From a virus: a stretch of 48,744 nucleotides of DNA. Positions 1 through 48,744 of the stretch are shown here, one piece after another. The notes under the pieces were generated by a model that made no database searches, had not been told where the DNA came from, and saw nothing but the letters and a program-made list of their open reading frames with translations. The first letter of the stretch is position 1; each line of letters begins with the position of its first letter. Where the stretch lies: the IMG/VR virus record IMGVR_UViG_3300045988_145890; one strand, given 5' to 3'. The position numbers were made by a program, and so were the translations under genes.

Positions 1-51
1 AATTAAATAATAAATTAAATAATAAATTAAATAATAAATTAAATAATAAAT
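1..51. repeat. 12-bp tandem repeat (AATTAAATAATA x4 + AAT); exact copy of window end 48694..48744
   Basis: Read directly: four exact 12-mers at 1..48. The same 51 nt end the window, so the contig closes on itself inside this array. Confidence 0.95.
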
Positions 52-78
52 AAATCTTAAAGAATAAGGAATGAGATA

Positions 79-963
79 TTGGTTATGTTAAATATTAAGT
101 CTATTGTTAAAAATCCTGAGAAAAAGTTTTATGTTGATGTAATGTTTAAAAATGATGAGAACATTTATACAAGAAGAACATACAAAGAGAAAGAATTTGA
201 TGGTAAAATTTATTCATTTGTATTTTCTGGTGTTAAAGTATTTTTTGATCTTACAACAATGGATGTTATTGATCAGAAAGTAATTTATGAAACAAAAGGA
301 ATTAAGAAAACATCAACGTATATTGGTTCTAAAAGAATAAAGGAAGTAAAACCTTTAGAAAAGAAAACAGTAAATGTTGAGAACAAAAACAATACAGAAG
401 TAAAACACGAAAAATATGATCAGATTAAAACATGTTTAGAGTGTAACATTCCAATTTATCTTGCAGGTCCTGCAGGATCAGGTAAAAACTTTACAGTTGA
501 ACAAATTGCAAAGGAACTTGGTTGGAACTTCTACTTCAGTAATTCAGTTCAGCAAGAATATAAACTTACAGGTTTTATTGATGCTGGTGGAAAGTTCCAT
601 GACACTGAATTTTATAAAGCATGTACAGATGAAAATGATTGTATCTTTTTCTTAGACGAGATGGATGCGTCAATTCCAGAAGTTTTGGTTCTTCTGAATG
701 CAGCAATTGCAAATGGAAACAAAGAACTTGTTGATTTTGTTCACAGTTTAAGATCAATTGCAAACAACAATGGAATCAGGGCAACATTCTCATACAGATG
801 TATTACAATGGTAACAAAGCTTGAAAGTGCTGGTATGGATCTTAAGACAATACTTACAATCTCAGTATTCAAAGGAATGGATAAAGATACAATCAATACA
901 TTCAATGCTGTAGGTTATGACAAATATACAAAAGCATTAAAGGATATTCAGATGGCTGCTTAA
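79..963 (+). CDS. AAA+ ATPase (MoxR/CbbQ-like P-loop NTPase)
   Basis: 294-aa ORF. Walker A LAGPAGSGKN and Walker B CIFFLDEMD. Start is TTG 79 (AAGGA about 8 nt upstream) or ATG 85. Confidence 0.7.
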   Translation: MVMLNIKSIVKNPEKKFYVDVMFKNDENIYTRRTYKEKEFDGKIYSFVFSGVKVFFDLTTMDVIDQKVIYETKGIKKTSTYIGSKRIKEVKPLEKKTVNVENKNNTEVKHEKYDQIKTCLECNIPIYLAGPAGSGKNFTVEQIAKELGWNFYFSNSVQQEYKLTGFIDAGGKFHDTEFYKACTDENDCIFFLDEMDASIPEVLVLLNAAIANGNKELVDFVHSLRSIANNNGIRATFSYRCITMVTKLESAGMDLKTILTISVFKGMDKDTINTFNAVGYDKYTKALKDIQMAA

Positions 964-1001
964 TTGCAGCCAGTCTGTTTAATACATAGAAAGGTGATAA
1001 C

Positions 1002-1229
1002 ATGAAAGAAGCAATTAAGATCAGAGTTAATAATAAACAAAATGATGTTTGTACCGGTTGTGGTAAATCAAGCAAAGATGAAAAGAAAGAATTTTACGAT
1101 ATGATGATCGGAAATGATTTAATTCATTTGTGCTTTGATTGCATGGAAATGATGTTTAGAAAGACATTGAAAGCACAAGTAAATTATCAGGGAAAGTTAA
1201 AAAGTCCAAATAAGAATATACGGAGGTAG
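1002..1229 (+). CDS. small zinc-ribbon protein
   Basis: 75 aa with Cys pairs CTGC and CFDC. RBS-like AAAGGTGA upstream of the ATG. Confidence 0.6.
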   Translation: MKEAIKIRVNNKQNDVCTGCGKSSKDEKKEFYDMMIGNDLIHLCFDCMEMMFRKTLKAQVNYQGKLKSPNKNIRR

Positions 1230-1234
1230 TAAAA

Positions 1235-1462
1235 ATGGCAGATGCAAAGAAATGTGATCGATGTGGCAAATTATTTGAACCATATATAAAGTCAGATGAA
1301 CGGTTAAATCCAAATAAGTATACTGAAATAATGGTTAGAGATGCTTTTGTTGGCAAATCATCATACAATAATGACAGATACTTTGATTTGTGTCCTGAAT
1401 GTTCTGAGTCTTTAAATAAATGGATTAACTTTTTTAAGGATGGTGACGCTGATAATGAATGA
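1235..1462 (+). CDS. small zinc-ribbon protein
   Basis: 75 aa with CDRC and CPEC pairs. GGAGG RBS upstream. Confidence 0.6.
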   Translation: MADAKKCDRCGKLFEPYIKSDERLNPNKYTEIMVRDAFVGKSSYNNDRYFDLCPECSESLNKWINFFKDGDADNE

Positions 1463-1733
1463 AGCAAGTAAAAGAATAGAAGCAAGTAAAAGAATATTAG
1501 AAGAATTGAAGCACTCATATGAGTGCTTGTTTGTAAAGACAGGCATAGAACCAAATTGCTTTCTTCTATCTTCAGATATATATTACCAATTGTTACAGCA
1601 AGAGGAAATATTGTATGAACTTAAAGTAAATTCAATTGGTATAAAGTATATCAACGGAATTGATGTTTTGCTTGTAAGTGGAGAAAAAGTAGCAAAGGCG
1701 GCGATAATTGATGAGCAACAATCAACCACGTAG
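1455..1733 (+). CDS. hypothetical protein
   Basis: ORF open from 1440. ATG 1455 overlaps the end of the upstream gene. No recognisable motif. Confidence 0.5.
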   Translation: MNEASKRIEASKRILEELKHSYECLFVKTGIEPNCFLLSSDIYYQLLQQEEILYELKVNSIGIKYINGIDVLLVSGEKVAKAAIIDEQQSTT

Positions 1734-2202
1734 TTTTAAGTTCTATCGCAAGAATGAACAAGAGGTTATGGAGTCTTTAGGACTTAAGCCGACTAAGAAC
1801 TCAGGTAGTGGATGGATCGAAAAAGAAGATGGTCAAAATGACTATGTTATTTGTCAGCTTAAGAGCACAGATGCACAGTCAATAAAAGTTAATCAAAAGG
1901 ACATTAGAACATTAGAAAAGAATGCAATGATTGAACATAAGATTCCAATGTTTGCAATTCAATTCTTAAACACCGGAGAGGTATGGCTAATGCTTAAGCC
2001 TGAGGATTTACAAGATGCCTCAGAATACATTTTAACTGGTTCAATAAAGGAATCTAGGTTAGATCATTTAGGAATTGATTTAGAGGCATCTGATGACCTT
2101 AGGACTATATCTAATAAGTCAATTAAGTCATCAGGTAGTTCAAGGGAAATGTTTCACAAACAACAAAGTAAAAAATATAATAAGAAAAGGAGTGCATTGT
2201 AA
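1711..2202 (+). CDS. putative PD-(D/E)xK-type nuclease (resolvase-like)
   Basis: NSGSGWIEKEDGQNDYVICQLKST resembles the D...(E/Q)xK core of small phage nucleases. ATG 1711 preferred over TTG 1708. Confidence 0.35.
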   Translation: MSNNQPRSFKFYRKNEQEVMESLGLKPTKNSGSGWIEKEDGQNDYVICQLKSTDAQSIKVNQKDIRTLEKNAMIEHKIPMFAIQFLNTGEVWLMLKPEDLQDASEYILTGSIKESRLDHLGIDLEASDDLRTISNKSIKSSGSSREMFHKQQSKKYNKKRSAL

Positions 2203-2564
2203 TGAAAGCAAGAGTAAAAGGAATGTATGCATATAAAGGGCATAATGTATCAGCAAATGGAAGTGTAAATCTTACGCTTAGTGGTAAGTATTCACAGATG
2301 ACAAGTTCTGTGCAATTACTGCAGATGCTGAATAATGATGTTGTTATTCAGATCAAAATGGGAGTTGAAAAGCCATTTAAAATTGGTTCGTTCAGAATTA
2401 AAAATGTTGCTTTTGATGGTGACGGAGAAAGTATTTTGAAGTTTAACAGTTTAAATGACTTTGTTGATATTGATAAAATGAATGATCTTATCACAAAGGA
2501 AGAATTTGCTGTGATGTTTACAGCAGACATCGAAGATGAAGATGATGAAAGTGAGGAAGAGTAA
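2202..2564 (+). CDS. hypothetical protein with acidic C-terminal tail
   Basis: 120 aa. TAATG overlap with the upstream stop. Ends DIEDEDDESEEE. Confidence 0.55.
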   Translation: MKARVKGMYAYKGHNVSANGSVNLTLSGKYSQMTSSVQLLQMLNNDVVIQIKMGVEKPFKIGSFRIKNVAFDGDGESILKFNSLNDFVDIDKMNDLITKEEFAVMFTADIEDEDDESEEE

Positions 2565-2860
2565 TGGCAGCCAAAATGAAGTATTTAGAATTATCAAATG
2601 CTCAGATTGCAGATAAAAGACGTTTGGTGATTTCTGAATGTGTAAAAGAGAATCAGGACACAAAGGAAAACATTCAATGTGGATTTACTTTAGCCCAGCA
2701 GGTTGAGGTAGAAGAAGGTAAAAGGATGACAAGGGTATTCCTTAAAAATGGAATCCATGTTGCAAGTATTGATGAGCTTTATAATCTTCGGGATGCAATC
2801 AATGATGCAATTAACAAATATGAAAATGAAAAAAGTGATGAGGAAGAGTGGGAAAATTAA
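2564..2860 (+). CDS. hypothetical protein
   Basis: 98 aa. TAATG coupling to the upstream gene. Confidence 0.55.
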   Translation: MAAKMKYLELSNAQIADKRRLVISECVKENQDTKENIQCGFTLAQQVEVEEGKRMTRVFLKNGIHVASIDELYNLRDAINDAINKYENEKSDEEEWEN

Positions 2861-2899
2861 ATATTTTTGAAAAAAGTTGAAAAATTTTTAAAAAACCTA

Positions 2900-2927
2900 T
2901 TTACTTTTCCAGAAATTGTGATATAAT
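2900..2927 (+). promoter_or_regulatory. sigma70-like promoter, member of the conserved AAAAACCTATTTAC family
   Basis: TTTACT (2900-2905), 16-nt spacer, TGaTATAAT (TATAAT 2922-2927). Preceded by AAAAACCTA and an A/T-rich upstream tract. Confidence 0.65.
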
Positions 2928-2974
2928 TAAACCATCAAAACAAATAAAACACAAACATCCAGGAGGATAAAGAA

Positions 2975-3226
2975 ATGATTAGTACAAATAAAGTTGTAGG
3001 GTTTTATACTGATGTATTTGGAAATGAAGTTGATGAATATGAACAGACTGAAAGATATACGGTATGGTATGAAGGTCATTTATTCGCAGGAGATACAGAC
3101 GGATATAACGAGCATGGATATGATAAATTTGAAGATGCCATTGCTTTATATAATGCGTATGGAGATATGATACACATTAAAGATAATGAATATGGTGTAA
3201 GTTTTGATTATGGCGAATGGGGTTAA
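2975..3226 (+). CDS. hypothetical protein
   Basis: 83 aa. AGGAGG RBS. First ORF after the promoter at 2900. Confidence 0.6.
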   Translation: MISTNKVVGFYTDVFGNEVDEYEQTERYTVWYEGHLFAGDTDGYNEHGYDKFEDAIALYNAYGDMIHIKDNEYGVSFDYGEWG

Positions 3227-3552
3227 GCAGAGACTTCTCAAATGGACGAATATGGAAGATATTGGAAAACATACAATTTTTAAGTAGTATTCAAGGATGA
3301 GAAAAATTTTAAGTTAATAAACAAATTTTGTGATGAGTATACATGCAGACTTGAAAATGGAAAGATTGTTAGTAAAACACAATTTGGTTTAAAATATGCA
3401 ATGGCAGCAAGACAGCAAATAGGATTTTAATAAGCCCACTAATCAGACATTTATTGTTTGATTTAAAATAAATAAATTGCTAGAAAGCAAAAGTAAAACA
3501 ACAAAAAAACAATGTATGCAAAGTCATACAAGCAAAGAAAAGGAGAAAAATT

Positions 3553-4155
3553 ATGGCAACAAATTGGACATTATCACAGGCATTAGCAAAGATCACAGAA
3601 GGAACAGATAAGGCAGCAATCCAGGATATTGGAAGAAGATTCCCACTTACAGCAGTAGCATTAGCTGAAATCGGTCAGAATGCAGGCGCAGTTAAGATCA
3701 TTGGTGCAGTACCATCACATATCACGGCAAGAAAGATTGAATCTGTGTTAAAAGATGGTGTAGAGCAGGATCCAGATGTGGATACTGAAGATACTGAAGA
3801 TGAAGAGGAAACATCAAAGAAGGAAAATAAGAAACCTGCTAAGAAAGCTGCTAAAGCAAATGCAGAAGAAGATGCGGATGATGAGGAAGATGATCCTGTA
3901 GCACTTTACAAGAAATGTAAGAAAGCAGGTATTAAGGTTGCACCAAAGAAATCAGCAAAATATTACAAAGATCAGTTAGCAAAGGCAGCAGCTGCAGAGG
4001 AAGATGCAGATGATGAGGACTGGGATGATGAGGAAGAGGATGAGAAGCCTGCTTCAAAGAAGAAACCTGTCAAGAAGGCACCTGCAAAAAAGACTGCAAA
4101 GAAAGCTGAGCCGGAAGATGATGAAGATGAGGATGAAGATGAGTGGGACATTTAA
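3553..4155 (+). CDS. highly charged K/D/E-rich protein with HeH (Rho_N/SAP-like) motif
   Basis: 200 aa. Motif DPVALYKKCKKAGIKVAPKKSAKYYKDQLAKA flanked by acidic and lysine-rich tracts. AAGGAG RBS. Confidence 0.6.
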   Translation: MATNWTLSQALAKITEGTDKAAIQDIGRRFPLTAVALAEIGQNAGAVKIIGAVPSHITARKIESVLKDGVEQDPDVDTEDTEDEEETSKKENKKPAKKAAKANAEEDADDEEDDPVALYKKCKKAGIKVAPKKSAKYYKDQLAKAAAAEEDADDEDWDDEEEDEKPASKKKPVKKAPAKKTAKKAEPEDDEDEDEDEWDI

Positions 4156-4194
4156 TATTCCCAATGAATCCTCCGATCATAGATAGGTAAGGAA

Positions 4195-4232
4195 AACCAC
4201 CAACTGTAGAAAGAAAGCTATGGTTGGTGGTT
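4195..4232 (+). terminator. terminator-like hairpin
   Basis: Perfect 10-bp stem AACCACCAAC / GTTGGTGGTT with an 18-nt loop, followed by ATTTGAATAT. Confidence 0.45.
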
Positions 4233-4253
4233 ATTTGAATATATGGAGGAAAT

Positions 4254-4712
4254 ATGAGATATAGGATCTATACAGATGGTTCTTGGAATAAAGAAAAAGA
4301 CATCGGTGGTTGGGCAATAGTAATTGCAGATCATCAAGGAATAAAGTTAAAATCAGGGTCAAAAAAAGGCACGACAAATAATCAAATGGAGTTAATGGCG
4401 GTCTTGAATGCATTAGAATATGCAGTAAGAAAGCATTTAAAAGACATAGAAATAATCACAGATTCTATGTATGTTTTAAATGGAGTAAAAAAATATGTAG
4501 ATACATGGAAAGCAAATAATTGGGTAGGACTTTCAGGTGATGAGATTAAATATAAATCACAATGGGAAGGAATACTTATTATGCTGGAAAGTTTAAAGGA
4601 AAATAATTTTTCTGTTAAGTTTTCTAAGGTAAAAGGACATGACGGAAATTCATTAAATGAGCTTGCAGACCTTAAAGCAAGGGAAGCAATTAAAGCATAT
4701 AAGGAGAAGTAA
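4254..4712 (+). CDS. rnhA: ribonuclease HI
   Basis: YTDGS...GGWA, NNQMELMA, IITDS and KGHDGNSLNELADLKA match the RNase H1 DEDD layout. Confidence 0.85.
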   Translation: MRYRIYTDGSWNKEKDIGGWAIVIADHQGIKLKSGSKKGTTNNQMELMAVLNALEYAVRKHLKDIEIITDSMYVLNGVKKYVDTWKANNWVGLSGDEIKYKSQWEGILIMLESLKENNFSVKFSKVKGHDGNSLNELADLKAREAIKAYKEK

Positions 4713-4714
4713 AG

Positions 4715-5104
4715 ATGGAAATATATGCGTCAAAATTGTATCAGAAAGTTTTTCGAGGTAACAAGTCTAAAGATACGTACTTAAAAGCTTGTGGATGGTT
4801 AGCACAGAATGTAGTGTCTGATCAGCAAATAAACAATAACGTTACATATACGATAGAAAAAGGATACGATGATGAATCTGGTGTTTACTTATATACAGTA
4901 ACATTGTTTGCAAAACTTAATAAAGAAGATATTAAGAATAGACATTGTGGTATTTGCAGGGAATTAAATGGCAGCTTTCTGATGAAGGAAGAAATAAAAT
5001 GTGATTGGTGCAAGTTGCAGGCATATTTCAGACGTGAAGATGATATGATCAAAGAGAAGAAAAGATTCATAAAAGAAAAAATTAGTGGAGGCAAAAATGA
5101 TTAG
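4715..5104 (+). CDS. hypothetical Cys-containing protein
   Basis: 129 aa with CGIC...CDWC pairs. AAGGAG RBS. Confidence 0.55.
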   Translation: MEIYASKLYQKVFRGNKSKDTYLKACGWLAQNVVSDQQINNNVTYTIEKGYDDESGVYLYTVTLFAKLNKEDIKNRHCGICRELNGSFLMKEEIKCDWCKLQAYFRREDDMIKEKKRFIKEKISGGKND

Positions 5105-5444
5105 AAGATTTAGTTTGATATGCAAAAGAATAAAAAGAAAACTGATAAACAATCTTCAAACAATTTATATGATCTTGTTTGCAGTTAATCCTATTATCGG
5201 TATATTTATCAATGGTAAAGAACTGATAACAATTCAGATAATTGTTAACTTTATTATTGCAATACTTATTTTTGCTGATCAGTACATACACAATAAATAC
5301 AATGACATTCCAGTTATGAGAAAGCCACTTGTAAGATATGAAAAATCTACAAATAAGGTAATTATGAAGCCAGAGGATATGTATGAATCTCTTAATTATT
5401 TATCTGATTTGCAGGAATACTTTGAAAGGAAAGGAATGTTATGA
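5097..5444 (+). CDS. membrane protein
   Basis: ATG 5097 lies 6 nt after GGAG. Hydrophobic segments ILFAVNPIIGIFI and IIVNFIIAILIFA. Confidence 0.55.
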   Translation: MIRRFSLICKRIKRKLINNLQTIYMILFAVNPIIGIFINGKELITIQIIVNFIIAILIFADQYIHNKYNDIPVMRKPLVRYEKSTNKVIMKPEDMYESLNYLSDLQEYFERKGML

Positions 5445-5530
5445 AAATTGATTTAAGAAAGGTAAAACGAATATTTGATATAATATTTATAACTGTATGT
5501 ATTATTTATTTGTTTTATATTACAAAATAA
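5441..5530 (+). CDS. possible 29-aa membrane peptide
   Basis: ATGA overlap with the upstream stop. MKIDLRKVKRIFDIIFITVCIIYLFYITK. Too short to be sure. Confidence 0.3.
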   Translation: MKIDLRKVKRIFDIIFITVCIIYLFYITK

Positions 5531-5676
5531 AATACCTTTGTGAGGTCATCAGATGCCCCAGAAATGATTTTTATTGATAGGCTTATAAAATATATACAAA
5601 ACCATAAAAAGTGCTTTAAAAGGCTTAATTTGAAAAGTCAATTTGAAAAAAACTTTAATAAATTTAAGCAAAAATG

Positions 5677-5705
5677 TTTACTTTTTATGGTTTTTGTTAT
5701 ATAAT
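5677..5705 (+). promoter_or_regulatory. sigma70-like promoter (family member)
   Basis: TTTACT (5677-5682), 17-nt spacer, TATAAT (5700-5705). Confidence 0.6.
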
Positions 5706-5750
5706 ATAATCATAAATTAAATAAAACAAATGTTTAGGAGGGCAAACAAA

Positions 5751-5921
5751 ATGAAAAGAACTCAATTCAAAACATGTGTAGGAAAGCAAAATGGATATGA
5801 TGTCTATAGAACAGTCTTAACTGATGGAAAGAAGTTCTATGTAAGATGGAATAAAAAGTTGATTGATGTTACAGATGATCAAAGATCTTTCGTTCATAAA
5901 TTAAATGGAGTAATTAAATGA
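5751..5921 (+). CDS. hypothetical small basic protein
   Basis: ATG 5751 follows AGGAGG. The track start at 5730 lies upstream of that RBS. Confidence 0.55.
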   Translation: MKRTQFKTCVGKQNGYDVYRTVLTDGKKFYVRWNKKLIDVTDDQRSFVHKLNGVIK

Positions 5922-6067
5922 GATTGTTAGCAAGTGAACAAATAAGTTCAAATAGAAAATTTAGAGAAACATATCAAAAACAAAATAAGAAAAAGAAGGA
6001 AGTGAAGGATGACTTCCATAAAATGCTAATAGACGAGCAGGAACAATTAGATCAATTAAAATATTAA
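5918..6067 (+). CDS. hypothetical 49-aa charged protein
   Basis: ATGA overlap with the upstream stop. Below the track size cutoff. Confidence 0.4.
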   Translation: MRLLASEQISSNRKFRETYQKQNKKKKEVKDDFHKMLIDEQEQLDQLKY

Positions 6068-6187
6068 GAATAATTATCCTACTTGGCATAACTTATAAAC
6101 AATATTATAACATTTTATGTAAGGAGGAATCCCTATCCTCATGTCGTGTACTATATAAGTTTGTTACAAAATGGATAGATGTGAATA

Positions 6188-6382
6188 ATGTCAAGTAATA
6201 AACATCGATGGAAAGTAGGTGATTGTATAATAGAACCTAATGAAAGGCAAAGAAATATATTGCAAAAGTTTGGTCTTAATCCAAATAATTGGTTAATATG
6301 TTTTGAAAACAAAGCCACAATTGAAGTTGTAAGCAAAAGATCAAGACAAAGAAGAACATTAAACATCAAGGAGGATAAATAA
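6188..6382 (+). CDS. hypothetical protein
   Basis: 64-aa ORF with a weak RBS. Confidence 0.45.
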   Translation: MSSNKHRWKVGDCIIEPNERQRNILQKFGLNPNNWLICFENKATIEVVSKRSRQRRTLNIKEDK

Positions 6383-6565
6383 ATGTCAAAATTAAACCTT
6401 AAAGCAGTAAAGGATGTTAAAGTTTACTTTAAAGTTGAGAGAAGCAAAGGTAATATGCCAAATTTTATAGTAAACAATTGGAGAAAAATGCATGACAAAC
6501 CAATGCATAGAAAAGTACAATGTAAAAGAGTAAAATTAAGTAATAAAATGGCTAAACATATGTAA
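6383..6565 (+). CDS. hypothetical basic protein
   Basis: 60 aa. AAGGAGG RBS. Confidence 0.55.
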   Translation: MSKLNLKAVKDVKVYFKVERSKGNMPNFIVNNWRKMHDKPMHRKVQCKRVKLSNKMAKHM

Positions 6566-6576
6566 GGAGAAATCAA

Positions 6577-6846
6577 ATGACTTTAGAAGAAACAATTAAA
6601 AATGTAAAAGAAGTTGTAATTAAAAATAGAAAAGTTCAATACTTCTATGAAAAAAATCCTACAGTTTGGAATGACGGTGGAGAAAGAATGATAAGATGTA
6701 AAATGTGTGCAGATGTCGGCGAACAGCTTGTACAATGGCTTGAGAAGTTACAACAGATCGAACAATCGTATGAGGGGTTAAAAAGTAAAATAGATAGCTC
6801 CGACTTTCCTGATGATGTATTAAATTTCTTAAGTAGTTTAAAATGA
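6577..6846 (+). CDS. hypothetical protein
   Basis: 89 aa. AAGGAG RBS. Confidence 0.55.
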   Translation: MTLEETIKNVKEVVIKNRKVQYFYEKNPTVWNDGGERMIRCKMCADVGEQLVQWLEKLQQIEQSYEGLKSKIDSSDFPDDVLNFLSSLK

Positions 6847-6900
6847 GTAGAATGAGAAAATACGCAAACTATAATACGAGTATGGAAAAGGTGGAAGTAA

Positions 6901-7386
6901 ATGTTAGTACCAGCAATTTTATACAAAGAACGGATCGGGGAAGAATTCAAAAAATATTACTATACAATAGATATGTTATATGAAACAGGTTGCATATGTA
7001 ATTGGAGTCCAGAAATTGCAGAATGTCCAAATGAAAGTCAATTTCAATATGCAATAGTTGATAAGAACGAAAAACTCATTGGCTATTTAGAATATTCCGT
7101 TGATTGGTATGTATCTAAAGCATATAGCTTTGGATTGTTCTCATTTGACAGAGGAAATATCTTGGTTGGTAGGGACGTGTTCGATAAATTAGAAGAACTG
7201 ATTAAAACATTACATAGAGTTGAATGGAGAGCTGTTGGTGGAAATCCTGCTTGTAGAGGTTACGATAACTTTATTGAGAGACATAATGGAATGAAACATG
7301 TTCTGAAAGATTCAATTAGGGATAAGAATGGAAATTATCACGATGATATTATTTATGAAATAGTAAATGAGGAAAAGCACATATGA
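6901..7386 (+). CDS. possible GNAT-like acetyltransferase
   Basis: 161 aa. LHRVEWRAVGGNPACRGYDNFIERHNG resembles the RimJ/RimL-type GNAT core. By eye only. Confidence 0.4.
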   Translation: MLVPAILYKERIGEEFKKYYYTIDMLYETGCICNWSPEIAECPNESQFQYAIVDKNEKLIGYLEYSVDWYVSKAYSFGLFSFDRGNILVGRDVFDKLEELIKTLHRVEWRAVGGNPACRGYDNFIERHNGMKHVLKDSIRDKNGNYHDDIIYEIVNEEKHI

Positions 7387-7481
7387 TAAAAGGTAATAAA
7401 GTATATGATCCATTAACAAATACATGGAGTACAGACTACTGGGTAAAAGATGATAAAGGAAATTATTATCCGGTATGGTAG
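7383..7481 (+). CDS. possible 32-aa ORF
   Basis: ATGA overlap with the upstream stop. Short. Confidence 0.3.
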   Translation: MIKGNKVYDPLTNTWSTDYWVKDDKGNYYPVW

Positions 7482-7537
7482 TAAATTGATAATGTTATAA
7501 TGGTAAGACATAGCAATTATGAAGAAGGATAGAGATT

Positions 7538-7864
7538 GTGGAGATAATGAAGCTGATTAACAAATATGCAAATTCAAGATACTCTAATATGAATGAATAT
7601 TATTGTGAAATAACAACAGAGTTAGACAAGCTTGCCGGAATTTATTCAAATAGATATTGGAAACATTATGTGCTTTGTAATTATAAGGATGGTTGTTTAC
7701 CTATTAGAATTCCAGGCGGAACACTTGGAAGTATCGAGTATGACGAGAATAAGATTATTACAAAAATTCATGTTTGTACCGATTACGTTGTGAAAACTTA
7801 TCCAAATGATGTAAATGAACAGCTTCAAAAGTTTATTGGTCGGAAGATAGAAATGGAAAACTAA
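7538..7864 (+). CDS. hypothetical protein
   Basis: 108 aa. GTG 7538 lies 8 nt after AAGGA; alternative ATG at 7547. Confidence 0.5.
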   Translation: MEIMKLINKYANSRYSNMNEYYCEITTELDKLAGIYSNRYWKHYVLCNYKDGCLPIRIPGGTLGSIEYDENKIITKIHVCTDYVVKTYPNDVNEQLQKFIGRKIEMEN

Positions 7865-7969
7865 CATATTTTGTAGTCAATTGATAAGTTAGGCATATAA
7901 ATAAAATTATATAACCCTCTTTAATGTATAAGACATACTGAAACAAATAAGAAGAGAGGAGAATATAAA

Positions 7970-8350
7970 ATGCCAAGAAAAGGAGAATATAAGTATAATG
8001 TAGATGAAATATGCAGAGCATTAGATAGTTATACAGCACAATGCGTTAAGCAAAAAGAAGTACCTATATTAAAAGAGGTATTTGTTAAAAAAGGATGGTC
8101 TTATGAATATGTATGTAAGATATTAAATGGCAGATTATTAGAGCAGAAAGATGATAGATTAGATACTTCTATAAAGAATCTAGTAAATGCTAAGGAGTAC
8201 ATGCTAGAGAGATTAGGTTTAAAAGGTAAGATCAATTCAACATTAGCAGTATTCAGTCTTAAGCAATTAGGCTGGAGAGATCAACAACAGGTAGATGTAG
8301 GTACTGATACAAAGAAAAGTATTAAGATCACATTAGTAAAACCTGATTAG
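7970..8350 (+). CDS. terS: terminase small subunit (putative)
   Basis: 126 aa. Lies directly upstream of the tRNA pair and terL. N-terminal HTH-like segment VPILKEVFVKKGWSYEYV. Confidence 0.55.
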   Translation: MPRKGEYKYNVDEICRALDSYTAQCVKQKEVPILKEVFVKKGWSYEYVCKILNGRLLEQKDDRLDTSIKNLVNAKEYMLERLGLKGKINSTLAVFSLKQLGWRDQQQVDVGTDTKKSIKITLVKPD

Positions 8351-8356
8351 TAAGTA

Positions 8357-8424
8357 GGATGTATAGTTCAATGGTAGAATTTCAGTACGCGTAGAAGATA
8401 TAGGTTCGATTCCTATTGCATCCA
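8357..8424 (+). tRNA. degenerate tRNA-like gene; best fold gives anticodon ACG (Arg), possibly a pseudo-tRNA
   Basis: 7-bp acceptor GGATGTA/TGCATCC, D arm GTTC-AATGGTA-GAAT and T arm ATAGG-TTCGATT-CCTAT. Only 68 nt long. The anticodon stem has a C x A mismatch and the variable region is 3 nt. Confidence 0.4.
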
Positions 8425-8516
8425 TTAACCGGTATGTTATTTCGTATTCATTGTTATTACTATTGTATAGTTAGACTACTCCTAAAGCAAATTTCCCCCA
8501 CATACCGGTTATTCAT

Positions 8517-8588
8517 TGGGCTATCGCCAAGTGGTAAGGCACGGGATTTTGATTCCCGCATTCGTTGGTTCGAATCCGACTAGCCCAG
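8517..8588 (+). tRNA. tRNA-Gln (anticodon UUG)
   Basis: Full cloverleaf. Acceptor TGGGCTA/TAGCCCA, anticodon arm CGGGA-TTTTGAT-TCCCG, T arm GTTGG-TTCGAAT-CCGAC. Closely resembles bacterial tRNA-Gln. No encoded CCA. Confidence 0.9.
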
Positions 8589-8652
8589 TTATAAATCCTT
8601 AGAATAAAGTAAAAGAAAGAAGGGATAATACAAAGTAAAAGGAAGTGAGAAA

Positions 8653-10020
8653 TTGAATATAGAGCAAGAAATAAAGTTAACAGTAAATGAGCACTTTATG
8701 GATTATGTAACAGATTGGGATCATCAAGAGTATTTGTTGGTAGGATCTTATGGTAGTAGTAAATCTTATGAAACAGCAACAAAGCTAATTCTTAAGTTAT
8801 TAAGTGAGAAGAGAAAAGCATTGGTTGTAAGAGATACATATGAGCAGATCAAAGAATCCTGCTATGATTTAATATATGAGATCTTAGATGGAATGGGCTT
8901 GGTTACAGAAGACAAAAGTAAGTCAAGCAGGGAAAAGTATGTGATTGCTTCTAAGTCACCATTACAGTTCATGTTTCCTAATGGTTCAAGGATCGTATTT
9001 AAAGGCATGGATAAACCAACAAAGGTAAAGTCAATCAATAATGTATCTATTGTATGGATGGAGGAAGCGTCTGAGGTTAAGTACAGTGCTTATAAGGAAT
9101 TGAAGTTAAGACTTAGAAATCCATTCTTGAAGATCTATTATTTATTGACAACTAATCCGGTTGATAAACAAAATTGGATATATACACATTTCTTTGAACG
9201 TAAGGAAGTAGATGCCAATGGCGAAGAAAAGTTGGTAGTGATTCAGAATGAGGAAGAGTTCTACAAACGGAGGATAATTAGGGACAATCCAAATGGTGTA
9301 TATTATCACCACAGTGTTCCGGAAGATAACTCATTCTTAACATTGGATTATATAGCTAAGTTGGAAGAACTTAAGACATACGATCCTGACTTATATAGAG
9401 TAGCAAGGGAAGGTAAGTTCGGTATCAATGGCCGGCGAGTCCTTCCTCAGTTTGTTATTGCAGATAATCCGAAAGAGTTTAAGAGGGCAGTTCTTGCTGC
9501 ACCAATTAAAAGGAATGGCTTTGACTTTGGCTTTGAGACATCATATAATGCTTTGGTAAGAATTGCAGTAGATACTAAGAATAGTATATTATATATATAT
9601 GATGAGTGGTATAGGAATCACTTAACGGATAAGCAAACAGCAGAGAAACTTGAGGAGTGGAATCCTGATAGTAAGAATTGGAGAGTAAAAGCCGATTGTG
9701 CACAGCCGGGATCAATTAAATATTTCCATGATGAGGGATTCGGATTTACAAAGTGCCATAAGATAACAAGACTTGAGCAGGTAAAGAAAGTAAAACGATT
9801 TAAGAAAATTATATGTAGTCCAAAATGTAAGAATACAATAAGGGAGCTTAAAGATCTTGTATATGCTGAGGATAGCAACGGCAATATGATTTATGACGAG
9901 TTCAATATTGATCCTCATACTTTCTCAGCTATATGGTATGCATTAGATGATGTTACTGTTGCTGATGTTAAAGAAAGAAAGAATAATAGTAAGAATGGAA
10001 GTGGTGCAAATGGAATGTGA
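8653..10020 (+). CDS. terL: terminase large subunit (PBSX/Terminase_3-like)
   Basis: 455 aa. Walker A-like GSYGSSKS and Walker B-like VSIVWMEEASE. Nuclease half in the C-terminus. TTG start after GGAAGTGAG. Confidence 0.85.
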   Translation: MNIEQEIKLTVNEHFMDYVTDWDHQEYLLVGSYGSSKSYETATKLILKLLSEKRKALVVRDTYEQIKESCYDLIYEILDGMGLVTEDKSKSSREKYVIASKSPLQFMFPNGSRIVFKGMDKPTKVKSINNVSIVWMEEASEVKYSAYKELKLRLRNPFLKIYYLLTTNPVDKQNWIYTHFFERKEVDANGEEKLVVIQNEEEFYKRRIIRDNPNGVYYHHSVPEDNSFLTLDYIAKLEELKTYDPDLYRVAREGKFGINGRRVLPQFVIADNPKEFKRAVLAAPIKRNGFDFGFETSYNALVRIAVDTKNSILYIYDEWYRNHLTDKQTAEKLEEWNPDSKNWRVKADCAQPGSIKYFHDEGFGFTKCHKITRLEQVKKVKRFKKIICSPKCKNTIRELKDLVYAEDSNGNMIYDEFNIDPHTFSAIWYALDDVTVADVKERKNNSKNGSGANGM

Positions 10021-10133
10021 TGTAGATCTGAAAAGTAAGTTTTCATGTGATAGTGACTTCATATCTATGTTCAAAGAAGAGTGGGTAAAAGTAACAAATT
10101 TATTAAAACAATATATTAAGGAGGAAAGAAAGA

Positions 10134-10361
10134 ATGAAGAATAATGTATTTAATCCAAATGTGAACACAACTAAATGGGTAAAAGCGGCAACAGTAAGAG
10201 CCATTAAGACAATGGCACAGACAGCTATTGGTATTATTGGAGCGGCTACAATGATTGAAAGTGTTGATTGGAGAGTAGTAGCAAGTGGCGCTATTATCTC
10301 AGGTATTGTAAGTATCTTAACAAGTGTAGCAGGTATTCCGGAGGTAGAAGAAAATGCGTAA
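10134..10361 (+). CDS. holin, r1t-type
   Basis: 75 aa. VRAIKTMAQTAIGIIGAA...VDW...IVSILTSVAG matches the r1t holin pattern, with two hydrophobic helices. Confidence 0.8.
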   Translation: MKNNVFNPNVNTTKWVKAATVRAIKTMAQTAIGIIGAATMIESVDWRVVASGAIISGIVSILTSVAGIPEVEENA

Positions 10362-11112
10362 TATATCACAGTTACATCCTGAGTTGAAGAAGAAAGTAGT
10401 AAAGCTTCAGAAAGAATGTTTGAAAGCAGGAATCAAGATAAAGATTGGTGAGTGTGTAAGAACAGTAGCGGAACAGAATGCTTTGTATGCAAAGGGTAGA
10501 AATGGTGTTCCTGGTCCAATTGTTACAAAAGCAAAAGGTACAGATTACAGATCAATGCATCAATGGGGAGTTGCTTTTGACTTTTTCTTGGATATGGATG
10601 TTGATAAAGATGGAAAGAAATCAGATGATGTTTTCAACAATGCAACGAAATTATTCAATAAGGTTGGAGCAATTGGCAAGAAGCTTGGTCTTGAATGGGG
10701 AGGAGATTGGAAGTCGATTAAAGATCTTCCGCATTTCCAGTTACCAGATTGGGGTAGTACAGCTACACAATTGAAGAAGAAGTATGGTACACCAGAAAAG
10801 TTCAAGGAAACATGGGATAATAAGAAAGAAGTAAAGCATGTCAAATCAAAACCAAACAATACTGTAACAGCTTCTAAGAATCCAACGGAGCCGGCTAGAC
10901 ATAGGGATTCCAAGTACAATGGTTTATATACAACAACAAGTAATTTGAATCTTAGAACAGGAGCTGGTACGAGTAAGCCAATTGTTACTGTTATTCCAAA
11001 AGGAACACGTGTTGCATGTCACGGCTACTATACAAATGTTGGCTCGGATGTTTGGTTATTCGTTCAGTATGGTAAGTACACTGGATTCGTAAGTAAGAAG
11101 CATTTAAAGTAA
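10354..11112 (+). CDS. endolysin: M15 (VanY/L-Ala-D-Glu peptidase-like) domain plus C-terminal SH3b
   Basis: RTVAEQNALYAKGR, SMHQWGVAFDF and GGDW...LPHFQ zinc-peptidase motifs. SH3b-like NLNLRTGAGTSKPIVTVIPKGTRV at the C-terminus. Confidence 0.8.
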   Translation: MRNISQLHPELKKKVVKLQKECLKAGIKIKIGECVRTVAEQNALYAKGRNGVPGPIVTKAKGTDYRSMHQWGVAFDFFLDMDVDKDGKKSDDVFNNATKLFNKVGAIGKKLGLEWGGDWKSIKDLPHFQLPDWGSTATQLKKKYGTPEKFKETWDNKKEVKHVKSKPNNTVTASKNPTEPARHRDSKYNGLYTTTSNLNLRTGAGTSKPIVTVIPKGTRVACHGYYTNVGSDVWLFVQYGKYTGFVSKKHLK

Positions 11113-11126
11113 GGAGGAATTAAACG

Positions 11127-12707
11127 ATGAGTGATGCTAATGTAAACATTACAACATCAATAGAAGATGGAGACATCGTATCGTATAGAGATATTCCTTA
11201 TGCAGTGTTGGATGATGATATTAGTGGCACTCTGAGGGAAGATTTTTTCCATGAACTTGGAAAGATAAAGAAGTTCTATCAAATTTACAAACAAGGTATG
11301 GACTTTACAACTGACGGAACAAATGGCGATTATATTCCAAGCCAACTGAGATTCAAAAAGGCAGCAGGATTGATCAATAAAGAAGCAAGGTTCATGTTTA
11401 GTACTCCAATGGATTTCTACGTTAATAAGGATCAGAATGAGACAGAAGAGCAGAAGGCAAACAATACAATACTGAATAACTTCTTGCAGAAAGTATTGAA
11501 GAAAAACTTCTTTGATAAGAATGTATTGAAAGCGGCAAAGGATTGCTTCATTGGTAAAAGAGTTGCTTGTATTCTTAATTTCAATGAGGACTCAGGTATT
11601 GCAGTTGATTTCCTTAATCCGTTAGAGTTCTACTATGAAATGGCCGGAGCTGATATGCTTACTAAGATTGTTGCTTTCTTTGTTGAAGTTGAGGCATCCA
11701 ATAATGTAGAGAAGAAGATACGTAAGAAAACATATTGGATGGCAGATGATGGTTATTGTTGGGTACATGAGGTTATGTATAATGGCTTAGGTGTACAGCT
11801 TGAAGAATTAGTTCCTGCAAGGTCTACGTTGTTTGAATATATTCCAGCGGTAGTGATCCTTAATGATGGTCTTACAAATGATATTAGAGGGGAATCGGAG
11901 ATAGAGGATTATGCCAAGTACGAAAAGTATTACAGTAAATTAGTAAATAGTGATTTTGATGCAGAAAGAAAGAGTATGAATCCTGTTCGCTATACTATTG
12001 ATGCTTCTTCGGGATCAACAAGCAACCTTTCAATTGGTCCTGGAGCATTTTGGGATATTCAATCAGATGATAATGGTGTTGAAGTGAAGAATGCTTCTGT
12101 TGGCCAATTGGAATCAAATATGAGTTACTCAGCAGCTTTGTCTGCTACATTGGATCGTGTAGATAATGAGATGCATAGCTTAGGATCAATTCCAAATATT
12201 GAGTCTGATAAGTTACAAGGAGTGATTACATCAGGTAAAACATTGAAAGCTCTTTACTGGCCATTGATCGTAAGATGCGACGAGAAGATGCAAACATGGG
12301 GAGCTGCGGCAGAGTTTATTGCTAAGTGTATCTTAGATGGTGCTTCATTATATCCAAAGGTTGTTCCATATTATACGAACGAAGAACTTCCTATTGTTGA
12401 GGCTGATATTCAGGTAATGAACAATTATGCTTTACCAGAGGATGAACAGGATGAAAAGAATATTGATCTTGCAGAGGTAACAGCACAAACAATGAGCCGA
12501 TCATCTTATATGAAGAAATGGAGAAAGCTTACAGACAAGGAAGTAATGTCTGAGCTTCAGCAGATTGCTTTGGAACAGGAAATGTTATCAGGTAACTCTT
12601 ACGGTAACATTCCTCCAATGGAAAGAGATGACCAGTCATTAGATGGAGATGATGATAGTAAATTAGATGAACCTGATGTTGTTGAGGGATCACAGGATGA
12701 CGAATAA
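11127..12707 (+). CDS. portal protein (SPP1 gp6-like)
   Basis: 526 aa. Lies upstream of the MuF-like gene. Acidic C-terminal tail. Confidence 0.65.
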   Translation: MSDANVNITTSIEDGDIVSYRDIPYAVLDDDISGTLREDFFHELGKIKKFYQIYKQGMDFTTDGTNGDYIPSQLRFKKAAGLINKEARFMFSTPMDFYVNKDQNETEEQKANNTILNNFLQKVLKKNFFDKNVLKAAKDCFIGKRVACILNFNEDSGIAVDFLNPLEFYYEMAGADMLTKIVAFFVEVEASNNVEKKIRKKTYWMADDGYCWVHEVMYNGLGVQLEELVPARSTLFEYIPAVVILNDGLTNDIRGESEIEDYAKYEKYYSKLVNSDFDAERKSMNPVRYTIDASSGSTSNLSIGPGAFWDIQSDDNGVEVKNASVGQLESNMSYSAALSATLDRVDNEMHSLGSIPNIESDKLQGVITSGKTLKALYWPLIVRCDEKMQTWGAAAEFIAKCILDGASLYPKVVPYYTNEELPIVEADIQVMNNYALPEDEQDEKNIDLAEVTAQTMSRSSYMKKWRKLTDKEVMSELQQIALEQEMLSGNSYGNIPPMERDDQSLDGDDDSKLDEPDVVEGSQDDE

Positions 12708-12800
12708 GGCATTTTAAGTAATAAGCTAATAAAATATAAGGCTAAAAAGTAAAAATCCCTTTAAGGGCCAAATAAATGAATTTGAAGGAGGTTGCTGATT

Positions 12801-14516
12801 ATGTACAATTTAAGATTCGCAAAAGCTGAACAAACACGTAAAGCAATTACTAATCAGCAACTGCGACAAATTAAAAGTATGTATCAGGAAATTGCTGATC
12901 AATATTCAAGAAGAATAGAAAATCTTTCAAGTAAGACAAATATAAGTTCGATACTTAGAACACAGTATTTGAATGAATATCAAAAGCAACTTGCTGATGA
13001 ACTTGGCAAGGTAAATCGTAGGATTGAATCCAATATCAAGTCAGGTATGAAACAAACAGCAGAAGCTGTATTAGAGGATGAAATAAGAAGAGCTAAAGAA
13101 TTAGGTTTTGCCGGAATAACAGGAAAATATTCAAATATTCCTACTGATGTAGTTGAGACAATAATTTCCGGTCAATTATATCAAAGTGATTGGTCATTAA
13201 GTAGTGCTATTTGGGGTACAAATAAAAAGATACAGCAGGATTGCCAAAATATTGTAGCAAGAGGTATTGCAGCAAATAAGGGTGTATATGAAGTTGCAAA
13301 AGATTTAGAAGCTTACGTAAATCCAGAAGCAAGAAAAACATACAAATGGGCAAGAGATTATCCAGGTAGTAACAAAGTGATTGATTACAATGCCAGTAGA
13401 TTGGCAAGAACAATGATGAGTCATGCATATCAAGAAGCCTTTGAAAGATCAACTGCAAAAGATCCTTGGGTAGAAGCTTATCAATGGAATACTGGTCATA
13501 ATAATAGAGTTTGTCCATTGTGTATTGAAAGGGAAGAAAATGATTCGTATGGATTAGGTCCAGGGGTATATCCAAAGGGAGAAGTACCATTGGATCATCC
13601 AAACGGTCAATGCTTTCTGACAATAGTTCAAACAAAAAGTACAAATGATGTTGTTAATGATTTAGCAAATTGGTATAATGGCACTGGAAATGAAAAGATG
13701 AATGGCTTAATTGATGAGTTTGCTTATTCACTTGGCTATACTCCTGAGATGTTAAAAAAGACAGTAAGGAAAGTTGGTGTTGAATCTGCCGCTGAAAAGA
13801 TTAAACAATATTCTGATAGACAAATAAAAAATGCATCAAAGTTTATAAAAGAATTAGAAATGGATCAAGCAAGTGTTGATAACTATATGAACACATTAAA
13901 AGGAACAAGCAGAGAATTTCAAAATGCATTTGTAGATGCTATGAAAAAGAAAGTAAAAAATTGGGATTTTGATGATAAAGGAAGCTATTATTCATCATCA
14001 AAACAAGAGATAAAATATACGTATGGAAGTATAGAAGCTTGGATGTTTAGTGGAAATAATCATCAAAAGCAAACACTTTTTCACGAAATAGGGCATGCAA
14101 TTGATGATTTAAGAAAAGGAACTAATTCCAAATGGACAAATAAAAAAGAATTTGTGGATGCAATGCTAAAAGATATGAATATTATGAATGAAAAATGTAA
14201 AAATGGAGAAATTGAATATATTCTTGAGTTAAGGAAAATGGTAAACGATAATTCTTCGAAAGGTGTTCAAGATGCAATATCAGCAATGCATTGCAAAGGA
14301 ATAAATCTTAACAATGTTAAACCAAATGTGAAAGTACGGTGGCATCATTCACAAGAATACTACGAAAGAAGAAATGCAAAAAAAGAAGCTGCTTCTGAAT
14401 TGTTTGCAAATATGTGTGGTGCTCAAGCCGATAAAGGAGCAATAAAATATATAGAAAAATATTTTCCAAATGCTTACAAAGAGTTTTGGAATATCATAAA
14501 TGAAATAGGAAAGTAG
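12801..14516 (+). CDS. MuF/SPP1 gp7-like minor head protein fused to a C-terminal HExxH domain
   Basis: MuF core motif NRVCPLC...LDHPNGQCF. C-terminal roughly 290 aa carry HEIGH (14082-14096) and a downstream ASELFAN. ATG 12801 lies 9 nt after GGAGG. Confidence 0.7.
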   Translation: MYNLRFAKAEQTRKAITNQQLRQIKSMYQEIADQYSRRIENLSSKTNISSILRTQYLNEYQKQLADELGKVNRRIESNIKSGMKQTAEAVLEDEIRRAKELGFAGITGKYSNIPTDVVETIISGQLYQSDWSLSSAIWGTNKKIQQDCQNIVARGIAANKGVYEVAKDLEAYVNPEARKTYKWARDYPGSNKVIDYNASRLARTMMSHAYQEAFERSTAKDPWVEAYQWNTGHNNRVCPLCIEREENDSYGLGPGVYPKGEVPLDHPNGQCFLTIVQTKSTNDVVNDLANWYNGTGNEKMNGLIDEFAYSLGYTPEMLKKTVRKVGVESAAEKIKQYSDRQIKNASKFIKELEMDQASVDNYMNTLKGTSREFQNAFVDAMKKKVKNWDFDDKGSYYSSSKQEIKYTYGSIEAWMFSGNNHQKQTLFHEIGHAIDDLRKGTNSKWTNKKEFVDAMLKDMNIMNEKCKNGEIEYILELRKMVNDNSSKGVQDAISAMHCKGINLNNVKPNVKVRWHHSQEYYERRNAKKEAASELFANMCGAQADKGAIKYIEKYFPNAYKEFWNIINEIGK

Positions 14517-14545
14517 TTTACTTTTTGTTTTAAATATGTTATAAT
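14517..14545 (+). promoter_or_regulatory. sigma70-like promoter
   Basis: TTTACT (14517-14522), 17-nt spacer, TATAAT (14540-14545), immediately after the MuF stop. Confidence 0.55.
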
Positions 14546-14573
14546 TAAATTAAACTAAATAGGAGGTGATAAA

Positions 14574-14774
14574 ATGTATGATGGAAATACAAGTGAGATT
14601 TTAAAAGAACTTGAGAAATATCAGAATAAGTTTAATGAAGGATTTCCATTGATGCAAGCTTATGGCGATGCTAAAATTGTTCGAAAACAAATTATGGAAT
14701 GTATCAACAAAAACAAAAGAGCAAGTGTTTTATGGCCTGAAATTTACGGTGAGTGTAATGGTAAATTTATTTAA
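14574..14774 (+). CDS. hypothetical protein (moron)
   Basis: 66 aa. AGGAGGTGA RBS. Has its own promoter. Confidence 0.6.
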   Translation: MYDGNTSEILKELEKYQNKFNEGFPLMQAYGDAKIVRKQIMECINKNKRASVLWPEIYGECNGKFI

Positions 14775-14791
14775 AAAATACATAAAAACTG

Positions 14792-14820
14792 TTTACAAAT
14801 TCGTAAATATGGTATATAAT
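14792..14820 (+). promoter_or_regulatory. sigma70-like promoter (family member)
   Basis: TTTACA (14792-14797), 17-nt spacer, TATAAT (14815-14820). Confidence 0.6.
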
Positions 14821-14871
14821 ATAATTATAAATTAAATATTATAAATTTTAAATTTATGGAGGTAAAAAAAA

Positions 14872-15117
14872 ATGTATAATTTTGAAACAATGAGAAAAAA
14901 TATGGAAGATTCAGGAGTATATTCATCCGAAGATATTGATTCCATTACATCTTTAGAAAAGCAATATGTTGAGGAATGCAAAGAAATTGCCTTACAATGC
15001 GAGATGGAAGGTAAGCCTGCTAATGGAGAGGATTATGATTTGCGGTGCGGAGAAGCCAAAAAATATTATGATGAGCAAATTGCATTTATTGATGCAAAAT
15101 ATTTAGAGAGTATATGA
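14872..15117 (+). CDS. hypothetical acidic protein (moron)
   Basis: 81 aa. GGAGG RBS. Confidence 0.6.
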   Translation: MYNFETMRKNMEDSGVYSSEDIDSITSLEKQYVEECKEIALQCEMEGKPANGEDYDLRCGEAKKYYDEQIAFIDAKYLESI

Positions 15118-15153
15118 TTAGTTCAGATGCAAATAAAAATGATTAAGAGGATC

Positions 15154-15185
15154 AAGCTGGTAGAAATACCGGCTTATTCTTGTTT
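15154..15185 (+). terminator. rho-independent terminator
   Basis: 9-bp stem AAGCTGGTA/TACCGGCTT (one G-U pair) with a GAAA loop, followed by ATTCTTGTTT. Confidence 0.6.
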
Positions 15186-15199
15186 AAAGGAGAAAAAAG

Positions 15200-15583
15200 A
15201 TGAATAAAAAAGTTGAAGTAATATGTGAAGAGTGTAAGAGCGAGTTTTTATTTGATGCTGTGGAAATCAAACAGAAAGAAAAAGTAAAGATTGGTAATGA
15301 CACCTTTGCGATAATTTATTACAAATGTCCTGAATGTGGAGCAATTCAATTAGTAGGGATGTTAAATTATCGAGCAAAACGAATTAGAGATTCATATTTT
15401 GCAGCTTATGATTCTGTTAGAAAAATGGAAGTAACTGGTGATCACATGCTACGTCCGGTTATTTACAAAAAAAGAAAAGATAAGCTTGAAAAATTAAAGT
15501 TAGAAAACACGGAATATCAGCAAATGCTTTTGAATCAATATAAGGACAAGATTCCTGCTGAAGTATTTGAGGAGGTAGAGTAA
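15200..15583 (+). CDS. zinc-ribbon protein, paralog A
   Basis: 127 aa. CEEC...CPEC. Ends IPAEVFEEVE. Confidence 0.6.
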   Translation: MNKKVEVICEECKSEFLFDAVEIKQKEKVKIGNDTFAIIYYKCPECGAIQLVGMLNYRAKRIRDSYFAAYDSVRKMEVTGDHMLRPVIYKKRKDKLEKLKLENTEYQQMLLNQYKDKIPAEVFEEVE

Positions 15584-15939
15584 TGATGGATAACAAAATC
15601 ATTTGTGATAATTGCCATTGTGAAATATCGAAAGCAAAAATTGAGTTCAAAAGTAAAGATGTAAAAATTGCAGGTAGCAAAATAGGCATTCAGTATTTTA
15701 AATGTCCAATGTGTAACAAGCCATATTTGATTACTGTTGAGAATTATACAGTTTGTAAGAAAAAAGAAAAGTATGATCTGATTATGAGGAGTATAAACAG
15801 AAAACGAAAATACGGTATTAAAGTTTCTGAGGGAAGATTGAAAGAAGCTATAGAATTAAAAGATGATCTTATAAGCTACGAAATGCAGCTTAGAGATAGA
15901 TACAGAAATCTTATACCACGTGAGGTTTTTGAAGATTAA
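15583..15939 (+). CDS. zinc-ribbon protein, paralog B
   Basis: 118 aa. CDNC...CPMC. Ends IPREVFED. Same architecture as 15200..15583, with a TAATG overlap. Confidence 0.6.
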   Translation: MMDNKIICDNCHCEISKAKIEFKSKDVKIAGSKIGIQYFKCPMCNKPYLITVENYTVCKKKEKYDLIMRSINRKRKYGIKVSEGRLKEAIELKDDLISYEMQLRDRYRNLIPREVFED

Positions 15940-15988
15940 AATGTGGATTTTGTCACCAAGACAATAACTGGAAGAAAAGGAGATAAAA

Positions 15989-16729
15989 ATGAAAAACAGA
16001 ACAATTGAGGAACTGTTAGAAAACAGAGCAATGCCTATGAATCTTCAGCACTTTGCTGAGCTAGATGATCATGACAAAGATGATGATCAGGATGATAATG
16101 ACGGTGATGATTCAAATGGTGACGACCATGATGATGATTCAGATGGTGATAGCAAAGACAGTAAAGGCAAAGACACTGAAAAGAAGTTTACACAAGCTGA
16201 TATGACAGCAACTGCAGCTAAAGAGAAAAAACAAGGACGTGCGGCAGCTTTTCGTGAGATGGGATTCAAGTCTGAGAAAGAAGCAAAAGCTCAGTTGGAA
16301 GCTTTTAGAAAGTATCAGGAATCTCAGTTAACTCCGGAGCAAAAGACGGCGGCACAGATTCAGCAGGCAAAAGATGATAAGTCGGATGCTGAAAAGAGAG
16401 CAGAAGCTGCAGAAAATAAGTTAGCAGCTATTCAAGCGGGTGTAAAGAAGGATGCTGTTGATGATGCTGTTGCCATCGCAATGATGAAGGTTGAAGATGG
16501 TAAATCATTAGAAGATGTTCTTGGCGAGATGAAAACTCAGCCACGATACAAGGGTTTTTTCGATGGTTCAGACGACGACGATGATGATAATGGCGGAAAA
16601 GGTGGCACTGGTACAAGTGTCCGGCACAAATCGTCTAAAAAGGATGAAGATGGAATTGGAAAAAGACTTGGTCAAGCACAGGTTAATGGAAATGCTATGA
16701 CAAAGAAAAGTAGCTTTTTTAGAAGTTAA
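15989..16729 (+). CDS. scaffolding protein (putative)
   Basis: 246 aa. D-rich tracts and a coiled-coil-like middle. Lies upstream of the capsid genes. Confidence 0.55.
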   Translation: MKNRTIEELLENRAMPMNLQHFAELDDHDKDDDQDDNDGDDSNGDDHDDDSDGDSKDSKGKDTEKKFTQADMTATAAKEKKQGRAAAFREMGFKSEKEAKAQLEAFRKYQESQLTPEQKTAAQIQQAKDDKSDAEKRAEAAENKLAAIQAGVKKDAVDDAVAIAMMKVEDGKSLEDVLGEMKTQPRYKGFFDGSDDDDDDNGGKGGTGTSVRHKSSKKDEDGIGKRLGQAQVNGNAMTKKSSFFRS

Positions 16730-16751
16730 TGTTAAGAAGGAGGATTGAAAA

Positions 16752-17150
16752 ATGTTAAATCAATCAGGTATTACAAAAACGAGTGGTCTTGCAAGAAAGA
16801 CAATTCTTATTGACACTCAATTATTTTTCGCATTACCATGTATGATTGCGGCAACAGAAGTTAAAGCTGGATCAGATGGTAAGAAGATTGTAAAAGCAGG
16901 AACTCCACTTAAAGGTTCATTACTTAACAGAGATGAAGCTTTTACAGTAGGAGCAAAGGACGATGCTATTGTTGGTATTGCAGAACATGATGTAGATGTT
17001 ACTGCAGGAACAGCAAATGGTGGCATTATTGTATTTGGCTTTATTGATGAGAGTAAGCTTGATACAGATGTAGTTGCATTGCTTGATACTGAAAATACAG
17101 ATACAACAAAGCTTAGAGATAAGCTTACAAAGATTACGTTTTGTAAGTAG
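16752..17150 (+). CDS. head decoration-like protein (putative)
   Basis: 132 aa. Sits between the scaffold and an E-type capsid gene. Strong AGGAGG RBS. Confidence 0.4.
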   Translation: MLNQSGITKTSGLARKTILIDTQLFFALPCMIAATEVKAGSDGKKIVKAGTPLKGSLLNRDEAFTVGAKDDAIVGIAEHDVDVTAGTANGGIIVFGFIDESKLDTDVVALLDTENTDTTKLRDKLTKITFCK

Positions 17151-17168
17151 TAAAGGAGGGATAAAAAG

Positions 17169-18218
17169 ATGACAATTTTTGAATTAGTAACGTCAGATCA
17201 AATTACAGCTTATTGGGAGACACAAGCTCAGAACAGAGCACCTTATCTTGGTGAGGAGTTGTTCCCATCACAGCAAAAGTTAGGCTTAAATATCAAATGG
17301 ATCAAAGGATCTCAGGGATTGCCGGTTGTATTAAAACCTTCAGCATATGATGTAGCTGCTAAGAAGAGAGATCGAATTGGATTCGATAAGTTAAGTATGG
17401 ATATGCCATTCTTCAAAGAGGCTACATACATTGATGAGGAACTTCGTCAGGAATTAAACAAGGTGCTTGAGACAGGCAATCAGGCTTATATTGATTCTAT
17501 TATGAATCAGGTATTCAATGACACGACGAACCTTTTGGAAGGTGCAGCTGCACAGCGTGAGCGTATGAGAATGATGGCTCTAACAACTGGTAAGATCAGC
17601 ATGAAGGCAAATGGCCAGAATTATGATTATGATTACGGTGTTCCTAATAATCACATGATTAATTCTACAAAAGCATGGTCTGATCCAACAGCTACAATTA
17701 TCGATGATATTCGTGATCTTATGTATCTTATTGAGGACGAGACCGGTATTCTCCCTGAAAGAGCAGTATGTTCAAGAAAGACATTCGGTTATATCAGAAA
17801 GAATAATGAGATTCGTCAGGCAATTCTTGGAAGTGATGCTACAGCTCCAGTATCTGATACAAAGATTATGGATTACATTATGGATGAGTTAAAGCTGGAT
17901 GTTGTAGTTTATAACAAGAAAGCAAAGGATGAGAAGGGAATTGAGTTCCAGTATGTTGCAGATGATACATTCGTTATCTTCCCGCAAGGCAAGTTAGGAA
18001 CTGGATGGTTCGGCACAACACCTGAGCAATCAGATCTTATGGCTGGTTCTGCTGCTAATGTATCAATTACAGATACAGGTGTTGCAGTTACTACATCAAA
18101 GAAAATTGATCCGGTTAACGTCGAGACAAAAGTGTCTATGATTTACTTACCTTCATTCGAGACAGCAAATCAGGTTGGTATCATTGATGTAACTGGTGCT
18201 CAATTGGAGGTAATATAA
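17169..18218 (+). CDS. major capsid protein (lambda gpE-like family)
   Basis: 349 aa. Position, size and the N-terminal ...YLGEELFPSQ... pattern are typical of E-type capsid proteins. Confidence 0.75.
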   Translation: MTIFELVTSDQITAYWETQAQNRAPYLGEELFPSQQKLGLNIKWIKGSQGLPVVLKPSAYDVAAKKRDRIGFDKLSMDMPFFKEATYIDEELRQELNKVLETGNQAYIDSIMNQVFNDTTNLLEGAAAQRERMRMMALTTGKISMKANGQNYDYDYGVPNNHMINSTKAWSDPTATIIDDIRDLMYLIEDETGILPERAVCSRKTFGYIRKNNEIRQAILGSDATAPVSDTKIMDYIMDELKLDVVVYNKKAKDEKGIEFQYVADDTFVIFPQGKLGTGWFGTTPEQSDLMAGSAANVSITDTGVAVTTSKKIDPVNVETKVSMIYLPSFETANQVGIIDVTGAQLEVI

Positions 18219-18219
18219 C

Positions 18220-18582
18220 ATGGCAATGGTAATTATTGAAAGAGACGGAAAGCAAGCAAAGGTTTCATATGGTTCATTTAAGAACAGTTTTGAAAAGCTT
18301 GGCTGGAGGATCTCAGGTGCTTCAAAAAGCAAACTTCATAAGTTGCCTAAGGAAAATACCAATGGAGAGGTAAAAACCTCTCCTGAGGCAAATGGTAAAT
18401 CCAAGAAGGCATCTGAGGCAAAGGACGAATGGGATGCTGCTGATGAAGAGCTTGAGATGGAAAAGTCCATTGATGAGATGGACATGAGTGAGCTTAAGAA
18501 GTTTGCCGAATCTAAAGGAATCAATACGAAAGAGCTGAAGACTGTAGGTGCTTTAAAGAAAGCTATTAAAGCGGTAATGTAA
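18220..18582 (+). CDS. HeH (Rho_N-like) motif protein
   Basis: 120 aa. C-terminal MSELKKFAESKGINTKELKTVGALKKAIKAV. Confidence 0.55.
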   Translation: MAMVIIERDGKQAKVSYGSFKNSFEKLGWRISGASKSKLHKLPKENTNGEVKTSPEANGKSKKASEAKDEWDAADEELEMEKSIDEMDMSELKKFAESKGINTKELKTVGALKKAIKAVM

Positions 18583-18594
18583 GGAGGTGGCCAT

Positions 18595-18858
18595 ATGGCA
18601 GAACTTTCCAAGCAGGATCGTATCAAAAAACTTCTTAGAGAAGAGGAATGTCCATTTTTTGCAGATGGAGACATAGAGTTCTATTTGTCAGAAAATGGTG
18701 ACAATGTTAACGAGACATTGTACCAAATGTTTTTGATAAAGGCAGAAGATACAACATTAAGTGTATCAGGATTGAATTGCGCAGATACTTCAAAATATTT
18801 TAGAAGGCTTGCGCAAAGATACAGGCAGAACAATTCAGGGCAATTGAAAGGAGGTTGA
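18595..18858 (+). CDS. head-tail connector/adaptor (putative)
   Basis: 87 aa. Call based on position only. Confidence 0.4.
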   Translation: MAELSKQDRIKKLLREEECPFFADGDIEFYLSENGDNVNETLYQMFLIKAEDTTLSVSGLNCADTSKYFRRLAQRYRQNNSGQLKGG

Positions 18859-18863
18859 TGTAT

Positions 18864-19229
18864 ATGAAAGCATCAAACTTCCTTTTACATCGTTTACAAG
18901 TACAGCTTAATATGAGAGGTATTGAGTATGTATTCAGTAGACAAGCACTGGACAAGTTTGGACAGCCAATTGAGGGCGAAGATGATGAAAATGTTATTGT
19001 AGGTATTTATCACGAATCTAATTCTTATATTCAGACGACAGGTGGAAATGCAACAGTAATACGTACAAGAAAAAGCCCAATGATTTTATGTTTGTTCGCA
19101 GATGGTGATAAAATTAAGCAAGGTGATAGGATAGTTATAAACGAAAAAACATATAAGGTTTCTGGTGTTTTGGACATTCAAAATTATCATATTGCGGCAG
19201 ATATATCGCTTGAGGAGGTGCTTGAGTAA
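18864..19229 (+). CDS. head closure protein (SPP1 gp16/HK97 gp9-like, putative)
   Basis: ATG 18864 lies 9 nt after AAAGGAGG. The C-terminal GDRIVINEKTYKVSGVLD pattern is typical of this family. Confidence 0.5.
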   Translation: MKASNFLLHRLQVQLNMRGIEYVFSRQALDKFGQPIEGEDDENVIVGIYHESNSYIQTTGGNATVIRTRKSPMILCLFADGDKIKQGDRIVINEKTYKVSGVLDIQNYHIAADISLEEVLE

Positions 19230-19591
19230 TGCCAGAATTTGAATGGGATATGAACATTGAAAATTTAAAAAATGGTATTGTAGCAGTTGATAAAAAAGCA
19301 CAAGCTGCTGTAGAAATGTATGCAAAAAATCAGGCTAAAATGCTTGAATCGTATGCTAAGCAAAAAGCACCTTGGACGGATAGAACAGGAATGGCTAGGA
19401 AGTCATTGAATGCAACGACAGAAAAAAAAGAAAATGGAATAAGGATAACATTAGCACATGGTGTTGATTATGGTTTGTGGTTAGAGTTGGCACATGAGAA
19501 AAGGTTTGCTATCGTAAAGCCTACAATTGAGCTTAAAGGCAATGATGTATTGAAGGGCTATGCAAACTTACTTGGTAAGATTGGGTATTAA
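19229..19591 (+). CDS. HK97 gp10-like tail-completion protein (putative)
   Basis: 120 aa. Supported by the GVDYGLWLELAHEKRFAIVKPT motif and by position. Confidence 0.5.
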   Translation: MPEFEWDMNIENLKNGIVAVDKKAQAAVEMYAKNQAKMLESYAKQKAPWTDRTGMARKSLNATTEKKENGIRITLAHGVDYGLWLELAHEKRFAIVKPTIELKGNDVLKGYANLLGKIGY

Positions 19592-19604
19592 GGAGGTATG
19601 TTAG

Positions 19605-19967
19605 ATGTCAGTATACGAAAAAGCATATGATAGCTTTAAAGAGGCAGGACTTAAAACATATGTACCAAATACCCATAAAGGTGATGTAACGGAGCAATAT
19701 ATTGTTTTGTTGGATGGTGGTAGAACACAAACTAATAATTTTTCGTCACAAACAGTTTTGCTCGATGTACTATGCTATGTTCCTGGAAATCGTTTTACAG
19801 ATTTAGATATTCTTGCCGATGAAGTAAAGAATGCGGCAAAAAATAAATTATTTCCATTGTTGATACCAACAGGAAATGAAACACAAGCGTATTACGATGA
19901 TTCAATAAATGGGTGGATGAAATCTGTTGAATATCGTTATACAGTTAGAAATAGAAGTTTAAGATAA
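19605..19967 (+). CDS. tail terminator (putative)
   Basis: 120 aa. Lies immediately upstream of the major tail gene. Confidence 0.4.
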   Translation: MSVYEKAYDSFKEAGLKTYVPNTHKGDVTEQYIVLLDGGRTQTNNFSSQTVLLDVLCYVPGNRFTDLDILADEVKNAAKNKLFPLLIPTGNETQAYYDDSINGWMKSVEYRYTVRNRSLR

Positions 19968-19980
19968 GGAGGACAATAAA

Positions 19981-20586
19981 ATGGCAGAACCAAAAAGAGG
20001 TACAGAAGTTGCTATGATTGATGCATGCCTTGTTGTTATGAGGACAAAAGGAGAAACTGAACAGCAACTTGCACTAGATACAGCGTCTCAAGTTGAAGTT
20101 GCAATTGCTACAGAAACGACGGATGCGGTAAAACTTATTGTTAAAGGTAAGTTAATTGCTCAAAAGAAAGCTGTAACTACTGTTACCGGTAATACATTAA
20201 CATTAACAGATAATGTATTTAACTTTGAGCAGGCGAAAATTATTCAGGGTGGTACGTTGTACTATTGGACAGATAACGATCACACTTCTACACAGACAAC
20301 AAAAACAGAGTTTGGAATTGCAGGGTATGAACCACCTGTTGCTGGAAGCGCAGAAAAAGGGGAAGTATTTGACCTTGATCTTTATTCGGCAGTATATGAT
20401 ACCTCTGGTGATATTGTTCAGTATGAGAAGATTTCTTATCCGAATTGTACAGGACAGCCATTTGGTGTTGGTGCTCAGGATGATACATTTAATGTTAATG
20501 CAATCACAATTGATAGTGCTCCACCAAAAGGAAAGGCACCATATTCGATTATGACTGTTAAAGAACTTCCTGCAATTGCAGAGTAG
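19981..20586 (+). CDS. major tail protein
   Basis: 201 aa. Lies before the chaperone pair and the tape measure gene. Confidence 0.55.
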   Translation: MAEPKRGTEVAMIDACLVVMRTKGETEQQLALDTASQVEVAIATETTDAVKLIVKGKLIAQKKAVTTVTGNTLTLTDNVFNFEQAKIIQGGTLYYWTDNDHTSTQTTKTEFGIAGYEPPVAGSAEKGEVFDLDLYSAVYDTSGDIVQYEKISYPNCTGQPFGVGAQDDTFNVNAITIDSAPPKGKAPYSIMTVKELPAIAE

Positions 20587-20604
20587 TAAAAGGAGAAAAT
20601 AAAA

Positions 20605-21060
20605 ATGGCAAAAGATCAATTAAAAGTTACATCGATAAGTACCTTGAAAGGTTACATGAAAGGATCTCTTGTAAAGTTGCCAAGTTTTGGAGATGGCCAG
20701 GATTTCGTTGCAAGATTGAAAAGACCTTCGTTACTGGATATGATGAGAACTGGGCAGATTCCAAATGAACTTCTTTCCTCGGCATCTGATTTGTTTGCCG
20801 AAGGTACAGGTTCGTTTGTATCTGACAAAGATAATATGTCAAAATTGTATGATGTTATGGATAAGCTTTGTGAAGCCACATTCGTAGAACCATCGTATGA
20901 TGAAATGAAAGAAGCTGAAATCAAACTTACAGATGAACAGTTGATTTTCATTTTTGATTATTCGCAGAATGGGGTGAAAGCTCTTGATTCCTTTCGTCAG
21001 GAGCAAAGAGATATTGTCGATGATACAATTGAGCAAACTTTATCAGATACGACCGAGTAA
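20605..21060 (+). CDS. tail assembly chaperone
   Basis: 151 aa, acidic. Directly upstream of the tape measure, with an overlapping second ORF. Confidence 0.6.
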   Translation: MAKDQLKVTSISTLKGYMKGSLVKLPSFGDGQDFVARLKRPSLLDMMRTGQIPNELLSSASDLFAEGTGSFVSDKDNMSKLYDVMDKLCEATFVEPSYDEMKEAEIKLTDEQLIFIFDYSQNGVKALDSFRQEQRDIVDDTIEQTLSDTTE

Positions 21061-21247
21061 AATTGCGGGAATTGAAGATACTTATGTAGCATATTGTTTT
21101 GATGAAGCTTGTGCATATATTCAAATTCGCATAGATAACGAAGAAAAGCCAGTCTTTGATAAGATTGATGATGATAAAAAAAGTAAAAAAAGAATAAAAA
21201 AGAATCAAAGAATGTTACCGAGTGAAATATATGAAAGGTATAAGTGA
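20984..21247 (+). CDS. second tail chaperone ORF, overlapping in the +1 frame
   Basis: Frame is open only from 20978. Contains YVAYCFDEACAYI, a pattern common in Firmicutes phage chaperones. Possible starts are TTG 20984 or ATG 21020, or it is reached by frameshifting. Confidence 0.5.
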   Translation: MIPFVRSKEILSMIQLSKLYQIRPSKIAGIEDTYVAYCFDEACAYIQIRIDNEEKPVFDKIDDDKKSKKRIKKNQRMLPSEIYERYK

Positions 21248-21258
21248 GGTGATAAAGA

Positions 21259-24200
21259 GTGGCAGTAAATCTTGGTACAGCAGTTGGTTATTTGGATTTA
21301 GATACTTCTAAATTTCAAAAAGGTTTTAAAAGTGCATTAACGTCTGTGAATGAATTCAAAAATGGTTCTAGTGGAGTAAGTAGTGCACTTAAAGGAGTAG
21401 GATCAGCTATGACGTCTGTCGGAAAAGATATGACGTTAAAAGTTAGTGCTCCGCTTGTTGCCGTAGGTGCTGCCGCTGTTAAAGCCTCATCATCTTTGGA
21501 AAAAGGGTTGTCGAAAGTTAAGGCTATTTCTGGTGCAACATCCAGTGATATGGTTATGCTTAAAGACAAAGCAATTGAAATGGGTGCCAAGACAAAATTC
21601 TCAGCTTCTGAAGCGGCGGATGCTTTTACATATATGGCAATGGCCGGCTGGAAGACGAAAGACATGATGGATGGTATCGATGGTATCATGAATCTTTCAG
21701 CTGCAGATGGTTTGGATTTAGCAACTACGTCTGATATTGTAACAGATGCTATTACGGCATTTGGATTGTCAGCCAAAGATTCTACGCATTTTGCAGATGT
21801 ATTAGCAGCTGCGTCAAGTAATGCAAATACAAATGTGTCAATGTTAGGTGAATCGTTTAAATATGTAGGTCCAGTTGCAGGTGCTATGGGATATTCTGTT
21901 GAAGATGTTTCTACTGCATTAGGTTTGATGGCAAATAGTGGTATTAAAGCATCTGCTGCTGGTACTTCTCTAAGAACGTTACTTACGAATATGGCAAAAC
22001 CGACAGATGATATGGCAGCAGCTATGGATGCATTAGGAATAAGCCTTTCAGATAGCTCAGGTAAAGTAAAACCATTGGGACAGTTGATGGATGAATTGAG
22101 AGATCACTTTACAAATGGTGTCATTAGTTCTGATGAATTTACAAAACAATTATTTAAGTTGAATAATGCCTGGGCTGATGGTAAAATAAAAGACGAAGAT
22201 TACAATGAATCTTTGAAAGATTTGATGGCTTCTGCTTATGGAGTAGAAGGAGCAGAGAGAGCCAAGTATGCCGCTACTTTAGCAGGCAAAGAAGGAATGG
22301 CTGGATTGCTTGCTATATTGAATACTTCTGATGAAGACTATAAAAAGTTAAAAACATCTATTGATGGAGCTTCAGATGCATATAACGGTCAAGGTACAGC
22401 AGCTGGTATGGCGCAGACTATGTTGGATAACTTAGATGGACAAGTTACTATTTTGAAGTCAACTTTGGAATCATTAGCAATTTCAATTGGTGATATGTTA
22501 TTGCCATACATTAAATCATTTGTTGCATGGTTGCAGTCACTTGTTGAGTGGTTAAATGGTCTTGATGATGGACAGAAGAGAACGTTGATTAGGATAGCAG
22601 CCATAGTTGCAGCAATAGGTCCATTGTTAATAATCGGAGGTAAGGTTGTAAAACTTATATCTACAATAGTTAATGTTGCTACATTTTTTACTACAACAGT
22701 AGTTTCGTGCATAAAGGCAATAGGTATGTTGAAAGCAGGATTCACCGGAGCGGAGCTTGTTCTAGAAGGTTTTTCTAAAGGTATTGTTGGAGTAGCGTCT
22801 AAGTTGGCAATATTAACAGGTCCGGTAGGAATTGTAATTGCAGCAATTGCAGCTTTAGTTGCAGCATTTGTTGTGTTATGGAATAAGTCAGATGCTTTTA
22901 GAAATTTTTGGATAAATCTTTGGAACAAGTTAAAGAGCACTACAAAGGCAATTATTGATGCTATAGCGAAGTTTTTTACAGAAACACTTCCAAACGCATT
23001 GAAGAAAGCTGAAACTTTTGTCAAGAACTTTCCTGAGAATTTTGTGAACTTTATGAAAAATTTGCCAAGTAATGTAGGACTAATTATTGGTAAAGTAGCT
23101 GGTTCAATTGCTAGTTTTGCTGTCAATATAGCAAAGAAAGGAGCTGAAGCTGGTAAAAAATTTGTAGAAAATGTTGTAAAATTCTTTAAAAATTTGCCTA
23201 AAAACGTAGCGGCATTTTTGACAAATGTAGTAACAAGTTCAATCAAGTTTGTTAAGGAGTTTCCGGAAAAAGCAAGAGAAGCATCAAAGAAGTTTGGTAA
23301 TATGCTTATAAATGGTTTAAAAAGTTTGCCAGGAAAGATGCTTAGTATTGGTAAGAATATCATCGATGGTATCGTCAAAGGAATTAAAAATGCATGGGGA
23401 AGTGCAAAAAAGGCTGTATCTGATTTTGCAGGAGGAGTCGTTGATGGATTTAAGAGTGCTTTTCAAATTCATTCCCCATCAAAGATTATGAAGGAGAAAA
23501 TTGGATATAACATTGTTAATGGTCTCATAGCTGGTGTTAAAGCTAAGAAGGGAGAAGCGAAGAAAGCAGCTTCTGAAGTGTCGCAAGATATTGTGGATGC
23601 AGCTAAGACTAAGTTGGATGTTTTACAGACGTATAACAAAATATCTGAGGAAGGTGAAATTCTTTATTGGCAATCATTATTGGGCCATTTGAAAAAAGGA
23701 TCTAGCGCATATCTTGAAGCATATAAGAGTTATAAAGAAGCAAAGCAAAAGTACAACGAAGAAATCAAGAATATGGAAAGTGAGTACAAAGAAAAAGTTA
23801 CTACTGTATATTCTGATTTGAAAAGTGAAGTCACGGATCTTACTAAAGCATATAAAGATCAGGTTGCAAGTAGGAAAGAGGCACTTTTGTCTTCGTTCAA
23901 GTTGTTTGATAAATATGAGATTAGTACCGACAAGTCTGGAAAAGATTTGACTGATAACTTACAATCTCAGGTTGATGCTTTGCAGCAGTTCAATGGTCAA
24001 ATGGAAAAATTGGAAGGAAGAAAAATCTTACCAAAAAGTCTGATTACAGAATTGAGGGAGCAAGGTATTGCGGCTACAGGTGAATTGACAATGTTGAATG
24101 CCATGACTTCTGATCAATTGAAGCAATATGCCGATTTGTGGAAACAAAGAAATAAACTTGCAAAAGAAGAAGCTGATCGTGAAAATAAAGAGGCATACGA

Positions 24201-24693
24201 TAAACTACAAGGCGATATTGCAAAAGCTCAATCGGCAGCATACAAAAAGCTTGACAAACTTGCTACGCAGTATGAAAAGAAGCTAAAGAAGATGAAAAAT
24301 AATGCTTATGATAGTGCAAATATTGCTGGTAAAAAAACAGTTAAAGGATTGGTTGATGGAATTAACAAAAGTAAAAATAAACTTGAAAAGACATTGGGTG
24401 GTATATTAGATACTGTAAGTTCGTATATGAGCAAGATGAATGCGAAGGTTGCGGATTATAATTCAAAGGCAAATAGCGTAAGTCATTCACATAGGCAAGG
24501 TTTGACGTATGTTCCATATGACGGGTATCAAGCAACATTGCACGAAGGTGAAAGGGTTCTTACAAAAGAAGAAGCAAAGAATCAAACATCTGGTGGTGAT
24601 ACATTCATATTCAATAGTCCAAAAGCAATTGATGAAAGGGAGGCTGCTAGACAAATGAAGTTAGCTAAAAAGCAGTTGGCAATGGATTATTGA
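21259..24693 (+). CDS. tape measure protein
   Basis: 1144 aa. TP901-type core AADAFTYMAMAGWKTKDMMDGIDGIMNLSAADGL, hydrophobic middle, coiled-coil C-terminus. GTG start after GAGGTGA. Confidence 0.9.
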   Translation: MAVNLGTAVGYLDLDTSKFQKGFKSALTSVNEFKNGSSGVSSALKGVGSAMTSVGKDMTLKVSAPLVAVGAAAVKASSSLEKGLSKVKAISGATSSDMVMLKDKAIEMGAKTKFSASEAADAFTYMAMAGWKTKDMMDGIDGIMNLSAADGLDLATTSDIVTDAITAFGLSAKDSTHFADVLAAASSNANTNVSMLGESFKYVGPVAGAMGYSVEDVSTALGLMANSGIKASAAGTSLRTLLTNMAKPTDDMAAAMDALGISLSDSSGKVKPLGQLMDELRDHFTNGVISSDEFTKQLFKLNNAWADGKIKDEDYNESLKDLMASAYGVEGAERAKYAATLAGKEGMAGLLAILNTSDEDYKKLKTSIDGASDAYNGQGTAAGMAQTMLDNLDGQVTILKSTLESLAISIGDMLLPYIKSFVAWLQSLVEWLNGLDDGQKRTLIRIAAIVAAIGPLLIIGGKVVKLISTIVNVATFFTTTVVSCIKAIGMLKAGFTGAELVLEGFSKGIVGVASKLAILTGPVGIVIAAIAALVAAFVVLWNKSDAFRNFWINLWNKLKSTTKAIIDAIAKFFTETLPNALKKAETFVKNFPENFVNFMKNLPSNVGLIIGKVAGSIASFAVNIAKKGAEAGKKFVENVVKFFKNLPKNVAAFLTNVVTSSIKFVKEFPEKAREASKKFGNMLINGLKSLPGKMLSIGKNIIDGIVKGIKNAWGSAKKAVSDFAGGVVDGFKSAFQIHSPSKIMKEKIGYNIVNGLIAGVKAKKGEAKKAASEVSQDIVDAAKTKLDVLQTYNKISEEGEILYWQSLLGHLKKGSSAYLEAYKSYKEAKQKYNEEIKNMESEYKEKVTTVYSDLKSEVTDLTKAYKDQVASRKEALLSSFKLFDKYEISTDKSGKDLTDNLQSQVDALQQFNGQMEKLEGRKILPKSLITELREQGIAATGELTMLNAMTSDQLKQYADLWKQRNKLAKEEADRENKEAYDKLQGDIAKAQSAAYKKLDKLATQYEKKLKKMKNNAYDSANIAGKKTVKGLVDGINKSKNKLEKTLGGILDTVSSYMSKMNAKVADYNSKANSVSHSHRQGLTYVPYDGYQATLHEGERVLTKEEAKNQTSGGDTFIFNSPKAIDEREAARQMKLAKKQLAMDY

Positions 24694-24728
24694 TAATTTG
24701 TAAAGGTGGTGATAAGGTGGTGAGATAA

Positions 24729-25640
24729 ATGGTTGAAAGTATAAAGATAAAAAACTTGGCTACAAATGTTGTGAAAAGCTTTGATATGTCTGAAGCAGAT
24801 TATTTGATTTACGAAGGTGCTATTGATTGGGGTACGGTTGCAGTTAACCATAATACATTTTCATATCCAACACAAATAGGTGCATATATTACAAATACAG
24901 TAATTGGCACTAGAGATATATCTATCAATGGTTGGATAATTGGTGAAACGTTAGACGAGATAGAGAAAAAGAAAAACTCGTTGTCAAGGCTTATCAATCC
25001 GGTTGAACAAGTCACTATTTACGTTGGTAAATATTCCATTTCTGGTAAACCTAGTAGCAATGTTACGTATGGTAAAGAATATGCAGAAAATAATGATGTA
25101 TGTTGCAAATTCTTGATACAGATATTATGTGATTATCCAATGTTTATTTTGACGAATCAATTAACGCCTGAAATTGGTAAAATATTTGGTGGATTTATGT
25201 TTCCTCTGACAATTCCTAAAAATAAAGGCTTGATAATGGGATATAGGCAAAGAAGCCTATTCACTACAATAAATAATCAAGGAAGTATTAGTGTAGGCAT
25301 TAAGATCAAGATATATGCGCATGGAACAGTGAATAACATCGAAATCATAGATGTAAATAGTGGGAAAAAGATAAGAATAAACAAGGTACTAAATAGTGGA
25401 GAAGTTGTTGAAATTGATACTAATGCCGGTAATAGACATGTTTATGGTTTTGTTAATGGAATTGAGCAAGATTATATTCAATATTTTGATTATGATTCAG
25501 AATGGCTACAGTTGCAAACGGGGATAAATACATTGACGTTTAGATCGTATTCAAGTGGTAATATACGAGATGAATCTTATAAAAGGGCAGAGGTTATCAT
25601 TGAGTACAAGTCTGCAAAATATAATATACCGGAGGAGTAA
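24729..25640 (+). CDS. distal tail protein (Dit)
   Basis: 303 aa. First gene after the tape measure. Confidence 0.55.
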   Translation: MVESIKIKNLATNVVKSFDMSEADYLIYEGAIDWGTVAVNHNTFSYPTQIGAYITNTVIGTRDISINGWIIGETLDEIEKKKNSLSRLINPVEQVTIYVGKYSISGKPSSNVTYGKEYAENNDVCCKFLIQILCDYPMFILTNQLTPEIGKIFGGFMFPLTIPKNKGLIMGYRQRSLFTTINNQGSISVGIKIKIYAHGTVNNIEIIDVNSGKKIRINKVLNSGEVVEIDTNAGNRHVYGFVNGIEQDYIQYFDYDSEWLQLQTGINTLTFRSYSSGNIRDESYKRAEVIIEYKSAKYNIPEE

Positions 25641-25643
25641 AAT

Positions 25644-26822
25644 ATGAGGTTGGAAGTATTTGATTTTGAATTGAATCGGTTAGGTCTTATAGAGATTTAT
25701 TCTTCGATAAATTATACACTTAAATTCATTGATGTAGGTAGTTTCGAGTTGAAGTGTGCAATAAACGAGCAGAATGTTAAACTTATTCAGAAGAATCGTT
25801 TTTTATGGATAGAAGATGAAGTATGTGGTATTATTCAGTACATAAGTTCATCTACCGATGATGGTACTATAACTGTGAAGGGCAAACTTGCAAAAGAAAT
25901 GCTGAATTGGCGGTGGGTTTATCCATGCTTTGTGAAGACTGGAGAACCTGCTGCACTGGCTGAAAGTATTGTTAATATTCATTGTGTAAATCCATCTGAA
26001 TCTAAGCGTAAAATGAGAGGGCTTGTAATTGGCAATGCAGGATACGTTATTAACAAGCCACATATAACGTATCAAAAGACAGGAGATACAGTTCTTACTT
26101 CTGTTCAAAATATTTCAACAGCAAACAATCTTGGTTTTGAAATATATTTTAATCCAAGAAATGTAAATCCATTTAAGTTTGTTATGTTAGAAGGGAAAGA
26201 CAGGACAATTGGAAATAAAGACGGAAATAAACCAGTTGTTTTTTCAAGGGATTTCGAAAATATCATATCAGGTAGTTATGAATACAATGATGATAGTTTT
26301 CGCAATATAGCTTTAGTTGCCGGAGAAACTACTGACGGATCTAACAACGAGAATGCAGCAAGGACATTTTTAGTTGTAGATCAAATAGGAAGTGAGAATG
26401 TGTCTAGCTTTTACAGAAAAGAGCTTTACATTGATGCAAGAGACTTACAGTCTGAATACTCAGAAGAAGCAACCACAAAAGATGATGAAGGAAATGATAT
26501 TACAGAAACAGTTCAGAAGAAAATGACTGAGCAGGAGTATAATGCAACATTGTCGAATCGTGGTTTTGAAAAGATGGGAGAAACTTTAGTTGAGGAGTCA
26601 TATGAGTCTCAAATAAGAACAGATGCGAGGACAATATATCAGTTTGGAAAAGATTATACATATGGTGATTATGTTACTGTAATTGATAAAAGTTTGGGAA
26701 TAATGTTAAATGTACAAATAACGGAGATGCAAATTGTTTATGATGCAAATGGTTATGATTATATACCAACTTTTGGGAATAGTGTTCCAACAATACTAAA
26801 AAAAATAAAACGAATAATATAG
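25644..26822 (+). CDS. tail tip protein (siphovirus Gp37-like / Tal)
   Basis: 392 aa. Second gene after the tape measure. N-terminus MRLEVFDFELNRLGLIE is typical of the family. Confidence 0.5.
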   Translation: MRLEVFDFELNRLGLIEIYSSINYTLKFIDVGSFELKCAINEQNVKLIQKNRFLWIEDEVCGIIQYISSSTDDGTITVKGKLAKEMLNWRWVYPCFVKTGEPAALAESIVNIHCVNPSESKRKMRGLVIGNAGYVINKPHITYQKTGDTVLTSVQNISTANNLGFEIYFNPRNVNPFKFVMLEGKDRTIGNKDGNKPVVFSRDFENIISGSYEYNDDSFRNIALVAGETTDGSNNENAARTFLVVDQIGSENVSSFYRKELYIDARDLQSEYSEEATTKDDEGNDITETVQKKMTEQEYNATLSNRGFEKMGETLVEESYESQIRTDARTIYQFGKDYTYGDYVTVIDKSLGIMLNVQITEMQIVYDANGYDYIPTFGNSVPTILKKIKRII

Positions 26823-26834
26823 GTGGTGATAGTA

Positions 26835-28193
26835 ATGGCAGAAACAAGTGGATTTTTTAATGCTGAGATGGTTGAAGGCGATGGCTCGACAACATACGAT
26901 AGAATATACTATGCAGATCAATTTGCTTATTATTTTAGCAAGTTCATTTCAAACGGTGTTTACATCAATCCTGCCACACAATTAAAAGTAACATCAAAAG
27001 GTGAATTGAAGTTAAATGTGGCGGTTGGCGATGCATTCATAAACGGTTATTGGTATAAGAATGATGAGAACTTTGAATTGCAACTTGCACAAGCAAATGG
27101 TTCTTTGCCGAGGATTGATAGAGTTGTATTACGATGGGACTCATTGACAAGATATATCAATCTTGCAATATTACAAGGGAATCCGGCAGCTACACCAAGT
27201 GCAAAGAACCTTACGAGAAATGCTGATACGTGGGAACTTGGTCTTGCAGACGTATACATTGAAAGAGGTGTTTTGTCTATTTCGGATGCAAATATAACAG
27301 ACCTTAGACCAGATAGAACTTATTGTGGATATGTTGCAGGAGTTGTAAATCAAATTGATACAACGAATCTTTTTGCACAGTTTACAGATGCATTTGAACA
27401 ATATTATGAAAAGCAAGTAACGGCTTCAGATAAGTTTAGTTCTTATCTTGCAAAGAAATATAATGATTATGCAGTTCTTGCAGAAACTAACTTTGGAAAG
27501 TGGATGACAGATACAAAGGGTGATTTTGATACATGGTACGAAACTATTCAAGCAATGCTTAGTGATGAGGAAGCAGTTAAACTTGCAAATCAGATTTCAG
27601 AGTTAAAAAAGCAGTTTCAATTGCTTGCATTAAGAGGGTTAAAAACAGATCTGTTTGAATTGGCATCAAATGATGGTTCTGTATTTACCGAAAATGCACA
27701 GAATGCATACGTATTCTTGAAGCAGATATATGGCAAGTCTGAGTTAGTGAATGATGCATTTATTAGTGTTGGCGAATCTGGTACACTTGAATTTGACTCA
27801 GTTGATGCAACGAATGAGAATGTAAGCAGTGCTAAGTTAACAACAGGAATGCCTCTGAGAGGATTTATTATTGACGATGTCTCTGTTGCAAATTATACTG
27901 ATGCAAATGGTAAATATTGGTTGTGTGATAGCATAGAACTTTCTGTAGATGGTTATTGGTATTGCATTAAAAGAGTTGGCAGTATTTTGTCATATAACTC
28001 TGAGAGCGTAGGAAGTATTTATAAAACACCAACAGGAACTTTAGACAAAGGAAAACAGGTGCTTTATAAGTTAAGTGATTACGTTGTTTCGAAACTTACC
28101 GATGAAGAACAAAGTCAATTGTCTGAATTGCTTTCTTATGGAGGAGGTAAGCTACCAGTTACAACAGGAAGTAATGCAGCAGAAGCTATTTAA
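26835..28193 (+). CDS. tail fibre / receptor-binding protein (putative)
   Basis: ATG 26835 follows GGTGGTGA. The N-terminal SGFFNAE...YDRIYYADQFAYYFSKFISNGVY motif is seen in Gram-positive phage fibre proteins. Confidence 0.5.
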   Translation: MAETSGFFNAEMVEGDGSTTYDRIYYADQFAYYFSKFISNGVYINPATQLKVTSKGELKLNVAVGDAFINGYWYKNDENFELQLAQANGSLPRIDRVVLRWDSLTRYINLAILQGNPAATPSAKNLTRNADTWELGLADVYIERGVLSISDANITDLRPDRTYCGYVAGVVNQIDTTNLFAQFTDAFEQYYEKQVTASDKFSSYLAKKYNDYAVLAETNFGKWMTDTKGDFDTWYETIQAMLSDEEAVKLANQISELKKQFQLLALRGLKTDLFELASNDGSVFTENAQNAYVFLKQIYGKSELVNDAFISVGESGTLEFDSVDATNENVSSAKLTTGMPLRGFIIDDVSVANYTDANGKYWLCDSIELSVDGYWYCIKRVGSILSYNSESVGSIYKTPTGTLDKGKQVLYKLSDYVVSKLTDEEQSQLSELLSYGGGKLPVTTGSNAAEAI

Positions 28194-28856
28194 TTGCATG
28201 TAGAACAAAATGTTACAGATGAAAATGGTGTTCATAACATAAGATTCAGAAATGGTTCATTGCAATATAAAGAAGGAAGTGAATGGAAAGATGCAAATTA
28301 TACTGATGCAAATTTTACAGTAGACTCTAAGATGTCTGACACAAGTGCCAACCCAGTTCAAAATAAGGTAATCAAGAAATATGTTGATGAGCATGCTCCA
28401 AGCATCACAGTAGACTCAGCGATGTCCGATTCTAGTGCCAACCCAGTTCAAAATAAGGTAGTAAAAGCATATGTAGACGCTAAGAAAGTGCCGACGATTG
28501 GCATCGAAAACATATTTATTGGAAACCCGTTTTGTATAGTCAACAATGGTTCCGATGTAATAAGTGTACAAACCGATTGGGATATAGACAATGGCGGCTA
28601 TAGGGTCAAAAACATAAAGTATCCTGCAGGAACGACTACTAATCTTACGGTCTCATTATCGTTACCTGTTAATAGCATTGTTATTGTTGATGTAAATACA
28701 CTTAATGGAGAGAATATTGATATACAAGGATCACTCATTAGAAGTAACTTTACAAGTAGCCCAAAAAATTGGAATTTATCAATTAAATTCACTGGGAGTA
28801 CAAGTCAGACATTATCTGATATTAGATATATGCCGTTAGTTATCCACTTAGGTTAA
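28194..28856 (+). CDS. tail fibre distal segment; same frame as the upstream ORF, separated only by TAA
   Basis: Opens with TTG right after the stop at 28191-28193. No RBS. Contains two roughly 30-aa repeats, S(A/M)MSD(T/S)SANPVQNKV. Confidence 0.45.
   Translation: MHVEQNVTDENGVHNIRFRNGSLQYKEGSEWKDANYTDANFTVDSKMSDTSANPVQNKVIKKYVDEHAPSITVDSAMSDSSANPVQNKVVKAYVDAKKVPTIGIENIFIGNPFCIVNNGSDVISVQTDWDIDNGGYRVKNIKYPAGTTTNLTVSLSLPVNSIVIVDVNTLNGENIDIQGSLIRSNFTSSPKNWNLSIKFTGSTSQTLSDIRYMPLVIHLG
28321..28500 (+). repeat. tandem 90-bp coding repeat, 2 copies
   Basis: 28321-28410 versus 28411-28500. Identical 27-nt core AGTGCCAACCCAGTTCAAAATAAGGTA at 28344 and 28434. Confidence 0.85.
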
Positions 28857-28875
28857 AGAAAGGAAGATAATAAAA

Positions 28876-29256
28876 ATGGATAAAGTCATCTTAACTGATA
28901 AGACAGAATTTGAGGTTCTCGAGAACTCTAGTCTTAGCAACATCAAAATCAACGTCAAAAGCACTGGAGATATCAAGCAGGTAGTTCATGCGTTCCAAGA
29001 CGAGAACTTAAAGTCTGTAACGTTTACCCATGAGGGAAAGACAACTGCCGAATATTCTGATATGAAATATGATACATGCTTCTGTGCTCCTCATACTGGA
29101 ACTGATGGGACTGAGGACGGTACATACGATGTATCTATCTCAATCAGATCAAAAACAGAAATTGAGAAGGCTATTGAGGAACTGAAAGCAGAGTATGAGT
29201 TAAACGCTGGAGCAATTCAGGATCTTGCAGATATGGTAGCAGGAGGTGGTGAATGA
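28876..29256 (+). CDS. hypothetical protein
   Basis: 126 aa. AGGAAG RBS. Confidence 0.55.
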   Translation: MDKVILTDKTEFEVLENSSLSNIKINVKSTGDIKQVVHAFQDENLKSVTFTHEGKTTAEYSDMKYDTCFCAPHTGTDGTEDGTYDVSISIRSKTEIEKAIEELKAEYELNAGAIQDLADMVAGGGE

Positions 29257-29378
29257 TGGAAACTTTTAGTAGATTGATTAAGTTTTACGTGCATAGAATT
29301 ACTGTAGATAAAAAACTTAAACTTGGTGATGTACCGGAAAAGTGGAGAGATGAAGTCAAAAAAGAAATTGAAAAATAA
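29253..29378 (+). CDS. small 41-aa protein
   Basis: ATGATG overlaps the upstream TGA. MMETFSRLIKFYVHRITVDKKLKLGDVPEKWRDEVKKEIEK. Confidence 0.45.
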   Translation: MMETFSRLIKFYVHRITVDKKLKLGDVPEKWRDEVKKEIEK

Positions 29379-29381
29379 TTG

Positions 29382-29411
29382 TTGTACAAAATAAGCAAAA
29401 TATGTTATAAT
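29382..29411 (+). promoter_or_regulatory. possible promoter
   Basis: TTGTAC (29382-29387), 18-nt spacer, TATAAT (29406-29411). Confidence 0.4.
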
Positions 29412-29439
29412 TGCAGATATAAAAAAGGTGGTGATATAA

Positions 29440-30267
29440 ATGACAGTTGATGTTGTAACTGATAGATTTCAGACAACTAAAGTTTCTCAGAAAATAGTCG
29501 GTTCTGAACCTAAAGCAGATTTTAATGCCTTGTTTAAAAGTGAAGGATACAAATTTGCAGAGCAAATTTATAAAATGTTAAAGAATAGTGATATTGATAA
29601 CAAGGCATTTCAAAAACAAGTAAATGATTTACTTAAACAATATTCAGATAAGATCGACGCAAATACGTCAAAGATTGCAGCAGATTCTAGCAGAATAGGG
29701 AAAGCTGAAAATGATATTCAGCTAACTAATCTTATAGTTCAATGTTTGCAAGATGATTTCTCAGGTTTACAAAATACTGTTAATTATAATGGTCAGAATA
29801 TTGGTTCTCTTATAAATGACGTATCTTCACTGAAAAGTCAAACGTCTTCGTTATCTGATAAATATACGGCTCTTAGTTACGCAATTGATAACGAAGCATT
29901 TCAATTGTCAGGTTTAGGTTCTGAAGGCGGAAATGATCCAGACTTACAAGGAATGAGCAGAGGCTTAACATTGAGACTTGCCAATAGTGTATATTTGATA
30001 GGTGCATCTTTTAGACCTTCAGGGAACGTATACCTTTCTAGTGCTAGAGAAGTATTACGGATAACAGGATTGTCTTCTATAGGTTTTAATGATGCATTTG
30101 TAAATAGTGGATCACTTTCTGTTGCTGGAAGTTCAACAGTTGTAGTTGTAGACGGTGAACTGGATGGAGATGCTGTAAGCATTAAAGTTAAAGCACCAAC
30201 GGGGCAGATTTTGTTACCAGCATATGAAGAAATACATCTTCCAATTATGCAAATAATTTTGATATAA
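29440..30267 (+). CDS. coiled-coil protein of unknown function
   Basis: 275 aa. GGTGGTGA RBS. Heptad-like middle and a beta-rich C-terminus. Confidence 0.55.
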   Translation: MTVDVVTDRFQTTKVSQKIVGSEPKADFNALFKSEGYKFAEQIYKMLKNSDIDNKAFQKQVNDLLKQYSDKIDANTSKIAADSSRIGKAENDIQLTNLIVQCLQDDFSGLQNTVNYNGQNIGSLINDVSSLKSQTSSLSDKYTALSYAIDNEAFQLSGLGSEGGNDPDLQGMSRGLTLRLANSVYLIGASFRPSGNVYLSSAREVLRITGLSSIGFNDAFVNSGSLSVAGSSTVVVVDGELDGDAVSIKVKAPTGQILLPAYEEIHLPIMQIILI

Positions 30268-30286
30268 GTAGACTGGTGGTGAGTAT

Positions 30287-30565
30287 ATGAACCCTATTTC
30301 TATAATTACATGTTGCGTAGGAATAATCGGTTGTGTAATTGGTGTTGCAACATTCGTATCGGCACAATTGTCAAAAGCAAAACAAGATGGTGCTTTAATG
30401 GAAAAAGTTGATTATCTTGTAAGAGGATTTGACGAACAAAAGAAGGATCAAAAGCAACGCAATGACCATCAAGATGATATTATTTCAGAACATGCAATTG
30501 CAATTGAGAACTTACAAACGAGAATGAAGAATGTAGAAAAGGTGGTGTTTAACAAACATGAGTGA
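30287..30565 (+). CDS. membrane protein (N-terminal TM plus coiled coil)
   Basis: 92 aa. ISIITCCVGIIGCVIGVATFV followed by a charged helix. Confidence 0.55.
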   Translation: MNPISIITCCVGIIGCVIGVATFVSAQLSKAKQDGALMEKVDYLVRGFDEQKKDQKQRNDHQDDIISEHAIAIENLQTRMKNVEKVVFNKHE

Positions 30566-30725
30566 TGAACAGTTAGAAAGAGAGAATGAGAGATTGTCAG
30601 CTTTAAATTCAATTCTTCTTGATACTGCTAAGAGTCAAGAAAAATTGATTAAACAATTTAGGAAAATGCTTTTGGTTGTTGTGGTTTGCTTTGCTTTGCT
30701 TGTATTATATGCTGCACGACAATAG
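30558..30725 (+). CDS. XhlA-like architecture (coiled coil plus C-terminal TM); reading frame broken after a (TTTGC)3 repeat
   Basis: 55 aa ending at TAG 30723. The -1 frame continues to 30865 and encodes IGFFWYESQFETTTTTTTTT... Confidence 0.5.
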   Translation: MSDEQLERENERLSALNSILLDTAKSQEKLIKQFRKMLLVVVVCFALLVLYAARQ

Positions 30726-30879
30726 GTTTCTTTTGGTACGAAAGCCAATTTGAAACTACGACGACAACGACTACAACTACAGATATGAATACAAGCGGTG
30801 AGAATGCAAATATTAACAATGTTACCGATGGTGATATGTATAATGATGATGCAGCAAATGTATAAGTAAATTATTAAGG

Positions 30880-30907
30880 GACGGTTGGAATATACCGTCA
30901 TTTTTAT
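30880..30907 (+). terminator. rho-independent terminator at the end of the late operon
   Basis: Stem GACGGT/ACCGTC, 8-nt loop, then ATTTTTAT. Confidence 0.7.
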
Positions 30908-31043
30908 ATTGTTGTAAAGTCATAGAATGACTCAGGAATGATTTTAATTTATCAGATGGTAAAATTATCATCCAATCATTAAGATGTCAATATGGGTCAA
31001 ATATAGGCTTAAAAAAACTTTTTAATAAATTTGCAATTTCATA

Positions 31044-31071
31044 TTTACTTTTTCAAATGATGTGTTATAAT
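31044..31071 (+). promoter_or_regulatory. sigma70-like promoter (family member)
   Basis: TTTACT (31044-31049), 16-nt spacer, TGtTATAAT (TATAAT 31066-31071). Confidence 0.6.
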
Positions 31072-31114
31072 AGAATTAACAAATAAATCAGTAAACACCT
31101 AGGAGGGAAACAAA

Positions 31115-31405
31115 ATGAAGGAAAGAATTTTATCAGAGTTAAAGAAAAGAATTGAAAAGGATTACAACAAAGGACCATTATTTAGAATGGGTTACATCAA
31201 TCTCCAAATGAAAAAATTCGTAATGGATATGCAGGATGAAGATGGCGAGGAAGAGTTTAATGGAGATTGCTTACAAATTAGTTATTTAGTTCTTACAAAT
31301 AAATTTGGATTGATTGCAGAATTTGCAAAGCCTGAATTTGATAAGGTATTCAAATTTGATAGCTTAGAAGAAGTTGCACAGTTCTTAGTTGAAACATATT
31401 GCTAA
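31115..31405 (+). CDS. hypothetical protein
   Basis: 96 aa. AGGAGG RBS. Confidence 0.6.
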   Translation: MKERILSELKKRIEKDYNKGPLFRMGYINLQMKKFVMDMQDEDGEEEFNGDCLQISYLVLTNKFGLIAEFAKPEFDKVFKFDSLEEVAQFLVETYC

Positions 31406-31423
31406 TAAAAAATGGCCGGTGAA
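31403..31423 (+). promoter_or_regulatory. GC-rich hairpin with TGAAATT loop
   Basis: TGGCCGG-TGAAATT-CCGGCCA, flanked by A-rich runs and with no 3' T-tract. A twin lies at 45465. Confidence 0.5.
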
Positions 31424-31470
31424 ATTCCGGCCAATAAAAATAAAAACAAATATCTAGGAGGAAGTAAAAA

Positions 31471-31755
31471 ATGGAAATTATTTGTAAGTCATTAAATGGA
31501 GTGAAATTTATCTGTTTAAGATCACCAAAAGGAAAAATCTTTAGCAAGTTAAAGGTTGAGACAAAAATTGATTGGAATGAACTACTTAAAAATAAGTGTT
31601 ATGAAGTATGGTCTCATACTGGTAAGAATCCAGAAAGAATAATTATGAATCAGTCAGCATATTCAGAATTTAAAGTTGAAAAGGTATCTGAGGTAAGTTT
31701 AAGAAAAAAGCAGTCTGGATTGTTTTATGAATCAATTCCGGTTGTTGTAAAATAA
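31471..31755 (+). CDS. hypothetical protein
   Basis: 94 aa. AGGAGG RBS. Confidence 0.6.
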   Translation: MEIICKSLNGVKFICLRSPKGKIFSKLKVETKIDWNELLKNKCYEVWSHTGKNPERIIMNQSAYSEFKVEKVSEVSLRKKQSGLFYESIPVVVK

Positions 31756-31779
31756 TTTGAAAAAATTTTCAAAAACCTA

Positions 31780-31808
31780 TTTACAAATCAAATTTTATGG
31801 TATATAAT
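31780..31808 (+). promoter_or_regulatory. sigma70-like promoter (family member)
   Basis: TTTACA (31780-31785), 17-nt spacer, TATAAT (31803-31808). The 25-nt segment 31764-31788 is identical to 48637-48661. Confidence 0.65.
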
Positions 31809-31856
31809 AAATACATAATCAAACAATAAATAATTCTTAGAAAAGAGATAGTAAAA

Positions 31857-32012
31857 ATGAAAAAAGCTCAGGAGTTTTTAAAAAGCACTTTTGAAGGACA
31901 TGAAATAAATATGTATGATTTTGACGATGCAATTTATGTTGAAGATGTAACTACTGGTAAATCTTATACATATATGATTAAAACTGGCAAACTTATATCA
32001 CATACAAATTAA
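31857..32012 (+). CDS. hypothetical 51-aa protein
   Basis: First ATG after the promoter. Below the track cutoff. Confidence 0.45.
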   Translation: MKKAQEFLKSTFEGHEINMYDFDDAIYVEDVTTGKSYTYMIKTGKLISHTN

Positions 32013-32099
32013 AAATGTTAAAATCATTGCACTGTCGTGAGATAGAGCAAAAAAAAAAGATAAATGGATAAATGTTAAGATTAAAGGAGGAAGTCAAGA

Positions 32100-32576
32100 A
32101 TGACAAGAAATGAGTTAGAAAACATGACAAAAGAAAATGTAGCAAAGGTTGCAAAGGATTTTGGTGTAAAGCGTTACAAAGGAAAGTCAATGCTTTCAAA
32201 GAAAGAGTTAATTGATGGTATTTGTAAAGTAATGGAATCAAATGATGATGTAGCCGATGCAAAGAAAGCAATTAGTGAAGCGGGTGAGCAAGAAAAGAAA
32301 GTTGAAATTGATCGTGATACAAAAGACGAGAGGATTATTTCTGCTCCAATTGGTACATTGATTGCTTTTTATGAACCGGAAACAAACAAGTTAAACACTG
32401 CAAAGCTTACAAACCGCAATAAAGTCAAGAGATTGATCAAATGTGAGACTCAATATGGTAAAGAGTTCTTAATTCCATTTGAAAATATTAGATGGGTTAA
32501 GACAGGTTCGAGATGGCCAAAAGGAATCTATAATGAGTTGAAAGGAAAGAAAGCTGATGCAGGTAAAGAAAAGTAG
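32100..32576 (+). CDS. HeH (Rho_N-like) motif protein
   Basis: 158 aa. N-terminal NVAKVAKDFGVKRYKGKSMLSKKELIDGI. AGGAGG RBS. Confidence 0.55.
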   Translation: MTRNELENMTKENVAKVAKDFGVKRYKGKSMLSKKELIDGICKVMESNDDVADAKKAISEAGEQEKKVEIDRDTKDERIISAPIGTLIAFYEPETNKLNTAKLTNRNKVKRLIKCETQYGKEFLIPFENIRWVKTGSRWPKGIYNELKGKKADAGKEK

Positions 32577-33087
32577 TACAAATGACAAGAAAGTTTTTTC
32601 TGAGATTCTCGATTTGTATCGTTTAGAGCAGAAGTTCAAATTTGCAAAGCAAGAATATGACAATCAGAAAAAGAAGCTTTCGTTAGGTATTCGTAACTAT
32701 ATGTTTTCCAAGGACTACTCGCAATTAGATTTCAAAAGCAGAGAATTCGGTAAAGTGCATGTTTCAAATATAATTCGTAAATCAATTGTTTGGGATGTTG
32801 AAAAGCTTAAGAAAAAGTTAGATAAGGATTTAACAGACCAGTTCATTGAAAAGAAGTACATTGTGAATAATATGCAAGGTCTTATTAAACTTTTAAAAGA
32901 AGCTGGTGTAAAACCAAAGGAATTCAAAAAGTTTATTACTGTCGAGGAAAAAGTTAATCAGCAGAAAATGAATGAGCTTTCTGAGATTGGTGAGATTGAT
33001 AAGGAAGATATTGGCGGATGCTATGAATTGAAAGAAGCAGAGGGTTACTTAAAGATCAATGTGAAAGAGCTGGAGAATGAAGAATGA
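32557..33087 (+). CDS. hypothetical protein
   Basis: 176 aa. Overlaps both neighbouring genes. Confidence 0.5.
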   Translation: MQVKKSSTNDKKVFSEILDLYRLEQKFKFAKQEYDNQKKKLSLGIRNYMFSKDYSQLDFKSREFGKVHVSNIIRKSIVWDVEKLKKKLDKDLTDQFIEKKYIVNNMQGLIKLLKEAGVKPKEFKKFITVEEKVNQQKMNELSEIGEIDKEDIGGCYELKEAEGYLKINVKELENEE

Positions 33088-34069
33088 AAAAAATGAATTG
33101 GCAAAAGTTCTTTGGTTCTATGGTCTTATAGGCAATGTAGATGCTGAGGAACAAAAAATTATCTGTCCTTTTCATGAAGATGCTAATCCAAGTATGATTG
33201 TAAATCTAAAGCAAGGAAGCTACTATTGCTTTGGTTGTCATGAATCTGGTGATGCGTTAAAGTTTGTGCAAAAGATGGAAAAAATGAGAAGTAAGTCAAA
33301 TGATTTGCAAGGATGTAAAAAGTTTTTTCAGATTCTTAAATCGGATGAATGTAGTAGAATACGAATTCAAAGAGTTGAGAAAGTAAAAAAAACATCAAAG
33401 CAAATGTATGCAGAAGCATATGACTATTTTCATGGTTTGTCTAAGGTAAATTGGAGAAAGAAAAGTGATTTAGACGAAGTAAATGAAGTAAGGTCTTATA
33501 TGGTGAAAAGAGGATTTACTACAAGTACATTAAATAAGATTGATGCAAGAGTTACTTTTAGCAAGAATTATGAGTTGATTTTTCCAATGTTAGATAATGG
33601 CAAATTTAAAGGTTGGGTTTGCAGAACGAATATTCCAGAAGTTGAACAAAAAAGAAAGTATCTATATAATAAAGGCTTTAGAAGAAAGACTTCTTTAATA
33701 GGTAATTATGGAGATAATGAAGTTTTATTCATAGTAGAAGGATTTATGGATAGACTTAAATTCATTCAGTTTGGTGTGAATAATGTAGTAGCAATCTTAG
33801 GTTGGAAAGCTTCATTACATCAAATTGAAAAGATAAAAAGCAAAAAGAATATTAAGTATATTGTATCAGCTTTGGATAATGACAAATGCGGAATAAAAGG
33901 AAGTAAATATTTAGAAAGTATATTCAAAGAAAAATATGTTAGGTTTGCATATCTAAAAGGGGTTAAAGATCCGGGTGAAATGTCAAAAGAGACATTCGAT
34001 AAAATGTATAGAAAGACAATGAACAAAATAGACATGAAATGCATGGACAAGAAGAAAGATGGTAAGTAG
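33077..34069 (+). CDS. dnaG: DNA primase (DnaG-type: CHC2 zinc finger plus Toprim)
   Basis: CPFHEDANPSM...YYCFGCHESGDALKF. Toprim motifs FIVEGFMD and SALDNDKCG. Confidence 0.85.
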   Translation: MKNEKNELAKVLWFYGLIGNVDAEEQKIICPFHEDANPSMIVNLKQGSYYCFGCHESGDALKFVQKMEKMRSKSNDLQGCKKFFQILKSDECSRIRIQRVEKVKKTSKQMYAEAYDYFHGLSKVNWRKKSDLDEVNEVRSYMVKRGFTTSTLNKIDARVTFSKNYELIFPMLDNGKFKGWVCRTNIPEVEQKRKYLYNKGFRRKTSLIGNYGDNEVLFIVEGFMDRLKFIQFGVNNVVAILGWKASLHQIEKIKSKKNIKYIVSALDNDKCGIKGSKYLESIFKEKYVRFAYLKGVKDPGEMSKETFDKMYRKTMNKIDMKCMDKKKDGK

Positions 34070-34210
34070 ATGAAACCGAGAGTATGATCGTGCGGGTACA
34101 TATGGTGGGAAAGGTGCTTAGCAGGATGGAGAGGTCAAATGGTAAGGTATATCTCAAATATCTAGTTAAAGTCAACTTGCATATATGTAGAAAAAGAAAG
34201 GAATAAAACA

Positions 34211-35020
34211 ATGGGATTATTAGATAGAATGAAGCATGAAGCAGCAAAGTCCGGAGCAAGTAAAGGAAAGTTTATGTACTTTAGACCTGACGACAAAAAG
34301 CGAATTAGATTCTTGCAGGAATTGGATGATGGTTTAGAAATTCCATTTCATGACAATTTTGAAAGAGGAATAAATGTTCCATGTCAGGAAGTGTTCGGTA
34401 AAGATTGTCCATATTGTGAAGATGAAGATCTTAGAACAAGAAGCCAGTTTGCATTTTCTGTTTACGATTATGATGCAAAGGAAGTCAAGATTCTTATGCA
34501 GGCAGTAAATCAGTGTTCAGCAATTCCTGCACTTGTAAATATGGCAGAAACATATGGGACAATTACAGATCGTGATTATGTATTGAAGAAGACAGGTAAA
34601 GGTTCGACTTCAAGCTTTACAATTATCCCGATGGATAAGAACAAATTTAGAAATGAAAAAGCAAAACCGCTTTCCAAGAAAGCTTTGTTAAAGTATTTGA
34701 ATCAGGCTTTTCCTTGTGATGATTCTGAGGATGATTTAGAGGACGATGAAGATGATTACGAAGACAGTCATAAGAAACCTAATACAAAAAAGAAAAAGGC
34801 TTCTGAGGATGACTGGGATGATGAGGACAGTAAATCTGATTATTCAGATATGTCAGCACGTGAGCTTTACGATCTTTGCTGTGATCGTGACATCGAGTGC
34901 CAGAAGAAACGCCCGGCAAAATATTATATCAATTTGTTAAAAGAGGATGATGCAGTCCATGATGATTGGGACGATGAGGAAGATTCTGATGAAGATGAAT
35001 GGGAGGATGACGATGAATAA
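34211..35020 (+). CDS. putative ssDNA-binding protein (gp32-like) with acidic tail and HeH motif
   Basis: 269 aa. Cys cluster PCQEVFGKDCPYC. HeH-like motif SARELYDLCCDRDIECQKKRPAKYYINLL. Ends in DE-rich tracts. Confidence 0.4.
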   Translation: MGLLDRMKHEAAKSGASKGKFMYFRPDDKKRIRFLQELDDGLEIPFHDNFERGINVPCQEVFGKDCPYCEDEDLRTRSQFAFSVYDYDAKEVKILMQAVNQCSAIPALVNMAETYGTITDRDYVLKKTGKGSTSSFTIIPMDKNKFRNEKAKPLSKKALLKYLNQAFPCDDSEDDLEDDEDDYEDSHKKPNTKKKKASEDDWDDEDSKSDYSDMSARELYDLCCDRDIECQKKRPAKYYINLLKEDDAVHDDWDDEEDSDEDEWEDDDE

Positions 35021-35366
35021 ATCATTTACAGATTTTTTTAATGATCAGGTCACTTTTCAAAAAGAAGTCAATGAAAGATTTGGATATGGTGTAAGTGTAG
35101 AAAACATTCCAGAGGATAATGTTGAGATTGCAAAATACCATATGCTTGCGTTGATGGAAGAGACGGGTGAATTGGTAAAATCTGATAAGCGTTGGAAGAA
35201 TTATCGTAATACTCATTTCGATAAAAATAACAAGTTGGAAGAGCTTTCTGATTGCTTCATTACATTATTTAACGTTGCAATGTACAGCGGTATCTCAGCC
35301 GAAGAGATTGAATTAGCATTAACTAAAAAAATGGATGAGAACATGAAACGAATAAGGGAGGCCTAG
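35013..35366 (+). CDS. MazG-like all-alpha NTP pyrophosphohydrolase
   Basis: ATG 35013 follows GGGAGGA. Motifs LMEETGELVKS (EExxE) and EELSDCFITLFNVA. Confidence 0.6.
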   Translation: MNKSFTDFFNDQVTFQKEVNERFGYGVSVENIPEDNVEIAKYHMLALMEETGELVKSDKRWKNYRNTHFDKNNKLEELSDCFITLFNVAMYSGISAEEIELALTKKMDENMKRIREA

Positions 35367-35402
35367 TGCTTCCCTTTGCTATTATAAGGAGAATAAAAAA
35401 AA

Positions 35403-36395
35403 ATGAATAAATTAAAGTATAAAGTCGATAAAATTCTCAAAAATCAGTTGATAAGTGTACAAATAAACTTATTAAATGAATGTACAAGCAGATGTAAGAG
35501 TTGTAGAAGATACACTTGGCCAAAAGATAAGCTTAATCTTGATGATGTAAAAAGAATTGTAAATTTTTTGTATAATAAGTATAGGATTGAGTCAATTCTT
35601 TTTTCAGGAGGAGATCCAGTTTGTTATGATGAATTGGATAAAGTTATTGAATATTGTAGTGACTTAGGAATACATACAGCGTGTATTACGACGCTCATTA
35701 CTGAAGATGAGCATATTAAAGATGCATTAACAAAGACGGATAGATTATTTGTTTCATTTGATGCATTTGACAGAGAAAAATATAAGATTGTAAGAGGAGT
35801 AGATGGTTCAGAAATTGTAAAAGAAAATTTAAGAAGTTTAAATGTTTTAAGAAAAAGAAATGGAAAAGAAAAGATAAGATTAAGTATGACGGTAGGAAAG
35901 TTAAATTTAGATCAGGTTGAAAAAGTGTATGCTTTTTGCAAAGAAAATGATTTAAGTCTAAATTTTTATTTATTGCATACTTGGGATGATTTGATGATGT
36001 CAAAGGATGATCTTAAGTTATTTTTTGATATGATGAAGAAAATTTCAGAAGAAAGCTATATTATGACAAATGCAGGAAGCTTTTTTGAAAAAGAGGATAA
36101 GTTAAAAGAAAGCTTTGATTGCTATATTCCAAGAATAACATGTGCAATAAATGCAGATGGAAATGTTTTTCCTTGTTGTAAGCTATTTGATGAGAATAAC
36201 TTTTACAAAGATCAGCTAAAGTATTCATACGGCAATGTGTTACATGAAGATATGAATGAAGTATTCAGTAGAAGGCTTGCTATCGGATATCCTTTAGAAT
36301 GTAGCAATTGTAAAAGTTGCTTACCGCAATACATAAGTCCAATTAACTTTATGGATGATTTGTATAAGCATAAAGATGATGCAATATTCATGTAA
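35403..36395 (+). CDS. radical SAM enzyme with SPASM/twitch-like C-terminal Cys cluster
   Basis: CTSRCKSC (CxxxCxxC, Cys codons at 35481, 35493 and 35502), FSGGDPV, and C-terminal CYIPRITCAINADGNVFPCC and CSNCKSC. Confidence 0.8.
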   Translation: MNKLKYKVDKILKNQLISVQINLLNECTSRCKSCRRYTWPKDKLNLDDVKRIVNFLYNKYRIESILFSGGDPVCYDELDKVIEYCSDLGIHTACITTLITEDEHIKDALTKTDRLFVSFDAFDREKYKIVRGVDGSEIVKENLRSLNVLRKRNGKEKIRLSMTVGKLNLDQVEKVYAFCKENDLSLNFYLLHTWDDLMMSKDDLKLFFDMMKKISEESYIMTNAGSFFEKEDKLKESFDCYIPRITCAINADGNVFPCCKLFDENNFYKDQLKYSYGNVLHEDMNEVFSRRLAIGYPLECSNCKSCLPQYISPINFMDDLYKHKDDAIFM

Positions 36396-36407
36396 GAGGT
36401 GATTAGC

Positions 36408-36908
36408 ATGTTAATAATTGTAGAAGGAATTGACAGAGTCGGAAAAACAACATTATGTGAAATGTTGTCAAAGTCATTTGGTATTAAGATATTTAAGCAT
36501 GATTCTAAGTTGTTTAACCTAGACAAAATGGATAATGATAACGAGACCGATAAAGCAATTAAGATTTGTGAGATTTGCAAATTGCTAAATGGGACTTTAT
36601 TGTTGGATAGATCTTATTGGTCTGATTTTGTATATGGAGTTCTTGAAAGAAATTATTGCATATCAGATGCTTTGGATAATTTAAAAAAAATTGAAAGCAT
36701 ATATAAAGATGAAGCAGTAATAATATATGTTAGGCCTGTTGATTTAAAATTATCATCAAAGCTTCATGGTGCAGATTTGACAAAGTATAATGATTTATTT
36801 GAATCAGTAAGAAAAGGAACGAAATGTAAAGTTATAGATTGTACATATGAAAGTCTTGAAAAAGTCATAGTAGAATTAGAAAGTATTTTGGGTGATAAAA
36901 ATGAATGA
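36408..36908 (+). CDS. thymidylate-kinase-like dNMP kinase
   Basis: MLIIVEGIDRVGKTT P-loop typical of Tmk, plus DRSYWSDFVYG. ATG 36408 follows AAGAGGTGA. Confidence 0.65.
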   Translation: MLIIVEGIDRVGKTTLCEMLSKSFGIKIFKHDSKLFNLDKMDNDNETDKAIKICEICKLLNGTLLLDRSYWSDFVYGVLERNYCISDALDNLKKIESIYKDEAVIIYVRPVDLKLSSKLHGADLTKYNDLFESVRKGTKCKVIDCTYESLEKVIVELESILGDKNE

Positions 36909-37752
36909 CTTAATATATAAAGTTGGAGAAGCCAATTGCAATAAAGTATTTGATAAGAATGGCGGCTTTTATGAGTATAACTTGATAAAAAGTGAAATTA
37001 CAAAATTGTTGGATAATGGTTTGGAAAAATGCTTTGTTTTGGTAGGAGGAAATCTTTCGGATGAAAGTGAATATGAGAAGATTATAAGCCTCATAAAGAG
37101 AAAAAAAGATAAAGGATATAAAATAATATTTATTGTTACTGACTCTATATCATTAAAAGAAATGTCAATTGATGTAATAAAGAGATGCGATTTATTATTG
37201 CACCAAGCAGTCGGCTTTGTATTTGATAATATAGATATAGAGCAAAAGTATTCATATGTGCCGGAATTATTTTATGTAGATAATGAAAAGCCAAAAGTTC
37301 AAAATGATATGATTTTTTTTGGAGGAGGAAGCTATAATAGAGAGGATAAGATAAAAGAGTATCTTAGAAAAGACAATGAAATGAAAAAAGGAACATTTTC
37401 TATTATAAAGGATAGCTTAAATGATGAAAGAATAGACTATAGTTCATTGCAATTACTAATGAAAATGTTTAAATTTAGTTTAATTATTTGTAGAAAGGAA
37501 TACAGAGAGAATTATTGGTTTACTCCAAGATTTATTGAAGCTGTTAATAATTGGAGTTTACCAGTTTTAGATTTTGAATATAACAAAAATAGATTATATG
37601 AATCAATTGAAGTAAGTTCATACGATGAAATGATTTATATGATAAATTGTTGCGGTGAGGAAAGCAGAATAAATAGGATATTGGATTTAAGAAAAGAGAT
37701 TAAAAGTAACAAAGACAAATTTGCTAAAAATATAATTGATTTTTGTAAATAA
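36901..37752 (+). CDS. hypothetical 283-aa protein (weak glycosyltransferase-like resemblance)
   Basis: Overlaps the kinase gene by 8 nt. MIFFGGGSYNRE and WFTPRFIEAVNNWSLPVLD resemble exostosin/GT-B C-terminal motifs. By eye only. Confidence 0.5.
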   Translation: MNDLIYKVGEANCNKVFDKNGGFYEYNLIKSEITKLLDNGLEKCFVLVGGNLSDESEYEKIISLIKRKKDKGYKIIFIVTDSISLKEMSIDVIKRCDLLLHQAVGFVFDNIDIEQKYSYVPELFYVDNEKPKVQNDMIFFGGGSYNREDKIKEYLRKDNEMKKGTFSIIKDSLNDERIDYSSLQLLMKMFKFSLIICRKEYRENYWFTPRFIEAVNNWSLPVLDFEYNKNRLYESIEVSSYDEMIYMINCCGEESRINRILDLRKEIKSNKDKFAKNIIDFCK

Positions 37753-37767
37753 TGAAAGGAATTGCAA

Positions 37768-38475
37768 ATGTTAAGTAATGTAATTGTAAAAGGAGAATCT
37801 TTAGATGAAGTATGGCTTACTTGGTTTAAGCAAATGATAGATAATAAAATCTCAGAAGAAAGTAGAGATGGAGAAGTTGCATCAGAAATAATAAATGCAA
37901 TAACTGTTTTGGAAAATCCAACAAAGAACATAATGACTAATCAAGTAAGAAAGCTATCAATGAGATATGCTATCGGTGAAATGCTTTGGTATATGTCAGC
38001 TAATCCAAATTTGAGTGCAATCCAGCATTATACAAAAGCTTGGGATAGAATGTCAGATGATGGAGAAACAGTAAATAGTAATTATGGTTATATTATTAAA
38101 GAGGCATATAACTTTAATCAGTATGAGTATTGCAAACGGTTACTTATTAAAGACAAAAATAGTAGGCAGGCAATTATTCACATTAAGGTACCAAAAAATA
38201 CTTTGGAACAGCCTACAAAAGATTTAAACTGTACAGTTTGCTTACAATTTTTAATTAGAGAAAATAAACTATACTGTACAACATATATGAGAAGTAATGA
38301 CTTATGGTTAGGATTTCCGTATGATATTTTTCAGTTTACTTGTATTCAAGTAAGAATGGCAATGGAATTGGGATTGGAAATTGGAAGTTATACGCATATA
38401 GCTGGATCATTGCATATGTATAAAAGAGATTTCGATAAAGCAATTGAAAGATATAAGGAGGAAAATAATGTTTGA
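37768..38475 (+). CDS. thymidylate-synthase-family enzyme with Asp at the Asn177-equivalent position (predicted dCMP hydroxymethylase or methylase)
   Basis: Catalytic Cys in DLNCTVCLQF (38230), YMRSNDLWLGFPYDIFQF (Asp codon 38323-38325) and GSLHMY. 235 aa. Confidence 0.7.
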   Translation: MLSNVIVKGESLDEVWLTWFKQMIDNKISEESRDGEVASEIINAITVLENPTKNIMTNQVRKLSMRYAIGEMLWYMSANPNLSAIQHYTKAWDRMSDDGETVNSNYGYIIKEAYNFNQYEYCKRLLIKDKNSRQAIIHIKVPKNTLEQPTKDLNCTVCLQFLIRENKLYCTTYMRSNDLWLGFPYDIFQFTCIQVRMAMELGLEIGSYTHIAGSLHMYKRDFDKAIERYKEENNV

Positions 38476-41194
38476 TTTACATAGGCATGATGAATATTCA
38501 ACATTTGACGGGTATGGTAAAGCTACAGAGTTAGCTGCTTTAGCAAAAGAATATGGATATAATGCTTTATGTACGACAAATCACGGAAATACAAATGGAT
38601 TGATTCAAACGTATATGGCTTGTAAAGATTTAGGCATTAAATCTATATTAGGAGTCGAAGGTTATTTTTTGCCAAAATGGAAGCAGCAAACTAGGGGATT
38701 TCATCTGATTGTCATTGCTAAGAACTTAAAAGGATATGGCAATATGAACAGATTGCAATTTGAAGGTGAAAAACAGAAATACTATAATCCAATATGGGAC
38801 TTTGATTTACTGGAAAAATATCATGAAGGGCTAATTTGTACAACGGCTTGTGTAGCAAGTTATTCATCGCAATGTATAATTGCAGGCAAGAATGATTTAG
38901 CAGAAAAATACTTAAGAAAGTTAAAAAGCATTTTTAAAGATGATCTTTACGTTGAGATTCAGCCATATAAAGTGTCAGAAGAAGGATTGCAAGAATATGT
39001 GAATGTTCAGTTAATTAAATTGGCAAAGAAGTTAAAGATTAAATGTATTTTAACTTCAGATTCTCATAGAGGAAGAAAAGAGGACTTTGGCACATATATG
39101 AAGATGCATGAAGTTGCGAATCATAATTTCGCAGATATTGAAGCAACATATGCTGAACGATATATGCCAAAGCCTTTTGAAATGCAAAAGAGATTTTATA
39201 AGATGCATAAAGATGATTTTGGTGATGATCTCGCCAAAAAGCTTGCAAATAAAATGGCAAAGAATCTTGATGAGATTGAAGACAAATGTGAAGAGAATTA
39301 TCTTGAGCAATTGCCATTAAAGTTGCCAAAGTTGGGTGATGATTCTACAAAAGTTTTGAAAAACAAAATTATTGAAGGTCTTAAAAGAAGAGGAAAATAT
39401 AAGAAGGAATACATTAAGCGAGTAAAGGAAGAATTTGATATAATTCATTACCATGGATTTGAAGATTATTTTCTTATTGTTGCAGACTATGTTAACTGGG
39501 CAAAGAAAAGAGGAATTATTGTAGGTCCAGGCAGAGGATCTGTTTGTAACTGTTTAGTAGCATATGCAATAGGAATCACTGAAGTGGATAGTTTATTATT
39601 TAATCTTGATTTTAGAAGATTCTTAAGAAAAGATAAAAAGAAGTTTCCTGATATTGATTTGGATTTTGAAACATCAAGGCGACATGAAGTAATTGAATAC
39701 TTATGTAAGAAGTATGAAGGACATGCAGCAAGAATTTGTTCATATGGTCTTTATAAAGTTGACAATCTTTTAAATGATTTGTTCAAAGTATGTGGACTTC
39801 CAACAGATAAAACTTTAGATGAAGAGGAAGTGAAAAGAAATAAATCAGAAATTCAATACATCAAATCATTTGTTCAATCAAATGTCGATGAAAATCAAAA
39901 TCTGGATGTGAAGAATTTGACAGAATCTGCGGAAGCAAAAATGATAAATAAAAAGTATGATAATATTCTTATTCATTTTTGCAAGTTATACAAGAAAGTA
40001 AGATTCATCGGAACGCATGCAGCTGGTGTAGCAATAACAGGTGGAGAATTGCTTGATTATGTAGCTTTAAAAGTTGACAAGAATGGAGATGTATTTACAA
40101 ATTATGACTTGACTGATATTGAGACCGTTAACGTTATCAAATTTGACATTCTTGGGCTTAAGACTATGGAATCAATTGGTGATTTAAGAAAAAGCACAGG
40201 AGTGACAGTCGATTATGATGAAGCAGTAAAAGACAAAAAGATTCTTGAGAATTTTAGACTTGGCAATTGCGATGGCATATTTCAGTTTGAAAAGAAAACA
40301 GCTAGGGATATTCTTGAGAAGATTCATTGTGATTGTTTTGAAGATATTGTAGCTGCATCATCAATGAATAGGCCGGGACCATTAAGTTTGAAGCAGCCAG
40401 ATTTATATGCTGAAAATAAATACAACATTGAGGAAGCAAAATCTTCTGAGTATTGGGAGTATACAAAAGAATCTTATGGCACAATCATATATCAGGAGCA
40501 GGTTCAAAGAATATGCGTTAATATTGGAGGACTTGAATGGACAGATGCAGATAAGATCATGAAACTTATGAAAGGCGGACATATGACAGAATCCGCTCAA
40601 AAAGCTTATAATGAAAATAAGGAAAACTTAAAAAGAAAGTTTGTTGATGGAGCTGTAAGTAATGGATATGAAAGAAGCTTTGCAGAAGATCTGTTTGAAA
40701 AAATGATTTCATATACATTTAATGAAGGACATGGGGTTGGATATTCTTTGATAAGTGTTGAAGAAATGTTTTACAAAGTATATGAGCCGAGTGCTTATTG
40801 GTTTGCAAAACTAAAATATGCAAAGAATGATTCAGAATATGATAAGTTCTGTGCAAAAGCTGTAAATGATGGATCTGTTGTTTTTCTTCCTCATGTTAAT
40901 TATTCTTCAGAAAAAGCAAAGCTTAGAAAAGTAGAGGGAGAGGATTGTTTGCAACAAGGTCTTTCCGAGATCAAGGGAGTTGGTGAAAAAGCAGCTTCAT
41001 ATATTCTTGATGAAAGAAAGAAACATGGAATATTTACTTCATTCGATAACTTTTATGATCGTTGTAAGTCAAGGACTGTAACATCACGAGTTGTTGAACT
41101 ATTAAAAGAAGCAGGAGCTTTGGAATTTAATAAAAAGATTTATATTAAGAGAGTAACAAAGTACAATAGTGCTCTTTATTCAAGGGCCAATTAG
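38468..41194 (+). CDS. dnaE: DNA polymerase III alpha-type (DnaE family, PHP domain)
   Basis: FDLHRHDEYS PHP motif, GRGSVCNCLVAYAIGIT, FDILGLKT, MNRPGP and HhH GVGEKAA. 908 aa. ATG follows AGGAGG and overlaps the upstream gene by 8 nt. Confidence 0.9.
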   Translation: MFDLHRHDEYSTFDGYGKATELAALAKEYGYNALCTTNHGNTNGLIQTYMACKDLGIKSILGVEGYFLPKWKQQTRGFHLIVIAKNLKGYGNMNRLQFEGEKQKYYNPIWDFDLLEKYHEGLICTTACVASYSSQCIIAGKNDLAEKYLRKLKSIFKDDLYVEIQPYKVSEEGLQEYVNVQLIKLAKKLKIKCILTSDSHRGRKEDFGTYMKMHEVANHNFADIEATYAERYMPKPFEMQKRFYKMHKDDFGDDLAKKLANKMAKNLDEIEDKCEENYLEQLPLKLPKLGDDSTKVLKNKIIEGLKRRGKYKKEYIKRVKEEFDIIHYHGFEDYFLIVADYVNWAKKRGIIVGPGRGSVCNCLVAYAIGITEVDSLLFNLDFRRFLRKDKKKFPDIDLDFETSRRHEVIEYLCKKYEGHAARICSYGLYKVDNLLNDLFKVCGLPTDKTLDEEEVKRNKSEIQYIKSFVQSNVDENQNLDVKNLTESAEAKMINKKYDNILIHFCKLYKKVRFIGTHAAGVAITGGELLDYVALKVDKNGDVFTNYDLTDIETVNVIKFDILGLKTMESIGDLRKSTGVTVDYDEAVKDKKILENFRLGNCDGIFQFEKKTARDILEKIHCDCFEDIVAASSMNRPGPLSLKQPDLYAENKYNIEEAKSSEYWEYTKESYGTIIYQEQVQRICVNIGGLEWTDADKIMKLMKGGHMTESAQKAYNENKENLKRKFVDGAVSNGYERSFAEDLFEKMISYTFNEGHGVGYSLISVEEMFYKVYEPSAYWFAKLKYAKNDSEYDKFCAKAVNDGSVVFLPHVNYSSEKAKLRKVEGEDCLQQGLSEIKGVGEKAASYILDERKKHGIFTSFDNFYDRCKSRTVTSRVVELLKEAGALEFNKKIYIKRVTKYNSALYSRAN

Positions 41195-41301
41195 AATTTA
41201 TAGAATGCTTTAGGATTGATTTAATATAATCTGCTTAATATTTTCATAAGTCAAAATATAAAATCATTCTTGAGGCATTCTAAAGGTTTAGGAGGATACG
41301 T

Positions 41302-41448
41302 ATGAAATATTATAATGAAAGAATAAGTTATGATGAGCGGGACGAACATTATGAAATATATGTCGAAGGAATATTCGAATGTTCATGCGATGCTGGTGAA
41401 TTAACAGAAACATTACAAGAAGTTGAAAAAAGTTTAAGAAATTCATAA
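41302..41448 (+). CDS. hypothetical 48-aa acidic protein
   Basis: AGGAGG RBS. Below the track cutoff. Confidence 0.5.
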   Translation: MKYYNERISYDERDEHYEIYVEGIFECSCDAGELTETLQEVEKSLRNS

Positions 41449-41455
41449 AAAACTA

Positions 41456-41483
41456 TTTACAAATGCGAAGAAAGTGGTATAAT
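41456..41483 (+). promoter_or_regulatory. sigma70-like promoter (family member)
   Basis: TTTACA (41456-41461), 16-nt spacer, TGgTATAAT (TATAAT 41478-41483). Confidence 0.6.
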
Positions 41484-41531
41484 AGAATTATCAAAAGGAA
41501 TACAAACAAACATTTAGGAGGATAAACGTAT

Positions 41532-41684
41532 ATGAAGTACAGATTATTAGTAAAGGTTGGTAGAAGTTGGAAGCATGGTAAAGTAGTTTATGATTCATAT
41601 ATTGAAGCTCAGATTCGTCAAGAAGAATTAAGACTTGTAGGAATCAAGTCAAAAATTACAGATGAGTTAGGAGGTGAATTATAA
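41532..41684 (+). CDS. hypothetical 50-aa protein
   Basis: AGGAGG RBS. Ends immediately before the ATG at 41685. Confidence 0.5.
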   Translation: MKYRLLVKVGRSWKHGKVVYDSYIEAQIRQEELRLVGIKSKITDELGGEL

Positions 41685-42083
41685 ATGAGACTTTGGCATA
41701 TTGATTTGTTAGAGGTTTTACCAAGGCAGCAGCTATTATCACAATGGAGAGAATGCTGTTGCATAGCAAGAAATATCTATGCAAACGGTACACCAAATCA
41801 CTTGTTGGTAAATAAAATTTTAGATTATGACATTTCTGATTTTTATAGTTATTCAATTCTTGTATCAAATGAAATGCTTAGAAGAGGTTATAAAGTAGAT
41901 CGCAGTAAATTTGAAAAGTATTATAAATGTGATAGGTTTACAAGCAGACCATTTCCAGGTTGGCATAATAATAGATACTTTTTACAATGTTTTTGCAATT
42001 TACAAGAAAAGTATGATTGTGGAGGAATAACTGATAAGGAATGGTGTAAAGTAGTAAATAAATATTATGAAAGGAGTTGTTAA
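41685..42083 (+). CDS. pyrimidine-dimer DNA glycosylase-like (DenV/TIGR02328-like) protein
   Basis: The N-terminus MRLWHIDLLEVLPRQQLLSQWRECCCI matches the MRLWH...LPxxQLLgQxRE signature of this family. Confidence 0.6.
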   Translation: MRLWHIDLLEVLPRQQLLSQWRECCCIARNIYANGTPNHLLVNKILDYDISDFYSYSILVSNEMLRRGYKVDRSKFEKYYKCDRFTSRPFPGWHNNRYFLQCFCNLQEKYDCGGITDKEWCKVVNKYYERSC

Positions 42084-42087
42084 AAGT

Positions 42088-42249
42088 ATGGCTATTGGAA
42101 TAGATAAAATGATTGACCGAGATCAAATGCATTTAGAAGTATTAAATAGAATGCCAGTAAATATGTTGGCAATTACAGCCAAACGTTCAGGAACAGAATA
42201 TGAGATCAACGATGGCAAGATTGTTGCTGAAATTACTAATGTGAAATAA
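42088..42249 (+). CDS. hypothetical 53-aa protein
   Basis: ATG 42088 lies after AAGGAG. The track start at 42067 lies inside the upstream gene. Confidence 0.45.
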   Translation: MAIGIDKMIDRDQMHLEVLNRMPVNMLAITAKRSGTEYEINDGKIVAEITNVK

Positions 42250-42265
42250 TTTTAAGGAGAAAAAA

Positions 42266-42409
42266 ATGAGTAAGAAACTTAATCAAAGACAAATTTTAAC
42301 GTTAATTGATCTTTATAACAACATTGGGAGTAGTATTAGATGTGAAGTTAGTTATCATATGTCAGGAAATGATATAGATATTGATACACTCGAAAAAAAA
42401 TCTTATTGA
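42266..42409 (+). CDS. hypothetical 47-aa protein; frame break at an A8 run
   Basis: AAGGAG RBS. The +1 frame after A8 (42393-42400) continues as NLIEIVNGACEMLRKQK to 42452. Confidence 0.45.
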   Translation: MSKKLNQRQILTLIDLYNNIGSSIRCEVSYHMSGNDIDIDTLEKKSY

Positions 42410-42481
42410 AATAGTTAATGGTGCATGTGAAATGCTAAGGAAACAAAAGTAGTTACAGGTTAACTAGATTGGAGGAAAGAA

Positions 42482-43429
42482 GTGGCAAAGACAAATAAGG
42501 AAATGATCATTAAGTTATGTAATGATATTAACAAAAAGAATGGTGAAGGAACAATTTACACCATAGGCAGTAAAAATGCTAATCTTAAGATTAAGAGATG
42601 GAGTACAGGGATTGAAGATCTTGATGCAATTATCGGTGGGGGTATGCCCGAAGGAAGAGTTGTTGAGATCTTTGGTCCAGAAAGTTCAGGCAAAACTACA
42701 TTACTTTATCATTTGTGTGGGCTTCATCAGTTATGCTTGGACGTTCCAATTGAAGGAACATTTGATGCAGAACGTGCAAAGGTGTTTGGGAATAGGCCAA
42801 AGCAAATGCTGATTTATCGTGCTAAGTATGGAGAGGATGCTTTCAATAAAACAATACAGTTTGCAAAAGCAGGTATTCCATTGATTGGCATTGATTCAGT
42901 ACCAAGCATGGTTCCAAAGGAAGATGCAGAAAAAGTATTGAAGTCTGCTGAGAAAGATTCCATTGAAGAACAGAGAATCGGAGGAACTGCAAGATTGATG
43001 AATAAGTATCTTCCGACAGTAGAAGAGATTATTGAGATCACCGGAACAACGTTGATATTCATAAATCAGGTTAGGGACAAAATGAATGCAATGTTGTTTG
43101 GAGAAAAGACAGATACTCCGGGAGGTAGAAAGTTAAAACATGCTTGTTCACTTCGTATTCAGGTAGCAAGAAGGGCATGGATTGAGATTCCTAACAAAGA
43201 TCCAAGAAACAGTGCAACTAGTAAAAAAGTTGGATTGATTATGAAATGTAAAGTGGTCAAGTCGAAAGTGTGCAATCCAATGGGAGAATGCGAGATTCCG
43301 CTTTTCTTTGATCGAGGATTCGTTTCGTTTGATGATGTTCAAAAGATCAGGAAAGAATTGATGGTTGCAGAAGCAGCAAAGTTTGGGAAGAGAGTTCCAA
43401 AAGAATTTATGGAGGATGAAGATGAATAA
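42482..43429 (+). CDS. recA: RecA-family recombinase
   Basis: GPESSGKTT Walker A, LIFINQVRDKM and TPGGRKLKHACSLRI. GTG start after GGAGG. Confidence 0.8.
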   Translation: MAKTNKEMIIKLCNDINKKNGEGTIYTIGSKNANLKIKRWSTGIEDLDAIIGGGMPEGRVVEIFGPESSGKTTLLYHLCGLHQLCLDVPIEGTFDAERAKVFGNRPKQMLIYRAKYGEDAFNKTIQFAKAGIPLIGIDSVPSMVPKEDAEKVLKSAEKDSIEEQRIGGTARLMNKYLPTVEEIIEITGTTLIFINQVRDKMNAMLFGEKTDTPGGRKLKHACSLRIQVARRAWIEIPNKDPRNSATSKKVGLIMKCKVVKSKVCNPMGECEIPLFFDRGFVSFDDVQKIRKELMVAEAAKFGKRVPKEFMEDEDE

Positions 43430-43556
43430 GCTTATTGATAAAATAATTATTGCATTAGCAACCTTGGAAATCCAAAAAGTTTGCGAAGCCTCAAGAAGTA
43501 TGTTCATAAATAATCTTAGAAATGAAAATACAACAAAAATAATGGAGGGTAAATAA
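43422..43556 (+). CDS. hypothetical 44-aa protein
   Basis: ATG 43422 lies 5 nt after GGAGGA and overlaps the recA stop. Confidence 0.45.
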   Translation: MNKLIDKIIIALATLEIQKVCEASRSMFINNLRNENTTKIMEGK

Positions 43557-43690
43557 TGAGCAAGCAAGAAGCATATGACTATATTTTGAATATAGCAGAT
43601 AAGCTTGGCAGCATGGCAATGGAACAGTTGTCAGATAAAGATGGCAATAAATTACGAGAAGCTGCAAAGGCATTGTATTTAGAGGAGTAG
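43556..43690 (+). CDS. hypothetical 44-aa protein
   Basis: TAATG overlap with the upstream stop. GGAGGG RBS. Confidence 0.45.
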   Translation: MSKQEAYDYILNIADKLGSMAMEQLSDKDGNKLREAAKALYLEE

Positions 43691-43692
43691 GC

Positions 43693-43839
43693 ATGAGTAG
43701 TAATGCAAAGAGGTGTTCTAACTGTAGTAGTAGTTCAATGGAACATTGCTTAAAAATAAAATGTAAATACTGGGCAGCAGGAAGTCATTTGGATAATAAA
43801 AAGGAAAAGAAAAATGGGAGAGTCAATAACAACAACTGA
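43693..43839 (+). CDS. hypothetical 48-aa Cys-rich protein
   Basis: CSNC...C...C pattern. GAGGAG upstream. Confidence 0.4.
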   Translation: MSSNAKRCSNCSSSSMEHCLKIKCKYWAAGSHLDNKKEKKNGRVNNNN

Positions 43840-44041
43840 TACGGAAAGAACAAAAGTTGATAAAGCGATGATCGTTGTTACAGGAACAAAGGAAAAGCCG
43901 TATTTTGAGATACTTTACCATGAGATTGGTAAAGATTATGACAATATTGGTTTTGGTTCGTACGACTTAAATAATGTATTTGATTGGAAAGAACAGTATT
44001 TAGAAGTACAGCATTTAGAAGTTGTGAAGGAGGAGTTGTAG
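43814..44041 (+). CDS. hypothetical protein
   Basis: 75 aa. AAGGAAAAG RBS. Confidence 0.55.
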   Translation: MGESITTTDTERTKVDKAMIVVTGTKEKPYFEILYHEIGKDYDNIGFGSYDLNNVFDWKEQYLEVQHLEVVKEEL

Positions 44042-44042
44042 A

Positions 44043-44555
44043 ATGATTAAATGTAATGTATGCGGCGAACAGGTTGAGTTAAGAAAAGAGAACAGATATG
44101 AAGTGCTTATTAAAGCAAGCACATTACAAAAATCTCTTGGGATCAAAGATAGTTTATATGAAGCATTTGATTGCCCTAGCTGTGGATGTCAAATGCTTAT
44201 GCAAGAAAGATTCCCAGTAAAGGAAGAGGCTAAAATTGCAGAAGAGCGTGCAGATGAATGCAATGGTTGTTGTGTTGAAAGTGATGATGATGCAGAAGAT
44301 ACAAAAACGAGTGAACAGAAGAAAGTAGCAGTCAGAAGTAGATTTGCAGATTGTAAATGTGATGCAATAGAGGTGGAATGGAAGGACGATGATGAGATAG
44401 CAGGTTCGCGTGCTGATATTTCCGGTGCAGATGTAGAAGAGTCTGTCGAAGAAGATGATAATCACATTGACAATAAAGATTTGTCTTGTGATTATGACTA
44501 TAATGCAATGACAAAAGAAGAGCTTGTTAAATTGTGCAAAGAAAGAGGGGGTTAA
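44043..44555 (+). CDS. zinc-ribbon/acidic protein with a C-terminal HeH motif interrupted at a G5 run
   Basis: CNVC...CPSC. Ends MTKEELVKLCKERGG-stop. The +1 frame continues as VKISSVKYVEKQTLIDKLVKNDKFMEGWE to 44640. Confidence 0.55.
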   Translation: MIKCNVCGEQVELRKENRYEVLIKASTLQKSLGIKDSLYEAFDCPSCGCQMLMQERFPVKEEAKIAEERADECNGCCVESDDDAEDTKTSEQKKVAVRSRFADCKCDAIEVEWKDDDEIAGSRADISGADVEESVEEDDNHIDNKDLSCDYDYNAMTKEELVKLCKERGG

Positions 44556-44639
44556 AATTAGTTCTGTAAAATATGTTGAAAAACAAACCTTAATTGATAA
44601 GTTGGTTAAAAATGATAAGTTTATGGAAGGCTGGGAATA

Positions 44640-44771
44640 ATGGAATATAAATTATTGTGCTTTGGAAAACATGAAGATACAGTAAGATGCGGAATGTGCC
44701 CAGATGAAGGAACATGCGAATGCGAAACGAAATATCAGGGAGAAGAAAATGAAAAGAATAAGCAAAGATGA
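44640..44771 (+). CDS. hypothetical 43-aa Cys-rich protein
   Basis: TAATG-type overlap. MEYKLLCFGKHEDTVRCGMCPDEGTCECE... Confidence 0.35.
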   Translation: MEYKLLCFGKHEDTVRCGMCPDEGTCECETKYQGEENEKNKQR

Positions 44772-45198
44772 ATATTACTTAGGAATTGCATTAGCAGTAT
44801 CAAGAAGAAGTACGTGTTTAAAAAGACATTATGGTTGTGTTATTGTAAAGAATGATGAGATCATTGCTACAGGCTATAATGGATCACCAAGAGGAGAAGA
44901 AAACTGTTGCGATTTAGGTAAATGCAAAAGACTAAATGTTCCACATAATAGTGGTGATTATTCTGATTGTCATTCAGTTCATGCAGAACAAAATGCTATG
45001 TTGTCAACTAGTAGAAATGAAATGATTGGTGCAACAATGTATTTAGCTGGTGAAGAGAAGGCAGACTTTAGCCAAAGTTGTTGGTTCGATATAGAAGATG
45101 CTACTCCATGTCCTATCTGTGAAAGAATGATTAAGAATGCAGGAATTATTTCTGTAAAAAATGCAAAAAGTTGCAAAAACCTATTTACAAATGAGTAG
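44749..45198 (+). CDS. dCMP deaminase
   Basis: ATG 44749 follows GGGAGAAG. YYLGIALAVSRRSTC, zinc motifs HAEQNA and PCPICERMI. Confidence 0.85.
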   Translation: MKRISKDEYYLGIALAVSRRSTCLKRHYGCVIVKNDEIIATGYNGSPRGEENCCDLGKCKRLNVPHNSGDYSDCHSVHAEQNAMLSTSRNEMIGATMYLAGEEKADFSQSCWFDIEDATPCPICERMIKNAGIISVKNAKSCKNLFTNE

Positions 45199-45215
45199 AT
45201 ATGTGTTATTATAAT
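45184..45215 (+). promoter_or_regulatory. sigma70-like promoter (family member) embedded in the dCMP deaminase 3' end
   Basis: AAAAACCTATTTACA with TTTACA at 45184-45189, 17-nt spacer, TATTAT(AAT) at 45207-45215. The deaminase stop is at 45196-45198. Confidence 0.55.
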
Positions 45216-45259
45216 ATCAACAAATAAATAAACTACTAAACATCTAGGAGGATAAAATA

Positions 45260-45454
45260 ATGAAAGCAATAGTAAAATTCAAAGACAATGGAGCACGTAG
45301 ACAGAAAACAATTGAAGTAGAGAAAAATGAACCAAATGCAATTGTAAGAAAATTTATTGAAGTAATGAATATGCCTAAGTATACGTATATTACAACAGTG
45401 AAATGTGGTAGAATAGAATATCAGTGGTTTGGTGATGCAAATGGTGCATTTTAG
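45260..45454 (+). CDS. hypothetical protein
   Basis: 64 aa. AGGAGG RBS. Confidence 0.6.
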   Translation: MKAIVKFKDNGARRQKTIEVEKNEPNAIVRKFIEVMNMPKYTYITTVKCGRIEYQWFGDANGAF

Positions 45455-45464
45455 ATAAAAATAA

Positions 45465-45485
45465 AGCCGGGTGAAATTCCCGGCT
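45465..45485 (+). promoter_or_regulatory. GC-rich hairpin with TGAAATT loop (twin of 31403)
   Basis: AGCCGGG-TGAAATT-CCCGGCT. Confidence 0.5.
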
Positions 45486-45511
45486 ATTATAATATTTAAG
45501 GAGAGAAGAAG

Positions 45512-46375
45512 TTGGGAATTATTGATGAAATTAAAAATAATGCTGTAAAGAGTGGAACAAAAATTCAAAGTTCAGATGCAGCAAAATTAGAAAAAATATT
45601 TAATAAAATGTTTTATACTGAACATAATATCGAAGAAGAAACAAAGTTCATACATCAGGTTATGACAAGAGGTCTTGAATCGCAGGAACGTGTAGGCCTA
45701 CATGCTTCATCATTGATTGTTGGTGATAAGGTGTGGTGTACAAGGCAGGAGGTTCTTAGCTTATTGTATAAGCAAGTTCAAAAGGAAAACACTTCTATAG
45801 GATTGTTAAGAATCTTTGAGGAAGGAAATGTAATTCATGAAAAGTGGCAAAGGTTATTGATTCGTGCTGGGTATGGTAAAGCAAAAACAATGGACCGGAC
45901 AAGATTTAATACTGAATATGAAGTATCATATACACCAGATATTGTTTGCAGAATTCCAGAGTTCTTTGATGGTGTAATGGTTGGAGAGATCAAGTCAGTC
46001 AATTCATTTAGCTTTAAGAAAATGACTGAACATCCAAGTGCAAAGAAACAGTTACAACTTTATATGTTTTTATGTATTCAAGAAGCAATGAAAAAAGGAA
46101 CATGGAACGGTAAAGACTACACAAAAGGATTTGTTCTTTGTGATTCGAAAAACGATCAGGACTTCAAACTATTCATTTATGATTATGACGAAGACTTTCT
46201 TTCTCCGTATATTGATCGTATGGAAGAGGTCAAGTATAGAAAAGAAAAGCTACTTCAGGAACATAAAATGATTCCAAGGTGCAAAGATTGTAAATCATGT
46301 GATTGCAAAAAAGCAATGGATTGTAATATGAGGAATGCATGTTGGGATGTTGGCTTCGGAAGGATTAAACTATGA
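45512..46375 (+). CDS. PD-(D/E)xK nuclease, Cas4/RecB-like, with C-terminal Cys cluster
   Basis: YTPDIVCR...GEIKSVNS (D...ExK). C-terminal CKDCKSCDC...C...C. TTG start 8 nt after AAGGAG. Confidence 0.55.
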   Translation: MGIIDEIKNNAVKSGTKIQSSDAAKLEKIFNKMFYTEHNIEEETKFIHQVMTRGLESQERVGLHASSLIVGDKVWCTRQEVLSLLYKQVQKENTSIGLLRIFEEGNVIHEKWQRLLIRAGYGKAKTMDRTRFNTEYEVSYTPDIVCRIPEFFDGVMVGEIKSVNSFSFKKMTEHPSAKKQLQLYMFLCIQEAMKKGTWNGKDYTKGFVLCDSKNDQDFKLFIYDYDEDFLSPYIDRMEEVKYRKEKLLQEHKMIPRCKDCKSCDCKKAMDCNMRNACWDVGFGRIKL

Positions 46376-46569
46376 AAGTAAGTAAAGGAGCAATTGTTGT
46401 AGGAATAAATCCGTACAATAATAAAAAAAGAAAATTCAAATTCTTAGGCAAAAGTAAAGGCATAGAAAAGTATACACATCCAATTTGTTTATATGATTAT
46501 AAGGAAAAATGTGTTGTAATGATAACTAATGAATTTGCTAAATTATGGAAGATAAAGCCATATGAGTAG
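46372..46569 (+). CDS. hypothetical protein
   Basis: 65 aa. ATGA overlap with the upstream stop. Confidence 0.5.
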   Translation: MKVSKGAIVVGINPYNNKKRKFKFLGKSKGIEKYTHPICLYDYKEKCVVMITNEFAKLWKIKPYE

Positions 46570-47317
46570 AATATGTCCTATAAATCATTCTGTTGTACTT
46601 TATTTGGACTGTTTGGATTGTGATGATAAAATATGCATTCATCCAAATAAAAGTCCTCAGAATGTCAAATATGAGCTCAGAGAGGTATATAATAAAATGC
46701 ATACAATAGTAATAGGAATAGATCAGTCATATAAAGATACTGGTATTTCAGTATGGTTTGACGGTAAGCTAAAACAAGCAACTGATTGTTTCACACAAAA
46801 TCTTGAGAACAATACGGTAAAAAGAAAAACATTAAGATCAAGGCTGCTAAATATATTTGGTAAATTAAATGCAAAAAAGTTAACATATGAATCAATAAAA
46901 GAAGAATGTCAAATAATATGCATTATTGAACGCATTCGTTTACAATCACAAGGATTTATTAACATTGACTATATAAAATCAATTGGTGCTTTAAATGCTA
47001 TGATTGTAGATACTGCAAACCAATATAATATTCCAGTTTATTCTGTTGATACAAGGGCATGGAAATCAGCATCAGTAGGTACATCAAAGGAAAAAGCAAA
47101 CAAATATGGTTTTGATCCTAAAAAGTGGCCTACAATATTATGGTGTATAAAGCAAGGATATAAAAACAAAATTAAAGCAGATGCTGGAAGAAAAAAGAAA
47201 GGAGTAATTGAAAAGAACGAAGAAAGATTCACCTACAATGATAACATTGCTGATTCTATTGGTATTGGTAAATTTTACTTTGTAGGAAATCATAACTTAT
47301 TAAAGGAGGAACATTAA
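46562..47317 (+). CDS. ruvC: RuvC-like Holliday junction resolvase
   Basis: VIGIDQSYKDTGISV, ICIIERIRL and NDNIADSIGIG follow the RuvC D-E-D(D) layout. Cys-rich N-terminal extension. Alternative start at 46697. Confidence 0.6.
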   Translation: MSRICPINHSVVLYLDCLDCDDKICIHPNKSPQNVKYELREVYNKMHTIVIGIDQSYKDTGISVWFDGKLKQATDCFTQNLENNTVKRKTLRSRLLNIFGKLNAKKLTYESIKEECQIICIIERIRLQSQGFINIDYIKSIGALNAMIVDTANQYNIPVYSVDTRAWKSASVGTSKEKANKYGFDPKKWPTILWCIKQGYKNKIKADAGRKKKGVIEKNEERFTYNDNIADSIGIGKFYFVGNHNLLKEEH

Positions 47318-47318
47318 C

Positions 47319-47552
47319 TTGGGAAGTTATGGCCATTTAGGTAATAGCAAATCTGTATGCATGGATTGCAAAGATCGTATAATTGGATGTCATACTATAT
47401 GCGAAGCTTATCTTGAAGAAGTTGCAAAAAACAAAATAATTAAAGAAAAAAAGAAAAAAGAAGAAAATATTATCAAAGCATTAAAACATCTTGATCGTCC
47501 TAAAGTAAGTAGAAGATCAAATAATACACCACAAAGATGCCATATAAAATAA
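47319..47552 (+). CDS. small Cys-rich basic protein
   Basis: 77 aa. CMDC...C...C. TTG start after AAGGAGG. Confidence 0.5.
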   Translation: MGSYGHLGNSKSVCMDCKDRIIGCHTICEAYLEEVAKNKIIKEKKKKEENIIKALKHLDRPKVSRRSNNTPQRCHIK

Positions 47553-47570
47553 ATATACTTATATAATAGA

Positions 47571-47604
47571 GGCCTTAGATTAAGTTCTAAGGTCTTTTTA
47601 TTTT
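47571..47604 (+). terminator. rho-independent terminator
   Basis: Stem GGCCTTAGA/TCTAAGGTC, 6-nt loop, then TTTTTATTTT. Confidence 0.75.
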
Positions 47605-47697
47605 ATAGCCAATAAAATATTAAACCATTATATTAAAGTCCCTTAAAATGTCATATAATGAATCATAGAGATACATTAAATTTATTCAAATAACCTA

Positions 47698-47726
47698 TTT
47701 ACTTTTACATTGTTATGTATTATAAT
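47698..47726 (+). promoter_or_regulatory. sigma70-like promoter (family member)
   Basis: AACCTATTTACT with TTTACT at 47698-47703, 17-nt spacer, TATAAT at 47721-47726. Confidence 0.6.
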
Positions 47727-47770
47727 GACTATAGTAAATCAAATAAATACTTTGAAAAGGAGCAAAACAA

Positions 47771-48583
47771 ATGAAATTATCTAAAATCAATTCAAATGGT
47801 TATAAAGTCTATATGGAAGAATATAACTCTATTTCAGAGTTTGTTCAGACAATCAATTCAAGATCACAAAATCCAAATATGACATCAGTTCAGTCGGAAA
47901 ATGGAACTTATAAATTTACAGGTACAAACGATTATGATGAAGCAGAGAATTTATTATTACATGGCTGGACAGAGGAATCAGAAAAGCTTAATGAAATGTT
48001 AAAACTTAAAGCGTTAAAAGAAAGATCTGTTAAAAATACTTATGATGTAGCCGGCTTCCAATGTTCAGTTCCAAGATACTTACAAGGTATTCCAACAAAT
48101 ATGATAAATCAAAAAGTAGTCACAAAGAAACAAAAGGCAGTTACAATCACAAAGAATATATCATATTCATGTAAAGTACCAAAACAAAAAATAGAAGAAG
48201 AATCTATAAAAGTACTTCAACTTGTTAATAACTTAGAGAAACAAGGATATAGGGTTATTCTTAATGTTACGCTTATTACAAAGTCAAAAAATGAAAACAT
48301 AATTCTTTGTAATAAAGTAAGAATTAAAAATGCAAGTGAACGTCTCAATCTTTCAAAAATAAGTTTTCCAATGGTTCATCCTAGTTATTTAAGACGTATT
48401 CTTTTTAAATGGATGGAAACATTTGAATGCACAACAAAACAATTTAATGAATCTTATGGATTTCCTGTAAAATGCATAACATTTAATGATATTATTAAAA
48501 ACAATAAAAATGACAATGAATATTTTGCAGAAGCATTATACTTAGGCAAAGATACGTTAACATTGGATGATTTAATCAAATAA
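47771..48583 (+). CDS. hypothetical 270-aa protein (possible vWA-like fold)
   Basis: AAGGAG RBS. AVTITKNISYS followed by helix and strand segments loosely resembles a degenerate MIDAS/vWA layout. Confidence 0.5.
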   Translation: MKLSKINSNGYKVYMEEYNSISEFVQTINSRSQNPNMTSVQSENGTYKFTGTNDYDEAENLLLHGWTEESEKLNEMLKLKALKERSVKNTYDVAGFQCSVPRYLQGIPTNMINQKVVTKKQKAVTITKNISYSCKVPKQKIEEESIKVLQLVNNLEKQGYRVILNVTLITKSKNENIILCNKVRIKNASERLNLSKISFPMVHPSYLRRILFKWMETFECTTKQFNESYGFPVKCITFNDIIKNNKNDNEYFAEALYLGKDTLTLDDLIK

Positions 48584-48652
48584 TTGCTCTAGATGGTTGT
48601 AGATAGGTTCTGCATATGCATAAAATTTTTTTAACAAATTTTCAAAAACCTA

Positions 48653-48681
48653 TTTACAAATTCAGCAAAACGGTATATAAT
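48653..48681 (+). promoter_or_regulatory. sigma70-like promoter (family member) driving the AAA+ gene across the junction
   Basis: TTTACA (48653-48658), 17-nt spacer, TATAAT (48676-48681). Confidence 0.65.
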
Positions 48682-48693
48682 AATAACATAATC

Positions 48694-48744
48694 AATTAAA
48701 TAATAAATTAAATAATAAATTAAATAATAAATTAAATAATAAAT
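48694..48744. repeat. 12-bp tandem repeat; duplicate of 1..51
   Basis: Exact identity to the window start. Confidence 0.95.

Follow-up and report, generated by a model that had tools for sequence, protein, structure and literature searches.

A phage operon predicted to glycosylate 5-hydroxymethylcytosine and a radical SAM enzyme that may remodel the sugar

RESULTS

Gene organization

The window, the whole 48,744-nucleotide stretch of DNA that was analyzed (IMG/VR record IMGVR_UViG_3300045988_145890), is a complete, ~48.7-kb genome of a gut-type, AT-rich siphovirus with relatives that infect the anaerobe Agathobaculum. Six co-directional genes at 35013-41194 lie close together, overlapping by 8 nt or separated by at most 36 nt, and a dCMP deaminase gene lies further along the same strand:

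35013..35366, + strand: all-alpha NTP pyrophosphohydrolase, dimeric-dUTPase/MazG-like (Pfam dUTPase_2, PHROG 173)
35403..36395, + strand: radical SAM (rSAM) enzyme with a SPASM/Twitch-type C-terminal Fe-S domain (Pfam, cysteine motifs, AF2)
36408..36908, + strand: Tmk/YorR-like P-loop nucleotide kinase (PHROG 761, P-loop, DR motif)
36901..37752, + strand: GT-B DNA glycosyltransferase of 283 aa, remote T4 beta-glucosyltransferase homolog (profile, hhalign, AF2/Foldseek)
37768..38475, + strand: ThyA-superfamily dCMP 5-hydroxymethylase, 5hm-dCMP synthase type (Pfam, PDB matches, active-site alignment)
38468..41194, + strand: phage DnaE-type (Pol III alpha) replicative polymerase (Pfam domains, PHROG 405)
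44749..45198, + strand: dCMP deaminase, analogue of T4 cd (Pfam, PHROG 174, zinc motifs)

Every listed open reading frame was present at the coordinates given in a preliminary description of this DNA, and the packing reported there was verified. The pyrophosphohydrolase start overlaps the 3' end of an SSB-like gene (ending at 35020) by 8 nt and is followed by a 36-nt gap to the rSAM gene, a 12-nt gap to the kinase, an 8-nt overlap with the 283-aa frame, a 15-nt gap to the ThyA-like gene, and an 8-nt overlap of its stop with the DnaE ATG at 38468. A purine-rich Shine-Dalgarno (SD) sequence lies 6-10 nt 5' of each chosen ATG, and a search for a + strand terminator inside the block gave none that was convincing. 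The deaminase was likewise found where it had been described, its ATG at 44749 lying within an open reading frame at 44704-45198. Pfam, PHROG, and NCBIfam agree with the family assignments of the module genes.

The ThyA homolog carries a hydroxymethylase-type signature

The ThyA homolog matched Pfam Thymidylat_synt (1.5e-27), and its top match in the PDB was the CMP hydroxymethylase MilA (1e-28), with T4 gp42 at 1e-14. It was aligned to E. coli ThyA, T4 gp42, and RB69 gp48, and the residues were read using the hydroxymethylase and cytosine signature criteria of PMC13326640. C146 and D169 were kept, while L143D and N177D were found, the Asp of the motif FPYDIF standing at the position of E. coli ThyA Asn177; this is the cytosine-type specificity residue that the preliminary description had proposed. 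At the active site the protein thus has the signature of dCMP hydroxymethylases, a combination like that of T4 gp42 and MilA and unlike that of RB69 gp48 (D169N) or E. coli ThyA. An ordinary dUMP-specific thymidylate synthase, named in the preliminary description as a case that would overturn its proposal, is ruled out by N177D and L143D; the TS equivalog models all scored far under cut-off (e.g., 72.6 versus 327). A 5-hydroxycytosine synthase is ruled out by the retained D169, a position at which RB69-type enzymes carry D169N, and the enzyme would thus be of the hmC type.

The 283-aa protein is a glycosyltransferase homolog

The 283-aa protein had been described as uncharacterised and without a T-even counterpart, with HHpred and Foldseek suggested as a check. 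The AF2 model (pLDDT, 85.6; pTM, 0.86) instead retrieved GT-B enzymes and phage DNA glucosyltransferases in Foldseek, a family profile built from 61 sequences matched 1bgt (E value, 4.5e-14), and hhalign gave 97.9%. D81, the sole invariant column of the family, aligned with the T4 catalytic Asp100, and R147, R210, and E213 aligned with T4 R195, R269, and E272. On the profile match, the hhalign result, and the Asp100 alignment, this protein is a true, although remote, homolog of T4 DNA beta-glucosyltransferase that retains the catalytic Asp, and a T-even counterpart therefore exists. Of the two module members said to have no such counterpart, the rSAM enzyme alone is therefore extra to the T-even set.

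Nucleotide enzymes and polymerase

The pyrophosphohydrolase matched Pfam dUTPase_2 at 1.3e-6 (29.3 bits; cut-off, 22.9) and PHROG 173 at 1.2e-10, and its gene is kept as the 5'-most member in every related cassette. It is presumed to act as a dCTPase, eliminating dCTP and providing dCMP. The kinase matched PHROG 761, "thymidylate kinase," at 5.8e-13, fell under the Pfam and NCBIfam cut-offs, gave weak PDB matches to yeast Tmk and SPbeta YorR, and contains the P-loop GIDRVGKTT and a DR motif; it is a putative 5hm-dCMP kinase. DnaE contains PHP, DNA_pol3_alpha (7e-63), finger, and HHH_6 domains (Pfam), matched PHROG 405 at 8e-216, and has an N terminus, MFDLHRHDEY, in agreement with that of the Agathobaculum phage DnaE. 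The deaminase matched Pfam dCMP_cyt_deam_1 (3.3e-17) and PHROG 174 (3.4e-42) and shows HAE and PCxxC zinc motifs; relatives also carry a dCMP deaminase downstream.

The radical SAM enzyme

The rSAM protein matched Pfam Radical_SAM (2.9e-14) and SPASM (3e-6) and contains the cluster motif C27xxxC31xxC34, as expected from its earlier description as a radical SAM/SPASM enzyme. The SPASM part of that description needs a small correction. Only five C-terminal cysteines (C240, C258, C259, C303, and C306) are conserved in the family, so that a single, Twitch-like auxiliary cluster is more probable than a complete SPASM domain with two clusters. The AF2 model (pLDDT, 88.5) had SuiB, CteB, viperin, SkfB, BlsE, DesII, and anSME as Foldseek neighbors (TM, 0.54-0.68). 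In sequence-profile searches, the top PDB matches were the CTP-acting viperins (~1e-10), with similarity restricted to the generic rSAM core, residues 17-173.

No curated family reached its cut-off on this protein, no similarity was detectable among cultured-phage proteins, and no homolog of at least 35% identity was found outside such modification cassettes; the enzyme is phage specific. Two distant cellular relatives adjoin GT2 glycosyltransferases, an APH-type kinase, and an aminotransferase. An NrdG-type activase, the other case that the preliminary description had set against its proposal, was rejected on a score of 35 bits for NrdG2 (cut-off, 131) and the lack of NrdD in the complete genome.

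Related cassettes

The preliminary description had proposed a search for rSAM and ThyA-like genes co-occurring in other phages. The same gene set recurs in the same slot in dozens of independent metagenomic phage contigs, with rSAM identity down to 27%, and the arrangement is therefore not due to chance. The 56 related cassettes adjoining DnaE that were surveyed were of the following types:

Long rSAM with the family of the 283-aa glycosyltransferase (GT283): 11
Long rSAM with an RB69-Aat1-like glycosyltransferase (GT) and U32: 3
Long rSAM with other GTs: 2
Short rSAM with other GTs and sugar-activating enzymes: 18
No rSAM: 15
HAD-kinase/cytidylyltransferase type: 7

The slot is clearly a hypervariable cassette and a recombination hot spot, with rSAM present in ~60% of the sample. 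A Tmk-like kinase adjoins the rSAM gene, in either order, in all rSAM-bearing cassettes examined, an 82-aa frame lying between them in L113. In a close relative whose flanking proteins are 85-99% identical to those of the window (L109), rSAM, Tmk, and GT283 have been exchanged as one unit for a Tmk (43% identical) and an unrelated 377-aa GT. Cassettes with the NTPase, kinase, GT, and ThyA homolog but no rSAM include L109, L119, and others, as well as L014/L015, which has a GT of the GT283 family. The short-rSAM cassettes include cytidylyltransferase and PMI-cupin domains, and Agathobaculum phages carry donor-synthesis enzymes, a kinase and a cytidylyltransferase, at the position of rSAM. The rSAM family is found with ThyA or U32 base-modifying enzymes and with different GT families, and its position between modification genes is kept whether the replication backbone is DnaE or PrimPol/D5, which are unrelated. 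One rSAM-bearing phage encodes a SAM synthetase nearby. Since rSAM presence largely tracks phage phylogeny, its co-occurrence with these genes is weak statistical evidence.

DISCUSSION

Proposed pathway

We consider it likely that this operon replaces cytosine in the phage DNA with glycosylated 5-hydroxymethylcytosine by the T4 route. The NTPase would hydrolyze dCTP to dCMP, which the ThyA homolog, judged by its active site, would convert to 5-hydroxymethyl-dCMP with methylene-tetrahydrofolate and water. The Tmk-like kinase would form the diphosphate and host NDP kinase the triphosphate, and DnaE would have to accept and incorporate the modified nucleotide. The beta-glucosyltransferase homolog, whose catalytic Asp and UDP-binding Arg/Glu are in place, would then flip hmC out of the DNA and add a sugar from a UDP-sugar, while the deaminase may divert some dCMP to dUMP for thymidylate. 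The T-even logic of NTPase, dCMP hydroxymethylase, dNMP kinase, and dCMP deaminase put forward in the preliminary description fits these assignments, the ThyA homolog carrying the full signature. The neighboring genes for the Tmk-like kinase, glycosyltransferase, and ThyA homolog form a trio with a precedent in the experimentally studied clusters of DLP3, RB69, and RL38J1 (PMC13326640).

Housekeeping of nucleotides, with a thymidylate synthase, thymidylate kinase, dUTPase, and NrdG-type activase serving unmodified DNA, is what the automatic annotation of relatives suggests ("thymidylate synthase" or "deoxyuridylate hydroxymethyltransferase" and "thymidylate kinase"). That view is contradicted by the two Asp substitutions and the low TS equivalog scores of the ThyA homolog, by the NrdG2 score and the missing NrdD, and by the DNA beta-glucosyltransferase homolog within the operon, and we regard it as highly improbable.

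Role of the radical SAM enzyme

No rSAM enzyme has previously been linked to a glycosyl-hmC pathway. Our tentative proposal is that it acts at the sugar level, as an optional add-on travelling with the kinase and transferase, and remodels either the nucleotide-sugar donor before transfer or the DNA-bound sugar after it. Dehydrogenation, epimerization, dehydration, or decarboxylation are candidate chemistries, and the final adduct would then be other than plain glucosyl-hmC. The occurrence of rSAM with either ThyA or U32 and with varied GT families suggests independence from the substituent at C5. A sugar-level role is also favored by the donor-synthesis enzymes at the rSAM position in Agathobaculum phages, by the cytidylyltransferase and PMI-cupin domains of short-rSAM cassettes, by the joint exchange of rSAM, kinase, and transferase in L109, by the transferase-epimerase pairs known from phage 5hmC glycosylation (see below), and by the GT2 glycosyltransferases and other enzymes adjoining the two distant cellular relatives. 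Among its structural neighbors are BlsE, DesII, and viperin, which act on nucleotides or sugars; since the neighbors equally include the peptide-modifying SuiB, CteB, SkfB, and anSME (TM, ~0.6), the fold does not indicate a substrate. The undescribed base hypermodification suggested in the preliminary description is possible, and would depend on the putative chemistry of this one enzyme. To the explanation as a whole, a glycosyl-hmC operon with an rSAM enzyme remodeling the sugar, each enzymatic step being assigned by homology, we give a probability of about 0.5.

That rSAM always neighbors the nucleotide kinase might instead mean that it acts at the nucleotide level. The enzyme might oxidize the 5-hydroxymethyl, in hm-dCMP or in hmC within DNA, to formyl, as in the alcohol oxidation of anSME and BtrN, or make a second nucleotide change before the kinase acts, giving a new cytosine derivative that the transferase decorates or leaves alone. 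The exchange of the L109 kinase along with rSAM is consistent with this, as are the viperin profile matches and the Twitch-type auxiliary cluster, which is typical for rSAM dehydrogenases. Most rSAM-associated kinases also fall in one clade of an unsupported NJ tree; however, the clade pattern largely mirrors the DnaE phylogeny, and the viperin matches cover the generic core alone. Cassettes in which U32 replaces the ThyA homolog, moreover, would offer no hydroxymethyl to oxidize, and we think a base- or nucleotide-level role unlikely. There is a similarly small chance that the DNA contains ordinary glucosyl-hmC and that rSAM serves counter-defence, a metabolic role, or the support of another Fe-S/SAM-dependent process in a recombination-prone slot. 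The rSAM-free cassettes with otherwise the same enzymes argue for this, and no partner or substrate is assignable to rSAM. Set against it are the in-operon position kept through divergence to 27% identity and on both backbones, the confinement of homologs of at least 35% identity to such cassettes, and the nearby SAM synthetase in one phage.

Comparison with known systems

The T4 (Tequatrovirus) set comprises gp56 dCTPase, gp42 dCMP hydroxymethylase, gp1 dNMP kinase, alpha/beta-glucosyltransferase, and cd dCMP deaminase, and the functional roles correspond one to one with those in the window. The ThyA homolog and gp42 have C146, L143D/E, D169, and N177D in common, and the two beta-glucosyltransferases are remote homologs in which the Asp100 equivalent is kept. 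The window differs in host type and virion, in its DnaE-type rather than family B polymerase, in its Tmk/YorR-like rather than gp1-like kinase, in the gathering of all genes in a single overlapping operon, and in its rSAM, which T4 does not have.

RB69, Acinetobacter phage DLP3, and Rhizobium phage RL38J1 carry clusters for arabinosyl/hexosyl-5-hydroxycytosine (Lee et al., NAR 2026, PMC13326640) that share with the window the adjacent trio, including the type of kinase, and an all-alpha dCTPase. Three sisters of the window cassette (L018, L019, and L094) encode a U32 protein that shares 50% identity with RB69 gp50, as well as a homolog of RB69 arabinosyltransferase 1. The ThyA homologs of the three phages, in contrast, carry D169N and make 5-hydroxy-dCMP via flavin and O2, and their donor comes from a multi-enzyme UDP-arabinose or UDP-Galf route without rSAM.

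In phage 5hmC glycosylation, glycosyltransferases are paired with sugar epimerases on which their activity depends, and GT-B enzymes occur preferentially with thymidylate-synthase-type, pre-replicative pathways (Pyle et al., bioRxiv 10.1101/2023.12.21.572611). Those clusters resemble the window in pairing a DNA glycosyltransferase with one donor-tailoring enzyme. They differ in that their 5hmC is mostly post-replicative, made by a methyltransferase and a TET-like dioxygenase, and in that the partner is an NAD-type epimerase rather than a radical SAM enzyme; the word "radical" is absent from that paper. The only described radical SAM enzyme installing a phage DNA hypermodification is the thymidine-hypermodification isomerase gp53 of Pseudomonas phage M6 (Lee et al., NAR 2021, PMC8989533). 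M6 gp53 is spore-photoproduct-lyase-like, and its substrate is glycinyl-thymidine in DNA, at a step downstream of 5-hmdU DNA kinase and aGPT-Pplase, whereas the window enzyme is of the SPASM/Twitch type and stands in a cytosine and glycosylation context.

Genome setting and organization of the module

The window is an essentially complete siphovirus genome encoding terminase, portal, major head protein, tape measure, Dit, and endolysin, with a GC content of 28 to 39%; related IMG/VR contigs are 48.5 to 52 kb in length. No nucleotide similarity to cultured phages was found over 24 kb of the window, the sole nucleotide match to cultured phages being the ThyA gene (65%, Agathobaculum phages AB434P2/P3). 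Between primase/SSB-like genes and the DnaE polymerase gene lie five ORFs, which together with a distal deaminase gene are as follows.

35013 (start): NTPase
35403-36395: radical SAM enzyme (rSAM)
36408-36908: Tmk-like kinase
36901-37752: 283-aa protein (GT283)
37768-38475: ThyA homolog
44749-45198: dCMP deaminase

The preliminary description had reported five consecutive, tightly packed ORFs; these are present at the coordinates listed, and their family labels were backed by domain searches. A GGAGG-like Shine-Dalgarno sequence precedes every module start by 6 to 10 nt. A promoter and terminator scan returned counts at chance level, with no convincing terminator within the module block.

Junctions of the module (ATG starts of the preliminary description)
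SSB-like / NTPase: 8-nt overlap
NTPase / rSAM: 36-nt gap
rSAM / kinase: 12-nt gap
Kinase / 283-aa ORF: 8-nt overlap
283-aa ORF / ThyA homolog: 15-nt gap
ThyA homolog / DnaE: 8-nt overlap

Elsewhere in the window, an endolysin-like ORF (10354-11112; PHROG 2649, 1.6e-43) lies between the large terminase (8653-10020) and portal (11127-12707) genes, an unusual place for a lysis gene. The first ORF (79-963), perhaps CobT/vWA-like, matches PHROG 249, labeled "porphyrin biosynthesis," and the last (47771-48583) matches PHROG 1909 (function unknown). In a related locus, L092, the genes of a DUF7192 protein and of an AAA_5 (MoxR-like) ATPase lie together on the upstream side of the primase gene. If this pair is homologous to the two end ORFs, the genome may be circularly permuted, with the two ends of the window contiguous.

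The ThyA homolog is predicted to be a dCMP hydroxymethylase

The ThyA homolog matches Pfam PF00303 over residues 17 to 230 (1.5e-27). In the PDB, its best match is the CMP 5-hydroxymethylase MilA (1e-28), with ordinary thymidylate synthases next (1e-17 or weaker) and a score of 1e-14 for T4 dCMP hydroxymethylase. Previous work has identified residues that are diagnostic of substrate and product in this family: with positions given as in E. coli ThyA, specificity for dCMP comes from N177D, an acidic side chain in place of L143 lets water in so that a hydroxymethyl rather than a methyl group is formed, and D169N marks the newly found flavin/O2-dependent 5-hydroxy-dCMP synthases of RB69 and DLP3 (PMC13326640). 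The window protein was aligned with eight cassette homologs and with T4 gp42, RB69 gp48, and E. coli ThyA, the numbering of the last being validated by C146, R166, S167, and D169, which fell where expected. The catalytic cysteine (C146) is invariant in the alignment (DLNC-TV in the window). Position 177 is Asp in the window protein (FPYDIF), all cassette homologs, T4 gp42, and RB69 gp48, and Asn in E. coli. Position 143 is acidic, an Asp standing three residues before the catalytic cysteine (KDLNC), as in T4 (DFMC) and MilA (DVAC). Asp169 is retained (RSND), while RB69 gp48 carries D169N (RSQN) in the same alignment. The combination of C146, Asp143, Asp169, and Asp177 is the T4 gp42/MilA pattern, so the predicted product is 5-hydroxymethyl-dCMP and not dTMP, 5hm-dUMP, or 5-hydroxy-dCMP.

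A 5-hydroxy-dCMP synthase of the RB69 gp48/DLP3 gp80 type was rejected since the D169N diagnostic is absent. A thymidine hypermodification pathway of the 5-HMUDK/aGPT-Pplase/M6 gp53 type was likewise rejected since position 177 is Asp, not Asn; no 5-hmdU DNA kinase or aGPT-Pplase gene was found among the window ORFs scanned. The Agathobaculum phage ThyA-like protein, 58% identical to that of the window, is labeled "deoxyuridylate hydroxymethyltransferase" in GenBank. Because its residue at the N177 position is likewise Asp, this label is probably a misannotation.

The 283-aa protein is a remote homolog of T4 DNA beta-glucosyltransferase

No match for the 283-aa protein was obtained in Pfam, PHROGs, or NCBIfam, or by tblastn against 50,697 phage records. 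A word-indexed protein search and a locus search with a 10-sequence alignment of the family both recovered close relatives alone; an exhaustive profile (HMM) search recovered 187 cluster representatives at an E value of 1e-3 or below. The AlphaFold (AF2) model (pLDDT, 85.6; pTM, 0.86) has a two-Rossmann GT-B fold, and its best Foldseek matches were all GT-B proteins (probability, 1.00; TM, 0.5 to 0.6). Its PDB neighbors are GtfC, trehalose-phosphate synthases, exostosin-like 3, and a fucosyltransferase, and its viral neighbors include proteins named DNA alpha-/beta-glucosyltransferase and a phage SP-15 glycosyltransferase.

Single-sequence and 10-sequence comparisons with T4 beta-glucosyltransferase (beta-GT) were suggestive only (79%). 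With a 61-sequence profile, T4 beta-GT (1bgt) was the top hit in an hmmsearch of the PDB (E value, 4.5e-14), and hhalign of the same family against T4 beta-GT gave a probability of 97.9% over residues 42 to 265. A separate 351-residue sequence in the profile search, 1nzd, is the D100A mutant of T4 beta-GT. The sole invariant column among the 61 sequences is D81, which aligns with T4 Asp100 (FTD100), the catalytic base; R147, R210, and E213 align with T4 R195, R269, and E272, which are UDP ligands. These alignments identify the 283-aa protein as a compact, divergent homolog of T4 beta-GT, with a putative UDP-sugar donor and hmC acceptor. The earlier view that this protein had no T-even counterpart is thereby overturned, and the one extra member is the phage-specific rSAM within a mobile, hypervariable glycosylation cassette.

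The remaining enzymes would complete a T4-like pathway

The Tmk-like kinase has a P-loop and an NMP-binding DR motif and matches PHROG 761 (5.8e-13); its scores fall below cutoff in Pfam (20.9 versus 27) and TIGR00041 (25 versus 83). The NTPase is an all-alpha NTP pyrophosphohydrolase of the superfamily that includes dCTPases, and no further nucleotide metabolism genes were found among the window proteins scanned. Taken together, the NTPase, hydroxymethylase, Tmk/YorR-like kinase, beta-GT homolog, and dCMP deaminase reproduce the whole logic of T4 glucosyl-hmC synthesis. The hydroxymethylase would make 5hm-dCMP, and the NTPase and kinase would act at steps assigned from genomic context, not from specificity determinants. 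The T-even reading proposed initially was largely right for the hydroxymethylase, kinase, NTPase, and deaminase, and fell short in leaving out the 283-aa protein, which is T-even-like as well.

The radical SAM enzyme belongs to no curated family

The rSAM contains an invariant CxxxCxxC motif (C27, C31, and C34; Pfam PF04055, 2.9e-14) and scores 27.9 bits against Pfam SPASM (cutoff, 21.5). The C-terminal cysteines conserved in the family are C240, C258, C259, C303, and C306 only; with just these five, a single auxiliary Fe-S cluster (Twitch-like) is likely. None of the curated NCBIfam families reached its cutoff (best, 64 bits versus 380), and MoaA, QueE-like proteins, viperin, and peptide maturases were rejected because all of these equivalogs scored far under cutoff. 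An NrdG-type activase, which the preliminary description had raised as a housekeeping alternative, was looked for and rejected: TIGR02495 (NrdG2) scored 35.4 bits against a cutoff of 131, and no NrdD-like ORF was present among the larger window proteins scanned against Pfam and PHROGs.

Profile searches of the PDB returned viperins, SuiB, and SkfB at approximately 1e-10, followed by MoaA, TYW1, and BlsE, with BtrN weak. The AF2 model (pLDDT, 88.5) resembles SuiB, CteB, viperin, SkfB, BlsE, DesII, and anSME about equally (TM, 0.54 to 0.68). Sequence and fold searches yielded generic neighbors of the SPASM/Twitch and viperin/MoaA types, none standing out, and no substrate can be read from them. 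Of the structural comparisons proposed for the module proteins, that of the 283-aa protein placed it among the GT-B enzymes; that of the rSAM did not disclose a substrate.

In 50,697 phage records, tblastn of the rSAM gave two weak matches, both uncultured; none was to a cultured phage, and M6-type phages were not matched. No cellular homolog exceeded 31% identity, and the best lies on a "Bacteroidetes MAG" contig that is itself phage-like.

The rSAM is part of a variable cassette beside DnaE

In other phages, rSAM orthologs at 35 to 45% identity are found in the same kind of cassette every time, and in L029, a GC-richer 91-kb phage contig whose rSAM is 27% identical, the gene order is identical (NTPase, UDG, rSAM, kinase, GT, ThyA with Asp, and DnaE). 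Eighty loci were gathered via the ThyA homolog and their proteins were clustered, yielding 56 cassettes adjoining DnaE.

Gene content of the 56 cassettes adjoining DnaE
Long rSAM with GT283-family transferase (window type): 11
Long rSAM with other GT-like proteins: 2
Form B (long rSAM, RB69 arabinosyltransferase 1-like GT, and U32 protein): 3
Shorter rSAM paralog (281-312 aa) with ~400-aa GTs, exostosin-like GT, cytidylyltransferases, and PMI-cupin fusion: 18
Without rSAM: 15
HAD-kinase, cytidylyltransferase, and GT, including cultured Agathobaculum phages: 7

More than half of the variants carry an rSAM, which lies directly beside the kinase in all rSAM cassettes except that of L113, where an 82-aa ORF intervenes. 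Exchange at this site is best illustrated by L109 (IMGVR_UViG_3300045988_095505), whose flanks are 85 to 99% identical to the window (NTPase, 87%; ThyA, 88%; DnaE, 91%; RecA, 99%). At L109:3907-6708, corresponding to window 34947-38475, a kinase (43% identical) and an unrelated 377-aa GT take the place of rSAM-kinase-GT283. In a DnaE tree, the window group is nested in a clade otherwise without rSAM. The swap and the tree position indicate that rSAM, kinase, and GT283 were imported together as one unit. Co-adaptation of kinase and rSAM, judged from the kinase tree, is suggestive and confounded by phage phylogeny.

Several other cassettes have distinct compositions. That of Agathobaculum phage AB434P2 (OP172633; L016:401-5582), also present in AB434P3, contains NTPase, kinase, a HAD/choline-kinase-like protein, cytidylyltransferase, GT, ThyA homolog (Asp177), and an exostosin-like GT; its GT is a distant homolog of the 283-aa protein, and its content predicts an hmC adduct derived from a CDP-activated group. 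The 361-aa protein encoded after the Agathobaculum ThyA gene was considered as a U32 protein of the Form B type; it is not U32 and is a candidate exostosin-like GT instead. L026:7010-12473 (= L129) has two rSAM genes (342-aa long and 281-aa short, both with SPASM matches) and two GT-like genes around the ThyA homolog. L017, an rSAM-bearing phage on another replication backbone (PrimPol/D5, ligase), encodes an S-adenosylmethionine synthetase and an HD-domain protein (933-1955 and 3842-4453) a few kilobases upstream of an NTPase-GT-rSAM-kinase-ThyA cassette. In two distant cassettes, a uracil-DNA glycosylase (UDG)-superfamily gene lies upstream of the rSAM gene: between NTPase and rSAM in L029 (6233-6913), and upstream of UDP-galactopyranose mutase, kinase, and rSAM in L069 (4332-6172), a contig deposited as a Bacteroidetes MAG that looks phage-like.

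Form B cassettes encode a U32 protein in the ThyA slot

On the same phage backbone, the three Form B cassettes (L018:5481-9120, L019:5494-9094, and L094:4487-8128) have the order kinase, rSAM, 322- to 336-aa protein, U32-family protein, and DnaE. No ThyA homolog is present there; its slot is occupied by the peptidase-U32-family protein (Pfam, 2e-8 to 5e-11), which is 50% identical to RB69 gp50 (4e-132). The 322- to 336-aa protein is homologous to arabinosyltransferase 1 of RB69 (gp46:47). U32 enzymes (RlhA, TrhP, and UbiU/V) are O2-independent C5 and aromatic hydroxylases. Two tRNA pyrimidine-hydroxylation pathways are unrelated to the ThyA-type synthase (PMC13326640). By analogy with these enzymes and pathways, Form B may be an anaerobic, O2-independent route to glycosylated 5-hydroxycytosine. 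Such a route would also suggest a role for the unassigned RB69 gp50.

Possible roles of the radical SAM enzyme

We tentatively favor a role at the level of the sugar, in which the rSAM would turn a host UDP-sugar into the donor for the compact beta-GT homolog or, alternatively, would remodel the sugar after its transfer. Such a role is suggested because the rSAM is optional, indifferent to the C5-functionalizing enzyme, and co-inherited with the transferase; because enzymes that activate nucleotide-sugars or CDP-alcohols occupy its place in other cassettes; because the shorter paralog lies amid sugar-activating enzymes; and because two distant cellular relatives adjoin GT2 glycosyltransferases, an APH-type kinase, and an aminotransferase. 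It also has a precedent in phage 5hmC glycosylation clusters, in which the GT depends on an adjoining sugar epimerase for the right donor (bioRxiv 10.1101/2023.12.21.572611). An action on the nucleotide or base would be in line with the strict pairing of the rSAM with the nucleotide kinase and with its viperin-like core, and we regard it as unlikely. A function unrelated to DNA modification is similarly improbable.

A further-reaching reading, to which we assign a probability of roughly 0.45, is that the rSAM would be the first member of its superfamily in cytosine DNA hypermodification and, with the compact beta-GT homolog, would produce an undescribed glycosyl-hmC adduct in this and many uncultured gut phages, the slot being an exchanged, combinatorial "glycan diversity cassette." Candidate sugars are keto-, deoxy-, epimerized, or pentose-type, formed by O2-independent radical chemistry.

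DNA hypermodifications decide phage survival against restriction, CRISPR, and type IV systems, and they also supply enzymes that are used in epigenetic sequencing chemistry. To our knowledge, almost all that is understood of cytosine hypermodification comes from phages of aerobically grown Proteobacteria. Judged by gene content, the locus described here is a T4-like pathway that is complete and belongs to siphoviruses of anaerobic, Gram-positive gut bacteria. This lineage has a hypervariable cassette in which over half of the variants include an rSAM not previously described in cytosine modification. If the rSAM does tailor the sugar or base, it would represent a new enzyme class, probably yielding new adducts for DNA chemistry, and diversification of the DNA surface by the swap of a three-gene unit would be explained.

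A literature search found nothing linking radical SAM enzymes to hmC or cytosine hypermodification; the one rSAM described for a DNA hypermodification, M6 gp53 of the thymidine pathway, is SPL-like (PMC8989533). In DLP3, RB69, and RL38J1, the kinase that adjoins the GT and the ThyA homolog is of the same type as the Tmk/YorR-like kinase of the window. The hmC pathway itself is already known, and the new aspect of this system is the putative radical SAM chemistry together with the combinatorial cassette.

Follow-up and report, generated by a model that had tools for sequence, protein, structure and literature searches.

A radical SAM enzyme in a swappable kinase-glycosyltransferase cassette of anaerobe phages: a candidate tailoring enzyme of glycosylated cytosine DNA

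The operon at 34947-38475 of the window, by which we mean the whole stretch of DNA analysed (a complete genome of siphovirus-like type, about 48.7 kb in length, in which terminase, portal, major head and tape-measure genes are present), raises the question of what a radical SAM (rSAM) enzyme does among genes of this kind. Its genes encode, in order, a MazG-like NTPase, the rSAM enzyme, a TMPK-like dNMP kinase, a GT-B glycosyltransferase, a ThyA homolog and PolIII alpha (Table 1). A sequence-only reading had described the neighbours of the rSAM gene as nucleotide-metabolism genes; this holds for the NTPase and the kinase, but the glycosyltransferase (GT) gene, which separates the kinase gene from that of the ThyA homolog, had been overlooked. 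We see an even chance that the rSAM protein serves as an accessory in the tailoring of DNA with glycosylated, C5-modified cytosine; its gene is optional in a swappable cassette, and its target would probably be the sugar or side chain.

Table 1. Positions of the operon genes, the dCMP deaminase gene and the rSAM motifs in the window.
Feature	Position	Strand	Details and evidence
MazG/dUTPase_2-like NTP pyrophosphatase	34947..35366	+	Pfam dUTPase_2, PHROG 173
Radical SAM enzyme rSAM330	35403..36395	+	330 aa, ATG start; Pfam, alignment, AF2 model
CX3CX2C motif (C27, C31, C34), predicted ligands of the SAM-cleaving [4Fe-4S] cluster	35481..35504	+	
GGDP, counterpart of the 'GGE' SAM-binding motif	35607..35618	+	alignment A1
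Twitch-like region, C240-x12-G253-x4-C258-C259 ... C303-x2-C306	36120..36320	+	alignment A1, Pfam SPASM
TMPK-like dNMP kinase	36399..36908	+	GTG start; PHROG 761, PDB profile
GT-B-fold glycosyltransferase GT286	36892..37752	+	286 aa; AF2, Foldseek, BFVD
ThyA homolog, dCMP 5-hydroxymethylase type	37762..38475	+	Pfam, PDB profile, residue signature
dCMP deaminase	44704..45198	+	Pfam dCMP_cyt_deam_1 3.3e-17

Profile matches and the predicted structure confirm that the ORF, which has an AAGGAG ribosome-binding site 8 nt 5' of it, encodes a genuine radical SAM enzyme carrying a predicted auxiliary-cluster domain. Pfam Radical_SAM (PF04055) matched with E = 2.9e-14 and 54 bits (cutoff 29.5), and Pfam SPASM matched residues 240-306 with E = 3e-6 and 27.9 bits (cutoff 21.5). 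The AlphaFold2 (AF2) model has a mean pLDDT of 93 and a partial TIM-barrel fold, and aligns with many solved rSAM enzymes at a Foldseek probability of 1.0; in both Pfam and the model the core begins at about residue 17. All of the motifs that the sequence-only reading had claimed were found in this ORF, i.e. the CxxxCxxC motif CTSRCKSC (residues 27-34), GGDPV (69-73) and the C-terminal cysteine motifs CYIPRITCAINADGNVFPCC (240-259) and CSNCKSC (300-306). An alignment of 35 sequences of the family, here called rSAM330 (alignment A1), showed C27, C31 and C34 to be invariant, together with G69 and G70, while D71 and P72 are kept in at least 90% of the sequences.

The C-terminal cysteines had been called SPASM-like, which is right insofar as Pfam places them in an auxiliary-cluster domain; their pattern, however, is the one-cluster pattern of a Twitch domain and the full SPASM motif is absent. 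C240, G253, C258, C259 and C306 are invariant in alignment A1 and C303 is present in at least 90% of the sequences, whereas conservation across the family does not extend to C247 and C300 of the window protein. The SPASM element CX9-15GX4C is thus represented by the invariant C240-x12-G253-x4-C258, but the CX5CX3C element and the terminal cysteine are absent from rSAM330, with no conserved cysteine beyond C303-x2-C306 in the alignment. Because the ligands of the second cluster are missing, rSAM330 is not to be filed as a full seven-cysteine SPASM enzyme. C240, C258 (or C259), C303 and C306 would fit a Twitch domain with one predicted auxiliary cluster, and we take the ligand pattern of the single auxiliary cluster of BtrN to resemble the hairpin cysteine pair plus CX2C of rSAM330. 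The relatives in loci L014 and L016 match the NCBIfam model N_Twi_rSAM via their C-terminal region, below its cutoff. Alignment A1 also revealed five invariant basic residues (K3, R114, R131, R159 and R291) and a conserved C-terminus of the form x-x-F-[FLIM].

The HMM and structure searches that had been proposed for placing the enzyme in an rSAM subfamily were run, and no curated family in NCBIfam, PHROG or Foldseek comparisons fits. There was no NCBIfam equivalog, the best match reaching 64 bits against a cutoff of 380, and the NCBIfam scores were all 3- to 10-fold under their cutoffs; there was no PHROG match either. The Foldseek neighbours are SPASM/Twitch rSAM enzymes of 13-18% identity, none of them specific. 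DesII is among these structural neighbours, as is BlsE (Foldseek E = 5.7e-13, TM 0.64/0.65 over the full length, 13% identity), which is one among many rSAM enzymes found and whose BlsE/MilG sequence profile matched at 8.5e-6 in the core only. MoaA was rejected as an identity (NF001199, 52.7 bits against a cutoff of 231; the C-terminus is not Gly-Gly), and so was an SPL-like enzyme of the phage M6 gp53 type, with no SPL among the 23 PDB sequence matches or the Foldseek top 50. The other rSAM subfamilies of the cassette described below were equally without a curated family match.

The rSAM330 family comprises at least 128 homologous 90%-identity clusters, all of 327-351 aa and all metagenomic, and is confined to phage-sized contigs of up to about 57 kb. 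Judged from these sequence searches, it is a phage-only orphan family, founded by the window protein. No isolate with rSAM330 was found in the phage collection, where megablast with the operon returned only a 49-nt match and tblastn with the rSAM protein one 22%-identical fragment. Matches in MAGs were at most 25% identical and to generic SPASM enzymes, except for a phage-like contig of a Bacteroidetes MAG (locus L054). The closest cultured relatives infect Agathobaculum and Clostridium_AP, strict gut anaerobes, which is compatible with an oxygen-sensitive rSAM enzyme. The isoelectric point of the protein gave no hint of DNA binding, a non-discriminating result since the putative DNA glycosyltransferases also have near-neutral or acidic values. 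An exhaustive profile search also returned proteins of 650-1900 aa with a related rSAM domain, some of them tandem rSAMs; their N-terminal parts had no Pfam match and no similarity to the glycosyltransferase or the kinase, so that these fusions gave no clue to function.

The remaining genes of the operon point to a pathway for modified cytosine. The MazG-like protein matches Pfam dUTPase_2 (28.2 bits, cutoff 22.9) and PHROG 173 'nucleoside triphosphate pyrophosphohydrolase' (7e-11); its start may lie 3' of position 34947, as the ORF overlaps the acidic tail of an SSB-like gene. By analogy with T4 gp56 it would be a dCTPase that feeds dCMP to the pathway. The kinase has a P-loop (GIDRVGKTT) and a DR motif and matches PHROG 761 'thymidylate kinase' (1.2e-13), and its family profile finds SPbeta YorR as the best PDB match (4.5e-14), followed by thymidylate kinases; we predict that it phosphorylates 5-hm-dCMP. 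The ThyA homolog matches Pfam Thymidylat_synt (1.5e-27), with MilA CMP hydroxymethylase (1e-28) and T4 dCMP hydroxymethylase (1e-14) as its best PDB matches, and in E. coli ThyA numbering has L143 and N177 each replaced by D and D169 retained. According to the criteria in PMC13326640, such residues indicate a cytosine substrate and a hydroxymethyl product, with no 5-hydroxy-dCMP-synthase signature. By residue signature the ThyA homolog is thus of the cytosine type, with a predicted hydroxymethyl product, and its earlier description as dCMP-type is borne out. A dCMP deaminase, an accessory enzyme in T4-like replacement of dC, would supply dUMP for dTMP synthesis.

The glycosyltransferase, GT286, is assigned largely by structure. 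In a Foldseek search of the PDB with its AF2 model (mean pLDDT 90), GT-B glycosyltransferases came out on top: GtfC (9hua) first, at 4.5e-5, and then WaaA, GtfD, SdgB and MurG. Comparison with BFVD gave 42 viral matches at E of 1e-3 or below, including group 1 glycosyltransferases, a Bacillus phage SP-15 glycosyltransferase and a 'DNA alpha-glucosyltransferase', and the homolog in locus L167 has a weak Glyco_trans_1_2 match. From the model we infer that GT286 may be a DNA glycosyltransferase acting on 5-hmC. Its identification with T4 beta-glucosyltransferase, suggested by an apparent motif likeness, was rejected, as phmmer against the PDB was empty and the T4 enzyme lay outside the Foldseek top 50; a GT-B fold with matches to viral glycosyltransferases is what stands. 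A set like that of the window, with cytosine-type ThyA homolog, dNMP kinase, NTPase and glycosyltransferase, is present in 12 of the 13 distinct rSAM330 loci.

We compared 80 distinct related loci, all of which contain the kinase; the co-occurrence counts from this comparison are not phylogenetically independent. The position of the rSAM gene between the NTPase and the kinase, which the sequence-only reading had treated as telling, lost its force in this comparison. The kinase is a core gene, 43 of the 80 loci have it without any rSAM, and the MazG-like gene lies upstream of the kinase or cassette in most of them, so the rSAM gene sits within a MazG-kinase backbone and its placement is not functionally specific. 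A tree of the kinases revealed no rSAM-specific clade, rSAM-adjacent kinases being scattered among those of cassettes lacking rSAM, and on both grounds the kinase was rejected as a dedicated partner of the rSAM enzyme.

The informative partner is the glycosyltransferase gene. It lies within 5 kb of the rSAM gene in 12 of the 13 distinct rSAM330 loci (again, counts that are not phylogenetically independent), and the thirteenth, L054, ends 1.1 kb past the rSAM gene and carries UDP-galactopyranose mutase (UGM). Two further rSAM subfamilies occupy the same cassette slot: rSAM2, which has the glycosyltransferase GT407 as its partner at 13 of 14 loci, and the L014-like subfamily, which at 9 of 11 loci is paired with GT376. 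An rSAM is absent from all seven ThyX-only cassettes without a glycosyltransferase. The other accessory genes found in the slot in relatives encode NDP-sugar enzymes, i.e. UGM (in L160 as well as L054), a cytidylyltransferase and HAD/sugar-kinase-like proteins.

Comparison of near-isogenic phages showed that the rSAM gene is an optional part of a swappable kinase-GT(-rSAM) cassette. Between the window and locus L093, represented by contig IMGVR_UViG_3300045988_095505, the flanks are 85-94% identical, while the rSAM, kinase and GT286 genes of the window are exchanged for a kinase that is 43% identical and GT407. Between L004 and L090 the flanks are 92-98% identical, the kinases 53% and the glycosyltransferases 41%, and the rSAM gene is present in one and absent from the other. 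These swaps and the co-occurrence with glycosyltransferases agree with the earlier suggestion that the enzyme remodels either the 5-substituent or a nucleotide-sugar donor. Two further observations bear on the point at which it might act. The C5 enzyme that accompanies rSAM330 is a ThyA homolog in some loci and a U32-family protein in others; since the rSAM enzyme works with both, its step is placed downstream of the synthesis of the C5 handle. GT286 proteins from phages with and without the rSAM gene interleave in a tree, so co-evolution of the glycosyltransferase with the rSAM enzyme, which would have favoured remodelling of the donor, is not supported. The lack of visible adaptation of the glycosyltransferase counts against donor remodelling, but the same interleaving would also be expected if the function of the rSAM enzyme were unrelated.

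Taken together, these results suggest a pathway in which the substrates, products and catalytic steps are all predictions. The MazG-like enzyme would convert dCTP to dCMP, and the ThyA homolog would convert dCMP to 5-hm-dCMP, which the dNMP kinase and the NDK of the host would raise to 5-hm-dCTP. The phage PolIII alpha would put this nucleotide into DNA, where the GT-B enzyme would add a sugar to 5-hmC. The rSAM enzyme would then cleave SAM reductively, and the resulting 5'-deoxyadenosyl radical would remove one hydrogen of the C5 side chain. The most probable site is the appended sugar, either on DNA or, less likely, on the NDP-sugar donor; the auxiliary cluster might then accept an electron or anchor the substrate. 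The outcome would be a sugar altered by oxidation, dehydration, decarboxylation or epimerisation, which modification-dependent nucleases of the host fail to see. Against this reading, a jumbo-phage lineage has the order kinase, rSAM, UDG-like gene, without a glycosyltransferase or ThyA within 7 kb; the distant rSAM relatives described below lie in clusters that lack a glycosyltransferase; and the enzyme has no specific structural or sequence match, its top Foldseek matches being RiPP maturases. More tentatively, and as a possibility that we would not yet put at an even chance, radical chemistry on glycosylated 5-hmC (or 5-hydroxycytosine) in DNA could yield an undescribed base modification, such as a keto-, deoxy-, decarboxylated or cyclised sugar adduct, made by one of three rSAM subfamilies that phages of anaerobes shuffle as cassettes against modification-dependent restriction.

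The same cassettes can be read as evidence for an earlier step, in which the rSAM enzyme acts before replication on dCMP, 5-hm-dCMP or the triphosphate, altering the C5 substituent (e.g. CH2OH to CHO by a dehydrogenation of the anSME/BtrN type) or another position, and the adjacent kinase readies the product for incorporation. The kinase is contiguous with the rSAM gene in all rSAM330 loci, a pairing seen on three different backbones, and was exchanged along with the rSAM and glycosyltransferase genes in both cassette swaps. NTP-using enzymes, viperin and MoaA, are among the structural neighbours, and the five invariant basic residues could bind phosphates. Far relatives of the rSAM enzyme in other phages (21-26% identity) lie in clusters without a glycosyltransferase that contain ThyX, HD phosphohydrolase, deoxyribosyltransferase and MazG genes, and that look, from gene content, like nucleotide-level pathways. 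Despite these points we regard action on the free nucleotide as rather unlikely. The kinase family occurs in the 43 loci without rSAM and forms no rSAM-adjacent clade, and the products of the ThyA- and U32-type enzymes would differ, making a reaction specific for the C5 substituent hard to fit. Moreover, if C5 came to bear a formyl or some other altered group, the hydroxyl needed by the co-occurring glycosyltransferase would be gone, and GT286 is common to phages with and without the rSAM gene.

Modification of a phage or host protein, or activation of a glycyl-radical enzyme, was considered because the best Foldseek and PDB-sequence matches of the rSAM protein are RiPP or protein maturases (SuiB, CteB, SkfB, PqqE and anSME) and the top NCBIfam match is a metalloenzyme maturase family. 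The NCBIfam scores that bear on this reading are, however, 5- to 10-fold under the family cutoffs. With a core that begins at about residue 17, the protein lacks both an RRE and a peptide-binding domain at its N-terminus. In none of the loci examined does a conserved small ORF or a glycyl-radical enzyme gene adjoin it, and the neighbours that it constantly has are all nucleotide or glycosylation genes. A role as maturase or activase is thus improbable. Viperin/CMPK2 and pVip-kinase are known rSAM-kinase pairs, which the adjacency of rSAM and kinase recalls, and the rSAM core is viperin-like (PDB profile about 1e-10, Foldseek about 1e-12). The two proteins might on these grounds make a modified (d)NTP that serves as an antimetabolite or in host takeover, by poisoning host polymerases or countering defence, and that does not enter phage DNA. 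We think this highly doubtful: identity as a viperin was rejected, the match to viperin_w_prok (NF038283) covering the core only (residues 19-171) and scoring 41.4 bits, with a cutoff of 180, and the auxiliary-cluster cysteines are invariant in rSAM330, whereas viperins have no auxiliary cluster. The kinase is also not specific to rSAM, and the rSAM gene follows cassettes that contain glycosyltransferases. Finally, an NrdG-type activase of anaerobic ribonucleotide reductase or a QueE-type 7-deazaguanine synthase, both doubted by the sequence-only reading, is effectively refuted, since the similarity is that of a generic radical SAM core (NrdG2/TIGR02495, 35.4 bits against a cutoff of 131; QueE not in the best 25 of the 48 matching NCBIfam families), 330 aa with a Twitch domain is unlike NrdG, and no NrdD, QueC, QueD or FolE was found among the scanned ORFs of the window (the largest of the ORFs left unscanned having 201 aa, 19981-20586) or in the related loci covered by Pfam annotation or direct queries.

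Should rSAM330 indeed act on glycosylated cytosine within DNA, no radical SAM enzyme of the SPASM/Twitch type would have been shown to use DNA as a substrate before it, and it would provide the first rSAM step in cytosine hypermodification. A full-text search of the searchable literature found no description of an rSAM enzyme in cytosine glycosylation clusters, which upholds the earlier remark that an rSAM with SPASM-like cysteines beside a dCMP-type ThyA homolog is an undescribed combination. The hypermodification of phage DNA supplies new nucleic-acid chemistry, DNA that resists restriction, and enzyme tools, and nearly all of the characterised cytosine pathways come from hosts grown aerobically and employ enzymes that tolerate or depend on oxygen. 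Here, a large group of phages of gut Clostridia has a hypervariable cassette that combines glycosyltransferases with three different uncharacterised rSAM subfamilies, with U32 in place of the ThyA homolog in some, a variety that points to an unexplored anaerobic DNA-modification toolkit. The near-isogenic genomes with and without the rSAM gene, together with the cultured relatives from Agathobaculum and Clostridium_AP, offer natural material for comparison. Were the enzyme to remodel a DNA-linked sugar, radical SAM chemistry would gain a new class of substrate and part of the arms race over type IV restriction in the gut would be explained.

The closest enzymatic counterparts by architecture are BtrN (a dehydrogenase), BlsE/MilG (cytosylglucuronate decarboxylase), DesII (TDP-sugar deaminase/dehydrogenase) and MoaA (GTP 3',8-cyclase). 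Like rSAM330 they have a partial TIM-barrel core in about 330 aa, no RRE, and a C-terminal beta-hairpin cysteine pair plus CX2C, and Foldseek E values against these sugar and nucleoside Twitch/SPASM enzymes range from 1e-13 to 1e-10. Unlike them, rSAM330, which is 13-18% identical, has its own conserved residues, sub-cutoff NCBIfam scores and a distribution confined to phages. A ThyA-like CMP hydroxymethylase (MilA), a glycosyltransferase and an rSAM enzyme likewise occur together in the pathways for mildiomycin and blasticidin, and MilA is the protein that the ThyA homolog of the window matches best in the PDB.

At the level of the pathway, the gene content of the window resembles the T4 system for replacement of dC, in which gp56 dCTPase, gp42 dCMP hydroxymethylase, gp1 dNMP kinase, cd dCMP deaminase and alpha- and beta-glucosyltransferases correspond to the MazG-like NTPase, the ThyA homolog with its hydroxymethylase signature, the dNMP kinase, the dCMP deaminase and the GT-B enzyme. 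The window proteins are only distantly related to those of T4, however, with a kinase that is TMPK/YorR-like and not gp1-like and an NTPase that is dUTPase_2/MazG-like, and the host, to judge from the closest cultured relatives, is a strict anaerobe. T4 is not known to have an rSAM enzyme for tailoring; NrdG, whose partner is NrdD, is the one rSAM known from it.

The clusters of RB69, DLP3 and RL38JI follow the same logic as that of the window: a ThyA homolog makes C5-hydroxylated or hydroxymethylated dCMP, and there are a cognate dNMP kinase, DNA glycosyltransferases and sugar-nucleotide enzymes such as UDP-galactopyranose mutase (PMC13326640), the last being shared with L054 and L160. In contrast to the window, clusters of this type rely on classical enzymes that tolerate oxygen and on a hydroxylating ThyA homolog that depends on flavin and O2 (PMC13326640); the ThyA homolog of the window keeps D169 and is therefore without the 5hodCMP-synthase signature. 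A radical SAM enzyme is absent from the account of 5-hydroxycytosine and 5-hmC clusters in that paper (PMC13326640). In phage pyrimidine hypermodification as such, an rSAM enzyme already has a precedent in gp53 of Pseudomonas phage M6, an SPL-like radical SAM isomerase of thymidine hypermodification that acts on glycine-modified thymidine in DNA (PMC8989533). Both are phage rSAM enzymes encoded in a cluster for hypermodification at pyrimidine C5, and gp53 performs an optional 'sculpting' step once the 5-hydroxymethylpyrimidine bears its attached group (PMC8989533). Whereas gp53 is SPL-related and has no auxiliary-cluster domain, the window enzyme is of the SPASM/Twitch type and belongs to a cytosine glycosylation cassette.

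The radical SAM gene lies exactly where the sequence-only reading had placed it, as an ATG-initiated ORF encoding 330 aa (rSAM330) with an AAGGAG ribosome-binding site 8 nt upstream, and its product contains all of the motifs quoted there, i.e. CTSRCKSC, GGDPV and the C-terminal cysteines including CSNCKSC. Residues 21-178 match Pfam Radical_SAM (E = 2.9e-14; 54 bits, cutoff 29.5) and residues 240-306 match Pfam SPASM (E = 3e-6; 27.9 bits, cutoff 21.5). Among 5.8 billion proteins, querying with rSAM330 itself brought up ~40 relatives, and the family profile retrieved at least 128 clusters at 90% identity; every member is unnamed, 327-351 aa long and of metagenomic origin, on contigs of at most ~57 kb. 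When 1.84 billion representatives were searched exhaustively with the profile, 103 proteins reached E<=1e-30, and weaker matches shade continuously into generic SPASM enzymes.

In an alignment of 35 family members C27, C31 and C34 were invariant, as were G69 and G70 of the GGDP motif (D71 and P72 at least 90% conserved) and the pattern C240-x12-G253-x4-C258-C259; C303-x2-C306 was conserved as well, C303 itself occurring in at least 90% of sequences. Of the SPASM-like C-terminal cysteines listed in the sequence-only reading, C247 and C300 are not conserved in this alignment. Because the CX5CX3C and terminal cysteine of the seven-cysteine SPASM motif are absent from the alignment while the remaining cysteine pattern is conserved, we assign the C-terminal domain to the Twitch type, i.e. 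a truncated SPASM domain predicted to provide ligands for a single auxiliary cluster.

HMM and structure searches, the means of placement named in the sequence-only reading, led to a Twitch-type radical SAM enzyme but to no curated subfamily: none of the NCBIfam or PHROG families claims the protein, and PHROG gave zero matches. The top NCBIfam match, a tungsten-cofactor maturase, reached 64 bits where the cutoff is 380. On their NCBIfam scores, MoaA (53; cutoff 231), prokaryotic viperin (41; cutoff 180) and NrdG2 (35; cutoff 131) were likewise rejected as identities. The AlphaFold2 model (mean pLDDT 93) has SuiB, CteB, BlsE, viperin, SkfB, DesII, PqqE, anSME and MoaA as PDB neighbours, all at E 1e-15 to 1e-10 with just 13-18% identity, and rSAM330 has no N-terminal peptide-recognition domain.

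Upstream of rSAM330 are genes for a DnaG-type primase, an SSB-like protein and a MazG/dUTPase_2-like NTP pyrophosphatase; downstream, in order, are a TMPK-like dNMP kinase, a 286-aa putative glycosyltransferase (GT286), a ThyA homolog and PolIII alpha. The description of these neighbours as nucleotide-metabolism genes was borne out for the NTPase and the kinase, but it left out GT286, the most informative neighbour. GT286 matches neither Pfam nor PHROG; its AlphaFold2 model (mean pLDDT 90) resembles PDB structures of GT-B glycosyltransferases, and its BFVD hits comprise 42 viral proteins, among them group 1 glycosyltransferases (GTs), the GT of Bacillus phage SP-15 and a 'DNA alpha-glucosyltransferase'; our GT assignments rest on such fold similarity. 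The best solved relatives of the ThyA homolog are the CMP hydroxymethylase MilA (1e-28) and T4 dCMP hydroxymethylase (1e-14). In E. coli ThyA numbering it carries the changes L143->D and N177->D, with D169 retained, which by published criteria for these positions (PMC13326640) means a predicted cytosine substrate and hydroxymethyl product, with no 5-hydroxy-dCMP-synthase signature. By analogy, the MazG-like protein would be a dCTPase and the kinase, whose family has SPbeta YorR as its top PDB match followed by thymidylate kinases, an hm-dCMP kinase.

Coordinates of features in the window and in related loci (L-numbers)
Feature	Location	Strand	Remark
rSAM330	window 35403-36395	+	
SSB-like gene	window 34211-35020	+	long acidic D/E-rich tail at end
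MazG-like ORF	window 34947-35366		mechanically called start, overlapping SSB-like tail in another frame; true start probably downstream, near MNKSF methionine
GT286	window 36892-37752	+	between kinase and ThyA homolog; GT-B fold of AF2 model
RNase H	window 4254-4712	+	3.3e-31
DenV-like pyrimidine-dimer DNA glycosylase	window 41685-42083	+	Pfam 1.8e-17
RecA	window 42482-43429	+	1.7e-43
dCMP deaminase	window 44704-45198	+	domain match
Cas4-domain exonuclease	window 45512-46375	+	PHROG 2.6e-14
Swapped kinase-GT(-rSAM) cassettes	window 35403-37752; L093:6001-7645; L004:7481-10045; L090:2182-3684		
U32-family protein	L004:10035-11120; L090:3668-4762; L092:7489-8586; L146:~7497; L168:8551-9633		Pfam family
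Further cassette rSAMs	L011:8515-9360; L014:6923-8023, L102/L107/L111 etc.; L160:8287-9348		rSAM2 (L011); L014-like (L014, L102/L107/L111 etc.)
UDG-like protein	L014:6233-6913; L054:4332-5039; L016:7987-8601; L013:8220-8843		
UDP-galactopyranose mutase	L054:5036-6172; L160:5009-6010		L054: Pfam GLF, 9.7e-28
S-adenosylmethionine synthetase	L002:2933-3955		
AB434P2 cassette	L163:769-5582		
CS266P3 split PolIII alpha region	L164:6989-10555		

At ~48.7 kb the window represents a complete siphovirus-like genome: it has terminase, portal, major head and tape-measure genes, and all plausible genes are on the + strand. It also encodes further repair and recombination functions, namely RNase H, a DenV-like pyrimidine-dimer DNA glycosylase, RecA and a Cas4-domain exonuclease. 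The same AT-rich tandem motif (AATTAAATAATAAAT repeated) at positions 1-55 and 48690-48744 points either to a complete, terminally redundant genome or to an assembly closed as a circle. G+C is 28-39%, and every 2-kb interval shows a strongly positive GC skew (+0.18 to +0.40). As had been stated from the sequence, NrdD, QueC, QueD and FolE have no match among the window ORFs scanned.

We fetched related loci via the rSAM and via the kinase, called their ORFs mechanically and scored each ORF against the window proteins and alternative cassette proteins. This gave 80 distinct kinase-bearing loci with one common backbone: primase, SSB, MazG, kinase, variable cassette, C5 enzyme (such as a ThyA homolog or U32-family protein) and PolIII alpha. 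The cassettes were GT407 with ThyA (13 loci); rSAM2, a 281-aa rSAM/SPASM protein, with GT407 and ThyA (11); the window type, rSAM330 with GT286 and ThyA (9); an L014-like rSAM with the GT4-like GT376 and ThyA (9); ThyX only (7); GT286 and ThyA without rSAM (6); GT336 and a U32-family protein without rSAM (3) or with rSAM330 (2); rSAM330 with rSAM2, GT407 and ThyA (1); and other or truncated (19). As 43 of the 80 loci have the kinase without any rSAM, and the kinases adjoining rSAM330 are scattered over the kinase tree, the kinase is a backbone gene; rSAM330 does lie between NTPase and kinase, but the kinase is not a dedicated partner. rSAM330 is optional and tracks glycosyltransferases: a GT lies within 5 kb in 12 of 13 rSAM330 loci, and the rSAM2 and L014-like subfamilies likewise accompany GTs (neither set of counts being phylogenetically independent). 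In the thirteenth locus (L054) the sequence ends 1.1 kb past the rSAM and encodes a UDP-galactopyranose mutase (UGM). None of the seven ThyX-only cassettes, which lack a GT, holds an rSAM. Since rSAM330 accompanies a ThyA homolog in some loci and a U32-family protein in others, it is independent of how the C5 handle is made.

A recombination hot spot lies between MazG and the C5 enzyme, where two near-isogenic pairs of phage genomes differ by swapped cassettes. The window and L093 share flanking genes at 85-94% identity; their MazG-to-ThyA intervals hold rSAM330, kinase and GT286 in the former and a 43% identical kinase with GT407 in the latter. In the pair L004 and L090, identity is 92-98% for primase, SSB, MazG and U32, 53% for the kinase and 41% for the GT, and the rSAM is present in L004 and absent in L090. 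The module of MazG, GT, rSAM, kinase and ThyA homolog is found, in varying gene order, also on a PrimPol/SNF2 backbone unrelated to that of the window. On that backbone L002 encodes a phage S-adenosylmethionine synthetase 4 kb upstream of the rSAM module, which would fit heavy, stoichiometric SAM use; the gene is absent within the fetched range of the sister loci L165 and L166.

At least two further radical SAM/SPASM-Twitch subfamilies fill the same slot in related phages, with rSAM2 preferring GT407 and L014-like rSAMs preferring GT376; L011 has two rSAMs together, and rSAM2, L014-like and other cassette rSAMs match no curated family. In several lineages, including a jumbo-phage lineage without GT or ThyA nearby, uracil-DNA-glycosylase (UDG) superfamily proteins (family 4-like) directly adjoin the kinase-rSAM pair.

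Accessory genes of relatives in the cassette slot encode sugar-nucleotide enzymes (UGM, cytidylyltransferase, HAD/sugar-kinase-like). Two loci have UGM adjoining kinase/GT/rSAM genes, and a phage UGM implies galactofuranose as a DNA-linked sugar in some relatives, a sugar proposed for Pootjesviridae (PMC13326640). The closest cultured relatives have strict gut anaerobes as hosts. One relative with sugar-nucleotide genes, the cultured Agathobaculum phage AB434P2 (OP172633.1; PolIII 67% identical), has a different cassette of kinase, 366-aa HAD-like plus kinase-like protein, 151-aa cytidylyltransferase-like protein, 328-aa and 361-aa GT-like proteins and a ThyA homolog annotated 'deoxyuridylate hydroxymethyltransferase' yet with a cytosine-type PYD motif; as a tractable isolate, it would allow its phage group to be tested for glycosylated hmC. 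In another cultured relative, Clostridium phage CS266P3, PolIII alpha is split into two ORFs, between which lies a gene with the annotation I-HmuI-like homing endonuclease.

Some loci have, at the exact position of the window's ThyA homolog just upstream of PolIII alpha, a ~361-aa Peptidase_U32-family protein (34.2 bits against a Pfam cutoff of 22.4 in L004), accompanied by a GT-like gene of its own, GT336. Enzymes of the U32 family hydroxylate C5 of RNA pyrimidines and of ubiquinone without using O2. Aerobic phages make 5-hydroxy-dCMP via an O2/flavin-dependent ThyA homolog (PMC13326640), so the U32 cassette may produce glycosylated 5-hydroxycytosine DNA by an anaerobic route not yet described; no account of such a U32-family route turned up in a literature search. 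Other phages, with the window's backbone or different ones, carry ThyX homologs, sometimes two, and a ~300-aa FAD-binding protein (L018, L021, L027, L095, L113, L124, L144 and others) beside HAD-like, HD/YfbR-like and nucleoside 2-deoxyribosyltransferase-like genes, in places a SAM methyltransferase, and often more distant rSAM/SPASM genes. These GT-free cassettes seem to make up a second, uncharacterised family for modifying pyrimidines.

Judging from sequence and gene context, we give roughly even odds to rSAM330 being an accessory tailoring enzyme of a cytosine hypermodification cassette that acts on the C5 side chain. It would take hydrogen from this side chain, most probably from the attached sugar, the Twitch cluster then serving as electron acceptor or substrate anchor, and the product would be a sugar remodelled by oxidation, dehydration, decarboxylation or epimerisation. 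In the GT286 tree proteins of rSAM-plus and rSAM-minus phages interleave, so the GT has apparently not adapted to a new donor, which slightly favours a DNA-linked sugar over an NDP-sugar donor as the likely substrate.

The main rival is a reaction at the nucleotide level, on dCMP or hm-dCMP. rSAM330 constantly adjoins the kinase, which is exchanged together with the cassette; distant rSAM relatives (21-26% identity) sit in GT-less clusters with ThyX, HD, deoxyribosyltransferase and MazG; and the jumbo-phage lineage keeps kinase, rSAM and UDG-like genes with no GT nearby. However, there is no rSAM-specific kinase clade, rSAM330 is compatible with two different C5 enzymes and the co-occurring GT needs a free hydroxyl, and we regard a nucleotide-level reaction as unlikely. 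A peptide or protein maturase, at which only the generic structural neighbours hint, is improbable given that no partner gene is found, and a maker of a viperin-like antimetabolite is about as improbable, as the viperin score is far below its cutoff and the GT linkage would be left unaccounted for. NrdG or QueE is effectively excluded.

Work on glycosylated 5hmC/5hoC DNA (PMC13326640; bioRxiv 2023.12.21.572611; PMC8256090) does not mention radical SAM, and our full-text search for rSAM combined with cytosine glycosylation returned nothing relevant; the sequence-only reading's claim that the combination is undescribed thus stands for searchable full text. The operon genes and dCMP deaminase parallel the T4 scheme, in which dC is replaced by glycosylated 5-hmC, and would by analogy form a similar pathway. 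Phage DNA hypermodification clusters are known, and the one precedent for a radical SAM enzyme that tailors hypermodified phage pyrimidines is M6 gp53, an SPL-like enzyme acting on glycine-modified thymidine (PMC8989533). With that single precedent and no description in the literature searched, what is new is an orphan Twitch-type family, in a cytosine cassette rather than on thymidine, as the predicted tailoring enzyme in phages of anaerobes.

Follow-up and report, generated by a model that had tools for sequence, protein, structure and literature searches.

A predicted dCMP hydroxymethylase of the T4 gp42 type and its exchangeable gene neighbourhood in an uncultivated gut phage

The window analysed here is the whole 48,744-nucleotide stretch of the IMG/VR virus record IMGVR_UViG_3300045988_145890, in which an open reading frame (ORF) for a thymidylate synthase (TS) homolog lies among the following genes:

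35013-35366, plus strand: all-alpha NTP pyrophosphohydrolase, candidate dCTPase (117 aa; mechanical ORF start at 34947)
35403-36395, plus strand: radical SAM enzyme with a SPASM-type C-terminal Cys cluster (330 aa)
36408-36908, plus strand: P-loop dNMP kinase, thymidylate-kinase-like, proposed 5hm-dCMP kinase (166 aa)
36901-37752, plus strand: compact GT-B-fold glycosyltransferase-like protein, proposed DNA 5hmC glycosyltransferase (283 aa)
37768-38475, plus strand: TS homolog (235 aa; ATG at 37768, stop TGA at 38473-38475)
38468-41194, plus strand: DNA polymerase III alpha (908 aa; Pfam PHP, DNA_pol3_alpha, finger and HHH_6)
44704-45198, plus strand: dCMP/cytidine deaminase-family protein (Pfam dCMP_cyt_deam_1, 3.3e-17)

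The ORF at 37768-38475 is preceded by a ribosome-binding site (GAAAGGA), and the ATG of the polymerase gene overlaps its stop by 8 nt, pointing to coupled translation. The NTP pyrophosphohydrolase matches Pfam dUTPase_2 (2.6e-6), more weakly MazG and dATP/dGTP-PPHyd, and PHROG 173 (7e-11), while a PDB search with it returned no match; it is kept in all relatives examined, its local pairwise match to T4 gp56 is weak (E 0.003, one comparison), and a dCTPase role is weakly suggested. The radical SAM enzyme matches Pfam Radical_SAM (2.9e-14) and SPASM (3e-6) and carries a CxxxCxxC motif (C27/C31/C34) together with five conserved C-terminal Cys. Its NCBIfam and PDB sequence matches were all generic and far under the cut-offs, and the folds nearest to its AF2 model (pLDDT 90.6; SuiB, viperin, BlsE, DesII and anSME) belong to a set of matches spread over peptide-, nucleotide-, and sugar-modifying radical SAM enzymes. 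The dNMP kinase matches PHROG 761 (1.2e-13), with weak Pfam and NCBIfam dTMP kinase matches on the P-loop, and in relatives it stands directly upstream of the TS homolog or of the cassette next to the TS homolog. For the glycosyltransferase-like protein, sequence searches of Pfam, PHROG, NCBIfam and the PDB gave no match, and the GT-B fold is identified from the predicted structure only (AF2 pLDDT 90.8); Foldseek matches to that model include OtsA, TreT, TarM and MurG, as well as viral glycosyltransferases, amongst them annotated DNA beta- and alpha-glucosyltransferases. The dCMP deaminase is likewise kept downstream of the module in relatives.

The thymidylate synthase fold of the TS homolog is indicated by matches to Pfam PF00303 (1.5e-27) and to PHROG thymidylate synthase families (1e-45). 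Amongst solved structures, the best-scoring relative in HMMER searches is the CMP hydroxymethylase MilA (1e-28); T4 gp42 scores more weakly (1e-14), and PDB 9iqc and 9iqu, which are near-identical to RB69 gp48, match at 7e-11. The closest annotated phage homolog (58% identity) comes from Agathobaculum phage AB434P2 and is labelled a deoxyuridylate hydroxymethyltransferase. When the region was compared with cultured phages by megablast, the only match was one of 73% identity in the polymerase gene of Agathobaculum phages, indicating that there is no close cultured relative.

The residues that distinguish the enzyme classes of this family were located with two MAFFT runs (one of them L-INS-i) and HMMER pairwise alignments to solved structures, using an E. 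coli ThyA sequence identical to PDB 1aob as reference. The MAFFT and HMMER alignments were concordant at four positions (C155, D186, D152 and D178), which are given below with the remaining diagnostic residues:

38230-38232, plus strand (codon TGT): C155, catalytic nucleophile, equivalent to E. coli C146; column invariant in the MAFFT alignment
38323-38325, plus strand (codon GAT): D186, equivalent to E. coli N177, T4 gp42 D179 and MilA D186
38221-38223, plus strand (codon GAT): D152, three residues before the Cys, equivalent to E. coli L143 and T4 D145
38299-38301, plus strand (codon GAC): D178, equivalent to E. coli D169, the Asp being kept
38293-38295, plus strand (codon AGT): S176, equivalent to E. 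coli S167, a deoxyribose marker (Ala in MilA)
38164-38169, plus strand (codons AGG CAG): R133-Q134, equivalent to E. coli R126-R127
38077-38085, plus strand: S104-N105-Y106, equivalent to T4 Ser94-x-Tyr96, second half of the hydroxymethylase signature (NSNYG in both proteins)

An earlier note on this DNA had paired three blocks with E. coli ThyA by eye (DSRRIIVSAWN...PCHAFFQF with NSRQAIIHIK...NCTVCLQF; a block of 24 protein letters with KLYCTTYMRSNDLWLGFPYDIFQF; and GDTHLY with GSLHMY), and all three pairings were reproduced by MAFFT, L-INS-i and HMMER. Its reading of the active site also held: the catalytic Cys is retained, Asn177 is replaced by Asp in all three alignment methods, and D179 of T4 gp42 falls in the same column as D186.

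Additional agreement comes from E71, C155, H216 and Y218, which align with the equivalents of the catalytic Glu58, Cys, His207 and Tyr209. In E. coli numbering the TS homolog reads E58, Y94, R126, L143D, C146, S167, D169, N177D, H207 and Y209, and T4 gp42 shows the same residue pattern in the same alignment. R133 is a deoxyribose marker by the published criterion, with Lys in MilA (PMC5175136), and the adjacent Gln at the 127 position (Q134) is found in 96 of 150 family representatives as well as in the SP-10 enzyme. Only 17 residues follow the Y209 equivalent (of the H-x-Y motif), as compared with 28 in T4 gp42, 55 in E. coli ThyA and 61 in PaMx74. The same alignment recovers the published class marks of other family members, namely D169N in RB69 gp48, N177 in the SP-10 dUMP hydroxymethylase, K126/A167 in MilA, and N143 with a 61-residue tail in PaMx74.

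The roles of these positions are taken from published work. The site occupied by D186 determines cytosine versus uracil recognition (PMC5175136, PMC6400193), and the site of D152 holds the water-activating residue that marks hydroxymethylases (PMC6400193, PMC13326640). In T4 gp42, Asp179 confers cytosine specificity and Asp145, together with Ser94/Tyr96, directs hydroxymethylation (PMC6400193); the D145N mutant is inactive and makes no 5hm-dCMP (Park et al. 2019, PMC6400193). Deoxyribose versus ribose is set by Ser and Arg versus Ala and Lys (PMC5175136), and 5-hydroxy-dCMP synthases are marked by D169N (PMC13326640). The use of N177 and L143 to classify phage thymidylate synthase homologs is accepted practice (PMC8670742, PMC13326640, bioRxiv 10.1101/2024.12.05.627091), and when 5mdCMP was predicted from residue signatures for seven homologs, five of the seven predictions were confirmed (bioRxiv 10.1101/2024.12.05.627091), indicating that such signatures are good, yet fallible.

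The signature is widely conserved. Among 120 homologs sharing at least 59% identity, 119 have Asp at the 177 position, as do 147 of 150 more distant representatives (50%-identity clusters, E <= 5e-38), so D186 is no chance substitution; Asp at the 143 position (D152) is likewise found in 147 of the 150 representatives, and the full D-C-D-D pattern in 119/120 close homologs and 146/150 distant representatives. Judged from its sequence, the product of the ORF at 37768-38475 is very probably a T4 gp42-type phage dCMP hydroxymethylase (5hm-dCMP synthase), and it is an unremarkable addition to a known family rather than a new kind of enzyme. The earlier prediction that dCMP is the substrate gains support from the Asp at the N177 position and from the retained Ser167 and Arg126 equivalents. 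The same prediction had left the product as either 5hm-dCMP or 5-methyl-dCMP; the Asp three residues before the Cys, the Ser-x-Tyr motif, and the missing C-terminal tail narrow this to 5hm-dCMP, and the 5-methyl alternative is unlikely.

By homology with T4 gp42, C155 would attack C6 of dCMP, D186 would orient and protonate the cytosine ring, and the methylene of 5,10-methylene-tetrahydrofolate would be transferred to C5. D152, with S104/Y106, would position a water molecule in a site left unsealed by the short C-terminus, such that the exocyclic methylene intermediate would be hydrated instead of reduced, releasing 5hm-dCMP and THF.

Other members of the family share part of this signature. 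An enzyme of the XP12/PaMx74 type would make 5-methyl-dCMP using a hydride from tetrahydrofolate, and it has in common with the TS homolog the Asp at the N177 position and the proximity of NTP pyrophosphatase and dCMP deaminase genes; a dCMP-family deaminase on the same genome is an association reported for 5mC phages (bioRxiv 10.1101/2024.12.05.627091). Against this, PaMx74 has Asn where the TS homolog has Asp at position 143, and the acid is the discriminating residue, given that T4 D145N abolishes hydroxymethylation (PMC6400193). The tail that closes off the active site for hydride transfer is full-length in PaMx74 (298 aa in total) and absent from the TS homolog. Furthermore, dihydrofolate reductase (DHFR) adjoins the PaMx74 homolog, whereas no DHFR was found among the scanned ORFs of the window. 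Since methylases of this type combine a non-acidic residue at 143 with a retained tail, the class was rejected, and dCMP methylation is considered unlikely.

A newer class, the 5-hydroxy-dCMP synthases of the RB69 gp48/HY126 type (PDB 9iqc, 9iqu), which depend on flavin and O2, is very unlikely here, despite several points of resemblance: RB69 gp48 and the protein encoded here are both short phage TS homologs with N177D and an acidic 143, the protein encoded here has no tail and matches 9iqc/9iqu, and glycosyltransferase-like genes adjoin it, as might suit an enzyme whose product, 5-hydroxycytosine, serves as a handle for DNA glycosylation (PMC13326640). The absence of D169N disfavours this reading, as the TS homolog retains Asp at that position (D178) within an RSND motif like that of T4, whereas RB69 has RSQN and the class was rejected on its characteristic Asn. 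The TS homolog also keeps W80 and G173, which are lost in the flavin-binding, O2-using RB69 gp48, and RB69-type structures score below MilA, ThyA and T4 gp42. The reaction requires O2, yet Agathobaculum, the host of the cultured relative, is strictly anaerobic.

That the protein acts on dUMP, either as a functional thymidylate synthase or as a dUMP hydroxymethylase in keeping with the AB434P2 annotation, is highly improbable. The family is named thymidylate synthase by Pfam, PHROG and NCBI, and the label of the closest annotated phage homolog points the same way, but the TS homolog falls far short of every NCBIfam ThyA equivalog cut-off (72.9 bits for the best, versus 174.55). The dUMP hydroxymethylases of the SPO1 gp29/SP-10 type do have an acidic 143, but SP-10 and E. 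coli ThyA both carry Asn in the column where the TS homolog has Asp, and the class was set aside on this residue. The AB434P2 protein itself aligns with Asp at the 177 position, and its deoxyuridylate hydroxymethyltransferase label therefore looks like an annotation error. Canonical ThyA (EC 2.1.1.45) was rejected on D186, D152, the missing tail and the same shortfall in score.

Least probable of all is a CMP (ribonucleotide) hydroxymethylase of the MilA/BcmA type, feeding a nucleoside metabolite or RNA modification and not DNA, which is favoured by MilA being the top solved relative (~35% identity over the aligned part) but is contradicted by Ser176/Arg133 in place of the ribose residues Ala176/Lys133 that define the rejected class, and by the probable translational coupling of the TS homolog to a replicative polymerase within a dNTP-metabolism module. 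MilA (Streptomyces rimofaciens; PDB 5b6d, 5jp9) shares identical numbering throughout the C-terminal half (C155, D186, H216 and Y218) and the cytosine hydroxymethylation chemistry predicted for the TS homolog; it differs in its length (325 aa), its place in an antibiotic pathway, and its preference for CMP, and the A176S/K133R double mutant switches to dCMP (PMC5175136).

The preferred assignment, a dCMP hydroxymethylase, can be compared with T4 gp42 (EC 2.1.2.8; PDB 1b5d, 6a9a) at the level of both protein and gene neighbourhood. The two proteins share the TS fold, the catalytic Cys, the base-specificity Asp, the Asp three residues before the Cys, the NSNYG and RSND motifs, and the lack of a C-terminal tail, and the short length remarked on in the earlier note is borne out (235 versus 246 aa). 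Both have companion genes, by prediction in the phage described here, for a dCTPase-like protein, a dNMP kinase, a glycosyltransferase and a dCMP deaminase. The identity is only ~29%, R127 is replaced by Gln, and T4-specific insertions are missing from the TS homolog. Amongst the companions, the kinase is Tmk-like here and gp1-like in T4, the polymerase is Pol III alpha instead of family B, the glycosyltransferase, a GT-B protein, is far smaller and unrelated in sequence, and the module here includes a radical SAM enzyme. Points against a T4-type call include the higher score of MilA relative to T4 gp42, the R127-to-Gln change, and the dUMP-type label of the AB434P2 homolog.

The nearest cultured-phage homologs with experimental DNA data are those of Enterococcus phages VPE25 and VFW (39% identity), whose DNA resists bisulfite conversion, indicating modified cytosines (PMC4999554); in the literature searched, this resistance is the only evidence for the VPE25 group, with no direct chemical identification of 5hmC. 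The homologs of VPE25, VFW and Lactobacillus phage ATCCB (39-42% identity, the ATCCB protein at 42%) have the D-C-D-D signature, a small kinase-like gene upstream, and adjacent glycosyltransferase genes, with a T4-like beta-glucosyltransferase gene near that of the TS homolog in VPE25 and VFW and directly beside it in ATCCB. They differ in having that T4-like beta-glucosyltransferase, in lacking a radical SAM gene, and in a C-terminal extension of 60-75 residues with no homology to the ThyA tail.

The gene neighbourhood fits a T4-like pathway. The evidence at the locus consists of the fold, the residue signature, conservation and synteny, and from it we infer the substrate, the product and each downstream step. 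Candidate genes for dCTP removal, dNMP phosphorylation and DNA glycosylation all adjoin the TS homolog, their specificities being predicted. The NTP pyrophosphatase (35013-35366) would turn dCTP back to dCMP, the dNMP kinase (36408-36908) and host NDP kinase would raise 5hm-dCMP to the triphosphate, and the phage Pol III alpha (38468-41194) would incorporate 5hm-dCTP, after which the GT-B protein (36901-37752) would glycosylate the 5hmC of the DNA. The radical SAM/SPASM enzyme (35403-36395) would alter the sugar or the sugar donor, and the dCMP deaminase (44704-45198) would supply dUMP to host ThyA for dTMP. For the glycosyltransferase and the radical SAM enzyme, the proposed roles come only from fold and linkage; these two proteins may together carry the cytosine modification further.

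The neighbours of the TS homolog are variable. In 14 related viral contigs the backbone is kept and these genes are exchanged as cassettes. Among relatives whose hydroxymethylases are 57-99% identical, the cassette adjoining the hydroxymethylase gene takes at least four different forms:

Cassette type: radical SAM enzyme and small GT-B protein
Cassette type: GT1-like protein alone
Cassette type: second radical SAM enzyme and two other proteins
Cassette type: choline-kinase-like protein and cytidylyltransferase

The module recurs, at 31-51% protein identity, in an unrelated phage backbone with a SAM synthetase gene (contig L031). The radical SAM family has just 39 members in 5.8 billion proteins, and phage modules of this kind surrounded all three members whose contigs were looked up (L030-L032). 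A tentative reading of this distribution is that the hydroxymethylase is the fixed element in a mobile module of five genes (NTP pyrophosphatase, compact GT-B transferase, radical SAM/SPASM enzyme, dNMP kinase and TS homolog) that builds an undescribed cytosine hypermodification. In such a scheme a sugar or other group would first be placed on 5hmC and later altered in a radical reaction, such as a deoxygenation, oxidation or decarboxylation of the kind known from DesII or BlsE, and the module would act in phages of strictly anaerobic gut Firmicutes. In the literature searched, no radical SAM enzyme was linked to a 5hmC pathway; the only ones found were radical SAM enzymes of thymidine pathways.

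With the phage described here, the phages predicted to swap cytosine for 5-hydroxymethylcytosine gain a further uncultivated gut lineage. If the prediction is true, the phage DNA would be refractory to many restriction enzymes and to some CRISPR nucleases, and would behave abnormally in bisulfite, enzymatic-methyl and nanopore sequencing. The database labels "thymidylate synthase" and "deoxyuridylate hydroxymethyltransferase" are misleading for this clade of TS homologs. The wider value lies in the gene neighbourhood, rather than in the hydroxymethylase gene: cassette swapping is the pattern expected from an arms race over the groups hung on the 5hmC hydroxyl, and the cassettes point to candidate enzymes for new oxygen-free DNA chemistry.

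The thymidylate synthase (TS) homolog encoded at 37768-38475 on the plus strand (235 aa; ATG start preceded by GAAAGGA, TGA stop) is very probably a dCMP hydroxymethylase making 5-hydroxymethyl-dCMP, as predicted from its active-site residues. Its thymidylate synthase fold is recognized by Pfam (PF00303, 1.5e-27) and by PHROG 'thymidylate synthase' families (1e-45), and its score lies far under every curated NCBIfam ThyA equivalog cut-off. The protein was aligned with E. coli ThyA (sequence identical to PDB 1aob), T4 gp42, RB69 gp48, the SP-10 dUMP hydroxymethylase, the PaMx74 homolog, the aligned part of MilA, and the three nearest cultured-phage homologs. A single register was obtained with default MAFFT (alignment A1), MAFFT L-INS-i, and HMMER pairwise alignments to solved structures, and it reproduces the three blocks that an earlier note had matched to E. 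coli ThyA by eye. The catalytic Cys placed there at codon 38230 is C155, and the Asp proposed to replace Asn177 (codon 38323-38325) is D186, which aligns with T4 D179, the equivalence already suggested, and with MilA D186. Each of the other classes shows its published mark in the same alignment, which gives an internal control on the register.

Residues of the TS homolog (query) at E. coli ThyA positions
E. coli E58: query E71, kept
E. coli Y94: query Y106, kept
E. coli R126: query R133
E. coli R127: query Q134
E. coli L143: query D152
E. coli C146: query C155
E. coli S167: query S176
E. coli D169: query D178
E. coli N177: query D186
E. coli H207 / Y209: query H216 / Y218
Tail after Y209: query 17 residues, E. 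coli 55

Asp occupies the N177 position in 119 of 120 homologs with at least 59% identity and in 147 of the 150 representatives of 50%-identity clusters recovered by an exhaustive HMMER scan, and is a clade character rather than a one-off. Many cluster representatives of this Asp-type clade (proteins P0157-P0200) are 470-620 aa long and are fusions with a further domain, the TS domain being N-terminal or, in a few, C-terminal.

In T4 gp42, Asp179 serves in recognition and protonation of cytosine. Asp145, located three positions ahead of the Cys, works with Ser94-x-Tyr96 to place the water for hydrating the exocyclic methylene intermediate, the D145N variant makes no 5hm-dCMP, and the site is left open by the missing C-terminal tail (Park et al. 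2019, PMC6400193). The query's residue pattern is shared by T4 gp42, so the query carries every dCMP hydroxymethylase mark that can be tested on sequence; the earlier prediction of dCMP as substrate is upheld, and its two candidate products, 5-hydroxymethyl-dCMP and 5-methyl-dCMP, are narrowed to the first. Flavin- and O2-dependent 5-hydroxy-dCMP synthases also occur among phage TS homologs with N177D (together with L143E), and their recognition mark is D169N (Lee et al. 2026, PMC13326640); RB69 gp48 accordingly has Asn at 169, where the query has Asp. A dCMP methylase is represented by PaMx74, a phage in which 5mC takes the place of C; its enzyme has Asn at 143 and a 61-residue tail, as opposed to Asp and 17 residues in the query, and its genome encodes DHFR two genes downstream of the TS homolog, beyond dCMP deaminase. 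MilA, a CMP hydroxymethylase, shares the Asp at 177 and has Lys126 and Ala167, where the query has Arg and Ser; deoxyribose enzymes are marked by Ser167 and Arg126', and the ribose preference of MilA comes from its Ala176 and Lys133, an A176S/K133R mutant turning to dCMP (Zhao et al. 2016, PMC5175136). Asn stands at 177 in the SP-10 dUMP hydroxymethylase (Asp in the query), and ThyA itself is contradicted by Asp at 177, Asp at 143, and the short tail. The query thus departs from each of these five alternative classes in at least one defining feature.

The predicted hydroxymethylase lies within a replication and nucleotide-metabolism block, for which gene starts were chosen by homolog lengths and ribosome-binding sites; the earlier TTG/GTG starts given for several module genes in a mechanical ORF list are probably wrong.

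Neighbours of the TS homolog
33077-34069: DnaG-type primase, farthest upstream
Between primase and NTPase: p269, a 269-aa protein with weak SSB-like matches
35013-35366: all-alpha NTP pyrophosphohydrolase (NTPase), dUTPase_2 and MazG superfamily
35403-36395: radical SAM/SPASM protein, after the NTPase
36408-36908: Tmk-like dNMP kinase, after the radical SAM gene
36901-37752: GT-B protein, 283 aa, directly before the TS homolog
Start 38468: DNA polymerase III alpha, directly after the TS homolog
41685-42083: DenV-like pyrimidine-dimer glycosylase (Pfam Pyr_excise, 1.8e-17), after Pol III alpha
After the glycosylase: RecA/UvsX-like recombinase
44704-45198: dCMP-deaminase-family protein, last of these neighbours

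Successive module genes share 8-nt overlaps of the ATGnnnTGA type (p269/NTPase, 35013-35020; kinase/GT-B, 36901-36908; TS stop and Pol III alpha ATG, 38468-38475), which suggests translational coupling. With host NDP kinase and ThyA, the gene set corresponds to the T4 scheme, the flow being inferred from gene identities: the NTPase would remove dCTP, the TS homolog would hydroxymethylate dCMP, the dNMP kinase would phosphorylate its product, the phage polymerase would incorporate it, the glycosyltransferase would decorate the incorporated base in DNA, and the deaminase would maintain dTTP supply. The T4 DenV-like glycosylase is encoded here by a phage that infects gut anaerobes, a setting with no expected UV damage; its gene is kept in close relatives and missing from more distant ones.

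The GT-B protein lacks any sequence-family match. Its AlphaFold model (pLDDT 90.8) resembles the PDB GT-B glycosyltransferases OtsA, TreT, TarM, and MurG, and matches BFVD viral glycosyltransferases, some annotated as DNA beta- and alpha-glucosyltransferases and one being the second sugar-transferase-like protein found in the VPE25 group. The radical SAM enzyme, which has a CxxxCxxC motif and, near its C terminus, five conserved cysteines, belongs to a family counting just 39 proteins in a clustered set of 5.8 billion. Its model (pLDDT 90.6) resembles SuiB, anSME, SkfB, viperin (acting on CTP), and BlsE (acting on cytosylglucuronic acid), with the highest TM-score for DesII (0.71; acting on a TDP-sugar), a spread of matches too wide to fix the substrate. 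In the literature searched, radical SAM enzymes appear in thymidine hypermodification pathways only and none in a 5hmC pathway; a tentative working guess is that this enzyme acts in tailoring, either on the sugar or on the nucleotide donor of that sugar.

The window (48,744 bp, 32.9% G+C, AT-rich) contains terminase, portal, major head, tape-measure, and Dit genes ahead of this block. It is most likely a complete, circularly assembled tailed-phage genome because a 51-nt AT-rich sequence with a period of about 13 nt is repeated identically at both ends (1-51 and 48694-48744), consistent with circular assembly overlap. Nearly identical contigs of 49-52 kb are present in IMG/VR and human-gut assemblies, and the only cultured relatives are the Agathobaculum butyriciproducens phages AB434P2 and AB434P3. 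The AB434P2 homolog (58% identity) is annotated 'deoxyuridylate hydroxymethyltransferase', a label that is probably wrong because Asp stands at its 177 position. Beyond these phages, the nearest cultured homologs are from Lactobacillus phage ATCCB (42%) and Enterococcus phages VPE25/VFW (39%); a T4-like beta-glucosyltransferase gene adjoins the TS homolog in ATCCB and lies one gene (dUTPase) away in VPE25. The DNA of both Enterococcus phages is resistant to bisulfite conversion and to restriction, a result read as glucosylated hydroxymethylcytosine (PMC4999554).

A backbone of primase, p269, NTPase, then TS, Pol III alpha, RecA, and deaminase is conserved in 14 related contigs from viruses and in several from metagenomes, and the TS homolog is flanked by genes that are swapped as cassettes.

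Cassettes around the TS homolog
A: radical SAM/SPASM, kinase, small GT-B protein (window and L012-L018)
B: kinase and 377-aa Glyco_trans_1_2 protein, no radical SAM, beside a TS 88% identical
C: kinase, a different 297-aa radical SAM/SPASM, 403-aa protein, then TS, 380-aa protein
D: choline-kinase-like, cytidylyltransferase, distant GT-B homolog, then TS, 361-aa protein (AB434P2, 1314-5582)

Phages with a TS 88% and a backbone 86-99% identical to those of the window (L005/L019, compared with 35403-37752) carry the single 377-aa Glyco_trans_1_2 protein and lack a radical SAM gene, suggesting that the cassette here was replaced recently. The AB434P2 cassette, with its choline/ethanolamine-kinase-like and cytidylyltransferase-like proteins, hints that a CDP-activated phospho-alcohol, not a simple sugar, is attached. 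In a related phage (L032), the slot before Pol III alpha, adjoining the same kinase and radical SAM genes, lacks a TS homolog and holds, at L032:7035-8045 and L032:8035-9120, a 336-aa protein and a 361-aa Peptidase_U32-family protein (Pfam 2.1e-8). Since U32-family proteins (RlhA, TrhP, UbiU/V) are O2-independent hydroxylases, the latter could provide an anaerobic route to a 5-hydroxypyrimidine handle.

The five-gene module of radical SAM/SPASM, compact GT-B, TS homolog, kinase, and NTPase is shared by the window and two further loci, L030 and L031. In L031 it occurs (order NTPase, GT-B, radical SAM, kinase, TS; proteins 31-51% identical to those of the window) in a phage whose replication backbone is entirely different (Prim-Pol/D5, SNF2, DNA ligase, SAM synthetase). 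Because cassette A recurs in this unrelated backbone, the radical SAM enzyme goes with the hydroxymethylase module rather than with the phage lineage. The TS homolog is a further member of a known enzyme family, of modest interest alone, since phage TS homologs are routinely assigned from N177 and L143 (PMC8670742; PMC13326640; bioRxiv 10.1101/2024.12.05.627091). The leads worth following are the pairing of the radical SAM enzyme with the compact GT-B protein and the turnover of cassettes around a constant hydroxymethylase.
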